This document shows, piece after piece, positions 1 to 64,000 of a DNA stretch of 64,000 nt. Numbering within the stretch: position 1 is the stretch's first letter; every line of letters begins with the position of its first letter. The DNA comes from Candidatus Krumholzibacteriia bacterium (GTDB taxonomy: Bacteria > Krumholzibacteriota > Krumholzibacteriia > Krumholzibacteriales > Krumholzibacteriaceae). The translations under genes were made by a program, and so were the position numbers. The stretch covers positions 960,001-1,024,000 of the forward strand of contig CAWIIQ010000001.1 in the NCBI GenBank assembly GCA_963836185.1. Reading direction: 5' to 3'. The notes beneath the pieces were generated by a model. It saw only the letters and a program-made list of their open reading frames with translations. It did no database searches and had not been told where the DNA came from.

Positions 1-147
1 GTCAACGGCCATCGCAAGGCCGACTTCTACCGGGTGATATGGGACGGCACGAACAATAACGGAAGCAGGGTCGCAAGCGGCGTCTACTTCTACCGTCTGA
101 CGGCCGGAAAGAATGTGATGGCCAAAAAGATGGTGCTTCTTAGATAG
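1..147 (+). CDS. 3' end of a secreted protein with a C-terminal FlgD Ig-like / T9SS-type sorting domain (partial)
   Basis: Frame 1 reads ...YRVIWDGTNNNGSRVASGVYFYRLTAGKNVMAKKMVLLR*, which has the WDG...SGVYFYRL...KM signature. Stop TAG at 145-147. Confidence 0.85.
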   Translation, partial: VNGHRKADFYRVIWDGTNNNGSRVASGVYFYRLTAGKNVMAKKMVLLR

Positions 148-169
148 AAAGGTCAGCATACGGGCTGCG

Positions 170-202
170 GACAGGGGCCGGGACATATGTTCCGGCCTTT
201 GT
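170..202. terminator. Hairpin between convergent genes, probable bidirectional terminator
   Basis: ACAGGGGCCGGGACATATGTTCCGGCCTTTGT inverted repeat. Confidence 0.6.
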
Positions 203-1711
203 CTATAGAGCGTCGATGCTCTCGAGGAGCCTTCGGACCTCTTCGTTGTCGGGGATTATCTCCAGGGATCTGCGCCACCAGGTCTCAGCGCTCGCGTCGC
301 CCATCTCGGCGGCGGCTATACCCCTGTTCTTGAAGAGGTAAGCCTTGAGCTCATCGGGATACGGGGTCGAATCGAATATCGACAGAGCTTCGTCGAGCAG
401 GCCGGCGGCTTCGGCGGGACGTTTCGTGTCGATAAGAAGTCTCCCGAGGTTGTTGTAGGCCGGCATGAAGGCGGGGTCGGTGTCGATCGCCGAGCGCAGG
501 CTGGTCTCGGCGCCCTCGAGATCGTTCTCTTCCCACCTTACCGTTCCCATGTTGTAGAGGGCCTCGGTGTAACCGGGATCTCTGCGCAGCGCTTCACCGA
601 GCAGGGAGTCAGCCTCATCGTAGTCTCCCTCGTTCAATTCGATGATAGCGAGGTTGTTCCAGGGGATCTCCCACATAGGATCGGATATTATCGCGTTCCT
701 GTATTCGAGCTGGGCGCCGGGGATATTTCCCGCGTCCTGGTGTTCCTGGCCGAGGCTGTTGTGGTGCTGCGCGGTCGTACGGTCGCCTTTCGCCGGGGTC
801 CGTGAGAATGCCCACGCGAGGACTGCCGCTATGATGATCAGCGCGGCCGCAGGTATGGCGATCCTGCGCCACAGAGGCGCCGGCGTGTAACCGCCCGCGT
901 TTTCACCCTCTCCCGCAAGGACGGCAAGTTCCGAGGCGAACTCTCCGGCGCTGGCGTATCTCGCGTCGGGATCCTTGGCCAGCGCTCTGTCGACGATGGC
1001 CGCCAGTTCTTCGGGGATCTCCGGGCCCCGGCCCGACAGGGATTCATGCTCCTCGTTCGCGATACTGTACATCACGGCCATCGGATGCGGAGCGTTGAAC
1101 GGGATCTCTCCCGATAGCGCTTCGTAAAGGATCGTCCCGACCGAGAATATGTCGCTTCTCGCGTCGGTCGGCATCCCCGTGGCCTGCTCCGGCGACATGT
1201 ACTGCGCCGTGCCGAGCATCGATACATCGATAGTGATACGGCTTTCAGAGGCGACATGGGCTATACCGAAGTCCATCAGCTTTACCCCTCCATCGGGGCC
1301 GACCATGATGTTATCCGGTTTGAGGTCGCGGTGGATTATCCCTTCGTCATGAAGCCGCTGGAGTGCGGAGAGGATAGCGATCATCCAGCCGGCGGTCTTG
1401 GGCCAATCGACCTGTCCATCTTCCTCTAGTGTTTCGCGGAGCGTCTTTCCCTCGAGGAGCTCCATCGCCATGTAGAAGTCGCCCTCGTGCTCGCCGGCCG
1501 CGTATACTGTCACTATGTTGGGATGATTGATCCTCGAGCAGGCCCGCGCCTCCCTTATGAAGCGTTCCCGGCCCTCATCCCCGATGATCTCCTTGCGCAG
1601 TACCTTTACCGCCAGGTCGCGCTGAAGTGTCTCATCGCGGGCGAGGTACACTATCCCCATACCGCCCTCGCCGAGGGTCTTGACGATCTCAAACTGGGCG
1701 ATCCTGTCCAC
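203..1711 (-). CDS. Hanks-type Ser/Thr protein kinase with a TM helix and C-terminal TPR repeats
   Basis: LGEGGMGIVY, AVKVL, HRDLKPDN, DFG and YMSPE motifs, a hydrophobic helix, then TPRs (YNMG, YNNLG). Start moved to GTG at 1711, after an AAAGGA RBS. Confidence 0.92.
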   Translation of the reverse strand: MDRIAQFEIVKTLGEGGMGIVYLARDETLQRDLAVKVLRKEIIGDEGRERFIREARACSRINHPNIVTVYAAGEHEGDFYMAMELLEGKTLRETLEEDGQVDWPKTAGWMIAILSALQRLHDEGIIHRDLKPDNIMVGPDGGVKLMDFGIAHVASESRITIDVSMLGTAQYMSPEQATGMPTDARSDIFSVGTILYEALSGEIPFNAPHPMAVMYSIANEEHESLSGRGPEIPEELAAIVDRALAKDPDARYASAGEFASELAVLAGEGENAGGYTPAPLWRRIAIPAAALIIIAAVLAWAFSRTPAKGDRTTAQHHNSLGQEHQDAGNIPGAQLEYRNAIISDPMWEIPWNNLAIIELNEGDYDEADSLLGEALRRDPGYTEALYNMGTVRWEENDLEGAETSLRSAIDTDPAFMPAYNNLGRLLIDTKRPAEAAGLLDEALSIFDSTPYPDELKAYLFKNRGIAAAEMGDASAETWWRRSLEIIPDNEEVRRLLESIDAL

Positions 1712-1727
1712 GCGGTCCTTTCGCTCT

Positions 1728-2681
1728 CTACTTCTCGAATATACGGTCGTATTCGGACATCGCCTCGCAGGGGCGCCCCGCCTCGGCGTACAGCCTTGCG
1801 AGGATCGAATGCATCTCCTTCGTCCCGTCGCCATCGACCATCGCCTTCTGCATCTCGGTGATGGCGTCCTCGAGGAGGCCGTGCTCGAAATAGACACTCG
1901 CTCTGAGGAAGTGGTATGTGGAGCCGTTAGGGATCTCTTCCGGATCGATCATGGCTAGTGATTCATCGAGTTTCGCGATCTCTTCTTTCGAGATCACCTC
2001 GAAAAAGGCGGCCGGGCTCCGAAGGGGAGGGACCCGGAGAGGATCGGTAGTCTCAATGGTCCACGAATAGGAGATGCCGGTCTCGAGGGCCGGAGCGCTG
2101 GAAGGGTATTCGTAGATCGACAGGTCCTTTATTCTAGTTTCGTGACAGATCCCCTTTTCATCGTAGATCGTAAGGAGAAGTTCCTCCTTGAGGTCGTTCG
2201 ATACCCATTCGAAAGCCGGGTTGGCGGTAAGTACCTTTGTCTGGCAGGGGGATACGAGGACGATCTCCGATTTGTCAGGAGCCGACCTGAGCGCCGCCAG
2301 AGAGCTTGCTCCCTTGGGGTCCTTCAGGCGCATCATATTCTGAACGACCTTGAAGCTTTCATCGCCGACCTTTATGCCGGACGGCTGCGTTTTGGTCGAT
2401 GCGCTCTTTATCTTCATGCTGCTGCTTGCGCCCACCTGGAGCCACATCCCGTTCTCGAAATGGATCTCGGCGCCGGATTCCACTGAAGTATTCACCTCGT
2501 CGCCGGCGTAGAGCGCCAGCCCGAAGCTTCCCGGTACCTCACCGCCGCTGTTTCTCTCGACAGTGACCTCTCCGGTGCAGGAGAGCAGGATAGCCGCCGG
2601 GATATCCTCACTTGCCGGCGCCTGCCCGGCGAAGATAGACGCAATGGACATAAATATAATGAATAATATGAACTTCCTCAC
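1728..2681 (-). CDS. Secreted protein: FecR-like N-terminus, DUF928-like middle, C-terminal TPR
   Basis: Signal peptide; GEVTVER...LYAGDEVNT...AEIHF FecR-like pattern; LVSP..TKVLT..P.F.W and L..G..YSW DUF928-like pattern. Confidence 0.6.
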   Translation of the reverse strand: MRKFILFIIFMSIASIFAGQAPASEDIPAAILLSCTGEVTVERNSGGEVPGSFGLALYAGDEVNTSVESGAEIHFENGMWLQVGASSSMKIKSASTKTQPSGIKVGDESFKVVQNMMRLKDPKGASSLAALRSAPDKSEIVLVSPCQTKVLTANPAFEWVSNDLKEELLLTIYDEKGICHETRIKDLSIYEYPSSAPALETGISYSWTIETTDPLRVPPLRSPAAFFEVISKEEIAKLDESLAMIDPEEIPNGSTYHFLRASVYFEHGLLEDAITEMQKAMVDGDGTKEMHSILARLYAEAGRPCEAMSEYDRIFEK

Positions 2682-2807
2682 TTTATCTCTCCCTTTTAAG
2701 GCAGGTTTCCCATGACCGCTTACGGCCCGCCGATGACGGACCCGGATATTATACAGGAAGAAGAGATCGATGAAAATGTAAAATGATACGATCGGGGGAG
2801 CGGTTTT

Positions 2808-3200
2808 CTAATGGAGCCGGGAGTGCATCGACCGCTTTCCCTCTACCGGCCACAGGTTGTGGTGCCATTCGATACAATACGAGATCTGGTCGATATCAAT
2901 CCTGAGGATTCCCCAGTCAAGGGCGGGATGGATGCTCTTCGGATCGGCAAGTCTGGACGGGTCATCAAGTTCGGACACTTTCTGCCTCAACAGGTCGAGA
3001 TTTCCTTCATCGAGGCGTCTTGTGTCCCATATCCTGACCGATAGCGAGACCGAATCCTCTGCCGCCTCCTCAACGGAGTGCACGTAATAGTACATCCCGT
3101 CGACGAGCACCAGCTCGAGGGCAAACGGAGGGATGATGCCCCGGTTGGCGCCGAGGTTCCTGAGGAACGCGTGAAGTGGATCGTGATTCTTCTTTATCAT
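2808..3200 (-). CDS. Hypothetical protein
   Basis: 130-aa ORF with normal composition that fills the gap between genes. Confidence 0.6.
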   Translation of the reverse strand: MIKKNHDPLHAFLRNLGANRGIIPPFALELVLVDGMYYYVHSVEEAAEDSVSLSVRIWDTRRLDEGNLDLLRQKVSELDDPSRLADPKSIHPALDWGILRIDIDQISYCIEWHHNLWPVEGKRSMHSRLH

Positions 3201-3344
3201 CGGGAACAGAATATCCCCTGCTCCGTATATATATCAAATCCTTTTTCGACACCTTGCCGCCGGAAAGGGTTTCTGCTATCGTGGCGGGGCGGTTTTCAGG
3301 GACCGCGTATCCGTTTCATCATCTTTCAACAGAGGGAGAGCTCG

Positions 3345-6300
3345 ATGCTTTCACGTTCCCGTTTCATCATCATGACGGCTCTTGTGCTTGCTGCCGTCAT
3401 TACCTGGCCCTCCGCGGATACAGCCGCGGGAACCCTTTCGGCCAGCCCGGGCGAGGCGCTTCTGCGCTTCCCCGACATCCATGAGGACAAGGTCGTCTTC
3501 GTCAGCGGAGAGGATATCTGGACCGCGCCCGCTTCAGGCGGGACAGCGGTAAGGCTCACGATCCATGACGGGGCAGAGCATTTCCCCAAGTTTTCCCCTG
3601 ACGGCAGCATGATAGCGTTTACCGGCAATTATGACGGAAATGCCGATGTTTACGTTATGAACGCCGATGGAGGCGGTATATCGAGGGTCACGTGGCACCC
3701 TTCATACGACGAGATCGTCGGCTGGCATCCGGTAAACGGCAAGATCATATTCAATTCAGCAAGAGACGCTTTCAACAGGTTCAGCAATCTGTACATGATA
3801 AATCCTGACGGCACCGGCCTGGAGAAACTCATCATGCACGAGGCAGTGCAGGGTTCCTTCTCTCCCGATGGAAAGAAGATCGCCTACAACCGTATCTCCC
3901 GCGAGAACAGGACATGGAAACGTTACAAGGGCGGCACCGCGCAGGAGATCTTCATATTCGATTTTGAGAAGATGGCCGATTCAAAGGTCACCGATTTCAT
4001 CGGTACCGACCGGATCCCGATGTGGATCGGCGACTATATCTACTTCAGCTCCGATCGGGACAGGGTGCTCAATATCTGGCGCCTCGATCCGGCGACCGGG
4101 GAGGCTGAGCAGCTGACGAAGCACACTGAGTACGATATCAGGCGGCCGAGTGATGGCTCCGGAAAGATCGTCTATGAGCTCGGCGGCGATATCTGGATGC
4201 TCGACATCGCTTCCGGCAAGACCGGGAAGATCGAGATCTCGGTAAACAGCGACGCTCCCGAGCTGAGGCCCTACATCAGGGAAGTGGCACGGTATATCAC
4301 CGACATCGATATATCGCCGTCCGGCAAGAGGGCGCTCGTTTCGGCGAGGGGCGAGGTCTTCACCGTGCCGCTCGAGCACGGTCCTACCCGCAACCTCACC
4401 GGCAGCAGCGGCTCGAGGGAGAAAGACGCCGTATGGTCTCCCGACGGTTCGAAGATCGCGTATTTCTCCGATGCGAGCGGAGAGTATGAGATATGGGTCC
4501 GTGGAACGGATTCAGGCGGCGAAGCTAAGAAGCTTACCAGCCACAAGGATGGGTACAGGCACACACTGCGCTGGTCACCCGACAGTAAAAAACTGGCATA
4601 CGCGGATCAGACCCTGCGGTGCTGGTGGATAGATGTAGACTCCGGAAAGAAGACCGAGGTAGACAAGGCCGAGTTCGAGAACATCGACGTTGCTCTCGAG
4701 CTCAAGCCGATTTACGATTTTTCGTGGTCGTCTGACAGCAGGTGGATAACCTACTCGAAGATGAACGCCGACCAGGTAACACAGGTCTACATTTACTCGC
4801 TCGAGACGGGTAAGAGCACGACTGTCAGTAATGGCCTGTTCAACGATTTCAATCCCGTCTTCTCGAAGGACGGGAAGCATCTCTTCTTCATCTCCAACAG
4901 ACGGTTCAATCCGACACTGTGCGATTTCGAGTGGGAGATGGTCTACAAGAAGGTCGCCGGAATCTACGCGGTGACCCTTACTGCAGACGGCGAGGCCCTG
5001 CTGCCCCCGCTAAGCGACGAGGAAAATGCCGCGGCGGAGAAAAACGGGGATGACAAGAAGGACAAGAAGGATGAAAAAAGCGGTGAAGAGCTCGTGAAGA
5101 TCGACTTCGACGGCATCGAGTCGCGTATCGAGGCTCTTCCGGTCGACAGGGCAAACTACAGGGATCTTACCGCGGCTGACGGTGAGCTCTTCTATCTCAA
5201 CAAGGACGAGGGCGATTTCAACAGGTTCGAGTTCCGGGCGATCGGCGCGATGGACCTCTGCTCATTCTCCTTCGATGACAGGGAGGAGAAGAAGGTGATC
5301 TCCGGGATAGGGAGCTACGCGCTCTCGGCCGACGGAAAGAGCATCGTCTACACGAAGAGCCGCGGCATCGGGATCATCAAGTCATCCGAGAAAGATTCAA
5401 AAGGGAACAAGCTCAGCACCTCGGGGCTAAAGATGAAACTCGACCCGCTCGCCGAGTGGAAGCAGATCTTCGCGGAAGCGTGGAGGATGGAGCGCGATTT
5501 CTACTACGAGCCCGAGATGCACGGACTGGACTGGGACGAGATGGGCAGGAAGTACGGGAAGCTGATCGATCGCGCGACATGCCGGCAGGATGTACGGTTT
5601 ATAATCGGCGAGTTGATCGGTGAGCTCAACACCTCTCACACCTACGTATTCGGCGGCGATAACCGCCGCAGCGCAAGCCGTGTCAGCGTAGGGCTGCTCG
5701 GAGTCGACTGGACAATCGATGAAAAGGCCGGGATGTATCGTTTCGAGTAAGATCTACGATGTGTCCGACTGGTCGCGGGGGGTCGTGCCGCCGCTTTCGA
5801 GGCCCGGAGTAAGGGTGGCCGAGGGAGATTACCTGCTCGAGGTCAATGGCGTCGACGTCACTGCCGACAGGAACATATACAGCTGCTTCGAAGATCTTGC
5901 CGGCAAACAGGTGACGATCCTCGTAAACAGCAAGCCGACGAAGAAGGGGGCGAAGAAGTATACGGTCGAGCCTGCCAGGAGCGAATACTGGATGAGGTAT
6001 CACGCCTGGGTCGAACATAACAGGCAGCTTGCCGACAAGATGTCGGGAGGACAGATCGGCTACCTGCACATGCCCGACACATATCTCGGCTCAGCTACTG
6101 AGTTTCCCAAGCTCTTCTACGCCCAGACCCGCAAGAAGGGGATAATACGTAGACGGCCGATTCAACGGCGGCGGACTTGATCCGGCTGTCTTCCTGAACC
6201 GCCTCAACAAGGAGGTCCTTGCCTACTGGACCCGGAGGTACTCTCACGACCAGACCGATCCGGCAGTCGTCACGAACGCTCACCTCGTCTGCCTGACGAA

Positions 6301-6649
6301 CAAGCAGGCAGGTTCGGGAGGAGACATGCTCCCGATGGAGTTCCAGATGATGAAGATGGGGCCGGTCATCGGCACGAGAACATGGGGAGGGCTGGTAGGA
6401 GTCTCGATGTGGATAGGCCTTGTCGATGGCGGCGGGATGTCGGCACCCGACTACAGGATCTACAATCCCGAAGGACGCTGGATAGTCGAGAACGAAGGCG
6501 TCACCCCCGATATCGAGATCGATCTCGATCCGGTAGAGATGTCGAATGGTAATGATGCCCAGCTGCTCAAGGGGATAGAGGTCCTGATGAAAAAGATCGA
6601 GGAGGACCCGAAACCCTGGCCGAAGCATGACAAGTTCAAGCGTCAGTAA
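3345..6649 (+). CDS. Tricorn protease (S41B), interrupted by two +1 frameshifts (~5748, ~6147)
   Basis: Signal peptide, WD40/TolB-like propeller repeats (FSPDG, WSPDG), ELIGELNTSH, a PDZ region, DGRFNGGG, the catalytic AGSGGDM and GVTPDIE, spread over three consecutive frames. Confidence 0.92.
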
Positions 6650-6670
6650 CAGTGTTAAACATCTGATGCG

Positions 6671-6703
6671 AAAAGGGGAAGGGCACTCACCCTTCCCCTT
6701 TTT
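6671..6703. terminator. Bidirectional intrinsic terminator
   Basis: AAAAGGGGAAGGG-CACTCA-CCCTTCCCCTTTTT between convergent genes. Confidence 0.85.
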
Positions 6704-6725
6704 AATATCTTTCCTATAAATTCTT

Positions 6726-7481
6726 TTACAGCCCCGTCGGCAGGTCTATGAAGAACGTCTTCAGCCCCAGCTTCTTTTCCATGAGTTTTCCGAGCGCTTT
6801 GACGCCGAAAGTCTCCGAGGCGTAGTGCCCGGCGAATATCAGGCTGATCCCGTTCTCCCTCGCGACGTGATAGGACGAGTGCGACGTTTCGCCCGTCAGC
6901 AGCGCGTCGCATCCGGCGTCGGCCGCCGCCTGCGTGAGGGAGGCTCCTCCGCCCGAGACGATCCCGATCTTTCTTACCACTGCCGGCCCGAAGGTAAAGG
7001 TCTGCACGGGCGAATCGAGGATGCCGGCGAGCTTGCGGCGCAGCCCCTCGATCTTCATCGGGCGCGGCAGCATCCCGCTGGTGCCTATATCGACACCGGC
7101 ATACTTGCCGAAGCGTTCCGTTTCTCCGATTCCCAGAGCCACGGCGAGCCGGGCGTTGTTTCCTATCTCCCTGTGGCAGTCGAGGGGCAGGTGTGCGGCA
7201 TAGAGGGAGACCTTTCCATCGAGGAGCGCCTTTACACGGGTGGACATGATCCCGGTGATCGGGGGCATGCCGCCCCAGAAAAGTCCGTGATGGACGATGA
7301 GCAGATCGGCCTTGCGGCGTGCAGCCCGGCTTATCGACTCGCGGCAGGCATCGACCGCCAGAGCGACTTTTCTGATCTCTCCCGACGCCTCTACCTGCAG
7401 CCCGTTCATCGACTGGTCCCCTGAGAACGAATCGAGATCCAGGGTCTCCTGGAGAAATCCGGTTACCTTTTCCAGTCTCAT
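6726..7481 (-). CDS. Nif3-like dinuclear metal centre protein (DUF34/YbgI family)
   Basis: NGLQVE, VHHGLFW, AHLPLDCH..GNN, TGE and AGHYASE motifs. Confidence 0.93.
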   Translation of the reverse strand: MRLEKVTGFLQETLDLDSFSGDQSMNGLQVEASGEIRKVALAVDACRESISRAARRKADLLIVHHGLFWGGMPPITGIMSTRVKALLDGKVSLYAAHLPLDCHREIGNNARLAVALGIGETERFGKYAGVDIGTSGMLPRPMKIEGLRRKLAGILDSPVQTFTFGPAVVRKIGIVSGGGASLTQAAADAGCDALLTGETSHSSYHVARENGISLIFAGHYASETFGVKALGKLMEKKLGLKTFFIDLPTGL

Positions 7482-7519
7482 TGAATTCTGCCTTTCATCG
7501 TTCCGCGTGCACGCAGTTC

Positions 7520-8554
7520 TCAACTGCCCTCGCGGGCATCCTTTATCCCCCTGCTTCTCAGCTCGAGTTCATACTTTTTTTCGAGTTCGAGGAGATCCGC
7601 CCTTCCCTTCATCTTTTTTGCCTTCGACCCCGAATCCCTCACCCGGAATCTCGGGTCGCCGGCGGTCCATTCGACTAACACCTCTGTAAGCGATATTCTC
7701 CTGATCCCCGTGTCGACGACCATCGTTTTTCCGGCCATTTCTCCCACAGGCTTGTGATGCTCGCGCTTTCCGTTGATCACGATGTCGATCCCATCGACGC
7801 TTTCTGCCAGCGTAAGGCTGCCGGCCCAGCCCTGGTAGCTCAAGGCCACGATGAGGTCACAGCCTTTCTCCCTGAGGGCGGAAACAGCCGCTAACGCCGC
7901 TATTCTGGGATCGAGCACGTCATAGTACGTAGGGATCTCCGGATCAATCTCCTGTATGAGTGAGGGGAGGGTCACGGAAAAGACCCCGATCTTTAATCCG
8001 CCCTTCACTCCCGTCAGGGTCCTTCTTGCGCCGGCCCTTACAATGGTGTATTCAGCTCCGAGCATCTCACCGGCGCGCTTGTCGTAGATATTGGATGTGA
8101 GCAGCCTGAATCCCGCCTGATCGACTCTATCGAGGAGACGGTCGCGCCCGAACCGGATATCATCGTCACCGATACCGGCTGCCTCGTAACCGATCATCCG
8201 CATTCCCTCGAAGAAATAATCGGTGTCGAACGCGGTGTCTTTTCCCTGCCGGGGATCGCAGAATCCGCCTGCGTCGAGGAGTATCGCCGGATGCTCTGTT
8301 CTTCTCTTGTCGATGAAGGAAGCCCACCTGGCCATCCCGGAATAGAGTTCCTTCTTTCAGCCGCAAGGCTCGCGGTACCCGTTCAGGCCGGCGGTGACGA
8401 AGATGCTCACCTTTGTGCCGTCGACCGGCGGCTCGGAAGGCTCAGTGCGGGCGATATAGATCTTCAACACGATCCAGACCGCGAGCAGAACAAGAAAGAT
8501 CGCGATCATGATCCGTATGAAAGGGGACAACTGATTAGCGGCGTTTCCGCTCAT
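7520..8554 (-). CDS. UshA-like (5'-nucleotidase-fold) putative selenoprotein, membrane-anchored, with Sec at the in-frame UGA 8357-8359
   Basis: ORFs 8357..8554 and 7520..8335 are in the same frame: ...GYREPCG-TGA-KKELYSG-MARW...LLDAGG...SNI. The CxU motif is followed by a hairpin. Confidence 0.82.
8315..8354 (-). promoter_or_regulatory. Candidate bacterial SECIS element
   Basis: Starting 2 nt after the UGA: GAAGGAA...TTCCTTC 7-bp stem, a TCTATT/GGTGGG wobble stem, and an apical CC-GGGAT-GG with a G-led loop. Confidence 0.65.
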
Positions 8555-11500
8555 TGCTCCTGAGGTGGCTGTAGAGTGTAGGTTTCGAGATGCCCAGTAT
8601 CTGGGCTGCCTTTGTCTTGTCTCCGGTCTTTTCGACGACCTTGTTTATCAGTGTCTGCTTCACCCTCGGCAGGATCGGGTCGCTGTCCGAGAACTCGACT
8701 GTATCGAGGAGTGATTCGATCATATCCTCGAGGGTGTTCAGCGACCTCGTCTCGACGCTCTCCCTGTGCTTGACGATATTGACCGGAAGGTCCTCGGGAA
8801 GGATGGTGTCCTTCTTCGAGATGATCATGAGCCGGTTGATCGTATTCTCCAGTTCCCTGACGTTGCCGGGCCAGTCGTACTCGGTCAGGCAGGCCATCGC
8901 CTCGGGTGAGATCCGTTTTGTGGGAGTATTGTACAGGCGGCAGTACATGGTCAAGAAATGGTTGCAGAGGAGTTTGATGTCATCCCTGCGCTCGACCAGT
9001 CCCGGCACCCTGATCGGGAATATGTTGATCCTGTAGTACAGGTCCTCGCGGAACTTTCCTTCCTTGACGAGTTTCATGAGGTCCTTGTTCGTCGCGCAGA
9101 TGACCCTCGCGCTCGTCTTGATCTCACGCGTTCCGCCGACACGGAAGAACCTCATGTCTTCGAGCACGCGCAGAAGCTTCGGCTGCAGTCTCAGCGGGAG
9201 GTCTCCGATTTCGTTCAGAAAGATCGTGCCATCGCTGGCCGATTCGAAATGGCCGACGTTCTGCTTGTACGCGCCGGTGAAGGAACCCTTCTCGTGGCCG
9301 AACAGTTCGCTCTCGATAAGCTGGTCGGGCAGGGCTGGGCAGTTCAGCGTGTGGAACGGCTTGTCCTTTCTCGGGCCCGTATAGTGGAGCGTCTTCGCGA
9401 TAAGGTCCTTTCCCGATCCGTTCGGACCGGTCAGCAGGACGGTCGTATCCAGATCCTTTATGCCGTCAATAAGGTCGTAGATCTTCCTTATCGCCGCCGA
9501 TTTCCCGATGATGTCCTGAAAAGTCACGCGATCGCCGGAGGAGGCCATTATCGAGACATTCTCTCCCAGATGCTCTTTCTGCCTGAGCCTGTCGGAAAGG
9601 AGCATCCTCTCCAGGCCGAGGGCGACCTGCTGGCTGAACGCGACAAGGAAGGTGTGGTCTTCGTCTGTCGTTCCGGCCACTTCACGGCTCGCGTCGAGGT
9701 AGAGATAACCGGTCACTTCTTCGTGTATCCAGAGCGGTGTGCAGATTATACCGGGATGATCGGCAAGGAAGTCTTCCTGTACCTTGCCGGCGGGGATCCT
9801 CGTTCGCGAAATATCGAGTGGATAGCCCAGCTGCCTCGAGATGTTAAGTATCGCGATGATATTCTTGTCGGTCAATATCGCGTCCGAATCGAAATCACCG
9901 ATCGAGGCGAGGATCCTGTACGTATCCTGTCCGTCGCTCTGAAGGATAAGCGCCGCACGTTCCATGCTCGTCATCTTCATCGCCGTCTCGGTGATCGTCT
10001 CGTTCAGCCTGTCAGGATCGTGGATCGTACGTATCAGCGATATCACACGGCAGAGGGCCCTGAACCTCGCCGAATCGGAGTGGATCTTCTCGAGATCGAG
10101 GGCGGTCCTCTCCTCGAGATGTTTCTGAAGATGGGAAACACTGCTCGGGAGCTTCTCCGATTCACCGAACAGAGAGATCGCCCTGAGAAGGTATTCACGG
10201 GCCAGTGATTCGTTTCCTTCCTCGAGATACAGTTCGCCGATCTCGGACGCTACCGAGGCAGCAGTTCCCTTTCTGCCGAGGATCGACAGTTCGAAACTGG
10301 TCTCCTCGAGGATGCGCCGTCCATGTTCGCGCTTTCCTTCAGCGAGCTGAAGCCTTCCGTCCAGCAGGTCGAGAAGAGCTGTCTCGAGCCTCGACCCGAT
10401 CTGATTGTTCAGCTCTCTCGCCTCTGCGAGCAGATCCTTCGTCTCGGTGATCTTTCCTTCGATGAGTCCGAGCTCGCCGAGCCTTCTGAGCACGACCGCC
10501 TTCTCACGAAGCGAGCGCGTCTTCTGGCATATGTGAAGAGCCCTGAAATAGTGGTTTCGCGCCTCAGCATGTTCACCCTTCCTTAAGCGGATCTCGCCGA
10601 GGGTCCCGTAGATCTCCGCGAGCAACTGCTGGTTTCCCAGATCCTCGGCCAGCTTGACAGCTGTCCTGCAGTTCGCGTCGGCTTTCTCGAGTTCCTCGGT
10701 ATCGAGGCAGGCAAGGGCTATGTTGAGATGGACCGCTGCGAGTCCCGGGAGGTTGTTATTGCGCTGCTTTATGCGCATGCTCTTGATGAAACTCTCCAGC
10801 GCCTCCTTGACTCTTCCCATAGAGCGATAAACGAGTCCGAGGTTGTTCAGGCTCGCCGCTACGCCGAGTTCGTCGTTGCAGTCCTCTCGGAGGGCGAGGC
10901 ATTTCTTGTGACAGAGAAGGGCCTCGTCGTACTTGCTCCTGTTCCAGTTGATCGCGCCCATCAGGTTGTATGACTGGGCCAGTTCCATCGGGTGCTGCTT
11001 CTTGTCGAGCAGCTTGTGTACGAGGAGGCAGTTTTCCCATGACATATCGAACTTGCCGAGGCGGTAGTGGACCCAGGCGAGATCATTGTAGAGCTTGGCC
11101 CGCTCCCTTGCCAGCACATGCTCGCCATGCATCTGGATGGCTTTATTAAGAAGTTCCTCCGCGACGATGAACTCGCCTCGTCTCTCGAGTATCTCGCATT
11201 CCTTCCTGATCGCTTCGACGGCGAGCTCCCTGTGGTTCTGCCACCGTTCGCTCGTGCTCGTCTCTTCACGGCAGTTCCTGAAGAATTCCTCGGCTTTGTC
11301 GATCATGCCGATATTCGCGTAGTAATTCCCCAGCTCGAGAAGAAGGTTAAGTCTCATCTCCACGGGAAGGTGCTGGTCGAGACCGAGGCTCATGAACCCG
11401 TCGTTGAAGGAGTTGATCGCGTTGAGGCGCTTGCGGGTCAGGAGGAGCTGGAAGACCCTCAGCCCCTTGAACGCCGCTTCCTGCATGTCGCCGGCCCGCA

Positions 11501-13166
11501 CGAGATGGTAAAAGATATATGCAGCCGGCGCGTTCTGCGCCTCCTTGAGGATCTGGGCGATATTCCTGTGCAGCTGCACGCGCCGCTGAGGGTCGATCGA
11601 TTCCTCTATCATCGAGGCGATACTCTTGCCGCTGATGCTGAAGAGAGTGCAGAGGTCCCCGTCGGCAAAACACGAAATGCGCGCCTTTTTGCGGATGACG
11701 CCCAGTGTGACGAGCCTATGAAGGATCCTGTAGAATCGTCCTTCTTCGGTCGAGAAGATCGCCTTGAGGATAGAGAGAGGTACATCGAATCGAAATACCG
11801 CTATGAAAGAAAGGACCGACTTTTCCTCTTCACTGAGGGAATCTACCACGGTGCCGGCCTTTATGTCGCTGTACGAGGTTTCGGAGGCAAGCCTGACCTT
11901 CAACTCCATGACGGCGAAACTGTCTCTTTCGTCCAGCATCTTTTTCGCGGCCGTCCGGCGGGATTTCGGGAGCAGCTTGAGGACCGATCCGCTTTTACGC
12001 GCGTAATCAAGATCAGGTATCTCGATGTCCGATATCCTGAATCCTTTCTCGGTCCCCTCCGAACGGATCGCGTCGGAGAACCAGGCAGGCGCGTCGTCGC
12101 TCAGGCCTATTACGGCGAGCCTGCTTTTTTCCAGGTCATGAGAGAGCCTGTCGACGATGATTCCGCTGAGGACCTGGTCCTGGTGGTGATCGTCATGTAT
12201 CACGAATCCTGTCCCCGCGATCTCATCGCTTTCAGGGAAATCCATGAAGATGCCCTGGTCGCCTGTCACCCCGTCGCCGTCGAATCCCCATTCCCCGGTA
12301 AGTTTTTCCGCTGTTTCCTCGAGCAGGGATGTTTTGCCCTCGCCTGCCCGTCCGGAAACGATGACCATCTGTTTCCCGTCATCTCTCGATCTGAACGCGG
12401 CCTGCCTTATCAGGCTCATCGCCGCGGAATGGTTTTTCAGCGGCGGTCGGCGGCCGGCCATCACTGAAGGAGCGCCTGACTCTCTTCCTGAAAGCTTGCT
12501 GAGCCTTTCGATCAGTGGGAAGAGGGTTTCGCCCGCCCCGGGGCCGATGTCTCTTAGCTGCTCGGCTGTTTCCGAGCATGCCGCGGAGTCCCCTGCGGGA
12601 AGGTACCTGCAGAGGAGGGCAAGCAGCCGCCCGAAAGCGTTGAGATCGTCGAAGAGATTTTCATCCCCTCCCTGACTTGAAGAAGGATCAAGCCTGTCAA
12701 GCACCGCCTCCGGAACGAGGTAAGCAGTCGGGAGGATGCCGGCTGAATTTCCCCGCATCACGATCGATTCGATGGCCAGATTGTGGAAGAACCGCCCCGC
12801 AGATATGCAGTCGAGAAATGTCGCGGTCAGGGAGCGGGTCAGTTCGAGACTCTCTTCCGGTTTCAGTGATGGAAGCATCTTGGTCACCGGAACGAGATCC
12901 TGCCAGGGAAGAAGAAAGAATACCCCGCTGCCGCTCTCCTGGATAGACAGGGGGCGGAGGTTGTCACCGGCCGCATCGGAAAAGAGGTAATCCCTCATCT
13001 GCAGATCGTCTATTGATATGGATGTCTCGGTGGTGATAACCAGTGAAAAGAGAAGGTAGTCCTTGCCGCTGAGGGAATCAGTGACACCGAATCCCTGCCA
13101 GGGAGGATAGGCGCCGAGCGCCTTCTTGATAGCGTAGCGAGAGGTGAATCCCAGCTCGTTTTCCAT
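8535..13166 (-). CDS. Giant sigma-54-dependent enhancer-binding protein: degenerate kinase-like domain, P-loop NTPase, TPRs, GAF, AAA+ and Fis HTH
   Basis: GRAGEGKT P-loop; TPR run; GAF (ICTPLW...GYLYLD); GPNGSGKD, ESELFGHEKGSFTGA, FLNEIG, FREDLYYRIN and WPGNVREL; AAQILGISKPTLY. Confidence 0.93.
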   Translation of the reverse strand: MENELGFTSRYAIKKALGAYPPWQGFGVTDSLSGKDYLLFSLVITTETSISIDDLQMRDYLFSDAAGDNLRPLSIQESGSGVFFLLPWQDLVPVTKMLPSLKPEESLELTRSLTATFLDCISAGRFFHNLAIESIVMRGNSAGILPTAYLVPEAVLDRLDPSSSQGGDENLFDDLNAFGRLLALLCRYLPAGDSAACSETAEQLRDIGPGAGETLFPLIERLSKLSGRESGAPSVMAGRRPPLKNHSAAMSLIRQAAFRSRDDGKQMVIVSGRAGEGKTSLLEETAEKLTGEWGFDGDGVTGDQGIFMDFPESDEIAGTGFVIHDDHHQDQVLSGIIVDRLSHDLEKSRLAVIGLSDDAPAWFSDAIRSEGTEKGFRISDIEIPDLDYARKSGSVLKLLPKSRRTAAKKMLDERDSFAVMELKVRLASETSYSDIKAGTVVDSLSEEEKSVLSFIAVFRFDVPLSILKAIFSTEEGRFYRILHRLVTLGVIRKKARISCFADGDLCTLFSISGKSIASMIEESIDPQRRVQLHRNIAQILKEAQNAPAAYIFYHLVRAGDMQEAAFKGLRVFQLLLTRKRLNAINSFNDGFMSLGLDQHLPVEMRLNLLLELGNYYANIGMIDKAEEFFRNCREETSTSERWQNHRELAVEAIRKECEILERRGEFIVAEELLNKAIQMHGEHVLARERAKLYNDLAWVHYRLGKFDMSWENCLLVHKLLDKKQHPMELAQSYNLMGAINWNRSKYDEALLCHKKCLALREDCNDELGVAASLNNLGLVYRSMGRVKEALESFIKSMRIKQRNNNLPGLAAVHLNIALACLDTEELEKADANCRTAVKLAEDLGNQQLLAEIYGTLGEIRLRKGEHAEARNHYFRALHICQKTRSLREKAVVLRRLGELGLIEGKITETKDLLAEARELNNQIGSRLETALLDLLDGRLQLAEGKREHGRRILEETSFELSILGRKGTAASVASEIGELYLEEGNESLAREYLLRAISLFGESEKLPSSVSHLQKHLEERTALDLEKIHSDSARFRALCRVISLIRTIHDPDRLNETITETAMKMTSMERAALILQSDGQDTYRILASIGDFDSDAILTDKNIIAILNISRQLGYPLDISRTRIPAGKVQEDFLADHPGIICTPLWIHEEVTGYLYLDASREVAGTTDEDHTFLVAFSQQVALGLERMLLSDRLRQKEHLGENVSIMASSGDRVTFQDIIGKSAAIRKIYDLIDGIKDLDTTVLLTGPNGSGKDLIAKTLHYTGPRKDKPFHTLNCPALPDQLIESELFGHEKGSFTGAYKQNVGHFESASDGTIFLNEIGDLPLRLQPKLLRVLEDMRFFRVGGTREIKTSARVICATNKDLMKLVKEGKFREDLYYRINIFPIRVPGLVERRDDIKLLCNHFLTMYCRLYNTPTKRISPEAMACLTEYDWPGNVRELENTINRLMIISKKDTILPEDLPVNIVKHRESVETRSLNTLEDMIESLLDTVEFSDSDPILPRVKQTLINKVVEKTGDKTKAAQILGISKPTLYSHLRSNERKRR

Positions 13167-13208
13167 TATGACCGACCGCTGCAGAACGATTCAGTTAAGG
13201 AATTTGAC

Positions 13209-13227
13209 CAGTAAAGATACTTTACTG
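13209..13227. promoter_or_regulatory. Perfect palindrome, candidate operator upstream of the sigma-54 activator gene
   Basis: CAGTAAAG-ATA-CTTTACTG. Confidence 0.45.
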
Positions 13228-13255
13228 CAATCCTGTGTATATTACAAGGGTTGAA

Positions 13256-13600
13256 TTACGTTATAAAGAGGAGCCGGCCGCAGTTCTCGCAGGTGAGAAG
13301 TTCGCTGCTGTATGCGGATGAGAAGAAGGAAGTGGGCAGTTTTGTGAAGCAGCCGAGGCATTTGTCGCCGGTAACAGGGAGAATCGCTACCTTGTAACGC
13401 ACGGCAAGCCTCTCGTAACGATTTTTGAGCGCGACGGGGATCTTCCCGGCAAGCTTGTCACGCCCCTTCTGGAGTTCCTCGAGCCCGTCGAGCTGAAATC
13501 CCATATCCTTGAGCTTTTCGGAGGTCTTCTTTTCCTCGACTTCCTTGATCATGATATCGAGATCCTGCAGAGCGACCAGGAGCTTGAATTCCTCTCTCAT
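13256..13600 (-). CDS. C4-type zinc-ribbon protein (short HP0958/CT398-like)
   Basis: LVALQDLD N-terminus, YERL, CLGC...CENCGRLL. Confidence 0.85.
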   Translation of the reverse strand: MREEFKLLVALQDLDIMIKEVEEKKTSEKLKDMGFQLDGLEELQKGRDKLAGKIPVALKNRYERLAVRYKVAILPVTGDKCLGCFTKLPTSFFSSAYSSELLTCENCGRLLFIT

Positions 13601-14064
13601 TTCCCTTCACCCCCGAGCACAGCCTGAAGGGACTCGAAATTCTTTACCTCGTAAAGCTTTTCGAGAGTCTCCGGCTGCTGAACGAGAGCCGTCAGTTTGC
13701 TGAGAAGGGTGAGATAGGGCTCTGCGCCTTTTTCAGAGGGAGCCAGGATAAGAAAGAATATCCTTGTGGGTTTCCCGTCCAGCGCTTCAAAATCGACCCC
13801 TGATGGTGAGCGCGCGAAGAGAACAGTAAGTTCCGGTATGGCTATAGATCTGCCGTGCGGGAAGGCGACGCCCAGGCCGAGTCCTGTTGATCCCAGGCTC
13901 TCCCGGTTTTTCAGCATCTCTAGGAGAAAACGTTCGTCCGCGATCTTTCCTGACGCCTTAAGGTATCTGACCATCTCCTGAAGGACAGAGGCCTTCTTTT
14001 TTGATCGCAGACTGAAGATGCAGAGGTCTTCCTTGAAGCGTTCAGCGAGCTTGTTTGATCCCAT
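13597..14064 (-). CDS. ptsN: PTS IIA (Ntr/fructose-type) protein
   Basis: RESLGSTGLGLGVAFPHGR and GVDFEALDGKP. Overlaps the next gene by 4 bp. Confidence 0.85.
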   Translation of the reverse strand: MGSNKLAERFKEDLCIFSLRSKKKASVLQEMVRYLKASGKIADERFLLEMLKNRESLGSTGLGLGVAFPHGRSIAIPELTVLFARSPSGVDFEALDGKPTRIFFLILAPSEKGAEPYLTLLSKLTALVQQPETLEKLYEVKNFESLQAVLGGEGK

Positions 14065-14197
14065 ATCCTCTCTTGCTTTCACAGTCAACTCATTCTCTGT
14101 ATAGCAATTTCAACTTTTTTAAACAACAGGTTTTTGCTATCATAGCGAAAATTATTTATTGGCAGAGAGTTACTTTATCGGATACGGCGGCGTAACA

Positions 14198-15130
14198 ATG
14201 AGTGGAAATGAGAACCCCAATGGTCTGCTGATCAGGATAAAGGGTTCGGATCACTATGTTTATAATTCCGGTGAAGAGGTCGTATGCAGCGTGAGGGGGC
14301 GTTTCCGGATCGACCGGGGAGATGACGAGGTGCTGCCGGTAGTCGGAGATATAGTCGAGTACCGCAGGGAGCCTCAGCTCGATTCAAGCGGCCCCTCCGG
14401 GATGATCACCTCGGTCAGGCCGCGCAGGTCGCTTTTTGTCAGGTCCGAAACACGTGGCAGAAAAGGTTTCCGCATACTCGGGGCGAACCTCGATTTCGTA
14501 TTTCTCGTCCATTCGGTCAGGGATCCCGTACTCAACTTGAGGCTTGTCGACCGCATGCTGACCTCTGCCGAGCGCGACGGCATTGAACCCGTCATCGTCG
14601 TCAACAAGAGCGATCTCATAGAGGATGAGGAGGGGCTTGCCGCTGCGCTGGTCCCTTATCGGGACATGGGATACACTATCATACGGGCGTGCGCTGTCAC
14701 CGGCGAAGGGATAGAAGAGATGTCCGGGATGATGGAGGGGCATTGCACGATGCTCTCAGGCCCTTCGGGGGCAGGCAAGACATCGCTCCTTTCGAAGGTG
14801 GAGCCGGGGATAGAGGCGAGGATATCGAAAGTCAGCTTGAGTACCGGCAAGGGGCGGCATACGACGACGCATTTCGAACTTCACAGGCTCTCGTCGGGCG
14901 GATGGCTGGGGGATTCTCCAGGTATCAGGGAGTTCGGGGTCTGGGGGGTCGAGAAAGAGACCCTCGGCGAGTATTTCCGTGACTTCGAGCCTTATCTGGG
15001 GGGATGCCGCTTCAATACCTGCACTCACAGCCATGAACCGAAATGCGCCGTAAAAGAAGCGGTGGAGAATGGGGCTATCTCGGAGGCGCGTTACGACAGC
15101 TACCTTCGAATACTGGAGAGTCTCGAGTGA
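14198..15130 (+). CDS. rsgA: Ribosome small subunit-dependent GTPase A
   Basis: PVVGD, NKSDL, GPSGAGKT, KGRHTTT, DSPG and CRFNTCTHSHEPKCAV. Confidence 0.96.
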   Translation: MSGNENPNGLLIRIKGSDHYVYNSGEEVVCSVRGRFRIDRGDDEVLPVVGDIVEYRREPQLDSSGPSGMITSVRPRRSLFVRSETRGRKGFRILGANLDFVFLVHSVRDPVLNLRLVDRMLTSAERDGIEPVIVVNKSDLIEDEEGLAAALVPYRDMGYTIIRACAVTGEGIEEMSGMMEGHCTMLSGPSGAGKTSLLSKVEPGIEARISKVSLSTGKGRHTTTHFELHRLSSGGWLGDSPGIREFGVWGVEKETLGEYFRDFEPYLGGCRFNTCTHSHEPKCAVKEAVENGAISEARYDSYLRILESLE

Positions 15131-15289
15131 ATATGAGAAGAGCGGCCCGTTGCGGGCCGCTCCAAGGTAAGGAGAGATTGAAGGTGGTGGGATAATTGAT
15201 CCGCTCTCTGCTTATTGTTACGAATCACCGTCTTTAATGTTCCATTTTTTTCCGGCAGAAAACATTTTTTTTGATGGAGACTACGTGCC

Positions 15290-16420
15290 TTGAAAAAGAG
15301 ATTCGAGAGAAGAGGCAAGGTCGTTCTCGCCGAAGCCCTGGCGCCCCTTATCGGCACGCGTGGAAGCGGTGCGCCGCTGCCTGAACCGGGTAATGTCAGA
15401 AGCCTGCTTATCATAAGGCAGCACAACCAGATGGGCGACATGCTCCTTGCCGTCCCCGCGTTCAGGGGTATCAGGAACAGGTTCCCGAACGCGAGGATCA
15501 CACTTCTCGCCGCGTCCATCAACTCCGGCGTGATGCAGAATAATCCCTTTGTCGACGAAGTGATCACCTGGTCGAAGGAGCAGAGCAGGAGAGATCCCCT
15601 GGCCCTGCTGCGCTTCATCCGCGGATTGAGAAGACAGAGGTTCGACGTGTTGATTGTCCTCAATACGGTCTCCTTCTCAGTTACGAGCATGCTTCTCGGC
15701 GCGGTGAGCGGAGCTGCCTGGCGGGCAGGTTCGTCGAGCCTGCCTTTCGGCACCGACCTTACGTCAAGGTACTACCACCTCGAACTGTCTCTTCCAGACG
15801 ATGATGAGCTGGCGCTCATGCACGAGAGTGAGCACAACCTTTATCCACTCCGCGCGCTCGGGATAGACGAATCTGACCTCTCATCCGAGCTCGTGCCATT
15901 TGAATGGGAGGAGAGGGGAAGCAGGGAATTCACGGCAGCGGCTTTCGGTGACGGGCCTTACGCGGTGATCCATCCCGGAGCGGGAAAGGTGCAGAATATC
16001 TGGCCGCCTGAGAGATTCGCGGAGGTATCAGGCGCCCTCCTGGAAAGGTACGGTATCCATTCGGTCGCGGTGCGCGGGCCTGTAGACGACATCTTCTTCG
16101 CGAGGTTTCTCGATGCCTGCGCGGCTTCTCCCCAGGTCATATCCTGCCCGACGGTAGGTTTTCTCGGTGCGCTCATGAGGGACGCGGCAGTCTCTGTATG
16201 CAACGATACGGGAGTGGCGCATATAGCCGGTGCCGTGGGGGCGAGATGCGCCGAGATCTTCGGGCCCACAGATCCGCTCAGGTGGAAGCCGGTCTCCGAC
16301 AACGTGATCGCCGTAAAGCCGCATGACGGTAAGGTCGATTCGGTGACTACTGCTGAGGTGCTGGAAGTCGTAGACGGATTGCTGGCAGGGATCGGTGTTA
16401 CTGGCGCTGGATCAGGTTGA
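15290..16420 (+). CDS. Glycosyltransferase family 9 (heptosyltransferase-like)
   Basis: MGDMLL, HPGAG...WP, NDTGVAHIAGA and FGPTDP. Confidence 0.9.
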   Translation: MKKRFERRGKVVLAEALAPLIGTRGSGAPLPEPGNVRSLLIIRQHNQMGDMLLAVPAFRGIRNRFPNARITLLAASINSGVMQNNPFVDEVITWSKEQSRRDPLALLRFIRGLRRQRFDVLIVLNTVSFSVTSMLLGAVSGAAWRAGSSSLPFGTDLTSRYYHLELSLPDDDELALMHESEHNLYPLRALGIDESDLSSELVPFEWEERGSREFTAAAFGDGPYAVIHPGAGKVQNIWPPERFAEVSGALLERYGIHSVAVRGPVDDIFFARFLDACAASPQVISCPTVGFLGALMRDAAVSVCNDTGVAHIAGAVGARCAEIFGPTDPLRWKPVSDNVIAVKPHDGKVDSVTTAEVLEVVDGLLAGIGVTGAGSG

Positions 16421-18134
16421 TCTTAAGAGAAAGGGTCTCGCTGGCCGGGATATCCACCTCGCCGGTCCACGTGAGATACCCGTGTTTCTTCAACTCGACC
16501 AGATATTTTCCCGCGGCAAGCTGGATCGGGGCCTTCATCGGCGTCGTACCGTGATACGTTCCATTTACAAAGACGCTCGCTCCGGCGATCGTCGTGAAAT
16601 CAAGGCTGCCCGTTACCCTCTGCAGCTCGATCCTTCTGCGCGAGAGCTCGCCCTTCCTGATCACGATCCTTTCGGAGTACTCGATGAATTCGTGCTGTTT
16701 CAGTGTAATATCGTGAGGACCGACGGTGAGTTCCACCGGGCCGAACCTGTCGGTAGAGGCGCGCCAGCGTCCATCGATGTGGATCTCGGCCTCGGGCTCG
16801 ACGTAGATGTCGATCAGCCCGATCGCTGGAACCGGCTCCTCTTGTGCCACGATTTCTTCAGGCACGACGGGCGGTTCCTCTTCTATGACGGCAGCGAGAG
16901 TATCGGGTTCGGGTGCGATACCTTCCGGGGGGCCGGCGGCATGGACGGGATCAACCGCTTCCGCGGTCAATGTCGATGAATCAGGCTCGACGGCGCCTGT
17001 ATCCGCAGCCGAAGTGAACATGCTCTCCATGGTCCCGTTCGGAAGGCCTGAAGCCGGAAGCAGTCCAGCCGGCTTTTCCGATCTGAATCCCTCGATGACA
17101 TTTTCCGCCTTCGTTCGCAGTCCCTGTACTATATCGGGGCGCTCCCAGGCGGTGTATCCCGCCGATATGATGACAGCGGCAGCGGCAATGCCCGTTATCC
17201 ATTTCCTGGCGCTGCCCCGCCTGCGGCGGCGCTGCGGCGTGGACTCGGCCACCGTGACCGCGGGATCTGATCCTCCGGCAAGCCTGCGCAGCCTGTTTCT
17301 CATGGACCAGACCTTTTCCTGGCCGACGCAGGCCTCGATCGTCCTTGCCATCTCCAGGGCGGTCCCGAACCTCTTCGAAGGTTCCCTGCTCAGGGCTTTC
17401 ATGATGATGCAGTCGGTTTCGTTGCATACATTCTCGTTGACCCGGCCGGGTTGCGGTATATGTCCGCCGATGATCCTCTGGATCACCGCGGCATAAGTGT
17501 TTCCGCTGAAAGGCTGCTGCCCTGTCACCATCTCGTAACAGATCGTTCCCAGGGAGAAGATGTCGCTCCGTCCATCGATGCCGTCGCCGATCGCCTGTTC
17601 CGGCGACATGTAAAGCGGTGTTCCCAGCAGTGTGTCCGCGACCGTATGCTGGATCTGGCTGCCGATCAGCTTGGCCAGCCCGAAATCGGTGATCTTCACC
17701 TGGCCGGTCGCAGTGATCATAATATTTGCCGGCTTGATGTCTCTGTGGATTATCCCGTGCTGGTGGGCGTGATCGAGGCCGATGCATATCTCGCGCGCTA
17801 TCAGCAGGGCGAGCTCTTCGTCGATCGGTCCATGCTTCTCGATGATATCGCTGAGCGCGAAACCGTCGATATATTCCATCACTATGAAGTAGTTGCCGTC
17901 TGACATCCCGGAATCGATGATACGTACAATGTTCTCGTGGTCGAGGCTGGCTGCTGCCTTGGCTTCCACCTCGAACCGTCCCGTGAAATTCGTGTCGGAT
18001 GTCAGATGAGAGTGCAGTCTCTTGATCACTACCTCGCGGTCGAGAGATTTCTGGATGGCTTTGTACAGCACTGCGGTGCCGCCGGTCGCGAGGGTGCTCA
18101 GTATCTGGTAGTTTCTTCCTTCCATATCCGTCAT
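16398..18134 (-). CDS. Ser/Thr protein kinase with a TM helix and C-terminal PEGA domains
   Basis: HRDIKPAN, DFGLAK and YMSPEQ; TM helix; PEGA (GASVFVNG..GTTP..L.AG.Y.V.LKK.GY). Start at 18134 overlaps the upstream stop (ATGA). Confidence 0.92.
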   Translation of the reverse strand: MTDMEGRNYQILSTLATGGTAVLYKAIQKSLDREVVIKRLHSHLTSDTNFTGRFEVEAKAAASLDHENIVRIIDSGMSDGNYFIVMEYIDGFALSDIIEKHGPIDEELALLIAREICIGLDHAHQHGIIHRDIKPANIMITATGQVKITDFGLAKLIGSQIQHTVADTLLGTPLYMSPEQAIGDGIDGRSDIFSLGTICYEMVTGQQPFSGNTYAAVIQRIIGGHIPQPGRVNENVCNETDCIIMKALSREPSKRFGTALEMARTIEACVGQEKVWSMRNRLRRLAGGSDPAVTVAESTPQRRRRRGSARKWITGIAAAAVIISAGYTAWERPDIVQGLRTKAENVIEGFRSEKPAGLLPASGLPNGTMESMFTSAADTGAVEPDSSTLTAEAVDPVHAAGPPEGIAPEPDTLAAVIEEEPPVVPEEIVAQEEPVPAIGLIDIYVEPEAEIHIDGRWRASTDRFGPVELTVGPHDITLKQHEFIEYSERIVIRKGELSRRRIELQRVTGSLDFTTIAGASVFVNGTYHGTTPMKAPIQLAAGKYLVELKKHGYLTWTGEVDIPASETLSLKINLIQRQ

Positions 18135-18859
18135 CTCGCGATCGCCAGTCTGGAGGCGAGCGATTCGGGCAGCCCTTCCGCCCTTATCCTTTCCTGTGCT
18201 TCGACTACGTCGTAAGGGATCCTCCGCATGCTTATCCTTCCGCGCTGAACGTCGATGACGGAGAAACTCGACGCGCTGACACCGTCTCTCGGCTGGCCGA
18301 TGCTGCCTGTATTGATCAGGTAGCGGCGGGCCGGGTCGATCTCGAGCTTCGAGCTCGTCTCGACCCTGCATCCCGAAAGATGGTCGTGGCTTATGATCCC
18401 CGGCACATGAGTGTGTCCTATGAAGATAAACTGCGCATCCGTTTCTCTGAATATCCTGTCCGCCTGTGCCATGGTGTAGATGTATTCCCAGTCGATAGGA
18501 GAGACGGGGGAGGAGTGAGCGAAGAGGCATTCTCCGTGGCGTCTGACCGTATCATAGGCTGTGAGGAGTTCCTTCTGTCTCGCTGACAGCGAGTTCTTCG
18601 TCCATTCGATCGATATCCTGGCGGTGACGTTGAAGTTTTCGCTGTCGGCCAGGCCCGCCGCCACAAAATCGTGATTGCCGCAGATGCGTATGTCGCAGTG
18701 CTCGTCGACGAGGTCGACACAGTCCGAAGGACTCGCTCCGTAGCCTACAACATCACCGAGTGAGACTACGAAATCGGGCCTGATCTCGCCGATCTCTTCC
18801 ACGAGCGTCTCGAGCGCCTGTGCGTTGCCGTGAATATCTGAGAATATGAGGTACTTCAT
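18131..18859 (-). CDS. Calcineurin-like metallophosphoesterase (putative Ser/Thr phosphatase)
   Basis: SDIHGN, LGDVVGYG, GNHD, GHTH and NTGSIGQPRDG. Confidence 0.92.
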   Translation of the reverse strand: MKYLIFSDIHGNAQALETLVEEIGEIRPDFVVSLGDVVGYGASPSDCVDLVDEHCDIRICGNHDFVAAGLADSENFNVTARISIEWTKNSLSARQKELLTAYDTVRRHGECLFAHSSPVSPIDWEYIYTMAQADRIFRETDAQFIFIGHTHVPGIISHDHLSGCRVETSSKLEIDPARRYLINTGSIGQPRDGVSASSFSVIDVQRGRISMRRIPYDVVEAQERIRAEGLPESLASRLAIAR

Positions 18860-18863
18860 TATA

Positions 18864-20201
18864 TCAGTGCTTGAAGACGAATTCTTCCGAGCCGATGGCT
18901 ATCAGGTCCTCTTCCTGCAGGACCTTCTCCTCCATCTTCTCGCCATTAACCCTGACGGACTTCTTCCCGTCCGCTTCCATGACCCAGTCCGGTCCGCACT
19001 TGTGGATGTTCACCTTCACGCGCGGAGCGAAGAGCCCCTTCAACCTTATGTCCGATTCTCTGCCTCTGCCGATCACGAGACTGTTGCCCTCTATCGGGTA
19101 TTCCTCCTGCTCGCTGCGGCGGTAAAGCCTGGGGAAAGTCTCTTCGTCGATAACGGCACTTTCCTGCTTCGGACAGTTTTCGCTGTGGAATCTCGGTATG
19201 ATAACGGTCTGATCGAGAGTGTCAGAGGTGCCTTCCTCGCCGGTCGTGACCTGGAAAGCGATCTCGTACTTGCCTATGGAAATGGCGTCTCCGCCATGCA
19301 GTTCGCCCTGTTCGACCTTTTCGCCGTTGAGAAGCGTTCCGTTCTTGCTGCCCAGGTCGCGTATGACATAACCGGACCTGACGGAATGGATGACCGCGTG
19401 CTTTCTCGAGACGCTGAGGTTGTCTATCACGATGTCGTTTTCGGGCAGTCTTCCGATCGTGATCTGTTTTCCTGTGAAGTTGTATGTCTTCAGCGGCCTG
19501 TTCTTCAGCTTGACTATCAGCTTCGGGGGCTGGCTGAGGAAGAACGACGTGACCGGGCCCTCGTAGTCCCCGGGGATCTGACGTGAATCCTCGGAATGTT
19601 TTACGACGAGTTCGGTAAATATCCTTATCTCGAAGGGAGCCCTGGTGGCCATCGTGTAGACCTTGACCAGAAAATCCTCCCGCCTGCTCGTCTCACCCGA
19701 CATCCCGGTGTTGAGGCCGTGATAGCATGCCGCCGGAATACCTTCCTTGTATCTGAGCATTACGAGGTTGCCTGGCTGCAGTGCGGATACCAGCGCGTTG
19801 CGTTTCTCGGATTCTATCCTGTCGAGGAGCTCGTCGAGGTCAACGAGGGTCGAGCTGACCTTGAGCTCGGGTTTCGTCTGGAGGTAGACGATCAGGGAAT
19901 GGAAGAGCAGAAGGTTGACCGAGTAGACGATCACCTTGGGGAACTGGGTCCTGCGCAGCGAGGAGAAACACTCCCTCACTGAGAGGCCGGCAAAGCCGCC
20001 CGGGTCACTCGAGCAGCACCAGTAGACCTGGCCATCCCTGATGAATGTGAGATACTGGACATGATCGTTAAAGACCTCGATGACGACAGGGTCCACGCCC
20101 TTGTCTGCGAGATGCTTCTTCAGGACCGAATCGAAACGATCGGGATCGTAATCGGTCGGGTCCATAAGTACGCTGGTATATGGTATCTGAAGCCTCGACA
20201 T
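18864..20201 (-). CDS. FHA-domain protein (unknown N-terminal domain plus two FHA domains)
   Basis: IGRLPENDI...VSRKHA...DLGSKNGTLLNG. A second, degenerate FHA reads IGRGRESDI...VRVNG...D.I.IG. Confidence 0.9.
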   Translation of the reverse strand: MSRLQIPYTSVLMDPTDYDPDRFDSVLKKHLADKGVDPVVIEVFNDHVQYLTFIRDGQVYWCCSSDPGGFAGLSVRECFSSLRRTQFPKVIVYSVNLLLFHSLIVYLQTKPELKVSSTLVDLDELLDRIESEKRNALVSALQPGNLVMLRYKEGIPAACYHGLNTGMSGETSRREDFLVKVYTMATRAPFEIRIFTELVVKHSEDSRQIPGDYEGPVTSFFLSQPPKLIVKLKNRPLKTYNFTGKQITIGRLPENDIVIDNLSVSRKHAVIHSVRSGYVIRDLGSKNGTLLNGEKVEQGELHGGDAISIGKYEIAFQVTTGEEGTSDTLDQTVIIPRFHSENCPKQESAVIDEETFPRLYRRSEQEEYPIEGNSLVIGRGRESDIRLKGLFAPRVKVNIHKCGPDWVMEADGKKSVRVNGEKMEEKVLQEEDLIAIGSEEFVFKH

Positions 20202-20243
20202 GACCTTATTATCCTTTCCGAGAAATCCTCCGAAATCTTACAC

Positions 20244-20258
20244 GCAAGAAAAATGCCA
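20244..20258 (-). promoter_or_regulatory. Sigma-54 -24/-12 promoter of the FHA-phosphatase-kinase operon
   Basis: Minus strand TTGGCATTTTTCTTGCG (GG-N10-GC), about 43 bp upstream of ATG 20201. Confidence 0.7.
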
Positions 20259-20312
20259 AAGACAGCAAGGGGTGATGGCGGGTAAATCTATGAAAAATAA
20301 GGATATCAGGGG

Positions 20313-20341
20313 TTGAACGAAGGCCCGGTCAGTGTTATAAT
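20313..20341 (+). promoter_or_regulatory. Sigma-70 promoter of the csp gene
   Basis: TTGAAC-N17-TATAAT with a TG extension. Confidence 0.65.
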
Positions 20342-20393
20342 CGCCATTCGCCCGTATTGATGCGGAAACGGCCCGATAAGGCGGAGGTAAGGT

Positions 20394-20603
20394 TTGCCCG
20401 AACGAGGCATGGTCAAGTGGTTCAACGAGAACAGAGGCTACGGATTCATCCGCCGTGAGACCGGGGGGAACGAGGTCTATGTTCACTACTCGGGCATCGC
20501 GGGGGAAGGGTTCAGAACACTCAGTGAAGGAGAGCTCGTCGAGTTCGACCTGAGCGAGGGTGAACGGGGCCTCGAGGCGAGGAACGTGAGAAAGATAGAA
20601 TAG
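20394..20603 (+). CDS. Cold-shock protein
   Basis: VKWFN..RGYGFI, VYVHYS and GFRTL.EG; GGAGG RBS before a TTG start. Confidence 0.95.
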   Translation: MPERGMVKWFNENRGYGFIRRETGGNEVYVHYSGIAGEGFRTLSEGELVEFDLSEGERGLEARNVRKIE

Positions 20604-20636
20604 AAAAGGGGCCCGGAGGATTCCAGGCCCCTCTTG
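20604..20636. terminator. Hairpin terminator between convergent genes
   Basis: AAAAGGGGCC-CGGA-GGAT-TCCA-GGCCCCTCTT. Confidence 0.65.
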
Positions 20637-20672
20637 AAATTATAAGCCACGACCTGAAGGTCGCGGCAGATG

Positions 20673-22049
20673 TTACTTCGCTTCGGCGTGAAAACGCTTG
20701 AGATTGCGCTTCGCCTTCTCATTGGACGGATCGATGTCGAGCGCCTTCTGCCAGGCGTCGATAGCGTCCTCCAGACGATCGAGCTTGTAATACGCGTTTC
20801 CGAGGTTGGTGTATGCCGAGCCGCTGTCCTTCGACCGGCCGATCGCCTCGTTGTACATCTCGATCGCTTCGGTATACGATCCCATCCTGTAGAAGACATA
20901 CCCGAGATTGTTGTAGGTAGCGGAGAGATCGGGATTGAGTTCGATCGCCTTCTTGAATGCCTCCGTCGCTTTTTCTTCATCGTTCATCTCGGTGTAGGTC
21001 AGCCCGAGGTTGTTGTACCCTTCGGTGAATTCGTCGTCTGACTCTATTGCTTTTTTGAACAGGTCGAGGGCCTTCTCATACTGGCCGTTGTGATACGACA
21101 TGACGCCCGCGTTGTTGAGCTTCTTCGCTTCGGCTGTCTTGCGCCTGAGTTCCTCTTCCTCGAGTGTCTTCTTCTGGTTCTCGACGACCTCCATGATCTC
21201 GTTGTTGTTCTGTGAGACCTCCTGGGCAAGCCGCCTGTTCTCCTCGAGATCGCGCTCTATCCTGTTGATGCTTTCGTCGAGGGATCCCTTCCAGTTAGAG
21301 ACCTCGTTGCGGAAATTCTCGATACTGCCGCTGCTTTCGCTCAACCTCGTGTCGAGGTCCTCGCTTCTCTCGGCAAGTGTGTCGGAAAGCGACTCGACGA
21401 TCAGCTTGTTGTCCTCGTTGACCGAAGTGATCAGCTCTTTTATCTCGGCGAGGTCTTTGATGAAGATCTCTTTGAGCATGCCGGCGGACTCCGACGTCTT
21501 TTCCTCGAGCTCCTTGAAAAGTCCGAGGAAATCGCCGGTACTTCTCTGCTGGAAGTCCCATGATTTTTCCAGATCGCCGCGGATCGCTCCGAGTTTCTCA
21601 TCGAATCTTTCCTCGGCATCGCGGGCTTCCTTCGACTGGCTTTCGGCTGTTCCGGAATTGCTTCTGAGCAGTATATCTATACCGCATTCGCCTTTTTCAT
21701 CATCATGGAAACGGCACTGTCCGCCGAGACACCGGACCTCGCCGCTTGTCGATCTCGCCGTATACCTGACAGGCCTGCCGGAAACTTTATCTCCGCGTTC
21801 CTTCTGGTGAGTATCTTCGGAGGATTCCTTTTCACCGGCCTCTTCATCGCTGGAGTCCTCGGTGCCGGGATTCATGAAGATTTCGTCGTCATCCTCTTCT
21901 TCGGTCTCTTCATCCCCTTCATATTCATCCATATCCTCATCGTGGAGATCGGTGTCGTCAGATTCACCGAGGAGGATGACGTCGCGGGGTTCTTCGAGGA
22001 TCGATACCTGTGTGATCAACGGACAGATCTTCATGGTCTTTCCTTTCAC
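20673..22049 (-). CDS. TPR protein with a Cys motif, acidic tract and coiled coil
   Basis: C-terminal TPRs (YNNLG, YTNLG). Start is GTG 22049 (coupled to the upstream stop) or ATG 22034. Confidence 0.88.
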   Translation of the reverse strand: MKGKTMKICPLITQVSILEEPRDVILLGESDDTDLHDEDMDEYEGDEETEEEDDDEIFMNPGTEDSSDEEAGEKESSEDTHQKERGDKVSGRPVRYTARSTSGEVRCLGGQCRFHDDEKGECGIDILLRSNSGTAESQSKEARDAEERFDEKLGAIRGDLEKSWDFQQRSTGDFLGLFKELEEKTSESAGMLKEIFIKDLAEIKELITSVNEDNKLIVESLSDTLAERSEDLDTRLSESSGSIENFRNEVSNWKGSLDESINRIERDLEENRRLAQEVSQNNNEIMEVVENQKKTLEEEELRRKTAEAKKLNNAGVMSYHNGQYEKALDLFKKAIESDDEFTEGYNNLGLTYTEMNDEEKATEAFKKAIELNPDLSATYNNLGYVFYRMGSYTEAIEMYNEAIGRSKDSGSAYTNLGNAYYKLDRLEDAIDAWQKALDIDPSNEKAKRNLKRFHAEAK

Positions 22050-25000
22050 TTTTCCGGGTCGAGGTCACCGGTCACTGTCAGCAGGCCGGCATTTTCTTCA
22101 AACTGCGAGGTGATATACCTTGTATAGGCGCTCTGCGCCCTTTCCGCTGTGTCGAGGTATTCGCTTCGGATCCCGAGGATCCTGGAGAAAGCGGCGGCGG
22201 CCATCCCGTGATCGCCGAGCATTCCTCTCGCAGTGCCTTCTATATATAGGAGTTCGATCACAGAATCTTCGTCGAGGTCTTCTCTCGGTACTGAAGCGGC
22301 TACAGCAAGGGCGCTCAGCACCCTGCCCGAGGCCATGTGAAGCCTCGAGAGAAGCGCCTTTCTCCTGAGCGGCTCAATTGCGCCGGCGTCGATCATCATG
22401 CCGGCCGACCTGAGGTCTCCCGTCTCGATCGCTGTGAGTACGAGTTTCTCTGTTTCCGCAGAGTCAGTTTCTCCCGCTGATATCTTCGCGAGCCCCGCGC
22501 GTATCTCTCTTGCCTTCCAGGATGTCCATGCCTTCTCTACCCTGAGGAGTATTCCATGCCTGTCGCCGGAGCTTTCGAGGACCTCACGGAAACAACCGGC
22601 AGCCCTCTCTTCCATCCCCGCTCCCTCCAGTATTCCGCCCATCGTTATCAGCAGGTCGATCGCGGCATCGCCGCCGAGAGAATCGATTCCTTCCCTGAGG
22701 ATCGATTCGGCCCCTTTCGTGTCTCCGCCGCCGACAAGCAGTTGGGAAGCGAATTCGTAGTACTCTTTCTTCGGCTCTGAATCCATGAGATGTTTGAGCC
22801 GGTCCATCAACCTCGCCCGCGCGGGCTTCGTTCCCGTTTCGATGTCTTCCAGTATCGAAAAAGCGGAGTCAGTTTCGTTCGAGGCGATGCAGCAGTCGGC
22901 TTCGAGAAGCCGTCCGCGAGAGACATATTTCTTCGACCATACGATGTTGAGCGTCTCATCGAGGATAGCCCGGGCGAATGAATCGTCTGCGGCCAGTGCC
23001 TTTTCGAGGTCATCGAGGCTCTTTTTCTGGCTGCCAGATCTGCCTCTCAGGCCTCCGAGTGGTACGAGCAGTCTCGGTTCTTCCCCGTATTTTTCAAGGA
23101 AGGGCTCGATCGTTTCGATCAGTTTTTCTTCCGCGGCATGATCCGCAGCCGCGATGCGCAACAGAGCGTCGACGGCCCTGACATCGTCTCCGGCAGCGGA
23201 AAGAATCGATGCGAGGAGCCTGTTGGCGGCGAGATGCCCCGGCTGTTTTTCCACGATCTCCTGCAGCACCGCGGAGGCTCCGGCCGAGATATTCCTGTCA
23301 TCTGCCGTGAGTTTCTCCAGGATGGCGGCAGACTCATCGTAATGCCCGGTGAGGGCGAGGTTTTTCGCGTAGATGAATGCCAGTTCCGCGTTGTCGGGCG
23401 TTCCGGCGGTCATCCTCTTCAGCGTTCTATTGAGAAGAGGAAGGGAATCCCGCGGACCTTTCAGCGCCGACTCGAGATATCTTTTTGCCTCGACGCGCCT
23501 GCTTCCCGCCCAGAGGATCTCTCCGAGGATCCTCGATATAAGCCATGGTTTTATACTTACCGGCAGCAGCTTCTCGAGCCGCTGTCCTACTCTTTCGAGA
23601 TACGCGGGGGAGAGGGCGATGCATCTTTCGAGCTCAGCGATCGCGCTTTCCTCCGATCCGAGCCTCAGCATCGTCTCGCCGAGCAGGTATCTCGCTTCCG
23701 CGTTCGAAGGCTCCAGCCTGATGATCTCCGCGAGCTCAGTCTTTACCGCGCCGAGATCTGTGCCGGAGGAAGTAAGTGTCATGGAAAGACACCTTAGAGC
23801 GTCCTCTGTATTTCCCTCAGTCGTGGAGATCCTCGCTCCGAAGATATGAAGGGCCGCCGACTCACTTTCGGGAAGAGCGACGACTGCCTTTTTAAGCAGC
23901 TCCCGGGCGAGGTCGAAATGACGTATCTTCATCGCCGACGCGAGCATCTCGTCCCATACCGTCCTGTTCGCCGGATCACGCTCGACAATCTTTTCAAAGC
24001 GCGGCACGATGTCCCGTATCTGTCCGGGATCGGTCTCCATCGCCCTGCCCAGGTGCCTGGCCGCGGAGGCATTCCTTTCATCCTCGAAACAGATCTGATA
24101 GAGAGCAAGATGCAGCATCGTGTTGTCCGGATTCTCTTCAGCCGCTTCTTCATATAGGTCCGTAACGGATGAACGAAGCGAATCGTCGAACATCATCAGC
24201 TGGTCAAACTCGAATACAGCTCTCTCTATCTGGCCGCTCTTCATGTGAGCTTTCGCCCTCAGGAACCTCATCGAGCGGTCAAGATCCTCCTGCGCCGCGA
24301 AAAGTTCGCAGAATTCGGCCAGCGCGGGCCATGTGCCCGGACCTCTTTCGGCGACTTCGGCTATCTTCTCGGCCAGCAGGCCGTGCGAGTCGGGATTTTC
24401 ACGATAGAATTCAAGAGTGTATGGAAGCGCCTCGGCGACGCTCGAGTTCCTGATCCCGAGCTCGATCGCCGAGATCACTCCGTCGAGACTTACGCCGCAG
24501 TGCCGGAAAACCTCGCCGGAAAGCCGCAGCAGTTCATCCTTCTCGAGCGTATCCTGGGATTCCATCTCCCTGATCAGCTCGGATGCTCTCTCCTCGTTAC
24601 CTCCGCGGGCGTATAGTTCCGCGAGGATCGACTGCAGCGGTGTCTTGTCCTCAAATCCGGCATCGAGAGCGATCTTTATCAGGTCGATGATCGATGGAAT
24701 GCGCGACGGGTCCATCTCTGCCGCTATGCCGAACGCGGCCGCTGCCGGTTCGCCATTACCAAGATGCAGGTTTATTCTCGCGAGCAGTTCCTGCCCCGGC
24801 GAGCTGCCTGATACAGCTTCGTTTCCGGCGATCCAGCCGGCAAGGCTGGCGGCCGAATCGTGATGGTCCGCGAAATATTTCTTGAGACGCTCCACCGCCT
24901 CCTTGACCTTTCCCGTCACCGCGGAGATCTCGCAGTAGAGCATGGTTACATCAATATCGTCGAAACGGGCGGGTGGGATCTTTTCCAGCCTCTCGAGAGC

Positions 25001-25940
25001 GAACTTCTGCCTGTCTACCTGCTCGGGAAAGAGCTGGTTGATGTCACCAGGTGTATCCTTCCGGTCCCATCCTCCGTCATCCGCGTCGAGATAGTTTCTT
25101 ATCTTGGCCGTTCCCTCCGGTCCCATGCCGGCCGCGATGAGGGCCTCACCCTGCATCATCAACCAGTTCCGGGACCTGGTCTCTTCGACCTCGAGGATCT
25201 TCAGTATCTCTGTAGCCGGAGGATCATCGAGCTCGAGCGCCCTGAAGAACCTCGATTCGGCCTTCTCGGGATGTGACAGCAGTATCGATGCTATCCCGAG
25301 GTAGTATTGGATCCGTGAGCTGTCGGAACATTCCCTCTCCGCTTCGAGCAGCGCGGCACCGATGATCTGTGCTTCGTCGGGCAGGCTTTTCATCGCCCTG
25401 CCGAGAGGTTCGGCGGCATCGGACCATCGTTTTGCCTCGAGATAGAGGAGGCCGAGAAGGATCTCGTTCTCCGTATAGACGGCTGACTTCTTGTTTCCGC
25501 TTTCCTCGAATCCCTTTGACCTTGTCCTGGAACGCTTGATCATCCCCTCGACATACGACTTGGGCCCCATCCTCATCGTGTAACGGGCCGAATCGAAATC
25601 TCTGCTCCTGATGAGGAATTCGATGACGAAGCTCGCGAGAAATGGATTGAACGATTCATGAAGTGCTCTCGCGGGCTATCGATATGAGTTGCTGACGGGA
25701 TTTCGGGTGGCGCCTGATCGTGTTCTTCATCAGGGAGACGGCTTCCTTGAGGTCGGAGATGTCGAGACAGAGCTGTATCGCCTCCATCGCGATCTCGAAA
25801 TCATTCGGCCACTTCTCCAGTGCGCTCAGTGCTTTCTCCAGGGCCCTTTTCCGATCGCCGCGCAGCCTTTCCTGTACGACCCTCTTGAGCGCTTTCTCCT
25901 GTGTAAGAAACACGGCGTGCTTCCGCCTTTCATCGTCCAT
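22046..25940 (-). CDS. Giant TPR protein (~1300 aa), interrupted by a +1 frameshift near 25667
   Basis: ORF 25656..25982 (start MDDERRK at 25940) joins ORF 22046..25576 after removing one base: IARE-ALHESFNPFLASFVIEFLIRSRDFDSARYT-MRMGPK. Confidence 0.82.
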
Positions 25941-25981
25941 GTATCGTTTTCTCGAAAATCGACCAGCTTTCAAGTGCTTCA

Positions 25982-25997
25982 TGCGAAATGTGTACCA
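25982..25997 (-). promoter_or_regulatory. Sigma-54-like promoter of the TPR operon
   Basis: Minus strand TGGTACACATTTCGCA (GG-N10-GC), about 43 bp upstream of ATG 25940. Confidence 0.55.
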
Positions 25998-26176
25998 TCC
26001 GGGATATTTTTTCCGGGCGTTCTGGCCGCTGGTTTTAACCGTTGATATAGCGGGGAGTTAGGTGTACATTTACGGGCGCCTGCCAGCCGCGGGAGGCGGT
26101 TTCATTCGCATTATGCATAAGCGGCTTGCAGATAAAGGGTTACATATCTTGATCCTGCAGGGAGCGTCCGGGGACT

Positions 26177-26557
26177 ATGACTGGAAAATGGACCATTTCG
26201 ACAGAGATAGAGTTCTCGTCTTCTCACTGTCTCGACAGGTACGACGGGATGTGCTCGAGAGTGCATGGGCACAACTGGGTGCTCCGGGTCTACTATGAAT
26301 TCGAGGTGATCGACGACCGGGGGCTGACCGTCGATTATTTCGATCTCAAGGCGGGTCTCGAGAGAGTCATCCTGCCCAGATTCGATCATATTCATCTAAA
26401 CGACATCCCGCCGTTCGACAGTGTCAGCCCGACTTCGGAGAACCTCGCTGTAGAGATATTCAGGATATGCTCGGGCGAGCTGGAATTCGATGGAGGAAAA
26501 CTGAAAAAAGTAGAACTCTGGGAAACGCCGAAGGACATGGTGAGTTATGCCGAATAA
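26177..26557 (+). CDS. queD: 6-carboxy-5,6,7,8-tetrahydropterin synthase
   Basis: FSSSH, CSRVHGHNW, DH..LN, PTSENLA and ELWET. Confidence 0.93.
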   Translation: MTGKWTISTEIEFSSSHCLDRYDGMCSRVHGHNWVLRVYYEFEVIDDRGLTVDYFDLKAGLERVILPRFDHIHLNDIPPFDSVSPTSENLAVEIFRICSGELEFDGGKLKKVELWETPKDMVSYAE

Positions 26558-27254
26558 GATACCGGGAGAAAAGGAATCAGCGGTAGCTCTGTTGTCGGGT
26601 GGACTGGATTCAGCAGTATCGCTGGCGATCGCCGCCGGCGAGTACGATGTGGGCCTCTCGCTCTTTTTCGATTACGGGCAGATACCGGCGAAGAAGGAGG
26701 AGGAATCCTCCAGGGCTTTCGCCGGGCGTTACGGAACGGAGTTCGAGAAGGTCGAATTTCAGTGGCTGGGACATATATCGACATCCACGATGACGCCGGG
26801 AGGGGAAGACACTCCGGACTATCCCGTCGAGGGGCATCCCGATGATCAGGCCCGCGTTTCGAGAGCGGTATGGGTCGAGAACCGGAACGGGATCTTCATC
26901 AACGTCGCGGCGGCCTATGCCGTTGCCCGCGGCGCGACTGTCATCATAACGGGATTCAACAGCGAGGAGGCAGGCGCGTTTCCGGACAACAGCGGCCAGT
27001 TCGTCGACGCGGTAAACGCGGCGCTGGCGATAAGCGCGGGGGCGCCGGTCAGGGTGGAGAGCCCGACGCTGGATATGCGGAAAAAGGAAGTCGTCGAGAG
27101 GGGGCTGGAGCTCGACCTGCCGTGGGAACACATCTGGTCATGCTACCGCGGCGGTGAGAGGATGTGCGGGAGATGTGAATCCTGCGCCAGGCTCAAGAAA
27201 GCGGTAGGAGGGACGCACGCACGCGCGTCGATCTTTTTCGAGGATGACCGGTGA
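26547..27254 (+). CDS. queC: 7-cyano-7-deazaguanine synthase
   Basis: LLSGGLDS, DYGQ, WVENRN, FPD and SCY...CGRCESC. Confidence 0.95.
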   Translation: MPNKIPGEKESAVALLSGGLDSAVSLAIAAGEYDVGLSLFFDYGQIPAKKEEESSRAFAGRYGTEFEKVEFQWLGHISTSTMTPGGEDTPDYPVEGHPDDQARVSRAVWVENRNGIFINVAAAYAVARGATVIITGFNSEEAGAFPDNSGQFVDAVNAALAISAGAPVRVESPTLDMRKKEVVERGLELDLPWEHIWSCYRGGERMCGRCESCARLKKAVGGTHARASIFFEDDR

Positions 27255-27295
27255 TCCGGCGATGCCGGTGACCATGCAGCATGCCGTGACAGAAG

Positions 27296-27868
27296 GTGGA
27301 TGATCTCATGCTTGATACGAAATTGCTCGAGGAACGGATCGACTATACCGGCGATCAGCTGCGCAGCCATTTTGTGAGAGAAAAAGCGGGCATCACCGCC
27401 GATGGCGTCGTGGCGTTCAAGGGAGCGTGCGCCGTGACGGGTCCGCGCCTGGTAGACCTCGAGGATGCCGAACAGCACAGCAGCATCATCGCCGAGGAGA
27501 TGCTTCATTTTATCGGGGAGCATTTCGAGTGCACCCTCCGGGAGGCCAACTACAGGCTTCGGCTCTTTGTGAGCATCGTCGGTGAGTTCATCAGGGAACT
27601 CGCTCCAGGCCTGGTCCTCACGAGGGACGGCGACGATCTCTACATCGCCGAAAGAAAACTCACCGTCGCGATCGCGACGGTCACCCCGGTATCGACTGTC
27701 TTTCACTGCGGAGTCAATATCGATCCGCAGGGCGCTCCGGTCCCGGCCGTCGGGCTCGGAGAGATCGGCGTGGACGAGGAGAAGTTCACCCTGGCTGTCC
27801 TGGAGCGGTACAGGAATGAGTGCCTCTCGATCGACAAGGCGATCCGCAAGGTCAGGGGTGTTGAATGA
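27296..27868 (+). CDS. DUF366 family protein
   Basis: IDYTG.QL, VDLED, MLHFI.EHF, R.GDDLY...KL.V.IAT, H.GVNI and C-terminal KVR, recognised as DUF366. Start may be ATG 27308. Confidence 0.85.
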   Translation: MDDLMLDTKLLEERIDYTGDQLRSHFVREKAGITADGVVAFKGACAVTGPRLVDLEDAEQHSSIIAEEMLHFIGEHFECTLREANYRLRLFVSIVGEFIRELAPGLVLTRDGDDLYIAERKLTVAIATVTPVSTVFHCGVNIDPQGAPVPAVGLGEIGVDEEKFTLAVLERYRNECLSIDKAIRKVRGVE

Positions 27869-28602
27869 TGGAGGGCTGGCTGCATGAGATATTCCGGTCG
27901 GTCCAGGGCGAGGGGATCTATACCGGTGTGATGCAGGTCTTCGTGCGGTTTTCAGGCTGCGGCCTCGCTTGTTCTTACTGCGATTCCGGAGCATCGAAAG
28001 AAAGATCCGAAAGTTGCGCGTTCAGGATGCCCGGTGGTGATATCGAGCTGGAAAATCCTCTCAGTCCGGAGGCCGCCGCCACCCTGACACTTTCTCTCGC
28101 CGCGATGCCCGGCACTCATTCGATAAGTATAACGGGCGGTGAACCTCTCGAGCAGCCCGGGTTCCTCAGGGAGTTTCTGGAGCTGGCTCGAAGGGGCGGG
28201 CTGCCTCTTTATCTCGAGACAAACGGCCTGGATACCGCCGGGCTCGAGTCGGTCCTGGATCTTGTCGATATTATCTCACTCGACATCAAGCTGCCTTCAC
28301 TCTGCGGAGGGGACGACATATTTCCCGCATACAGGGAGACGCTGAGCGCCGCGTCCGATAAGGACCTCTTCTGCAAGATAGTAGTCCCGGGCGAGACTGA
28401 CATCGATGAGTTCGCTGAGGCGGTACGTCTGATAGCGGAGATCGATTCGGGGATACCGCTCGTCATCCAGCCGGCGACTCCTGTCGGCGCCAGCATTCCG
28501 CCCGCTCCTCAGGAGCTTCTCGACATGGCTGCCCTGGCGGCGCCGCTGCTCTCGGACGTCAGGATCATCCCGCAGTGCCACCTCATGCTCGGGCTTCCCT
28601 GA
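27865..28602 (+). CDS. queE: 7-carboxy-7-deazaguanine synthase (radical SAM)
   Basis: EIFRSVQGEG, FVRF.GC.L.C.YCD, TGGEP, ETNG and PQ.H. Confidence 0.95.
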   Translation: MMEGWLHEIFRSVQGEGIYTGVMQVFVRFSGCGLACSYCDSGASKERSESCAFRMPGGDIELENPLSPEAAATLTLSLAAMPGTHSISITGGEPLEQPGFLREFLELARRGGLPLYLETNGLDTAGLESVLDLVDIISLDIKLPSLCGGDDIFPAYRETLSAASDKDLFCKIVVPGETDIDEFAEAVRLIAEIDSGIPLVIQPATPVGASIPPAPQELLDMAALAAPLLSDVRIIPQCHLMLGLP

Positions 28603-28642
28603 CGGTCGCGACAGGGGACCGCATCCGCTTATGATCTGCCTG

Positions 28643-28739
28643 AAATAAAAATAACGCCGGGAAGGCGTAAATAAAAGGTGCTGCGAGATGATACGATGCA
28701 GGGTCGGGTTCGTGAAGGCGGCGACCACCTCGCAGCGTT
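28643..28739 (-). ncRNA. Candidate sigma-54-dependent small RNA (~95 nt)
   Basis: The predicted +1 of the -24/-12 promoter coincides with a 13-bp stem, GCTGCGAGGTGGT/ATCATCTCGCAGC, whose G-U pairs work only on the minus strand. It is followed by the terminator ACGCC-TTCCC-GGCGT-TATTTTTATTT. Confidence 0.5.
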
Positions 28740-28749
28740 GAGAACAGAC

Positions 28750-28766
28750 AGCAAGCCGCATACCAG
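28750..28766 (-). promoter_or_regulatory. Sigma-54 -24/-12 promoter with no downstream CDS
   Basis: Minus strand CTGGTATGCGGCTTGCT (GG-N10-GC). Confidence 0.6.
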
Positions 28767-29138
28767 AGCATTGCCAAAAAAGACCCGATGAGGCGTACGT
28801 CCTTTACCGGCAAGGGATTTCCTCAGAATACCGGCAAAAAACAGGTGTTTCTCCTCAGTCCCTGTGATTCCCCATCGTTTCCCCGGCCGGCAGGGGCATC
28901 GCGCTCCTCTCCTTGCCACTTGCACGCACCCGATGCAAAAGAGCAGGGAATACAGAGCCGTATCACCGCGGCACATCGTCGCCGTCAGGGTCCGGCAGAG
29001 CAAAATTAATCCATGTGTTCCATCTCTCTTTTCCCTTGACACGATATAACTTATAGGGTATCTGATTACTCATATAGAGCTCATGAGCAAACCATGTGGA
29101 GGGGCATGACTCCTGCTGCCCGGAAGGAGGAAGGGTAA

Positions 29139-29417
29139 ATGACTAAAGCGGAGATAGTGGAGAACATTGCCAGCAGGACGGGGCTTACAAAGAAAGAGGT
29201 CGCCGAGGCGGTGGACCAGTTTCTCGCGAGCATCTCGAAGGGACTGGCTGAAGGCAGACACTACGAAATCCGCGGGTTCGGTACCTTCAAGGTAAAGGAC
29301 CGCAAGGCGAGGATGGCCCGGAATCCCAGGACAGGCGAACCTGTACCGGTTCCCGACCGTAAGGTCCCGGTATTCAAGGTATCGAGAGAGCTCAAGGAGC
29401 TCGTCGCGCAGGCCTGA
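29139..29417 (+). CDS. HU/IHF family DNA-binding protein
   Basis: MTKAEIV, EIRGFGTF, RMARNPRTGE and P.FK. Confidence 0.96.
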   Translation: MTKAEIVENIASRTGLTKKEVAEAVDQFLASISKGLAEGRHYEIRGFGTFKVKDRKARMARNPRTGEPVPVPDRKVPVFKVSRELKELVAQA

Positions 29418-29516
29418 TCCTGACCGCCATGCCGCATCACGACCCGGCTCCGCCTCTCGGCGGAACGGCGGGATATTGTATCAAGTCATAGCTTAATCGA
29501 TTCCCGGGAGAGGAAT

Positions 29517-30548
29517 ATGAGCGATCGTATCGTCGATCTGAGAAGTGACACTGTGACCAGGCCGTCCGACGGAATGCGCCGTGCGATGGCGGGGGCCGAG
29601 GTCGGAGACGATGTTCTCGGCGATGATCCTACCGTGCAGATCCTCGAGGAGAGGATGGCTGCCCTTCTCGGAAAGGAAGCGGCCCTTTACGTACCTAGCG
29701 GTACGATGGCGAATCTCCTCGGGATCCTCACACAGACCTCTCCGGGCGACGAGATCATACTCGACCGCAACTGTCATATAATCAACTACGAGGCGGGAGG
29801 CGCGGCCGTTATAGGTGGAGTCCAGCTATATCCGCTCGACAGCCCCGATGGATTCCTGCCCGAGGAGATGCTCGAAGGGGCCGTCAGGCCCGATAACATC
29901 CACCATACGAACACTACTCTCGTGACGGTCGAGAATACACAGAACAGGGGCGGCGGCAGGATATACCCGGTCGAACGCCTCGAGGCTGTAGCTGGATTCG
30001 CGGCGGACTATGGGCTGAGGCTGCACATGGACGGGGCCCGGCTTGCCAACGCGGTGGTCGCGACGGGCATCTCGTTCGAGAAGTACGGCACCCTGGCTGA
30101 TTCGATAAATATCTGTTTTTCCAAGGGACTAGGCGCGCCGATCGGTTCGGTCCTGATATCAGACGCGGAAACAGTCAAGAAGGCAAGGGACTGGAGAAAG
30201 AGGCTGGGAGGCGCGATGCGGCAGGTGGGTATCCTCGCTGAGGCCTGCCTCTATGCCCTCGACAATAATGTCGAACGTCTCGCTGAAGATCATGTCCGTG
30301 CCGCACGGATCGGGCGGATAGTCGAGGATACACCGGGCATGGATCTCGTATTTCCGGTCGACACGAACATAGTGATATTCACCACGGGCGGCGCTGACTC
30401 GGTCGAGCTCGTTTCGAAGCTGGAGGACATGGGCATCCTTGCCCTGGCCATCGGCCCCGGCAGGGTCAGGATGGTCACCCATCTCGACATTTCCGACGAG
30501 GATATCGACTATTTTGAGGAGGCGTTTCCCGGGATAGCCGCTGGATGA
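29517..30548 (+). CDS. ltaE: Low-specificity L-threonine aldolase
   Basis: DLRSDTVT, GDDV, PSGTMAN, ENTQN, HMDGAR and CFSKGLGAP. Confidence 0.94.
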   Translation: MSDRIVDLRSDTVTRPSDGMRRAMAGAEVGDDVLGDDPTVQILEERMAALLGKEAALYVPSGTMANLLGILTQTSPGDEIILDRNCHIINYEAGGAAVIGGVQLYPLDSPDGFLPEEMLEGAVRPDNIHHTNTTLVTVENTQNRGGGRIYPVERLEAVAGFAADYGLRLHMDGARLANAVVATGISFEKYGTLADSINICFSKGLGAPIGSVLISDAETVKKARDWRKRLGGAMRQVGILAEACLYALDNNVERLAEDHVRAARIGRIVEDTPGMDLVFPVDTNIVIFTTGGADSVELVSKLEDMGILALAIGPGRVRMVTHLDISDEDIDYFEEAFPGIAAG

Positions 30549-31249
30549 TGAGAGAGTTTTCCTTCTATCTCGTAAGTACCCCCATCGGAAATCTTTCCGA
30601 CCTGTCATATCGCGCCGCGGAGATCCTCTCTTCGGTCGATTTTATACTGGCCGAGGATACGCGTAAGGCCCGGACCCTTCTCACTCGATACGGTATCGAT
30701 ACACGGACCTTCCCGTATCATGATCACAACAAAGAGAGGGTCACACCCGGCATACTCGATCGCGTCGAGGGAGGAGAAACGGGAGCCCTGGTGACCGACG
30801 CGGGAACGCCTGGAGTATCGGACCCCGGGTATTATCTCGTAAGGGCGATGATCGACAGGGGGATAGAGTTTACGGCTCTGCCCGGGCCGAGCGCCGTCAT
30901 GCACGGACTGGTCCTCTCGGGGCTTCCCACCGACAGGTTCACATTCTACGGGTATGTTCCGAGGAAGAAGGGGGCAAGGGACAGGCTGTTCGAGGAGGCG
31001 GGCGCTGCCACGGGAACGGCGGTATTTTTCGAGAGCCCGCACAGGATAGTCTCGACGCTCGAGGCACTTTCAAGGGTCCTGCCCGACCGGGAGGCCGCGG
31101 TAGCGAGAGAACTGACCAAGCTGCACGAGGAGGTATCGAGAGGCAGCGCGGCAGAGCTGGCCGAACGATTCGCCGACCGCCGGGTAAAGGGCGAGATCAC
31201 GCTGCTTGTCCGCGGAGCGGGGAAAAGGAGGAAGGGCGGAACCGCTTGA
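30545..31249 (+). CDS. rsmI: 16S rRNA C1402 2'-O-methyltransferase
   Basis: TPIGNL.D, AEDTR, DAGTPGVSDPG, FESPHR and RELTKLHEE. Confidence 0.96.
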   Translation: MMREFSFYLVSTPIGNLSDLSYRAAEILSSVDFILAEDTRKARTLLTRYGIDTRTFPYHDHNKERVTPGILDRVEGGETGALVTDAGTPGVSDPGYYLVRAMIDRGIEFTALPGPSAVMHGLVLSGLPTDRFTFYGYVPRKKGARDRLFEEAGAATGTAVFFESPHRIVSTLEALSRVLPDREAAVARELTKLHEEVSRGSAAELAERFADRRVKGEITLLVRGAGKRRKGGTA

Positions 31250-31275
31250 CAGTATGGCGGTTCACGATTCATAAT
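31246..31275 (+). promoter_or_regulatory. Sigma-70 promoter
   Basis: TTGACA-N18-CATAAT. Confidence 0.5.
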
Positions 31276-31325
31276 CGTCTGATACACGAATATTCGCATA
31301 TCTGCGAAAGGACCGCGGGAGCGGT

Positions 31326-31934
31326 ATGATCGACAAATCCATTATAAAGGAGCGCTTCAGGGGGATCATGTCTCCCGTAGTGGACATCCTCGATTCGCTT
31401 GGGGTGACTCCTATGGGAGTGTCATATGCCGGGCTCGCTCTCAGCGTCCTCGGAGCTCTCTTTGCCGGGGCCGGCATGCTGGTCACGAGCGGTATCGTCC
31501 TCATAGTAGCAAGCCTGTGCGACAGTCTAGATGGTTCGCTGGCCCGTAAGACGGGAAAGGCCTCGATATTCGGGGCTTTCTTTGATTCTAACGCGGACAG
31601 GATCTCCGAATTCGCCTATTTCGCCGCCCTGGCCTTCTATTTCGCGGGCAGGGGAAGCGGAGTCATGATCTTCTTCACGCTCGCCGCCCTTGCAGGTTCG
31701 TTCCTGACGAGCTACTCGAGGGCGAGAGCAGAGGGCCTTGGACTCGAGTGCTCAGTCGGTATACTCGAGCGGCCCGAACGCATCGTGCTTCTGGCCGTGG
31801 GCCTGCTGTTCGGAGGCAGGACCCTTGCCGCCGTCATGATCCTGCTGGCGATACTCAGCATATATACTTTTATCCAGCGGGTCCTGCATGTCCGAAATAT
31901 CACCGCCGGCGATCAGCCGCCGGAGGAACTCTGA
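31326..31934 (+). CDS. CDP-alcohol phosphatidyltransferase (PIP-synthase-like subgroup)
   Basis: DSLDGSLAR...FGAFFDS.ADR and SY.RARAEG...G..ERPER. Confidence 0.9.
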   Translation: MIDKSIIKERFRGIMSPVVDILDSLGVTPMGVSYAGLALSVLGALFAGAGMLVTSGIVLIVASLCDSLDGSLARKTGKASIFGAFFDSNADRISEFAYFAALAFYFAGRGSGVMIFFTLAALAGSFLTSYSRARAEGLGLECSVGILERPERIVLLAVGLLFGGRTLAAVMILLAILSIYTFIQRVLHVRNITAGDQPPEEL

Positions 31935-31958
31935 TCCCGGCCCGCACGCATTGACACA

Positions 31959-33332
31959 ATGAAACCGAGCTTCCGCTCTATCCTGAAAACCTCTGTGCCG
32001 ATCCTGATCGATCTCGGTGCGCAGATCCTCATGTGGACGATCGAGACGACCCTCGTCGGCCACATCGCGATCAGTACGCTCGCGAGGTGCTATCCCGGGA
32101 CGGGCGCAACGGGCGTTGACGCACTTACCGCGGTCGGGAACGTCGTACAGGTCATCCTCTATACATGCACGATCCTCCTGATCTTCGTCTTCGGGGCTTC
32201 GATAATCATCGTGAGACTGCTCGGTGCCGGCAGGAAAGAAGACGCCAACCACTTCCTCGGACAGACTATATTCACCGCGATCTTCCCGGCGATCGGCATC
32301 GCGGTCATCTGGTATTTCGCGGCGCCCCTGATATTCAGGACAGTGCTCGGTACATCCGAAGCAGTGACCGTGATCGGCGTCGATTATCTCCGGACCGTAT
32401 CGTGGTTCGCACCCTTCATCATAATGAATTTTGTCGCAATCGGGCTCGTAAGAGGAGCCGGAGATACGCACCTTGCGATGGTGACTGGACTGCTCGTAAA
32501 CGGCATACACCTTGTGCTGGCCGTGCTTCTTGTATTCGGCATCTGGAAGTTCCCCGAACTCGGCGTGAGGGGAGCGGCGCTGGCGGCCGGGACGGCGCAT
32601 ACGGTCGGATGCATCTTCACTTTCAGCGTCATACTGCGCGGCCGTTCGATGATCATATTCAACTGGAGCGATTTCAGGGATATCAACAGGCGAAGCATCA
32701 TCCGTATCATACAGACCGGTACGCCGATAACGCTCGAACAGCTCGCGTGGATGACCGGGATGACGATCGTCATCGGATTCAGCAACAGGCTGGCGCCCGC
32801 GGCGGCGGCCGGCCACATCATCATCCTCACATATCAGCGGATATTCTCGATGATATACCAGGCTTTCGGGATGGGCGCGTTGACCCTGGTCGGGAAACGA
32901 TACGGCGCCAGGGAGTTTATCAAGGCGAGACAGACGACCCGGATGTTCGCGTGGCTGGTCAGCGGAGTGGTCGTGGTCATCGCGGGGGTCCTGTACATCA
33001 GCGCGAGGTACTGGGTGCTGCTGTTCACATCCGATCCCGAGGTGATCAGGGTGGGCGTCTACGCTCTGAGGATCGCCGCTCTGATCCAGATACCGAAGGC
33101 CCTGTCGTACGTATATTCATTCAGTCTCCGCGGTATCGGTGAGAACCGGTATCCGATGTACCTCGCCTTCTTCGGGGTCATATTCTTCCAGGTGATACTC
33201 GGTTACAACCTCGCATTTACAGCGGGACTATCGCTGGCCGGGCTGTGGATAGCGGCAGGGGTCGACGAAATGTTCAAGATGTCGATGTTCTTCAGGCGGT
33301 TCAGAAAGAGGATCCGGAAACTCACGGCTTAG
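31959..33332 (+). CDS. MATE family efflux transporter
   Basis: About 12 TM helices, RGAGDT, PELGVRGAALA and LRGIG. Confidence 0.9.
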   Translation: MKPSFRSILKTSVPILIDLGAQILMWTIETTLVGHIAISTLARCYPGTGATGVDALTAVGNVVQVILYTCTILLIFVFGASIIIVRLLGAGRKEDANHFLGQTIFTAIFPAIGIAVIWYFAAPLIFRTVLGTSEAVTVIGVDYLRTVSWFAPFIIMNFVAIGLVRGAGDTHLAMVTGLLVNGIHLVLAVLLVFGIWKFPELGVRGAALAAGTAHTVGCIFTFSVILRGRSMIIFNWSDFRDINRRSIIRIIQTGTPITLEQLAWMTGMTIVIGFSNRLAPAAAAGHIIILTYQRIFSMIYQAFGMGALTLVGKRYGAREFIKARQTTRMFAWLVSGVVVVIAGVLYISARYWVLLFTSDPEVIRVGVYALRIAALIQIPKALSYVYSFSLRGIGENRYPMYLAFFGVIFFQVILGYNLAFTAGLSLAGLWIAAGVDEMFKMSMFFRRFRKRIRKLTA

Positions 33333-33412
33333 ATCTGGCAGGTGCGCCTGATAGATGCGCTATGAAACAGTAACGCCCCGCGGGCGTATTGCAATAAGGG
33401 TGTGAATCACAG

Positions 33413-34075
33413 ATGGCAGAAAAGAAACGTGGATATTTCATAACCTTCGAAGGCGTTGAGGGATCGGGAAAATCCACCGTGGCCGGTGCTGTTATGGAGA
33501 GATTCCTGCAGGCCGGTCTCGAATGCATCATCACCCGGGAGCCGGGAGGAAACGAGATCTCGGAGAAGATAAGGGAGATGCTGCTTGATCCGGGAAACAC
33601 ATCTATCTCTCCGAGGACCGAACTGCTGCTGTACGTAGCCAGCAGAGCACAGCTTGTCGGCGAAGTGATCGGCCCCGCGCTGAAGGAGGGGACGAGCGTG
33701 ATGTGCGACAGGTTCATGGACGCCTCGGTCGCCTACCAGGGGTGGGCCAGGAAGCTCGGCGAGGATGTCGTCGAGGGCCTCAACTCGTTCGCGGTGGCGG
33801 ATAACGTGCCTGACAGGACTTATCTGCTCGATCTCGAAGTCGGCGACGGTTTCGAGCGTGGACCCGACCGGAGAGAGGCCGAGGGGCAGCGGAACAGGGA
33901 CAGGCTCGAGCTGGAGAAGAGGGATTTTCACGAGAGAGTGCGGGAGGGATACCTGCGGATCGCCGCGCGGGAGCCGGAAAGGGTCGTCGTAATAGACGCT
34001 TCCAGGACGCTCGAAGAGGTGATTGAGGCTGTTACAGGGAACCTGAGGACCCTTCCCGGGTTAAAAGGTCTGTGA
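33413..34075 (+). CDS. tmk: Thymidylate kinase
   Basis: FITFEGVEGSGKST, REPGG and DRF..S.AYQG. Confidence 0.96.
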   Translation: MAEKKRGYFITFEGVEGSGKSTVAGAVMERFLQAGLECIITREPGGNEISEKIREMLLDPGNTSISPRTELLLYVASRAQLVGEVIGPALKEGTSVMCDRFMDASVAYQGWARKLGEDVVEGLNSFAVADNVPDRTYLLDLEVGDGFERGPDRREAEGQRNRDRLELEKRDFHERVREGYLRIAAREPERVVVIDASRTLEEVIEAVTGNLRTLPGLKGL

Positions 34076-34177
34076 TCATTAAGCGTTTGATTCCGATTCC
34101 CGGTGGAAACATATTAAGGGGTGCCGGATATCCGGCCGGCCGGGAAAGAAGATAAACAATTCCATGGGAGGTCTCCA

Positions 34178-35800
34178 TTGAGACTCGACAAGAGATTCGC
34201 GATATCAGCATTGGCCCTGATCCTGCTCGTGGCGGCGGCCTTCTACGTGTTTGCCGGGGAGCAGCGAAGGGACAGGGAGACCTCGCTCGAAGAGATCGAC
34301 AGGCTCAATGAGGTCCTCACAAGGGTCCTGGACTATTACGTCGACGAGAAGGAGCTAAGCGACGTCATAGACGATGCCATACGGGGCATCCTCGAGGATC
34401 TCGATCCGCATTCGGTATATCTCGACAAGCGTCAGTACGAGAACCTCATGATCGACACGAAAGGCGAGTTCGGGGGTCTCGGCATCACGATAACGGTGAG
34501 GGAAGGTTTTCCCACCGTCATATCCCCTATCGAGGATACGCCGGCTTTCAGGATGGGGATCCAGGCCGGTGACCGCATAATAGCGATCGAGGGCGAGCCC
34601 ACGGAGGGCTGGAGCAGCGACGAGGCGGTCGGAAAGCTCAGGGGAGCTCCGGGTACCCAGGTCAACATCACCGTCGGCCGTGATGCCGGCCATGAAGAGG
34701 TCGACTCGCTTGACGTTACGATCACACGAGAGATCATCACAGTGCCGAGCATCACTTATTACGATATTATCGACGGAGTCGGTTATATCAGGATCTCGAG
34801 GTTCGCCGAAAACACCGCGCGCGACCTCGACTCGATACTCGACGGTATGGAGAAGGAAGGGATCAAGGGGGTCATGATCGATCTCAGGTCGAATCCCGGC
34901 GGCCTTCTCACAGCGGCGTTCCACGTATCGGATCTTTTCCTCGACAAGGGAAAGATGATCGTCTATACCGAGAGCCGCCTGCCCGACCACAGCCAGAAGT
35001 TCTACTCCAATGGAAAGAACGTACACGGCGATTACCCCGTCGTGGTACTGGTCAACGGGGCGAGCGCGTCAGCGTCCGAGATCGTCGCGGGCGCCGTTCA
35101 GGACTGGGACCGCGGTCTCGTGGTCGGCCAGACGACATTCGGCAAGGGCTCGGTGCAGACAGTATTCAAGATCGGCCAGGATTCGGCGCTCAAACTCACC
35201 ACCCAGAAGTACTTCACTCCGAGCGGCAGGAGCATCCACAAGGATGTGGACCGTGAGGGTAACGATATCATCGATGAAGAGGATGCTGAGAAGGAATACT
35301 ACACCGCGGGCGGACGTGTGGTCTACGGCGGCGGAGGCATCACCCCAGACTGGACGATGGAGCTTCCCGAATGGACCGACTTCCAGCGCGACCTGGAGAT
35401 AAAGAGCATATTCTTCTCGTTCGCAGTCCACTATACCGCCGAGCACCAGGATGTCGGCGAAGATTTCATCGTCACGGACGACGTGATGAAGGAGTTCCGT
35501 GATTTCCTCGTCACCAAGGAGTTCGAGTACGAGGAGGACAGCTGGACCGAGGAGAATGTCAAATACGTCGATCTGGGCATCAAGCGCGAGGTCTTCCGTA
35601 AGCTCTTCGGTACAAAGGGTGCCTACATGGCCACCCTTCCCGAGGACGATGAGGTCAACGCGGTTCTCGAGATGTTCAACGGGGCAGCGACCCTGGACGA
35701 CATGTTCGCCTACGCGGCCAGGAAACAGGAGCTTGTAAAGGCCAAGCAGGAAAGGGCAGAAGCGGAGCAGGCCGAAGCCGTGAAGACGGAGGTCGATTGA
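34178..35800 (+). CDS. ctpA: Carboxyl-terminal processing protease (S41A)
   Basis: LDPHS.Y, GGLGI PDZ, DLR.NPGG, SASASEIVAGA and TFGKGSVQ; TTG start after GGGAGG. Confidence 0.92.
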   Translation: MRLDKRFAISALALILLVAAAFYVFAGEQRRDRETSLEEIDRLNEVLTRVLDYYVDEKELSDVIDDAIRGILEDLDPHSVYLDKRQYENLMIDTKGEFGGLGITITVREGFPTVISPIEDTPAFRMGIQAGDRIIAIEGEPTEGWSSDEAVGKLRGAPGTQVNITVGRDAGHEEVDSLDVTITREIITVPSITYYDIIDGVGYIRISRFAENTARDLDSILDGMEKEGIKGVMIDLRSNPGGLLTAAFHVSDLFLDKGKMIVYTESRLPDHSQKFYSNGKNVHGDYPVVVLVNGASASASEIVAGAVQDWDRGLVVGQTTFGKGSVQTVFKIGQDSALKLTTQKYFTPSGRSIHKDVDREGNDIIDEEDAEKEYYTAGGRVVYGGGGITPDWTMELPEWTDFQRDLEIKSIFFSFAVHYTAEHQDVGEDFIVTDDVMKEFRDFLVTKEFEYEEDSWTEENVKYVDLGIKREVFRKLFGTKGAYMATLPEDDEVNAVLEMFNGAATLDDMFAYAARKQELVKAKQERAEAEQAEAVKTEVD

Positions 35801-36468
35801 AGAACCAACGAATCGCCATAGTAAGCGATTTTGACGGTACGATCACGCTTCGGGATGTAGGGCATCATTTCTTCGAGAAGTTCATTCCCGACAGGAAGGC
35901 CCATGAGGAGCTTCTCGAGAAGTGGAAGATCGGCCTGATCAGTTCCCGCGAGTGTCTCGACAAGGAGATAGCGTGGGTTCGGGCTGGCCTTGCGGACCTC
36001 GACGATTTCATCGAAAACGAGCCTCTCGATCCGTTCTTCAAGGATTTTGTCGATTTCTGCAACAGGCGGAAGTTCGAACTGATGATACTCAGTGACGGGC
36101 TCGACTACTATATCGACGCTATCCTCATGAGGTACGGCTACGGATTCATCGATTTCAAGGCGAATCATCTGGTCACAGAGGGGGACAGTATCACCGGCGT
36201 CGAATTCCCCTGGTATCTGCCCGAGCTCTGCGACATGTGTGCGAACTGCAAGAAAGCGCATGTCGACAAGATGCGCGGTGAAGGATACTTCACAGTCTAC
36301 ATAGGCAACGGTTACAGCGACAGATGTCCGTCGGAGCACGCTGACATGGTCTTTGCCAAGGGGGAACTGCTCGACCACTGCGAGCAGAAGAAGATAGACT
36401 TCGTCCGCTTCAGGAATTTCCGCGATGTCGAACGGGAGATGATGACAAGGCTCTATCTGTCTGAATGA
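35797..36468 (+). CDS. MtnX-like HAD-IB phosphatase
   Basis: DFDGTIT..D, ILSDG, C..C.NCK and IG.GYSD. Confidence 0.88.
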   Translation: MKNQRIAIVSDFDGTITLRDVGHHFFEKFIPDRKAHEELLEKWKIGLISSRECLDKEIAWVRAGLADLDDFIENEPLDPFFKDFVDFCNRRKFELMILSDGLDYYIDAILMRYGYGFIDFKANHLVTEGDSITGVEFPWYLPELCDMCANCKKAHVDKMRGEGYFTVYIGNGYSDRCPSEHADMVFAKGELLDHCEQKKIDFVRFRNFRDVEREMMTRLYLSE

Positions 36469-36532
36469 CCGGTCCGCGGGGAGGACGGTACAGCTTTCAA
36501 ATCAGAAGAAACGCGGAAAAAATCGCACGGGG

Positions 36533-36934
36533 TCACTCATCCTGCTCACGCTCTTCTTCCATCCTTCTTATCTCTTCCCTGTGATGACGGTCCAGCCGTT
36601 CTGTGTAGAGGCGGGTGATAAACCCGTTGAACTCGAATATATCGCTGTCTGTGATCTCGCTGCTTCCATTAAGAAGCTTCATCCGGTCCATCACATCTGT
36701 CATATCGTTGCGGGAACATATCTCTTTCTCGTAGCATTGCCAGAACTTGTCGATGGCCTCCTGCAGTTCATTGCCGTACTTCGCCTGCAGATCGGCGGGC
36801 ATCGATGAGTACAGCCTGTCGGCGGATCTGAAGTACGATCTGGCCGATATCCAGTCTTTTCCGGCAACGAGCGCCACGATGATCAATATGGCCGCCGCTC
36901 CGGCGATCAACGCCTTTTTTGTTTTACCGGACAT
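36533..36934 (-). CDS. Hypothetical membrane-anchored protein
   Basis: N-terminal TM helix; GGAGG RBS. Confidence 0.7.
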   Translation of the reverse strand: MSGKTKKALIAGAAAILIIVALVAGKDWISARSYFRSADRLYSSMPADLQAKYGNELQEAIDKFWQCYEKEICSRNDMTDVMDRMKLLNGSSEITDSDIFEFNGFITRLYTERLDRHHREEIRRMEEEREQDE

Positions 36935-36979
36935 CTTTCCTCCATCGATTTATCGCGCCTGAAAATCCACTATCGTATC

Positions 36980-37831
36980 TTACACCCCGCCAAGGGTGGA
37001 AGTAAACCATTCGACGGTCAGCGACACTGCTTTGTCGAGGGCGTGTGCAGGTTCCGACATCGGGTGAGTCACACCGAAAGTATGACCGCATCCACCGATC
37101 GTCTCCAGTCTCCTCTCGCCCTTTCGAGGAAGATCGAAGAACGCTTTCGCCTCGCTGATCGAAACGGCCGCGTCACGTTCCCCGTGGATGATCAGATGCG
37201 GGATCTCCAGTGCGGCCGCCGATGACAGGAGGTCGTACTTCTCCCTGTTCGAATCTATATCCTCGTAGTACGAGTAGTCGAGATGCAGTGGGGCCGGTGA
37301 ACGGCTGTCGGAGAATTCGAGGGTGCCCGTTTCCTTCCAGTCCTTTTTCCGGCGGTCGGTGTACCTGTCGAGCTTCGACGGCGTTGCCCATGTGACGATC
37401 GATCTTACTTCGGGGAATGATTTCGCGGTCAATATCGAGACCGATCCGCCCCTGCTGTGCCCGAGCAGTCCCCGGGAGGGTGATGCGGGGAAGGGGAAGG
37501 TGTCCGGACCTGTCCAGCGCAGGACCCGTTCGAGGTCGGCGAGCTCGGTCGACACATTGTTCGAGGCGAATTCGACAGGCCTCGTGATCATCCCCGTCTC
37601 ATCGTCCGTGCCGCTGTGGGAGAAGCTTATCGTCACAACATGGAATCCGGCCAGTGCGAGGCTCTCGGAGACATGAGGAAAGAATCCCCATCGCCTGTAC
37701 CCGAGGAATCCGGGGCAGATGACGATAACCGGCCTTGCGGAGTCCCTGAAGGCCGTCCTGACATCCGCAAAGACAGGCAGGCCGTCCCCGCCGATGACGG
37801 TATCCGCTGTGAAAACCTTTGAACCTTTCAT
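36980..37831 (-). CDS. Alpha/beta hydrolase
   Basis: GHSRGG nucleophile elbow, HGERD.AV and GHTF. Confidence 0.9.
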   Translation of the reverse strand: MKGSKVFTADTVIGGDGLPVFADVRTAFRDSARPVIVICPGFLGYRRWGFFPHVSESLALAGFHVVTISFSHSGTDDETGMITRPVEFASNNVSTELADLERVLRWTGPDTFPFPASPSRGLLGHSRGGSVSILTAKSFPEVRSIVTWATPSKLDRYTDRRKKDWKETGTLEFSDSRSPAPLHLDYSYYEDIDSNREKYDLLSSAAALEIPHLIIHGERDAAVSISEAKAFFDLPRKGERRLETIGGCGHTFGVTHPMSEPAHALDKAVSLTVEWFTSTLGGV

Positions 37832-37879
37832 ATTCGATAAGGTATTATCTTTTACGTGGAAATGCAATGGAGGTCGGCG

Positions 37880-38716
37880 ATGAGAAAACGTGTGCTGTTT
37901 GGAATACTTATAACACTGATCATATTCGTTGTAGCCAGAAGACTATCGATGAACAGGCCCGCAGAGGCCACGTGGACATTCGATGATGTGAAGATCACCC
38001 ATATGACCGTCTTTGAGCAGGTCGGGCCGGGGCAGCCGGAGATACTCCTGCATGTCGATCCTCCCACGGAGATCGACGCGGCCGTTCTTTATCGTGTCCC
38101 CGGTACAGAGGCGTTCGACACGGTCGGGATGTCCGAGATATCGACTGGGGTATGGTCGGCGAGACTCCCCGCCGGGCAGAAGGGGGACAGGCTCGAGTAC
38201 GGCTTCAGGATTTTATGGGCCACCGTCTACGATGGGGGGGGCAGTTCGACGGCAACCGATATTTCCGGCTATTATCTGATCAAGTACAAGGGAGAGGTGT
38301 CGGTGACCGTCCTCGTCCTGCACATACTCTGTATGTTCGCCGCCTTCTTTTTCATCGTCGAGGCGATACTCGGCGCTTTCGCCATGATCATCATGGGAGA
38401 GGAGAAGGAGTTCACCGTCGCGCAGACGAGATGGGTGCTGCTCTTCACTTTTCTCGGGGGTATGCCGCTTGGATTCGTCCTGAACAGGCAGAGATTCGGG
38501 CCGCTATGGGAGGCCTTCCCCTTCGGGACCGATATTACCGATAACAAGACACAGCTCATAATTATCTTCTGGATAATAATCGCGGCCCTGTCATGGAAGA
38601 GTTTCGCGTGCAGGAGAACAGGACGCGACGCTATCGGGCCAGGCGCCTATGCCACCGCCGTAATAATAGCTTCGGTCCTCAGCCTGTTCCTGTATCTCGT
38701 GCCTCACAGCCTCTGA
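37880..38716 (+). CDS. Hypothetical integral membrane protein
   Basis: N-terminal TM helix, a beta-rich soluble domain and four C-terminal TM helices; GGAGG RBS. Confidence 0.75.
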   Translation: MRKRVLFGILITLIIFVVARRLSMNRPAEATWTFDDVKITHMTVFEQVGPGQPEILLHVDPPTEIDAAVLYRVPGTEAFDTVGMSEISTGVWSARLPAGQKGDRLEYGFRILWATVYDGGGSSTATDISGYYLIKYKGEVSVTVLVLHILCMFAAFFFIVEAILGAFAMIIMGEEKEFTVAQTRWVLLFTFLGGMPLGFVLNRQRFGPLWEAFPFGTDITDNKTQLIIIFWIIIAALSWKSFACRRTGRDAIGPGAYATAVIIASVLSLFLYLVPHSL

Positions 38717-38820
38717 TGGTATCTGTCTGTGGGCGCCTTTGACGGGAGACTCTGAAATCAGACTCAGATCGGGGTCTCTCAAATCCGGCTCAGACGGGAG
38801 CCTCTGACGGGAGCTGCTTC

Positions 38821-39822
38821 ATGACATTCGATCCTCCCGGACATATGCGATCCCCCTTTTCAGGGACAGCTGCCGGCCTTGCCCCGCTGGCCGGCTGGTC
38901 TGACGCGCCATTCAGGCTGCTCTGCTTCGAGTACGGCGCTGATTTTGCCGTGACGGAGATGGTCAGCGCGGAAGGGCTGATCAGGGCGGGCGAAAAGACG
39001 GCACGCCTGATCGAACGGATGCCCGGCGAGGGCCCGGTGGGCGTCCAGCTCTTCGGATCCGATCCGGCGGCTTTTGCCGAAGCGGCGGCGATAGTCTCGA
39101 AAACCGCCCCGGCCTTTATCGACCTCAATTTCGGATGTCCCGTCAAGAAGGTGATCAGGAAAAATGGCGGCTCGGCGATCATGCGCGATCTCGACCTGAT
39201 GGGACGGATCTGCGAGGCTGTCGTGTCGGCATCAACTATTCCAGTGACAGCGAAGATCCGGAGCGGCTGGAGCCCGGCCGAGGAGAATTTCATCGAGGCG
39301 GGGAAGACCGCCGAGGAGGCCGGAGTTACGGCCGTGACCCTTCATCCGAGGTACCGGACGCAGCTCTTTTCGGGAGATGCCGACTGGAGCCACCTCGCGA
39401 GGCTGCGAGAGGCGCTTACAATAGATGTCGTAGCGAGTGGTGATGTGCGGGGAGCGGAGGATTACCGGAAAATTGTCGAGATAACAGGGTGTGAAACTGT
39501 TATGATAGGCAGGGGCGCGTTCGGGCGCCCCTGGGTATTCAGCGAGATAAAGGCTGCTCTCGAGGGACGGCCCTGGATCCCGCCCAGGCCGGAGGAAAAG
39601 ACCGGTGTTATGATCAGGCTGGCCCGTATGGAGGAGGAGTGGAAGGGTGAGAAACGGGCAGTAGTCGAGATGCGCAAGCAGTACAGGTGGTTCATCCGGG
39701 GATTGCCGGATGTGAAGGACTACCGTATGAGGCTTTCAACCGCTGAATCCCTGGCAGATGCGGCGGAGATAATATCAGAACTTAAAAAAGACATGGAGAA
39801 GAGATGGACAGGGACAGCCTGA
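38821..39822 (+). CDS. dusB: tRNA-dihydrouridine synthase
   Basis: APLAG.SD.PFR, TEMVS, QLFG, DLNFGCP, KIRSGW and MIGRG. Confidence 0.93.
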   Translation: MTFDPPGHMRSPFSGTAAGLAPLAGWSDAPFRLLCFEYGADFAVTEMVSAEGLIRAGEKTARLIERMPGEGPVGVQLFGSDPAAFAEAAAIVSKTAPAFIDLNFGCPVKKVIRKNGGSAIMRDLDLMGRICEAVVSASTIPVTAKIRSGWSPAEENFIEAGKTAEEAGVTAVTLHPRYRTQLFSGDADWSHLARLREALTIDVVASGDVRGAEDYRKIVEITGCETVMIGRGAFGRPWVFSEIKAALEGRPWIPPRPEEKTGVMIRLARMEEEWKGEKRAVVEMRKQYRWFIRGLPDVKDYRMRLSTAESLADAAEIISELKKDMEKRWTGTA

Positions 39823-40571
39823 AGAAACTGCTGGATGAAGTCGCCGGCGGCAGGACCGGTGTGGATGAGGCGGTCGAACGCCTCCGGACACTGCCGTTCG
39901 AGGATACCGGGTATGCCCGGATAGATCATCACAGGGAACTGCGGCGCGGATTTCCAGAGGTGATATTCTGTCAGGGCAAGACTCCGGAGCAGATCCAGGG
40001 TATCGCGACGAGGATAATCAGGCACGGATCGGACCTGCTTGCTACGAGGTGCTCCCCCGAGCAGTTCGCGGCCGTTTCCGGCGCGATCGAGGGAGCCGTC
40101 TACCATGAGGATGGAAGGCTCTTCGCTGTAAAACAGTCGAAGCAGGAAGAAAAAGGTTTTATCGCCGTTGTCGCCGGCGGGACCTCCGACAGGCCCGTGT
40201 CTGAAGAGGCCGCACTGACGGCGCATTATCTAGGGTGCAGGGTGGAGAGGTTTTACGATGTCGGCGTCGCCGGTATCCACCGGCTTTTCTCCTCGTGGGA
40301 GGAGATCAAGGAGGCCGATGTGATCGTCGTCGTGGCGGGTATGGAGGGAGCTCTGGCGAGTGTAGTAGCGGGGATGGCCTCCGCGCCGGTCATAGCGGTT
40401 CCCACGAGTATAGGATATGGAGCGAGTTTCGGCGGGCTTGCGGCGCTGCTGGCGATGCTGAACAGCTGCGCCGGTGGAGTCACAGTCGTCAACATCGATA
40501 ACGGGTTCGGCGCCGCTTATGCCGCGGCGGTCATCTGCAGAAAGATATATCCGGACGAACAGGGGAAATAG
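39804..40571 (+). CDS. larB: Nickel pincer cofactor biosynthesis protein LarB
   Basis: D.HR..R.GFPEVI, GTSD.PV.EEA, DVGVAG.HR, AGMEGAL and VVNIDNGFGA. Confidence 0.95.
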   Translation: MDRDSLKKLLDEVAGGRTGVDEAVERLRTLPFEDTGYARIDHHRELRRGFPEVIFCQGKTPEQIQGIATRIIRHGSDLLATRCSPEQFAAVSGAIEGAVYHEDGRLFAVKQSKQEEKGFIAVVAGGTSDRPVSEEAALTAHYLGCRVERFYDVGVAGIHRLFSSWEEIKEADVIVVVAGMEGALASVVAGMASAPVIAVPTSIGYGASFGGLAALLAMLNSCAGGVTVVNIDNGFGAAYAAAVICRKIYPDEQGK

Positions 40572-41891
40572 ATGCCGAAAGCGGATAGAAGAACGAAGAA
40601 GGCGAAAAGTGCCGGGCCGATGAGCAGACCGCGGAAAAATAAATCGATCGATTCGATCGTTCTCGACCCCGTCCTGGGCTTGAGCGGCGACATGTTTCTA
40701 GGGTGCCTTTTCGCACTCGGCGCCGACAGGCGTGAGGTCGAGAGACAGGTCGCTACGATGCCGGGGCTCGAGAAGTTCAGTATCGTATCGGGCAGGGTAA
40801 AGCGCAGGGGAGTGACCGCTGTAAGGGCGAGAGTGATCTGTCCCGACAAGGCAAGGCCGAGGGACCTCGGGACGATCCTGTCCATGATAAAACGTTCGAA
40901 GCTCGGCAGGGGCGTGAAGGAAGCGGCCTCGAACGCGTTTATGGTGCTCGGCATGGCCGAAGGGAAGATACATGGTGTCCCCACCGACCATGTGCATTTC
41001 CACGAGGTCGGAGCAGTCGACTCAATTGTAGACATCGTCGGTACGGCTGTAGCACTTTCACTGCTGGGCTTTCCGAAGCTGTACCACAGGCCGTTTGTAC
41101 TCGGGAGCGGAACTATCACATTCTCTCACGGTACGCTCCCCCTTCCCGCGCCCGCGACTCTTGAGGTGTTGAAGAACAGGACAGTTTCGTTAGGTACCGT
41201 AGAGGGTGAGGTCGTCACACCCACCGGCGCGGCGCTTGCCGTGGCGTTCGCGAGGGAACTCCCGGCCGACATGCCGCTGCATATAGAAAAAGTGGTCTAT
41301 GCCGCCGGGACCCGTGAGAAGGGAGGCGAGCCGGGGATGCTCCGTGCCGCCGCCTGCTCCGGTGCCGCCTCGGGGTATGGAGCGGGGGGAAAAGAAGAGC
41401 ATCGGGGACTCGTCACTGTAATCAGGACGACTATCGATGATATGACGCCGGAGTTGTTCGGGTACGTACAGGAGAAGCTCCTCGAGGATGGAGCGCTCGA
41501 TGTCTTCATGTCTTCTGTCGCGATGAAGAAGAACAGGCCCGGTATTCTTCTTACCGTACTCTGTCAACCCGGCTCTGAGGAGAGGCTAGCAGGGGCGCTT
41601 TTCAGGGAGACCACCACGATAGGTGTAAGGATCGGGTACGAAGAGCGCATCGAACTCAAACGTACCGCCGATCATGTCGACACGCCGTTCGGCCGCATAG
41701 CGGTGAAGCGGGCCCTGCTTCCGGAGGGCGCGGTCAAGACCGCGCCTGAATATGAATCGTGCAGAAAAGCCGCAAAGAAACATGGCGTTAGTGTAAGGGA
41801 AGTGTTCGAGGCGGCTATCGCCGCGTCGATAACCGGAGTCCGCAGTGGTGGAGCAGACCGGAATAAACCATCGAAAAAGAAAAGGTCGTAG
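40572..41891 (+). CDS. larC: Nickel insertase LarC
   Basis: G.SGDMFLG, VHFHEVGAVDSIVD, HG.LP.PAPAT, TPTGA, MKKNRPG and PEYE. Confidence 0.95.
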   Translation: MPKADRRTKKAKSAGPMSRPRKNKSIDSIVLDPVLGLSGDMFLGCLFALGADRREVERQVATMPGLEKFSIVSGRVKRRGVTAVRARVICPDKARPRDLGTILSMIKRSKLGRGVKEAASNAFMVLGMAEGKIHGVPTDHVHFHEVGAVDSIVDIVGTAVALSLLGFPKLYHRPFVLGSGTITFSHGTLPLPAPATLEVLKNRTVSLGTVEGEVVTPTGAALAVAFARELPADMPLHIEKVVYAAGTREKGGEPGMLRAAACSGAASGYGAGGKEEHRGLVTVIRTTIDDMTPELFGYVQEKLLEDGALDVFMSSVAMKKNRPGILLTVLCQPGSEERLAGALFRETTTIGVRIGYEERIELKRTADHVDTPFGRIAVKRALLPEGAVKTAPEYESCRKAAKKHGVSVREVFEAAIAASITGVRSGGADRNKPSKKKRS

Positions 41892-41898
41892 AGAAAAA

Positions 41899-42654
41899 GT
41901 GAGACGCATTTATACAGCGATACTCTTTGCGGCTCTGGCTGCCTCGATAGCTTCGTGCGGCGGAGGGGGAAAGAGCGTCAGTACGGGGGAGCCGGCCAGT
42001 ACGGTTACCCACAAGGTCCTTCCCGGCGAGAGCTGGGAGTCGATCTCCGAGGATTTCTACGGTTCCACGGCCAGGGCGGAAGCGCTCGCGAATTTCAACG
42101 GAGCTGACCTGTCCGGGCAGCCGGCAGCGGGAAAGGGCATCAGTATTCCCCTGTCCCCCGATGACCTTGACATGCTGGATTCGAGACTGGATGCAGCCTC
42201 GATCTATAACGAGGGACTCGATCTGGTCGTAAATGGCAACTATGCAGGTGCCGTCGATAAATTCAGGGAAGCCCTGAAGCTGGACCCCGATCTTCACGAA
42301 GCGTCGTTCAATCTGGCCGTCACGTATCAGAAGCTCGGCCTTCAAAGCAATGCCGAGACCGTGCTCGAGGACCTCGTGACGAAAGAGCCGGGTAATGCCG
42401 AGTATTATTTCGCGCTGGGTAACGCGAGGTTTTACCAGGGTCACTACAGTAATGCCGCAAAGGCTTTTCGCCGGGCCCTCGACGTCGATCCGGGCTACCT
42501 GCGGGCGCTCTATTCTCTGGCGGTCTGCCAGGAGAAGATGGGCGATGAATCGAAGGCAATGGGGACATGGAGGAAATACCTCGAGCTTGATCCTGACAGC
42601 GAATGGGCTGACGAGGCAAGAGCGCGGCTCGGAACACTGGAAAAGAAGCGATGA
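41899..42654 (+). CDS. LysM + TPR lipoprotein
   Basis: Lipobox IASC, LysM HKVLPGESWESIS..FYG...LA.FN, then TPRs. Confidence 0.85.
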   Translation: MRRIYTAILFAALAASIASCGGGGKSVSTGEPASTVTHKVLPGESWESISEDFYGSTARAEALANFNGADLSGQPAAGKGISIPLSPDDLDMLDSRLDAASIYNEGLDLVVNGNYAGAVDKFREALKLDPDLHEASFNLAVTYQKLGLQSNAETVLEDLVTKEPGNAEYYFALGNARFYQGHYSNAAKAFRRALDVDPGYLRALYSLAVCQEKMGDESKAMGTWRKYLELDPDSEWADEARARLGTLEKKR

Positions 42655-42849
42655 TCCTGTTCGCCGAGGACGTGCGGACAGTAAAATATAACAGAATGCG
42701 GATAACAAAAAGCAATGCGCTGTGGACAGTGATTCGGTAAGCAGGGAAGCGCGTATGACAAGGGAGCAGATCACTGAGAAGGTCTCCTGGACCAAGACAT
42801 CTCTGGAAGTCGAAGGCAGGATGATCACTCTTACATCGGAGGAACGGGG

Positions 42850-44571
42850 ATGAAAGTCCGACTCCTGGAAGTGGCAATGATCATGGGCGCCGCCGCCACG
42901 GCTTTCAGTTCATGCGGTAAGGATGTGGAAATGGAATTCGGAATGTTCGTGGAAAAACATGTCAGGGAGGTATCGCCTCTTGAGAAAGAGGGGTCGATCG
43001 CCCATTGGAATGCTGCATTGAGCGGAACGGAAGAGGACTTCAGGAAGTACTCCGATATCAGGCTGAAGATGGAGAAGATTTACTCCGATAAAAGTTCGTT
43101 CGAACTGGTCCGTGACGCGCGAGATTCAGGCAAGCTCAAGGACCCTCTGGTGATAAGAATGGCGGAGGTCCTGTATCTCAGGTACCTGGGCAATCAGACC
43201 GATCCGCAGCTTCTCGAGAGCATCGTCAACCTCTCGGGGAAGGTGGAGAACAGGTTCAACGTCTTCAGGGCCGAGGTCGACGGCGAAAAACTTACATCCA
43301 ATGATGTCAACGCGGTCCTGCGGGAGAGTACGGACAGTGAATATCGAAGAGTCGTCTGGGAAGCGAGCAAGGCTGTTGGAAAAGAGGTCGTAGGCGATCT
43401 GCTGGAGCTTGTACGGTGGCGTAATGAAATGGCACGTGAAGCCGGATTCGACAACTATCATTCGATGTCGCTCGCTCTGAGCGAGCAGGACGAAGAGTCA
43501 CTCGCAGTGCTTTTCGACGAACTCGACGAACTGACAGCGGAACCATTCAGAATGTTGAAGGACGAGATCGATGGAAAACTGGCCGAACAGTTCGGGATAT
43601 CCGTGGACGATATCCGCCCGTGGCATTACAGCGATCCTTTCTTTCAGGAAACTCCCTCGGGAGGGATGGTCGGGCTCGACCGATATTTCAGTGAACGTGA
43701 CATAGTCGCCATCGCGGCTGATTTTTATGAAAGCATAGGAATGCCGGTCGGCGATGTGATCGCCGCGTCCGACCTCTATGAAAAGGAAGGCAAGAACCCG
43801 CACGCGTTCTGCACCGATATCGACAGGGATGGCGACATCAGGATACTCTGCAATGTGAAGGATAACATCTACTGGATGGAGACGATGCTTCACGAACTCG
43901 GGCATGCTGTCTACGACAAGTATATTCATCGTGACCTGACATGGCTGCTCAGGTCGTATCCTCATCTCGCGACAACCGAGGCTTCGGCGATGTATTTCGG
44001 CAGACTCGCCCAGGATCCGAACTGGATCGGGGCCGCGCTTGGGCTCGACCGTGAGGAGCAGGACAGGCTGGCGCCCATGGTCGAGAGTTCCCTTAGAGCG
44101 AGGCAGCTGATATTCACACGCTGGACTCAGGTGATGTTCCGTTTCGAGAAGGAGCTTTACAGAGATCCCGACGGTGACCTGAATACGATCTGGTGGGACC
44201 TGGTCGAGAAATACCAGCTTGTGCGTCGGCCCGATGGACGAGATGAGCCGGATTGGGCGGCGAAGATCCACATAGTATCGAGCCCCGTCTACTATCACAA
44301 CTATATGCTTGGCGAAATGATCGCCTCACAGTTTCACCACCATGTTCTGACAAAAATCGATGAAGGTGTGGCCGAACGGGGCATCTACGGCAACCTGGCT
44401 GTCGGAGAGTTCTTCCGCGAAAAGGTCTTCAGGCCGGGGAACATAGATCCCTGGACGGAGCACATCGAGAAGATCACGGGTGAACCCCTTCAGGCGAAGT
44501 ATTTCGTGGAACAGTTCGTATGGCGGAACGCGGGGCAGGACGGGGAGCGAAACGTGGGGGGCGGAGATTGA
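42850..44571 (+). CDS. M2/M3-type zinc metallopeptidase lipoprotein (peptidyl-dipeptidase-like)
   Basis: Lipobox FSSC, HELGH, a downstream E and KIH...P.YYHNY. Confidence 0.88.
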   Translation: MKVRLLEVAMIMGAAATAFSSCGKDVEMEFGMFVEKHVREVSPLEKEGSIAHWNAALSGTEEDFRKYSDIRLKMEKIYSDKSSFELVRDARDSGKLKDPLVIRMAEVLYLRYLGNQTDPQLLESIVNLSGKVENRFNVFRAEVDGEKLTSNDVNAVLRESTDSEYRRVVWEASKAVGKEVVGDLLELVRWRNEMAREAGFDNYHSMSLALSEQDEESLAVLFDELDELTAEPFRMLKDEIDGKLAEQFGISVDDIRPWHYSDPFFQETPSGGMVGLDRYFSERDIVAIAADFYESIGMPVGDVIAASDLYEKEGKNPHAFCTDIDRDGDIRILCNVKDNIYWMETMLHELGHAVYDKYIHRDLTWLLRSYPHLATTEASAMYFGRLAQDPNWIGAALGLDREEQDRLAPMVESSLRARQLIFTRWTQVMFRFEKELYRDPDGDLNTIWWDLVEKYQLVRRPDGRDEPDWAAKIHIVSSPVYYHNYMLGEMIASQFHHHVLTKIDEGVAERGIYGNLAVGEFFREKVFRPGNIDPWTEHIEKITGEPLQAKYFVEQFVWRNAGQDGERNVGGGD

Positions 44572-45410
44572 TCTGGCTTCTTCCCGCCGCGCTCTGTTCC
44601 ATCTCGATAGCGGCGATTCTCAAGATAAACGAACGACGCGGGGGAGACCGGCTGCTGCTGGCGGGTGCCAACTATTTGTTTGCCTCTGTACTTGCCTTCA
44701 TTATCCTTCGCGGCGGTGTGAGTCTGCCTTCCACCGGGACGCTTGTGCTCGGCGCCGTGACGGGTATCATCTACGTGCTGGGTTTTCTCCTTCTTATGGC
44801 CGGGATCGCCAAGGGGCCGCTCGCCGTTTCTGTAACGGTCATGCGTCTGTCTGTAGCTGTTCCTGTGGTAGTCGCGATATTTCTCTGGAATGAGACTCCC
44901 GGGCCGCTCCAGTGGGTAGGCCTTGCAGCAGGTTCTGTAGCGATCGTCCTCTTCGGGTTCGGCATTAAAGCCCAGGACGGGGACCGGCATACAGGAGCGG
45001 GATTCTGGATCCTGATGGTAACGATGTTTGCCGTCATGGGAACAGGTGATATCCTGCTCAAGGCATTCCGGGAGATGTCTCCCGATTCGGAAAGACTCGT
45101 GTTCACCTTCCTGTTGTTCACATCAGCCGCTGTTTTTACCTGGCTTGTGATCTTCATCCGCCGTGTTCCGTTCAACCGTTCAACATTCTTTCTGGGATTC
45201 CTTCTCGGAGTACCCAACCTGTTCAGCACAGTTTTCACTCTGCTGGCGCTTCGTGGAGTGCAGGCTTCGATAGCGTTTCCCTTTATAAATCTCACCGTTA
45301 TATTCGGATCGACTATTCTCGCTCTCGTAGCATGGAAAGAAAAACTCGGGCCCGTAGCTACGGCAGGGCTCGTAGTGGCGGCGCTGGCCCTGATCCTCCT
45401 GCCGATGTGA
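44568..45410 (+). CDS. DMT/EamA family transporter
   Basis: About 10 TM helices with W.E.P and WKEK motifs; TTG start overlaps the upstream stop. Confidence 0.85.
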   Translation: MIWLLPAALCSISIAAILKINERRGGDRLLLAGANYLFASVLAFIILRGGVSLPSTGTLVLGAVTGIIYVLGFLLLMAGIAKGPLAVSVTVMRLSVAVPVVVAIFLWNETPGPLQWVGLAAGSVAIVLFGFGIKAQDGDRHTGAGFWILMVTMFAVMGTGDILLKAFREMSPDSERLVFTFLLFTSAAVFTWLVIFIRRVPFNRSTFFLGFLLGVPNLFSTVFTLLALRGVQASIAFPFINLTVIFGSTILALVAWKEKLGPVATAGLVVAALALILLPM

Positions 45411-45656
45411 TCTTGCCTGATAGGCGGCGTCAAAGATCTCCCGGTAATTTACATAAATACAATAAGTTCCAGCGCAGCGTCGATATGCGGCCGAAGGTTC
45501 TGCGTGAAGTCCGATATTTTACGCATGAATCGACCAGTCGGTGCGTTTATATAGAGAGGAGGCCGGGATCGACCGGCTGTGAATCTCAGAGAACAAGGCC
45601 GTCCGGATGAATCCGCCGGAATGTAAAATGGCGGGACGGGGAAAGGACACTGACTG

Positions 45657-46364
45657 ATGAAGAAGATCTTGATACTTGCAATAGCTATTGCGGTCATACT
45701 GCCCTCAGCGGCTTCCGCAAAGGATCCAAGCCTTTTCAGCATATACCTCAAGGATCGCACCACGGAGAATTTCCTGAAGGCGTTCGAACATTATGAGAGC
45801 CTGAGAGCGGATACTGCCAATTACAGCGCCGCTGTAATACTGGCCTACATGAGTCTTATCGAGCTTGAGAAGAATCTCGGGATGCTTGAAGAGAATATGG
45901 ATGATCTGACAAACAAGAATATGTTCAGCTATGCGAACATCCTTCTCGAGCTTGACAGGTACGATGAATCTATCGCCATCTACGAGGTCCTCAATGAGAA
46001 GACCCCCAAGTGGTCATGCCCCTGGCGCCACAAGGGAGAGGCACTCTGGAAGAAGGGCGACCTTGACGGCGCAGTCATAGCGCTTAACAAGGCGATCGAG
46101 ACTCGTGAGACTCACTACGATGCTTATGTGATGCTTGCTGAGGTCTACAATGATCTGGACGAGTGTGAAACAGCTCTCGAGACTCTTGAAAAGGGGCTTA
46201 CATATTACGGCAAGGATATCGAGGATCCCGAAAAGGAAGTCTCGAATATTGATGTCGCTTTTCTGCACCTCGAGCTCCTCGAGAAGTGCGGCGATAAGGC
46301 TGACTACGACGAGCTTCTTGAGAAGATCAAGAGCATCGCTCCGGATGACGAGCGATTGAAATAG
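45657..46364 (+). CDS. Secreted TPR protein
   Basis: Signal peptide and TPR repeats. Confidence 0.85.
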   Translation: MKKILILAIAIAVILPSAASAKDPSLFSIYLKDRTTENFLKAFEHYESLRADTANYSAAVILAYMSLIELEKNLGMLEENMDDLTNKNMFSYANILLELDRYDESIAIYEVLNEKTPKWSCPWRHKGEALWKKGDLDGAVIALNKAIETRETHYDAYVMLAEVYNDLDECETALETLEKGLTYYGKDIEDPEKEVSNIDVAFLHLELLEKCGDKADYDELLEKIKSIAPDDERLK

Positions 46365-46395
46365 ATTTTCACCTCAGCGGACCGTTGGTGAAATT

Positions 46396-46427
46396 GGGCG
46401 TGCCGGTCGGCGGCGCGCCCCTTTTTT
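46396..46427 (+). terminator. Intrinsic terminator
   Basis: GGGCGTGCCG-GTCGG-CGGCGCGCCC-TTTTTTT. Confidence 0.85.
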
Positions 46428-46577
46428 ATATCTCATGGTATTCTGAATGGCTATATTGGGGGAGTGTGAACCTGGATCTTGATACGAGGTGTCGGGGCGC
46501 TTCTCGCGCCCTGATTTTCATGATTCTTGCATGAATCCATATAAATGTGCCGGCAACGCCTGCAAGGGGGATATGAG

Positions 46578-47507
46578 ATGAGTAAAACGACTAAATACAA
46601 AGCACTTATGATTGTTGTGGCCGTGGCGGGCCTGATGTTCATGTCGTGCAGTTCCGACGATGCATCGCCGACTTCTGTCAAAGATGACGATGATAACGGT
46701 GGAACCGGAGGAGGAGATATCAGCATGATTATGGATCATACATGCTGCGATATATCGGCTGTTCCGCGCTCGGCCATCCAGGGCGCAATCGACAATCTCC
46801 ACATCGCCTATGGGCATACGTCTCACGGGAGTCAGCTCACTACGGGTATGGACCGGCTGGCGAATTTCCTGGGCGACGACCTGTATAATTACAGCAACGG
46901 AGGCGTGGACGGGACACTCGATCTGCATGACTATGCTTTCAATTCGTACGGTGCGACTGATCTGGGCGCTCCCGACCGGACGACATGGGCTACGGCGACG
47001 AGAGGCTATCTCGACGATAATCCTGATGTAAACGTGGTGATATGGTCGTGGTGCGGCCAGGTGAGTTCTGCTACTGCGCAGGATATTCAGACATACCTCG
47101 ATCTGATGAACCAGCTGGAGATAGACTACCCCGCCGTTGCTTTCGTCTACATGACAGGGCATCTGGACGGATCAGGTGAGACCGGTAATCTTCACCTGAG
47201 GAACGAACAGATCCGGGCGTACTGTGAAGCTAACGACAAAATACTTTATGACTTCGCTGACATTGAATCGTACGATCCGGACGGTGCCTACTATCTCGAT
47301 ATGGCTGCCAACGACGCCTGCGAGTACGACAGTGACAGCAACGGGTCTCGTGAATCGAACTGGGCGATCGACTGGCAGAACGCCCACACGGTCGATGTCG
47401 ATTGGTACAGCTGTAATTCCGCGCACAGTCAGCCTCTCAACGCGAATCGCAAGGCGTATGCTGCCTGGCACCTGTGGGCGAGGCTCGGAGGTTGGGACGG
47501 CGAATAA
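46578..47507 (+). CDS. Lipoprotein of unknown function (possible SGNH-like hydrolase)
   Basis: Lipobox FMSC; motifs YGHTSHGSQ, WSWCG, YMTGH, DFADIES and AHS. Confidence 0.75.
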   Translation: MSKTTKYKALMIVVAVAGLMFMSCSSDDASPTSVKDDDDNGGTGGGDISMIMDHTCCDISAVPRSAIQGAIDNLHIAYGHTSHGSQLTTGMDRLANFLGDDLYNYSNGGVDGTLDLHDYAFNSYGATDLGAPDRTTWATATRGYLDDNPDVNVVIWSWCGQVSSATAQDIQTYLDLMNQLEIDYPAVAFVYMTGHLDGSGETGNLHLRNEQIRAYCEANDKILYDFADIESYDPDGAYYLDMAANDACEYDSDSNGSRESNWAIDWQNAHTVDVDWYSCNSAHSQPLNANRKAYAAWHLWARLGGWDGE

Positions 47508-47509
47508 AC

Positions 47510-47593
47510 ATTCGACTATATGCAGTGAACGGTGACCGAAATGTTCACTGAAATACCGTGAGCGGGCACTGACAGGTTCACTGAAATACAGTG
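47510..47593. repeat. Degenerate 33-bp-period repeat with a palindromic core
   Basis: GTTCACTGAAATAC(C/A)GTG at 47543 and 47576, plus a degenerate copy at 47510. Confidence 0.65.
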
Positions 47594-47661
47594 TAAAAGT
47601 AAACAAAGCCCCCTATAATCGGTTTCGTATCAGATGATATGAAACTGTAAGGGGGCTTTTC

Positions 47662-48102
47662 ATGAGGCATCGTTCCGTTTTCGCGATACTCCTGCTTCTT
47701 CTTGTCGTTTTCTTTGCTTCGACTGCTGTTGTCACCACAAATTCAAATGAAGTGTCCGGAAAGAACCGCATATCAATTCTCTGGACCAGCGGTGATCCGG
47801 CGGTAGCAGAGCATGTCGTGATGCCGTATTCATTCTATTCAAAGAAGGCCGGCTGGTTCGACGACGTTCGGCTGATAGTCTGGGGACCGTCTTCGAAGCT
47901 ATTGTCCGAAAATGAAGACTTGCAGAAAAAGATCGTCGAATTGCAGGAGGCCGGCGTGAAAGTAGAAGCATGTGTAATGTGCGCTGACTCTTATGGTGTT
48001 AGCGATAAGTTCAGAGAGATGGGTATCGAAGTGATACCTATGGGCCAGCCCCTTTCCGATCGCCTGAAGTCGGACGGTGAGTGGAAGGTAATAACGTTCT
48101 GA
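47662..48102 (+). CDS. DsrE-family protein with a signal peptide
   Basis: ILWT, L.VWGPS.KL and AC..CAD.YG. Confidence 0.82.
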   Translation: MRHRSVFAILLLLLVVFFASTAVVTTNSNEVSGKNRISILWTSGDPAVAEHVVMPYSFYSKKAGWFDDVRLIVWGPSSKLLSENEDLQKKIVELQEAGVKVEACVMCADSYGVSDKFREMGIEVIPMGQPLSDRLKSDGEWKVITF

Positions 48103-48121
48103 TAACAGGAAAGGATTTCGC

Positions 48122-48998
48122 ATGTACTGGTCCGGTTACACTCGCAGGATCATTTTGATCCTGGCCCTGTTCACAGTCTTATCCGTTGTAACCACCTCTC
48201 CTTCAGGAGCTTTTCACCTTGTGAAAAAGTGGGCCACGGATCCGGTCTTTGACGTGCCTGAATCAGTGTGCTGGGATTTCGACAGGGAGATCCTCTACGT
48301 TTCGAATATAGCCGGCAATCCGGGTGAGAAGGACGGCGAGGGATTCATCTCCAGGGTCTCGATAGATGGGGAAGTGAAAAAGCTCAGATGGGTCACAGGA
48401 CTGAACGCCCCAAAGGGAATGGCTGTTTACGGCGGAAAGATATATGTAAGCGATATCGATGAACTCGCCGTGATCGATATCAGAACGGACAAGGTGGTAG
48501 AGCGTTATCCGGCAGAGGGAGCTGTCTTTCTCAATGACGTCGCGGCAGACAGGAAAGGAAACATCTACGTATCCGATTCATCCAGAGGGAACAGCGTCAT
48601 CTACAGGTTCGCGGATGGAGAACTCGAAGTCTGGTTGCGGCACAAGGATATACAGAGTCCCAACGGGTTGTTCGTCGACGGCAATCGGCTCGTGGTGGGG
48701 AACTCGGGAGATGCCACGACTCAAGGCCGTGGATCTCAAGAGCAAAAAGGTTACAACAGCTGTAAATGTAGGGTCGTCGGTCGACGGCGTGAAGGTCGAT
48801 TCAAAGGGGAATTATATCGTTACAGACTGGAAAGGCAGAACTGCCCTGATAGAGCCCGAAGGCGGGATATATATACTCATCGATACAAGGTCGGAGGGGG
48901 TAAATGCCGCTGATATAGAACTCGTGGACGAATATGACATGGTAGTGATCCCGACCTTTTCGGATAATCGGGTCGTAGCGACAAAACTTATCTATTGA
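48122..48998 (+). CDS. Secreted SMP-30/gluconolactonase-like beta-propeller protein, +1 frameshift near 48716
   Basis: PESV, YVSNI, GLNAPKG, FLNDV and PNG. Continues in the next frame as RLKAVDL...DG...AADI...IPTF. Confidence 0.85.
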
Positions 48999-49010
48999 AA
49001 GGAAATCGCG

Positions 49011-49430
49011 ATGAAGAGTTACCGCAAGGAATTGTGGTTCAGTATACCGACAAGAAGGGCGATGATAAACATCACTCCGCATGTTGACGAATGCCTGGCA
49101 GAGAGCGGGATATCGGAAGGACTCTGCCTTGTCAACGCGATGCATATTACTGCATCTGTATTCATAAACGATGACGAGAGTGGATTACATTCAGATTACG
49201 AGCAATGGCTGGAGAAGCTTGCTCCACACGAGCCGGTCAGTGCGTACCGTCACAATCGTACGGGTGAGGATAATGGTGACGCGCACCTGAAACGGCAGGT
49301 GATGGGACGTGAGGTAGTGGTTGCCGTTACTGAGGGAGCGCTTGATTTCGGGCCCTGGGAGCAGATCTTCTACGGAGAATTCGACGGTCGCCGTAAAAAA
49401 CGAGTATTGGTAAAGATTATCGGGGAATAA
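49011..49430 (+). CDS. yjbQ: YjbQ/UPF0047 secondary thiamine-phosphate synthase family protein
   Basis: [17 protein letters not shown] and [13 protein letters not shown]. Confidence 0.93.
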
Positions 49431-50853
49431 GGACATTCAAGCGCCAGCTGCCTGCGTAAGGTCTTGTGTGCTGAATCAAGTGCTGGCACCGGGCAGGTTC
49501 GTTCCAGCGTCCAATCGATCTCTTGGCTTGTTTGATGGAACTTTGCCATATGCTTTCCGGCATAATCTTCACCGGATTCCTTGACATACTGCTCCATGTG
49601 CTTCTTTCCGTAGGCCCTCTCGGCCTCGAGCCGGTTGTGCTTCCCGCACAGCAGCCTGAGATTCTCCGGTGAGTCGTCCCCGCCCCTGGCAAAGGGGACC
49701 TTGTGGTCTATCTGCAGGTCCCAGGTAGACCCGCATCTCCTGCCGCCGGGGGAGACAAAGGAACATCGTCCCCTGTCCCTGGCGTATACCTCGTCACGGA
49801 CCTTCCGGGGGATATACCGCGATTGATCAGGGGCCCTGTCTGACCTGGGATCCTGTATGTTCGATTTTACGGCAGCAGGCAACGACGATCCCTTCTCGGT
49901 CCTCTTCTCCCTCTTCTCTTTTCTCCTGATCCTCCCCTCAGGGCTTTGTCTTTCGATGTACTCGTCCATCAGAAGAGAGAAGAGCTCGCCCAGCTCAAGA
50001 TGCCTGTGATACTTCGAGGAGAGAAGAGAACGGACCCTCTCGACCTTTCGCATGAAGTCGGGGTCCGCTCCGAACGTGACCTTCAGCCTCTCCTCGAAAA
50101 CCACTGTCTGCGCGGCGAAGGGCCTGCTGCCAGTATCAGGGCTGGCTGCCGGCCCTTCGCCGCTGCCAGCTCTGCTCCCCTTCGAAGTGGCAGGATTTTT
50201 ACCGCCACCGGTGGCGGTGGAGAATTTACCACCCCCGTCTAACGTGTTGTCTCCGAGGCTGTTGCGATCGTATCGTCTTGTCTCCGTCACTCTTACGGCA
50301 CAGTCTTGTCTCCGCTGCTCTTGCGATCGTCGTCTTTTACAGCTAGCAGCGTTTTTACATATACAGGGGTGACCCTGTCTCGGATAGCGCTCTTAGGCCT
50401 GCGGCTGCTGACAAGAAGCTCGACCTCTCTCTTCGAGGCTCCCTCTATCCGGCAAAGAAGATCAGAGACATTCTCCGGGGTCATGATCCTGGTGACCATC
50501 GCGAGGTTGGTCATGCTGACCTTCCCGCAGGAGAGCGAGCGGTAGACAGCCGGGTAGTCCCTGATGCACCTGGCGATACTTATCCTCCTGCTGGCCGTGG
50601 ACTCGGAGTATCCGAGACGCTCCGTGCAGAACTCATAGAGAGAGCTGAAGCCGAGAGGAAGATAGAGCTTTCTTCTGTCTATCTCGATCAGGTGGACGAG
50701 GATAGAAAGCACGGTCTTTCTCTCAGTCTCAGAGAGCTTACGTATACCGGATAGAAGGGCCCTGTTTGAGACAGACTTCAGGGCTTTTACTTCCGGGATG
50801 GTCTTTGTGGATCTACTGCTGGAACGGATCGAGCTCTTCGTCGTCCTCATCAT
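49370..50853 (-). CDS. DUF222-like/HNH endonuclease, split by frameshift(s) around 50270-50300
   Basis: N-terminal part [18 protein letters not shown]...LGYSE..A.RR; C-terminal part SRYIP..VR..V..RD..RC...C.....LQIDH..P...GG.....NL.LLC..HN. Confidence 0.85.
50244..50329 (-). repeat. Three imperfect ~27-30-bp repeats in the HNH linker (RKSxGDKT)
   Basis: CGGAGACAA cores spaced 28 and 31 bp apart. Confidence 0.7.
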
Positions 50854-50917
50854 CGTCACCTCCGGGTGAGATCAGGTATTTATCTCTGCCCCCCATTTGC
50901 CCTCTCCATCTGAGGAC

Positions 50918-50926
50918 ATTATAACA
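50918..50926 (-). promoter_or_regulatory. Extended -10 promoter of the HNH gene
   Basis: Minus strand TGTTATAAT, about 65 bp upstream of the start. Confidence 0.5.
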
Positions 50927-51356
50927 CGGACTTCTGGCGGCAAAACAGATGGCCCGTGGCGCCTCGACAGGGGCCGGGATAAGCCGGATGCTCGGAATCT
51001 TCGAGAGAGGCGAAGAGAGGGGCGCTGAGGTCCGCCTGGCGGCGTAATCTACGGCGGGCACGCAGGTTGGAGAATCGGGCCCGAAAAAGCCGTCAAGGAT
51101 TATTTTTGGTTTTTGGGGAATATTATTGATTGTTTTGAGGATTACTTTTGGGTTTTCCGACGACTATTCTGGAGTTATCTGGAGTGCTTTTGGGGTTTCG
51201 GGATTGCTTTGGGATCTTCGCGGGATATTTCGAGGAGGAGCGGGTTTGAATCCGGGGGAAGCCAGTGCTGGCTCGGGATAAAGACGAGGAAAAGGTATTT
51301 AAAAGCGCTTCGCTGCCCTTTTTCTCCCTCTTTTCGCGAACGGGAAGAGAAAGTGG

Positions 51357-51385
51357 TTGCAACCGGACCGGCCACTGTATACTAT
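51357..51385 (+). promoter_or_regulatory. Sigma-70 promoter of the pyr operon
   Basis: TTGCAA-N17-TACTAT immediately before the PyrR leader. Confidence 0.7.
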
Positions 51386-51397
51386 CCCTGTGATTCA

Positions 51398-51483
51398 CCT
51401 TTTAATCTGGTCCGGGAGGCCAGGAAAGGGACGCTTTAAGGACCCGCGTATCCATTCTGCCCTCCGGCCGAATGGTTTTTTTT
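51398..51483 (+). promoter_or_regulatory. PyrR-binding attenuator leader (binding loop plus terminator)
   Basis: CCTTTTAA-TCTGG-TCCGGGAGG-CCAGG-AAAGG fits the PyrR loop consensus; terminator CCATTC...GAATGG-T8 at 51452-51483. Confidence 0.88.
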
Positions 51484-51485
51484 AG

Positions 51486-52223
<738 letters not shown>

Positions 52224-52257
52224 CCGTGTCATGAACGAAGAGAAGTCACAAGGAGGC

Positions 52258-53217
52258 ATGATAAAGGTGCAGCTCAACAGGAAGGATCTTCTCGGCCTGG
52301 AATTCCTTTCCGCCCAGGAGATCAAGTTGATCCTCGACACGGCGGATAATTTCAAGGAAGTCCTTCAGAGGAAGATCAAGAAGGTTCCGGCGTTGCGGGG
52401 AGTCACGATCGCCAACGTATTCTACGAGCCTAGTACGAGAACCAAGATGAGTTTCGAACTCGCTGAAAAGAGACTCAGCGCTGATATAATCAATTTCGCG
52501 AAGGCGACATCGTCGGTGAAAAAAGGCGAGACTCTGAGGGATACACTCGAAAACATACAGGCAATGAAAGTCGATATAGTTGTAATGCGTCACGGATCCT
52601 CTGGCGCCCATAAATTCGCCTCGGAATTCCTTGATGCGTCGATAGTCAACGCAGGTGATGGAAGACATGCCCATCCGACACAGGCTCTTCTCGATATGCT
52701 CACGCTGCGGGAGAAGTGGGGAACGTTCACCGGCAAACGAGTGACGATAATCGGTGATATCATGCACAGCAGGGTCGCACGCTCGAATATATGGGGACTG
52801 ACGAAGATGGGTGCGAAGGTAACACTCTGCGGCCCACCCACGATGATGCCGATGGATATAGATAAGCTCGGTGAGGGTGGAGTGAAGGTGGAGTTTGACC
52901 TGACAAGAGCGATCGAGAACGCCGATGCGATCAATATTCTGAGGATCCAGCTCGAGAGACAGAAGGCAAAACTGTTCCCCAGCTCGAGAGAATATTTCGA
53001 GGTGTTCGGGATCAGCCCGGAGGCTCTCACTCGAGCGCCGAAAGGATGCATCGTCATGCATCCTGGTCCGATGAACAGGGGTGTAGAGATAGCACAGGAA
53101 GTCGCCGATGGACCGCAGGCAGTAATCCTGCCGCAGGTCGAGAACGGTGTCGCCGTCAGAATGGCGGTCCTCTTCCTCCTGGCTGGGGGGAAGTCCGAAG
53201 AAGAGATCCCGAGCTGA
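52258..53217 (+). CDS. pyrB: Aspartate carbamoyltransferase catalytic subunit
   Basis: FYEPSTRT, NAGDG.H.HPTQ, HSRVARSN, RIQLER and HPGPMNRG. Confidence 0.96.
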   Translation: MIKVQLNRKDLLGLEFLSAQEIKLILDTADNFKEVLQRKIKKVPALRGVTIANVFYEPSTRTKMSFELAEKRLSADIINFAKATSSVKKGETLRDTLENIQAMKVDIVVMRHGSSGAHKFASEFLDASIVNAGDGRHAHPTQALLDMLTLREKWGTFTGKRVTIIGDIMHSRVARSNIWGLTKMGAKVTLCGPPTMMPMDIDKLGEGGVKVEFDLTRAIENADAINILRIQLERQKAKLFPSSREYFEVFGISPEALTRAPKGCIVMHPGPMNRGVEIAQEVADGPQAVILPQVENGVAVRMAVLFLLAGGKSEEEIPS

Positions 53218-53251
53218 AAGGGCCGTATTTTGAATCGAGCAAGGAGCTGAG

Positions 53252-54553
53252 ATGATAGATTGGAAAGACAAGAAAGAATTCTGGATCGCGGGGGCGAGGA
53301 TCGCGGATCCAGTCGCAGGAAGGATAAGGACCGGTTCAGTCCTGATTCGTAAAGGCTTGATAGAGGAAATCACCTGGCAGAAGAAGGTGAAGACCGACCT
53401 GCCGGTATTGGAGGCAGACGGGCTTCTGCTGGCCCCCGGGTTTATCGACATTCATACACATCTGAGGGAACCCGGCTTTGAGGACAAGGAGACTATCGAG
53501 ACAGGGACAGCTGCCGCTGCCGCTGGTGGATATACCGCTGTTGTGTGCATGGCCAATACAGATCCGGTTATCGACGACCCGAGTGTCGTCGAGTCTATTC
53601 TCAAACGGGCCGCTGATGTGGGCAATTGCCGTGTATACGTGAACGCCGCCGCCACAAAAGGACTCGAGGGTGTCGATATCTGCGAGTATCATCACCTCAA
53701 GGAAGCCGGTGCGGTCTCACTGAGCGACGATGGGAAATACATCACAAACAGCCAGGTCATGCGGTCGGCTCTCGAATATGCGGGGATGCTCGGGCTGGTG
53801 GTCATTTCACACGCTGAGGATCCTTATCTGACAAACGAGTCACAGATGAACGAGTCGTTCTGGTCGACCAAGCTGGGACTTAAAGGGGCTCATGCAGCGT
53901 CTGAGGAGATAGCAGTTGCCAGGGATATCAGACTGGCCGAGCTGACCGGTTCGATGCTTCATATAGCCCACGTCTCAACCGCCGGAGCAGTCGATCTGAT
54001 CAGAAAAGCGAAGAAGAAAGGTGTAGTGGTTACTGCTGAGGCGACTCCGCACCACCTCACTCTCGACGAGACGCTCCTCGAGAATTATGACAGGAACCTC
54101 AAGGTCAATCCGCCACTGAGGGGAAAGAAAGACATCGCAGCGCTGCGAGTCGCTCTTCGTGACGGGACGATCGACTGTATCGCCACAGATCATGCGCCGC
54201 ATACGGCCATCGACAAACAGGTCGAATTCAATTTTGCTCCGCCGGGGATGATCGGACTTGAAACATGCTTCGCCCAGCTCAACACAGAACTGGTGGCCAA
54301 GGGGGAACTGGAACTCATAGATCTGATACGGCTGCTCACGAGAGGTCCGGCAGATGTGCTCAGTTTGCCAGGCGGGAAGATGGCGCAGGGAGAGCCAGCA
54401 GATCTCGTCCTGATCGATCTGAACGAGCGGTGGACGCCTGAAAGGGAGAATCTGAAGTCAAAATCGTTCAATACACCACTTCTCGGCAAAGAGTTGACAG
54501 GCAGGGTGCAGGGAGTTTTCATTGAGGGAAAATGGCTTCCGTCTGTTATATAA
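53252..54553 (+). CDS. pyrC: Dihydroorotase
   Basis: PGFIDIHTHLREPG, MANT.P, KVNPPLR and TDHAPH. Confidence 0.95.
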   Translation: MIDWKDKKEFWIAGARIADPVAGRIRTGSVLIRKGLIEEITWQKKVKTDLPVLEADGLLLAPGFIDIHTHLREPGFEDKETIETGTAAAAAGGYTAVVCMANTDPVIDDPSVVESILKRAADVGNCRVYVNAAATKGLEGVDICEYHHLKEAGAVSLSDDGKYITNSQVMRSALEYAGMLGLVVISHAEDPYLTNESQMNESFWSTKLGLKGAHAASEEIAVARDIRLAELTGSMLHIAHVSTAGAVDLIRKAKKKGVVVTAEATPHHLTLDETLLENYDRNLKVNPPLRGKKDIAALRVALRDGTIDCIATDHAPHTAIDKQVEFNFAPPGMIGLETCFAQLNTELVAKGELELIDLIRLLTRGPADVLSLPGGKMAQGEPADLVLIDLNERWTPERENLKSKSFNTPLLGKELTGRVQGVFIEGKWLPSVI

Positions 54554-54652
54554 TAGGAGTGAAAGGCGAAGCGGGAACCGGATGGAAAATCCATCCTGCT
54601 GGACCGTTTATACAGAAACGAATGGCATGCCCCTGAGTCAGGGAATCCGGAA

Positions 54653-56506
54653 GTGAAAAACAGACTGTTCGTCAAGACGATCACGATGTTCGCCGTGGTA
54701 CTGGTTGCCGCGGTGATGTTGGGGTCCTGTGCCTATTTCAACACCCTGTATAATGCACGAAAGATCTATGCTGAAGCCGAGGACATGAGAATAGAAAAGG
54801 GCACTGAGGTAGACAGAAATCTGAAGTCGAAGTATGACGAGGTTATCACCAAGTGCGGCAAGATCATCAGGGACTACCCGGACAGCAAGTGGGTCGATGA
54901 CGCGATTTTCCTGATGGGACAATCTCTCGTCAGACAAGGTGAATTCGACAAGGGAATCCGTAAGTTCCTCGAGCTTACGACCAACTATCCGGAGAGCGAG
55001 TATGTGCCCAATTCGCTTTACTGGCTCGCCAAGGCCAATTATGAAAAGGGCGATTTAAATCAGGCCCTTCTCTATACACAGCGCTTCCTGGAAGCATATC
55101 CTGACAATGATATGAAGTTCGATGTAGCATTTCTCGCGGGTGACATATACCTGGCGCTTGAGAATTATCAGGATGCTCTGATTTTTTACTCAAGGGTGGC
55201 AAATGAGTCTGGAAAGAGGGAGTACAAGGAAGAGGCCTCATTGCGCAGCGCCAATCTTTATTACCAGATGGAAGACTGGACCAACGCGGCCACCGGCTAC
55301 GAGAGCGTGCTCGGAAAAGGGATGGATTGGAAAACGAGGTACAATGTCTCTCTTTCTCTGGCAGACTGCTACACGAATATCGGCGAATGCGTCAAGGCAT
55401 TCGAATTGTATGACGGTCTTCTTAAAGAATTGACGACGACGAAAGAAACCCCGCCAGTCAAGCTGGGAGTGGCGGCAAGTTATGTCTGCATGGATTCTCT
55501 GCCGGCAGCGATCAAGGAATACAACGGTATTGCGACTTCATTTCCAAGATCGAACTATTCGGCAGAGGCCTATTTCCATCTCGGTGTGATCTATCACGAG
55601 AAGCTCGATTCTCTTCGGCTGGCACAGGAGGCGTATTCAAAGGTCAGTAACGAATCCGCAAGCTCTGAATATGCTGCTGTAGCGCTTCAGAGATCGAGCA
55701 GCCTGAACAGACTTCTTGAACTTCAGAACAGTTCTGGAGAAAACGAGGGTGAGGAAGCTATAGCTGAGAAGCGTTTCCTTGCCGCTGAGATCCAGCTGAC
55801 GAGATTGAATGAGACTGATCTCGCACTTGGCAATTATCATGCGGTAGTCGACAGCTTCCCGGAGACGAGCTACGCTCCTCTTGCGGCATATGCGATAGGA
55901 TGGATATACAGGGTGGACAAGGGGGATACTTCGCAGGCTGTCGAAGCATTTTCCCATCTCATCCGAAAGTATCCCGTATCACCGCAGGCCAGGGGAGCGC
56001 TATACGAGGTCCACCTGCTCGGAGAGGAAGAGTTGAGGAATCAGCTCGAGGCGTATCTCGATTCCGCCGTGGCCGACACAGCGAGGATTTCGGCGCGGAA
56101 AGATCAGTTAAGGGCGGAAGCCGCTGCTATGGCTGCTGCTTCACTGGATTCGAGTATTACATTGCCTGGTGACAGTGTTGGCGCCATGGCGGACAGTCTC
56201 GGAGTGCCAGGTGACAGTATTGGCGCTATGGCGGACAGTCTCGGTGCAGCAGCAGACAGCCTTGTCTCTGTACCGTCAGCTAATGATTCTACAAAGGCGG
56301 ATTCCACAGGAGTCGGAAGGTCATCTGCTGTTGATACTGCCCGTGCCCCATCGAGAGAAGAGATCAAGAAGGATACTACATACCCGCTGGATGGAGCAGC
56401 GGACACAACCGGGACGAGGAATCCGCCGCGACCATCCGGAGAGACTCGCGGGCAACCGGCGGACAATTCACCTTCTGGAAGATCCGGAAGAAGGGAGAAT
56501 CGGTGA
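54653..56506 (+). CDS. TPR lipoprotein (BamD-like repeats at the N-terminus) with a low-complexity repeat tail
   Basis: Lipobox LGSC, YFNTLYNA, repeated YP.S motifs and TPRs. Confidence 0.85.
   Translation: MKNRLFVKTITMFAVVLVAAVMLGSCAYFNTLYNARKIYAEAEDMRIEKGTEVDRNLKSKYDEVITKCGKIIRDYPDSKWVDDAIFLMGQSLVRQGEFDKGIRKFLELTTNYPESEYVPNSLYWLAKANYEKGDLNQALLYTQRFLEAYPDNDMKFDVAFLAGDIYLALENYQDALIFYSRVANESGKREYKEEASLRSANLYYQMEDWTNAATGYESVLGKGMDWKTRYNVSLSLADCYTNIGECVKAFELYDGLLKELTTTKETPPVKLGVAASYVCMDSLPAAIKEYNGIATSFPRSNYSAEAYFHLGVIYHEKLDSLRLAQEAYSKVSNESASSEYAAVALQRSSSLNRLLELQNSSGENEGEEAIAEKRFLAAEIQLTRLNETDLALGNYHAVVDSFPETSYAPLAAYAIGWIYRVDKGDTSQAVEAFSHLIRKYPVSPQARGALYEVHLLGEEELRNQLEAYLDSAVADTARISARKDQLRAEAAAMAAASLDSSITLPGDSVGAMADSLGVPGDSIGAMADSLGAAADSLVSVPSANDSTKADSTGVGRSSAVDTARAPSREEIKKDTTYPLDGAADTTGTRNPPRPSGETRGQPADNSPSGRSGRRENR
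56164..56260 (+). repeat. 42-bp in-frame tandem repeat (PGDSVGAMADSLGV / PGDSIGAMADSLGA)
   Basis: Two near-identical copies plus a partial third. Confidence 0.85.
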
Positions 56507-57306
56507 AAGGCCTGTTTACAAGCAGGACGATCAGAACGGAAAGACTTTCCCCATCGAGCTATCTCGTTGTATTCGAAAGACCGCGCGGTTTTCCCGATGC
56601 GGAGCCGGGGCAGTTCGTATCATTGAGGGTCACACCAACGATAACGCCTCTTCTTAGACGGCCATTCAGCATCATGGATCTGACAGCGACAGAGCTGCAT
56701 CTCCTCGTGAAGGTCGTCGGAAAGGGATCCGAGATACTGGCGCACGCACCGTGCGGCACCGAGATGGATATCGCGGGCCCTCTGGGAGGCGCTGGTTTTC
56801 CATCACCGGAGAACAAGGACGCCGTCTTTGTTGCGGGCGGGACCGGACTTGCTCCCATGATATTCGCAGCCAGGACGTGGAAGCGGGAGGGGGTGCTGGG
56901 CCGGGCGGACCTGGTCTACGGAGCTGGTTGTGAGGAAGAGCTGCTCGTCTCTGTCTGCGAGGAGGATTTCACTGCCGTGCACGCCGCGACCATCGACGGG
57001 TCATGCGGATTCGAGGGTGACGCTGTCGCTCTGCTCGAAAGACTTGTAGATGACGGCGAAGCTGGCGGCGGGTTCCTTTACTCCTGCGGTCCTGAGGGAA
57101 TGGTGCGGGCCATGGAAAGAAAAGCTTCATCTGGTTTTGAAAGACATTATACATCGCTGGAATCGGTTATGGCCTGCGGAGTGGGAGCGTGCCGTGGATG
57201 CACGGTTCCCGTCAAAACGGAAGATGGCTCGGTGCTTCGGGCCATATGCAGTGACGGAACTGTTTTCGATGCATCGGAGATAGACTGGGAAAGGTGGGAA
57301 GAATGA
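56503..57306 (+). CDS. pyrK: Dihydroorotate dehydrogenase electron transfer subunit
   Basis: PGQFV, LRRPFSI, GGTGLAP, CGP and MACGVGACRGC...C. Confidence 0.93.
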   Translation: MKGLFTSRTIRTERLSPSSYLVVFERPRGFPDAEPGQFVSLRVTPTITPLLRRPFSIMDLTATELHLLVKVVGKGSEILAHAPCGTEMDIAGPLGGAGFPSPENKDAVFVAGGTGLAPMIFAARTWKREGVLGRADLVYGAGCEEELLVSVCEEDFTAVHAATIDGSCGFEGDAVALLERLVDDGEAGGGFLYSCGPEGMVRAMERKASSGFERHYTSLESVMACGVGACRGCTVPVKTEDGSVLRAICSDGTVFDASEIDWERWEE

Positions 57307-58193
57307 ACCGGCATCCGCTTGAGACGAAGATAGGCGCGGTGACCCTGCGTAATCCGGTTCTTCTCGCTTCAGGCCCGGCAGGATATGGACTTGAATATGA
57401 AGGAATGATCGACCTTGTGCGCATCGGTGGTGTAGTCACCAAGACGATCTCATTTGAGCCGAGAGAGGGCAATCCCGGTACACGGCTCCACGAGACAGGC
57501 GGCGGTCTGCTGAACAGTATCGGGTTGGAAAATGTCGGGGCCGAGGTCTTTTTCTCGGTAAAGATGCCCTCACTGGCCAAGGCCGGGATAAAACCTGTTG
57601 TGAGCCTCGCGGCGGAGGACTGGGACGGGTACAGGAAACTTCTGGACGCGACTGCCGATGCCGATGGTGTCGATATAGTAGAACTGAACCTGTCCTGCCC
57701 AAACGTGGAACGTGGCGGGATGGCGGTGGGAACGAATCCTGAACTTCTGGCAAAATACGTAAGGCACGCCAAGGATATACTCCCTCGAATGACCGTATTG
57801 GCAAAATTGTCTCCCAATGTCAGCGACATTACCGCCCTGGCCCTCGTTGCGGAGGAGGCGGGCGCTGACGGGATAACCGCGATAAATACCCTGGTCGGGA
57901 TGGATCTGGACATGGCAGCCGGCCGCCCGGTTTTCAAGCGTGTAAGGGCCGGGCTCTCCGGACCGGCGGTCATGCCGATCGCCCTGGATGCGGTATGGAG
58001 GATATCGAGGACAGTCGATATTCCTGTTGTCGGGGTCGGTGGAATAACGAGCGTCGAGGACGCGATGAAATTCTTCATGGCCGGCGCCGTCGCGATCCAG
58101 CTCGGTACGGCGGTATTTTATGATCCCGCACTGCCGGAAAAGATAGTCGAAGCGCTGGAGGAGACAGGGATACCCGCTGCGCTTGACGATTGA
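57303..58193 (+). CDS. pyrD: Dihydroorotate dehydrogenase 1B catalytic subunit
   Basis: NP..LASG, NSIGLEN.G, ELNLSCPN, KLSPN, INT and GLSGP. Confidence 0.95.
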   Translation: MNRHPLETKIGAVTLRNPVLLASGPAGYGLEYEGMIDLVRIGGVVTKTISFEPREGNPGTRLHETGGGLLNSIGLENVGAEVFFSVKMPSLAKAGIKPVVSLAAEDWDGYRKLLDATADADGVDIVELNLSCPNVERGGMAVGTNPELLAKYVRHAKDILPRMTVLAKLSPNVSDITALALVAEEAGADGITAINTLVGMDLDMAAGRPVFKRVRAGLSGPAVMPIALDAVWRISRTVDIPVVGVGGITSVEDAMKFFMAGAVAIQLGTAVFYDPALPEKIVEALEETGIPAALDD

Positions 58194-58272
58194 CAGAAAA
58201 CTGATAATCTCATCTATTGATATATGCGGCTCGGATAACAGTATGAAATAGTGAAGCTATGAAAGGAACCTG

Positions 58273-59007
58273 ATGACACCTTCAAAGAGAACACCCCGGA
58301 TCATCGCCGCTCTGGACGTTGAAAAGAGGATCGACGCGATCTCCCTCGTTGCCGACCTGAGAGGCAAGATCAATCTCTTCAAGGTCGGGAGCCGTCTGTT
58401 TACAGCTGAGGGCCCGGGAATGATCGCCGAGATCAACGATGCCGGTGGATCGGTCTTTCTCGATCTGAAGTTCCATGATATCCCGGCCACTGTGGCCGGG
58501 GCGGTCCGCGCAGCCTGCGGCCTCCATGTCTTCCTGATGACGATACATACGGCAGGCGGCTATGACATGATGAAGGCAGCCGCGGATGAGGCTGCCGCTG
58601 TTGCCGCTAAAAGCGGTATTACACGGCCCAAGCTTGTAGGAGTCACGGTGCTGACGAGTATGTCTTCCGAGGATCTCGCCGAAGCATCGGGATACGGAGG
58701 GAGTGTCGAGGATCTCGTCCTGAAGAGGGCCGAACTGGCGAAGAAGTCAGGTCTCGACGGTATAGTCGCTTCGGTTAAAGAAGCGGGTAGGATACGTGAG
58801 GCCATGGGAGATGGTTTCGTCATCGTGACACCGGGCATCAGGCCGGCAGGCGCCGCAGCAGGTGATCAGAAACGCGTTGCGACTCCTCGTGACGCGATCG
58901 ATGCCGGATCTGACTACCTCGTGATAGGACGTCCGATATACCATGCTGAGTCGCCGGCAGCTGCCGCAGACGCTATACTCGAAGAGATGGGAGAGAGCGG
59001 CAAGTGA
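58273..59007 (+). CDS. pyrF: Orotidine-5'-phosphate decarboxylase
   Basis: ALD, FLDLKFHDIP.T, VTVLTS, TPGIR, DQKR and GRPI. Confidence 0.96.
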   Translation: MTPSKRTPRIIAALDVEKRIDAISLVADLRGKINLFKVGSRLFTAEGPGMIAEINDAGGSVFLDLKFHDIPATVAGAVRAACGLHVFLMTIHTAGGYDMMKAAADEAAAVAAKSGITRPKLVGVTVLTSMSSEDLAEASGYGGSVEDLVLKRAELAKKSGLDGIVASVKEAGRIREAMGDGFVIVTPGIRPAGAAAGDQKRVATPRDAIDAGSDYLVIGRPIYHAESPAAAADAILEEMGESGK

Positions 59008-60326
59008 ATCCCATGTGGAAGGCCGTCGCGATCTTTGCCGCGGTCTACATCGGGCTGATTGTCTTCAAGCGCGACCGCTGGCTGACGGCATGGATCGGGG
59101 TCGTTGCCGCCATGATCTTCGGATTGGTGGGGCCGGTCGAACTCCTGCGGCAGGCCATCAGGTGGAATTTCATCGGGATATTTTTCGGATCGGTGATCCT
59201 CGCTGAGCTCTTCGTCTATTCCCGGATGCCGGAGACGATCGCCGACAGACTGATAAACAGGTCAAAGAATCTCTCCGTAGCGCTGATGCTCGTGATCTGT
59301 TTTGCCTCGTTTATCTCAATATTCATCGATAACGTCGTTACCGTCCTGATCGTAGCCCCGATCGCGCTTCAGTTGACGCGTAAGGCGGGTGTTTCGCCTA
59401 TTCCGGTAATCATCGGCCTTGCAGTCGCGTCTAACCTTCAGGGGATGGCCATTCTTATTGGCGATATCCCGAGCATGCTCCTCGCTGCGCAGGAAACGAT
59501 GACCTTCCTCGATTTCTTCTGGGATGATGGAAGACTCGGAATATTCTGGTTCGTTCAGCTGGGCGCTGTGGTCGGATCAACCGTGCTATGGTTGTATATC
59601 AAAGAATACAGGCAGAAACCTGAGAAGATCGCGGTCGCGGCCATTCATTCGTGGGTTCCTTTCTGGCTGATAATCCTGATGGTAGTCCTTCTCTCGCTCT
59701 CGCCGATGATCGATCCCGACATGGAATGGCTGGCCGGAGTCATCTGCCTGACGACGGCGCTGGCTGGAGTCATATGGTATTGGATCAGATTCAGCAAGGG
59801 CGGCAAGCGGCATAAGTGGAATTTTCACTGGCGCACGACTCTGTTCCTGATGGCGATATTTGCCCTGGTCTACATGCTGACAAAGATCTATACGGATCCT
59901 GACGGCCGGGAAGTCAGTGTGATCAACGAGATCGTAGCCCATCTCGACGGTCTCAGGGGCGAAAATCCGTTTATCGTTCTTTCGATCGTGGTCTGGATAT
60001 CGGTCATGGTATCGGCGTTTATAGACAATGTACCTTATATAGCCGCCATGCTGCCCCTCGTTGCCGCCTTCGGGGACTCCTTCTGTCCCGGAGGCAGGGC
60101 GCTTCTTGTCCTAGGCCTTCTGATAGGCTCATGTATGGGCGGCAACGTCACGCCCATCGGGGCGGCGGCCAATGTGACAGCGATGGGTATCCTCGAGAAA
60201 GAGGGGAAGCCGGTATCGTTCTGGGGCTTTATGAGGATCGGCCTGCCATTTACGATAGCGGCTACAGCATCAGCTTATCTAGCCCTTTACCTCGTATATA
60301 GATACATTCATCACGTCATTTTCTAG
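59004..60326 (+). CDS. ArsB/NhaD/SLC13-type anion transporter
   Basis: S.FIDNV, ASNLQG...IGD, SAFIDNVP and GGN.TPIGA.AN. Confidence 0.88.
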   Translation: MNPMWKAVAIFAAVYIGLIVFKRDRWLTAWIGVVAAMIFGLVGPVELLRQAIRWNFIGIFFGSVILAELFVYSRMPETIADRLINRSKNLSVALMLVICFASFISIFIDNVVTVLIVAPIALQLTRKAGVSPIPVIIGLAVASNLQGMAILIGDIPSMLLAAQETMTFLDFFWDDGRLGIFWFVQLGAVVGSTVLWLYIKEYRQKPEKIAVAAIHSWVPFWLIILMVVLLSLSPMIDPDMEWLAGVICLTTALAGVIWYWIRFSKGGKRHKWNFHWRTTLFLMAIFALVYMLTKIYTDPDGREVSVINEIVAHLDGLRGENPFIVLSIVVWISVMVSAFIDNVPYIAAMLPLVAAFGDSFCPGGRALLVLGLLIGSCMGGNVTPIGAAANVTAMGILEKEGKPVSFWGFMRIGLPFTIAATASAYLALYLVYRYIHHVIF

Positions 60327-60389
60327 ATTCCGGCCCCGCGATTACGTGTCAGACAGTTCCAGAAGCTGTTTGTCGAGTGCCCTTTCGGT

Positions 60390-60418
60390 TTGCGATGAGG
60401 GCCGACGTCTGATATAAT
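60390..60418 (+). promoter_or_regulatory. Sigma-70 promoter of the nucleotide-sugar operon
   Basis: TTGCGA-N17-TATAAT with a TG extension. Confidence 0.65.
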
Positions 60419-60485
60419 TGAACTTCTATATGGTAATTACGTTCTCCTCATGCGTCCACGCGGAGGCGCAGGAAAGGGCAGCCAG

Positions 60486-61448
60486 ATGCGAGTACTTATA
60501 ACGGGGATAACGGGTTTCGCGGGAAGTCATCTCGCTGACCTGTGTCTTACGATGAAGGATGTCGAAGTCTACGGGATCATCCGCTGGAGGAGCCGGACGG
60601 AAAACATCGAACATATCTGGGACAGGCTCAACCTGCTCGAGTGTGATCTGAGGGACGCTTCGTCCACTCGTGATGTGATCGAGGAGATACGTCCTGACAG
60701 GATATTCCACCTGGCGGCGCAGAGCTTCGTGCCGACCTCGTGGAAGGCGCCGACAGAATCACTCACTACGAATGTCATCGGCCAGGTCAACGTCTTCGAA
60801 GCTGTCCGCAAACTCGACATCGACTGCTCGCTCCAGATAGCCTGCTCAAGCGAGGAATACGGGATGGTATATCCAGACGAAACGCCTATCAAGGAATCGA
60901 ATCCGCTCAGGCCCCTGAGCCCGTATGGCGTCAGCAAGGTGGGGCAGGACATGCTCGGCTACCAGTACTTCATGAGTTACGGGATGAAGATCGTCCGCAC
61001 TCGTGGATTCAACCATACGGGGCCGAGGCGCGGACCGGTATTTGTCTGCAGTGATTTTGCCAAGCAGATAGTCGATATCGAGAAGGGTCTCCGCGAACCT
61101 TACATGGAAGTGGGGAACCTCGACGCGCGAAGGGACTTCACGGATGTCAGGGACATGGTCCGTGCCTACTGGCTCGCCCTGGAAAAAGGGAAGCCGGGCA
61201 CAGCATACAATATCTGCACCGGCACGCGGTTCAGCATAAAGGAGATCCTGGACATGCTGATAGATATCAGCGGGGTCAAGGTAGAGGTGAGGACGGACAA
61301 GGGAAGGCTGAGACCGAGTGACGTGCCACTGCTTCAGGGCGACAACAGCCTGTTCACTGGTGATACAGGCTGGAAGCCCGAGATCCCGATGGAAAAGACA
61401 ATGGCCGATCTTCTCGAATTCTGGAGGACCTGCCCGAGCCGGCGCTGA
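60486..61448 (+). CDS. GDP-mannose 4,6-dehydratase-like SDR
   Basis: TGITGFAGS.LA, HLAAQSFV, SSEEYG, YGVSK and GNLDA.RD. Confidence 0.88.
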   Translation: MRVLITGITGFAGSHLADLCLTMKDVEVYGIIRWRSRTENIEHIWDRLNLLECDLRDASSTRDVIEEIRPDRIFHLAAQSFVPTSWKAPTESLTTNVIGQVNVFEAVRKLDIDCSLQIACSSEEYGMVYPDETPIKESNPLRPLSPYGVSKVGQDMLGYQYFMSYGMKIVRTRGFNHTGPRRGPVFVCSDFAKQIVDIEKGLREPYMEVGNLDARRDFTDVRDMVRAYWLALEKGKPGTAYNICTGTRFSIKEILDMLIDISGVKVEVRTDKGRLRPSDVPLLQGDNSLFTGDTGWKPEIPMEKTMADLLEFWRTCPSRR

Positions 61449-61470
61449 TAGCCGGACGAAACGACGGATT

Positions 61471-62529
61471 ATGAAAGCGCTAGTTACAGGTGCATCTGGA
61501 TTTGTAGGAGGCTATCTGGTCTCACGGCTCGTCGCGGGCGGGGCAGAGGTCCTCGGCCTGGATGCGGCCGCTGCGAAACCTGGGAAAACGCCGGATTCCG
61601 GCGGCGGGACAGGTTCGGGCTCATTCGAGATCGATGGGAGGATGCTGCCGCCTGAATTTCCCGGGAAAGGGGCCGAGATAAGGAGGTGCGACCTGCTCGA
61701 CGCTGAATCTGTCGAACAGGCTGTTTCCGACTGGTCCCCTGATGTGATCTTTCATCTCGCGGCGCAGAGTTCAGCCGCCAGGTCCTTCCAGGACCCGGCG
61801 GGAACTATGCGTACGAATGTCATGGGAACGCTCAATCTGCTCGAAGCGGTCCGCAGGAACCAGAAAGCGAGAATCGTTTTAACGGGCTCTGCCGAGGAGT
61901 ACGGAAAGCGTGACTCCTGCGAGATGCCGCTTCTGGAGAATTCTCTGCTGGAGCCGGTCAGTCCGTACGCCGCAAGCAAGGCTGCTCAGAATATACTCGC
62001 CATGCAGTATCATCGCGCCTTCGGTATCGAGGTTGTCGCGACGAGAAGTTTCAGCCATACGGGACCGGGCCAGACCACGGTCTTTGTGCTTCCGTCATTC
62101 GCCAGGCAGTGCGCTGAAATTAAGACCGGCCTGAGGGAACCTGTACTTCGCACCGGCAATCTCGAGGTGGCGCGTGACTTTCTTGATGTAAGGGATGTTG
62201 TGGAAGCATACCTGCTGCTGGCCGAGAAGGGGACGCCTGGCGCGACGTATAATGTCTGTTCAGGGAGCGCTCTGGCGTTGACTGACGCGGTGGAGCAGTT
62301 GACCGCGATGACCGGAGTCAAAGTCTCGGTGGAGCCGGATCCGGAGCGTTTCAGGCCGGCTGATGTCCCTGTCCTGACAGGAGACAATGGAAGACTTATA
62401 GAAGATTGCGGCTGGTCCGCCGCCATCGGAAGGGGTAAGATGCTCAGCGACCTCTTCGCGTGGTGGGAGGCCTCCGTAAGGGTTGCGAATAACCAGATAA
62501 CACATCGTCCGCAAAGTACGGACTGCTGA
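61471..62529 (+). CDS. GDP-4-keto-6-deoxymannose reductase/GMD-like SDR paralogue
   Basis: TGASGFVG, HLAAQS, GSAEEYG, YAASK and GNL...RDF.DVRD. Confidence 0.85.
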   Translation: MKALVTGASGFVGGYLVSRLVAGGAEVLGLDAAAAKPGKTPDSGGGTGSGSFEIDGRMLPPEFPGKGAEIRRCDLLDAESVEQAVSDWSPDVIFHLAAQSSAARSFQDPAGTMRTNVMGTLNLLEAVRRNQKARIVLTGSAEEYGKRDSCEMPLLENSLLEPVSPYAASKAAQNILAMQYHRAFGIEVVATRSFSHTGPGQTTVFVLPSFARQCAEIKTGLREPVLRTGNLEVARDFLDVRDVVEAYLLLAEKGTPGATYNVCSGSALALTDAVEQLTAMTGVKVSVEPDPERFRPADVPVLTGDNGRLIEDCGWSAAIGRGKMLSDLFAWWEASVRVANNQITHRPQSTDC

Positions 62530-62544
62530 AACAAGGAGTGATCG

Positions 62545-63867
62545 ATGCCTAAGATCTGTATGGTCGGGACCGGATATGTAGGACTGGTAAGCGGCGCCTG
62601 CCTGGCTGATTTTGGAAATGAAGTAATCTGTGTCGATATTGACAGTGACAGGATAGAGAAGATACAGAACGGAATCATGCCGATATATGAGCCCGGGCTC
62701 AAGGAACTTGTCGCGAGGAACTTCGAGGCGGGCAGGCTCAATTTTACGACCGATCTCGCAGATTCGGTCAGGAAATCAGAAGTTATATTCTGTGCTGTAG
62801 GCACACCTATGGGCGATGACGGAGCGGCAGATCTGAGCGCTGTGTGGGCCGTTTCGAAAGACGTGGCGCTGGCTATGGACGAATACAAGGTGTTTGTCCA
62901 GAAAAGCACGGTCCCGGTCGGCACTTCCGAGGAGGTCGGCCGGATCATCAAGGAGAATCTGAAGGGCGACACTCCTTTCGACCGTGTATCCAACCCCGAA
63001 TTTCTTCGCGAAGGGTCTGCGATAGAGGATTTCATGAGGCCGAACAGGGTAGTCATCGGCGCCGAGACCGAGAAGTCGAAGGAGATTATGAGAGAGATCT
63101 ACCGTCCTCTCTACCTGCTCGAGACGCCGCTCGTCTTCACATCTATACGTACGGCGGAACTTATCAAGTACGCGAGCAACGCATTCCTCGCGGTGAAGAT
63201 ATCGTTCATAAACGAAATGTCGGATCTTTGCGAGAAGACCGGCGCGAATGTGAGCGAGGTAGCCAAAGGACTGGGGCTGGACAAGAGGATCGGACCGAAA
63301 TTCCTTCACGCCGGTGTCGGTTACGGCGGCTCCTGTCTTCCCAAGGATGTTTCCGCGATCCTTCGGACGGCGGACGATGTCGAGGCGGATCTTCGGGTCA
63401 TCGGCGCTGCAAGCGACGTCAACAGATCGCGTATAGACAGGCTGCTCGAAAAGCTCGAATCAGAACTGCCCGATGTGTCAGGGAGAAAGATCGCGGTGCT
63501 GGGCCTTTCATTCAAGCCGAACACAGACGACATCAGACATGCCCCATCGTTGAGGCTGATCGATCTTCTTCTCGCGAAGGGAGCTCAGATCTCGGCCTAC
63601 GATCCGATAGCCATGGATAACGTCAAGGGATCGTACAGTGGAAAAATCGAGTTTCACGATGACGCCTATTCGGCCATGAACGGCGCAGAGGCATTGGTAA
63701 TAATGACAGAGTGGAATGAATTCAGGCAGCTCGACCTCGACAAGATCAAGGATGTGCTGACTGAACCCATTGTGATAGATTGCCGCAACATCTACAAACC
63801 ATCCATAATGAATGGACTTGGATTCAGGTATCATTCATTCGGCCGGCCCGGGGATGCGGATATCTGA
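62545..63867 (+). CDS. ugd: UDP-glucose 6-dehydrogenase
   Basis: GTGYVGL, KSTVP, NPEFLREG, KYASN, GYGGSCLPKD and FKPNTDD.R. Confidence 0.93.
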   Translation: MPKICMVGTGYVGLVSGACLADFGNEVICVDIDSDRIEKIQNGIMPIYEPGLKELVARNFEAGRLNFTTDLADSVRKSEVIFCAVGTPMGDDGAADLSAVWAVSKDVALAMDEYKVFVQKSTVPVGTSEEVGRIIKENLKGDTPFDRVSNPEFLREGSAIEDFMRPNRVVIGAETEKSKEIMREIYRPLYLLETPLVFTSIRTAELIKYASNAFLAVKISFINEMSDLCEKTGANVSEVAKGLGLDKRIGPKFLHAGVGYGGSCLPKDVSAILRTADDVEADLRVIGAASDVNRSRIDRLLEKLESELPDVSGRKIAVLGLSFKPNTDDIRHAPSLRLIDLLLAKGAQISAYDPIAMDNVKGSYSGKIEFHDDAYSAMNGAEALVIMTEWNEFRQLDLDKIKDVLTEPIVIDCRNIYKPSIMNGLGFRYHSFGRPGDADI

Positions 63868-63958
63868 GGCGATGGCTGATCTGAACTAGCGGGAGACCTG
63901 ATACTTCCGCGTACGAGATCGTGGGATCACACGGCTCGGAGATCCGAACGGAGGACAG

Positions 63959-64000
63959 ATGAAGAAGATCGTTGTTACCGGAGGAGCTGGATTCATCGGC
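63959..64000 (+). CDS. NAD-dependent epimerase/dehydratase (5' fragment)
   Basis: GGAGG RBS followed by MKKIVVTGGAGFIG. Confidence 0.85.
   Translation, partial: MKKIVVTGGAGFIG

Follow-up and report, generated by a model that had tools for sequence, protein, structure and literature searches.

On the minus strand of the window, the 64,000-nucleotide stretch of a Candidatus Krumholzibacteriia genome analysed here, a 65-aa open reading frame (8554–8357) ends in EPCG followed by TGA, and a 271-aa frame (8335–7520) continues in the same frame. Does this TGA terminate a short peptide, or is it decoded as selenocysteine (Sec) within a longer gene? Translation of the window's frames with TGA as U yields a product of 344 residues with U66, and comparison with related sequences argues that the codon is almost certainly read as selenocysteine in one 344-aa protein. 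The full gene (7520–8554, minus strand; 344 codons plus stop) is annotated here with UGA as Sec at codon 66 and with its start at the position conserved in orthologues. An earlier note on this DNA had proposed a single product of about 344 residues; the two frames do lie in one frame, and the orthologues share this organisation. The corrected gene is the main gain of the analysis; throughout one bacterial order, the existing gene model breaks off at the UGA.

A strong orthologue match occurs in 35 of 61 related genomes, with an internal TGA in every one. All 30 fetched orthologue loci carry TGA at column 66 (8357–8359, minus strand) and Cys two codons earlier (Cys64 of the CxU motif; 8363–8365, minus strand), and a CxC paralogue has a Cys codon at column 66 in each of its 30 copies. 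The stop at codon 66 is never TAA or TAG among these orthologues; their terminal stops vary (TGA in 16, TAG in 8, TAA in 6). Named genome records, a set that overlaps the fetched orthologues and is not independent of them, have TGA in 33 of 34 loci, the remaining locus ending at a contig edge. Changes fall mostly at third codon positions on both sides of the UGA in all six same-genus comparisons. Because the column is shared by all 30 orthologues together with Cys64, it represents neither an indel nor a sequencing slip, as the earlier note had held for this break. That note had also expected Cys or UGA here in an alignment of homologues; besides the 30 orthologues with UGA and the 30 CxC paralogues with Cys, 56 distant domain rows carry Cys. 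No direct orthologue was found in which Cys replaces Sec.

Five close metagenome loci comprise four with TGA and one with sense codons at both motif positions. Contigs of three sequencing runs span the UGA without a difference among the rows listed; they come from relatives at low depth and are not counted as support. The sequencing runs listed include none of RNA. One orthologue (L104:6001-6936) has lost the first Cys but not the UGA, and its next loop contains two Cys; orthologues of genus g2 possess one extra Cys in the loop after CxU. A profile match at E ≤ 1e-40 is found in 36 of 151 genomes of the phylum, all from the window's order, and in none of 111 genomes from six other families of the phylum; the named records of close relatives mostly belong to Candidatus Krumholzibacteriota.

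In the source genome selA and selD score over the cut-off, selD itself containing an in-frame TGA, and there is a tRNA-Sec whose anticodon is UCA. Its selB lies in several frameshifted pieces (G000:C1:47922-49803); the gene is intact in all five relatives tested (four of its own genus, the fifth of another family), so the frameshifts likely arose from assembly error. In 60 of 61 related genomes selA is over the cut-off. Sec decoding in this lineage had been put forward as an implication to be checked through selA, selB, selC and selD, and all four genes are found, selB being broken here and whole in the five relatives. A general reassignment of UGA is ruled out: TGA is the commonest stop in the genome (668 of 1232 long stop-free frames), and the sole tRNA-Trp has a CCA anticodon. 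The proposal that this UGA encodes Sec agrees with the conserved column, the Cys of the paralogue and the Sec genes of the genome.

A hairpin starting 2 nt after the UGA had been suggested as the SECIS. Such a hairpin exists (8315–8354, minus strand) and is the minimum-energy fold of the source sequence, with pair probabilities of about 0.99, but it is not conserved: across orthologues 74% of cells pair, and two closing pairs are broken in 18 and 21 of the 30. Its stability is at the level of shuffled sequences (z of −0.02 to −0.83 in three windows and +0.65 in a fourth) and it is not the element that tracks the UGA in paralogues, so we reject it in this role. The SECIS is likely a shorter, more distal hairpin (8317–8338, minus strand; +19 to +40), judged by conservation, folding and consensus fit, which overlaps the long one and competes with it, the two being mutually exclusive. 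Its stem has eight pairs and a bulged U, its apical loop carries GG at +29/+30, and 94.6% of its cells are paired over the orthologue set. The stem hardly varies, with one-sided changes at three pairs and no two-sided compensatory change, and its covariation score among the 30 orthologues is not above that of shuffles. The four most constrained of 70 fourfold-degenerate sites (codons 79, 75, 73 and 78) all lie inside this hairpin, and the Arg76 codon ends in GG in every orthologue. A ribosome would cover the first 11 bases after the UGA; with these removed, the upper stem forms in 28 of 30 orthologues. The bacterial SECIS consensus in the part of PMC13188914 consulted (loop of 3–9 nt, G among its first two bases, stem of 4–16 bp, 16–37 nt from the UGA, energy ≤ −7.5) agrees with the short hairpin, which has a loop of 5 nt (3 if the closing pair forms), G in second place, 8 pairs, a spacing of 27 nt and −8.6 kcal/mol.

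The Cys paralogue offers a built-in control by which the position of the candidate SECIS can be pinned. Among the 30 orthologues, 29 have a loop opened by GG at +29/+30; the UGA paralogue has it in 23 of 28 parsed copies and the Cys paralogue in 1 of 30. An Arg codon ending in GG stands there in 30/30, 28/28 and 12/30, respectively; these are counts rather than a statistical test, as kin are not independent, and the tally for the heme-bearing UGA paralogue omits two of its 30 loci, which were unparsed. An orthologue without the motif (L054) retains the hairpin unchanged. A genome-wide scan for UGA followed by a +29 GG loop gave 240 candidates among 116,140 TGA positions; selD was absent from them, and this unspecific scan was not used.

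Two paralogues accompany the gene in the source genome, one with UGA and four CxxCH motifs and one with CxC. The former, a second UshA-like UGA gene (L053; G000:C1:1044289-1045674), has an xGU motif without the first Cys and a lipoprotein-type signal; it scores 199.5 bits on NF041198, below the cut-off, and has matches in 59 of 61 genomes. Since the first Cys is missing from all 28 parsed copies of this heme-fused form, a resolving Cys is not universal. The third paralogue (L052; G000:C6:5252-6223) is stand-alone, with CxC and no SECIS, and has Cys in all 30 fetched copies. The resulting comparison set holds three versions (anchored CxU, xGU with four hemes, and CxC) along with natural motif-less alleles. 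A genome of the same class contains two further near-identical UshA-like UGA genes with CCxU (L219 and L220, on G052:C73 and C74).

A wide domain search gave 16,848 matches at E ≤ 0.001, of which the best 150 were listed; 203 domain rows from 155 proteins were parsed. Among these rows, 56 have CxC without GNH, 97 have GNH without CxC, and 50 have neither, many of the latter being incomplete; 19 of the 56 CxC rows, still counted within the best of the 16,848 matches, belong to proteins bearing CxxCH. The clean split between CxC and GNH makes the CxC/CxU class look like a branch of the nucleotidase fold that traded hydrolysis for a thiol/selenol loop. In two database proteins (P0056 and P0102) Trp takes the place of Sec, probably because a gene caller using a different genetic code translated a UGA there; P0056, also a stand-alone protein with an anchor, is perhaps the closest outside relative.

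The protein begins with a predicted signal anchor (residues 12–30; 8465–8521, minus strand; mean hydropathy 2.95), likely oriented N-in and C-out according to K/R counts, which lies in a long helix (residues 11–37) of the structure model. This hydrophobic helix is present in all 30 orthologues, in agreement with the N-terminal membrane anchor proposed before. K/R residues are more frequent before than after the helix in 17 of the 30 and equal in 6, with means of 3.3 on the N-terminal side and 2.2 on the far side; the window copy has 0 before and 2 after. The N-terminus being more basic on average, the sequences suggest an outward-facing domain, with weak support in the window's own genus.

Residues from about 47 to 338 (7541–8416, minus strand) are predicted by profile, model and alignment to adopt the 5′-nucleotidase/UshA N-terminal (calcineurin-like) fold with a degenerate site. 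The structure model (pLDDT 88) matches the N-terminal domain of 5′-nucleotidases, CpdB and SoxB, and aligns with E. coli 5′-nucleotidase at Z 29.4 and an rmsd of 2.7 Å over 279 residues. No C-terminal substrate-binding or heme domain and no CxxCH is found in the 344-aa protein, and no Pfam family matches the read-through product at E ≤ 0.001, a loose threshold giving one weak match to the anchor. For calcineurin-like phosphoesterases we take the motif names to be DxH, GD, GNH, H and GHxH, their positions being mapped here by alignment to YfkN. Among the 30 orthologues, the motif I Asp is kept in 3 (Glu in 14) and the motif I His in 2, the Asn and His of GNH in none, the motif II Asp in 16 and the motif IV His in 19. 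The window copy has G56/N58, G97, D130/D131, Y240 and K263/E265 at these positions and departs from the motifs of active phosphoesterases. By alignment and model, this is a nucleotidase fold devoid of most metal and catalytic residues. The CxU motif sits six to ten residues past motif I, and Asp94 (30/30), His266 (28/30) and, less often, Cys99 (18/30) are conserved around it in the orthologue sequences.

A redox role outside the membrane is suggested by the loss of the hydrolase site, by the conservation of CxU and by how often the domain is fused to c-type hemes. We hypothesize, with about even confidence on the strength of sequence and model, that Sec recoding yields an outward-facing, membrane-anchored Cys-Gly-Sec redox protein. 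The recoding part of this scheme is nearly certain: the short hairpin would form after the ribosome melts the longer competing one, and SelB carrying Sec-tRNA would bind it at +19 to +40. The chemistry is proposed a little more tentatively: Sec66, on the loop just past the first vestigial metal motif, would attack an S–S bond, either in a sulfur compound or in a disulfide of a protein; Cys64 would resolve the adduct to give a selenenylsulfide, and an outside electron donor would re-reduce it, a task that in the paralogue could fall to the fused four-heme domain. A purely redox role does not explain why orthologues without CxU keep the gene.

The genomic context is conserved as well. A 1543-aa sigma54 activator is encoded upstream with a 20-nt overlap (8535–13166, minus strand), and in the single fetched locus without an adjacent activator there are only 64 nt of flank. 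Downstream lies a Nif3/DUF34 gene (6726–7523, minus strand; probably starting with the ATG at 7481), which adjoins the UGA gene in 25 of 30 loci. The conserved run that these genes belong to opens with a PTS EIIA-like gene and a C4 zinc-ribbon gene (13256–14088, minus strand). The activator has a kinase-fold N-terminal domain followed by an AAA/STAND-like region, TPRs and GAF, and is conserved across the order. Its first 210 residues resemble a Ser/Thr kinase (Foldseek E 3.7e-7, TM about 0.6); none of the Pfam models detects this domain, and in the alignment it lacks catalytic motifs at the positions we presume from general kinase patterns. The activator and the UshA-like domain are predicted to reside in different compartments. 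Among the neighbouring genes examined, no heme or other electron-transfer gene adjoins the UGA gene. Two Ser/Thr kinase genes (bearing TPR and PEGA domains) and an FHA-domain gene lie nearby (window 203–1897, 16398–18530 and 18864–20201). A tricorn protease gene (3078–6649, plus strand) is in pieces in three reading frames, likely through assembly indels, and the frame at 6095–6628 (minus strand), considered as a conserved neighbour, is rejected as an antisense shadow of it.

An oddity of the finding is that several relatives keep the gene after losing the whole selenium motif. In family f3, all six fetched syntenic copies lack CxU, lie beside the activator and keep the anchor; against the consensus, their anchor retains 52–65% identity (mean of Sec-bearing copies 62%) and their motif region 14–31% (77%). 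The same family retains selA in 8/8 genomes (7 over the cut-off) and the UGA paralogue in 8/8. On a quick tree, built with the motif columns left in and supported by SH-aLRT only, the 13 motif-less rows are placed at four separate points. All seven motif-less copies with DNA examined are beside the activator, gene order covering the f3 loci and L054 and excluding P0003, P0022, P0048 and P0057. From these sequences, CxU is lost outright about four times and is never converted to CxC; the losses fit either another role that needs no selenium or a gradual decay of the gene within a conserved operon.

This pattern bears on the foremost alternative, which we regard as possible though clearly less probable than the redox protein: Sec is inserted, and the product, coupled to the sigma54 activator, works mainly as a membrane partner without catalytic activity or as a redox sensor, with a CxU that tunes it and can be dropped. 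Such a role would suit the activator's position next to the gene, found in 29 of 30 loci and in all six fetched f3 loci without CxU, a preserved f3 anchor above a diverged motif region, the retention of selA and the UGA paralogue in f3, and the scatter of motif-less rows over four places of the tree. However, no membrane domain is predicted in the activator, and the UshA-like protein extends into the cytoplasm by a variable tail of about 10 residues, which leaves no visible route across the membrane; Nif3, zinc ribbon and EIIA are conserved in the same run, and adjacency may be operon inertia; and the motif-less copies sit on long branches, which fits slow decay.

An unlikely alternative has Sec inserted and CxU, together with Asp94 and His266, binding a soft metal or a metal cluster on the outer side of the membrane, to store or traffic it and not for redox turnover. 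The conservation of Asp94, His266 and, in part, Cys99 agrees with it, as does the downstream Nif3, a metal-centre protein by family name; yet the canonical ligands vary freely among orthologues, and the heme fusions of related proteins point toward electron transfer. Still more doubtfully, we speculate on a selenium-optional signalling module, in which an anchored pseudo-phosphoesterase would read the outside redox or sulfur state through its Cys-Sec loop and control the pseudokinase-STAND-TPR-GAF sigma54 activator via the anchor. If true, this would make a selenoprotein the sensor of a transcription system and would account for the survival of the gene through repeated CxU loss. A working metallophosphoesterase with Sec in place of lost ligands is very improbable: the whole fold is kept, with the motif II Asp and motif IV His in about half or more of the orthologues, but the window copy has no ligand of motifs I, II, III or IV, GNH is absent throughout, and the substrate-binding domain of UshA is missing. 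The least probable reading, a true stop that divides a membrane peptide of 65 residues from an independent 271-aa protein starting at Met74, or a pseudogene, can draw on Met74 being kept in 29 of 30 orthologues, on databases carrying the 271-aa form and on the broken selB of the source assembly, but it is opposed by a column that is never TAA or TAG, by the loss of the first core strand (residues 48–54 of the structure model) from the 271-aa piece, by natural full-length forms with a sense codon, and by a hairpin that tracks the UGA among paralogues.

The anchored Cys-Gly-Sec redox protein that we favour can be set against known families. UshA-like CxU selenoproteins appear in the portion of PMC2398784 consulted (COG0737 'UshA-like', 76 sequences from ocean samples) and in that of PMC9312934; the consulted part of PMC13188914 lists the kind with NCBIfam NF041198 (UshA_like_PCGU) and, as CxxU, NF049981 (UshA-like (seleno)protein family 2). 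Within its reach, which took in few subscription journals and no supplementary files, our literature search turned up no functional work on UshA-like selenoproteins and nothing on selenoproteins of this lineage. The kind has been listed since 2008, and the comparison set described here could help to address its function.

Kinship with these proteins had been stated in the earlier note, and it holds: the window protein has a COG0737-type fold and a CxU near its N-terminus, and its best NCBIfam match is NF041198 (E 3.4e-29, model positions 4–294). Shared features are the UshA N-terminal fold, PCG-UGA past the first metal motif and a G-x-A-R-R/W-A helix encoded under the SECIS. Unlike the NF041198 kind, the protein scores 101.8 bits against a cut-off of 275 (three other orthologues reach 89–132 bits) and spans the first 294 of 519 model positions; positions 352–519 match the multiheme domain of the paralogue, whereas the 344-aa protein has no CxxCH. 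Its anchor looks uncleaved, in contrast to the lipoprotein-type signals of the paralogues, and at E ≤ 1e-40 the subfamily is confined to one order among the 151 genomes of the phylum. With NF049981 it shares the stand-alone size and a weak N-terminal match (E 8.4e-5), but the score is 22.1 bits against a cut-off of 140 and the motif here is CxU. The family itself is already known, and the protein falls below the cut-off of both NCBIfam equivalogs.

Among enzymes, the N-terminal metallophosphoesterase domain of UshA, CD73, CpdB and SoxB is close in structure (Z 26–29, rmsd 2.5–3.6 Å; profile E down to 1.2e-23), whereas the window protein lacks the dimetal ligands, the catalytic His and the C-terminal domain and possesses CxU. 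For the heme-fused paralogue, a chemical model is provided by MccSep, a multiheme polysulfide reductase selenoenzyme of Geobacter, in which, according to the part of PMC13510729 consulted, Sec attacks polysulfide beside a heme. The likeness of a Sec nucleophile combined with c-type hemes is an analogy, with no homology claimed; unlike MccSep, the window protein has no heme, and UshA is absent from the main text of PMC13510729 as far as consulted. On sequence grounds, the protein described here represents a subfamily without heme among the known UshA-like CxU selenoproteins, belonging to one order of Candidatus Krumholzibacteriota.
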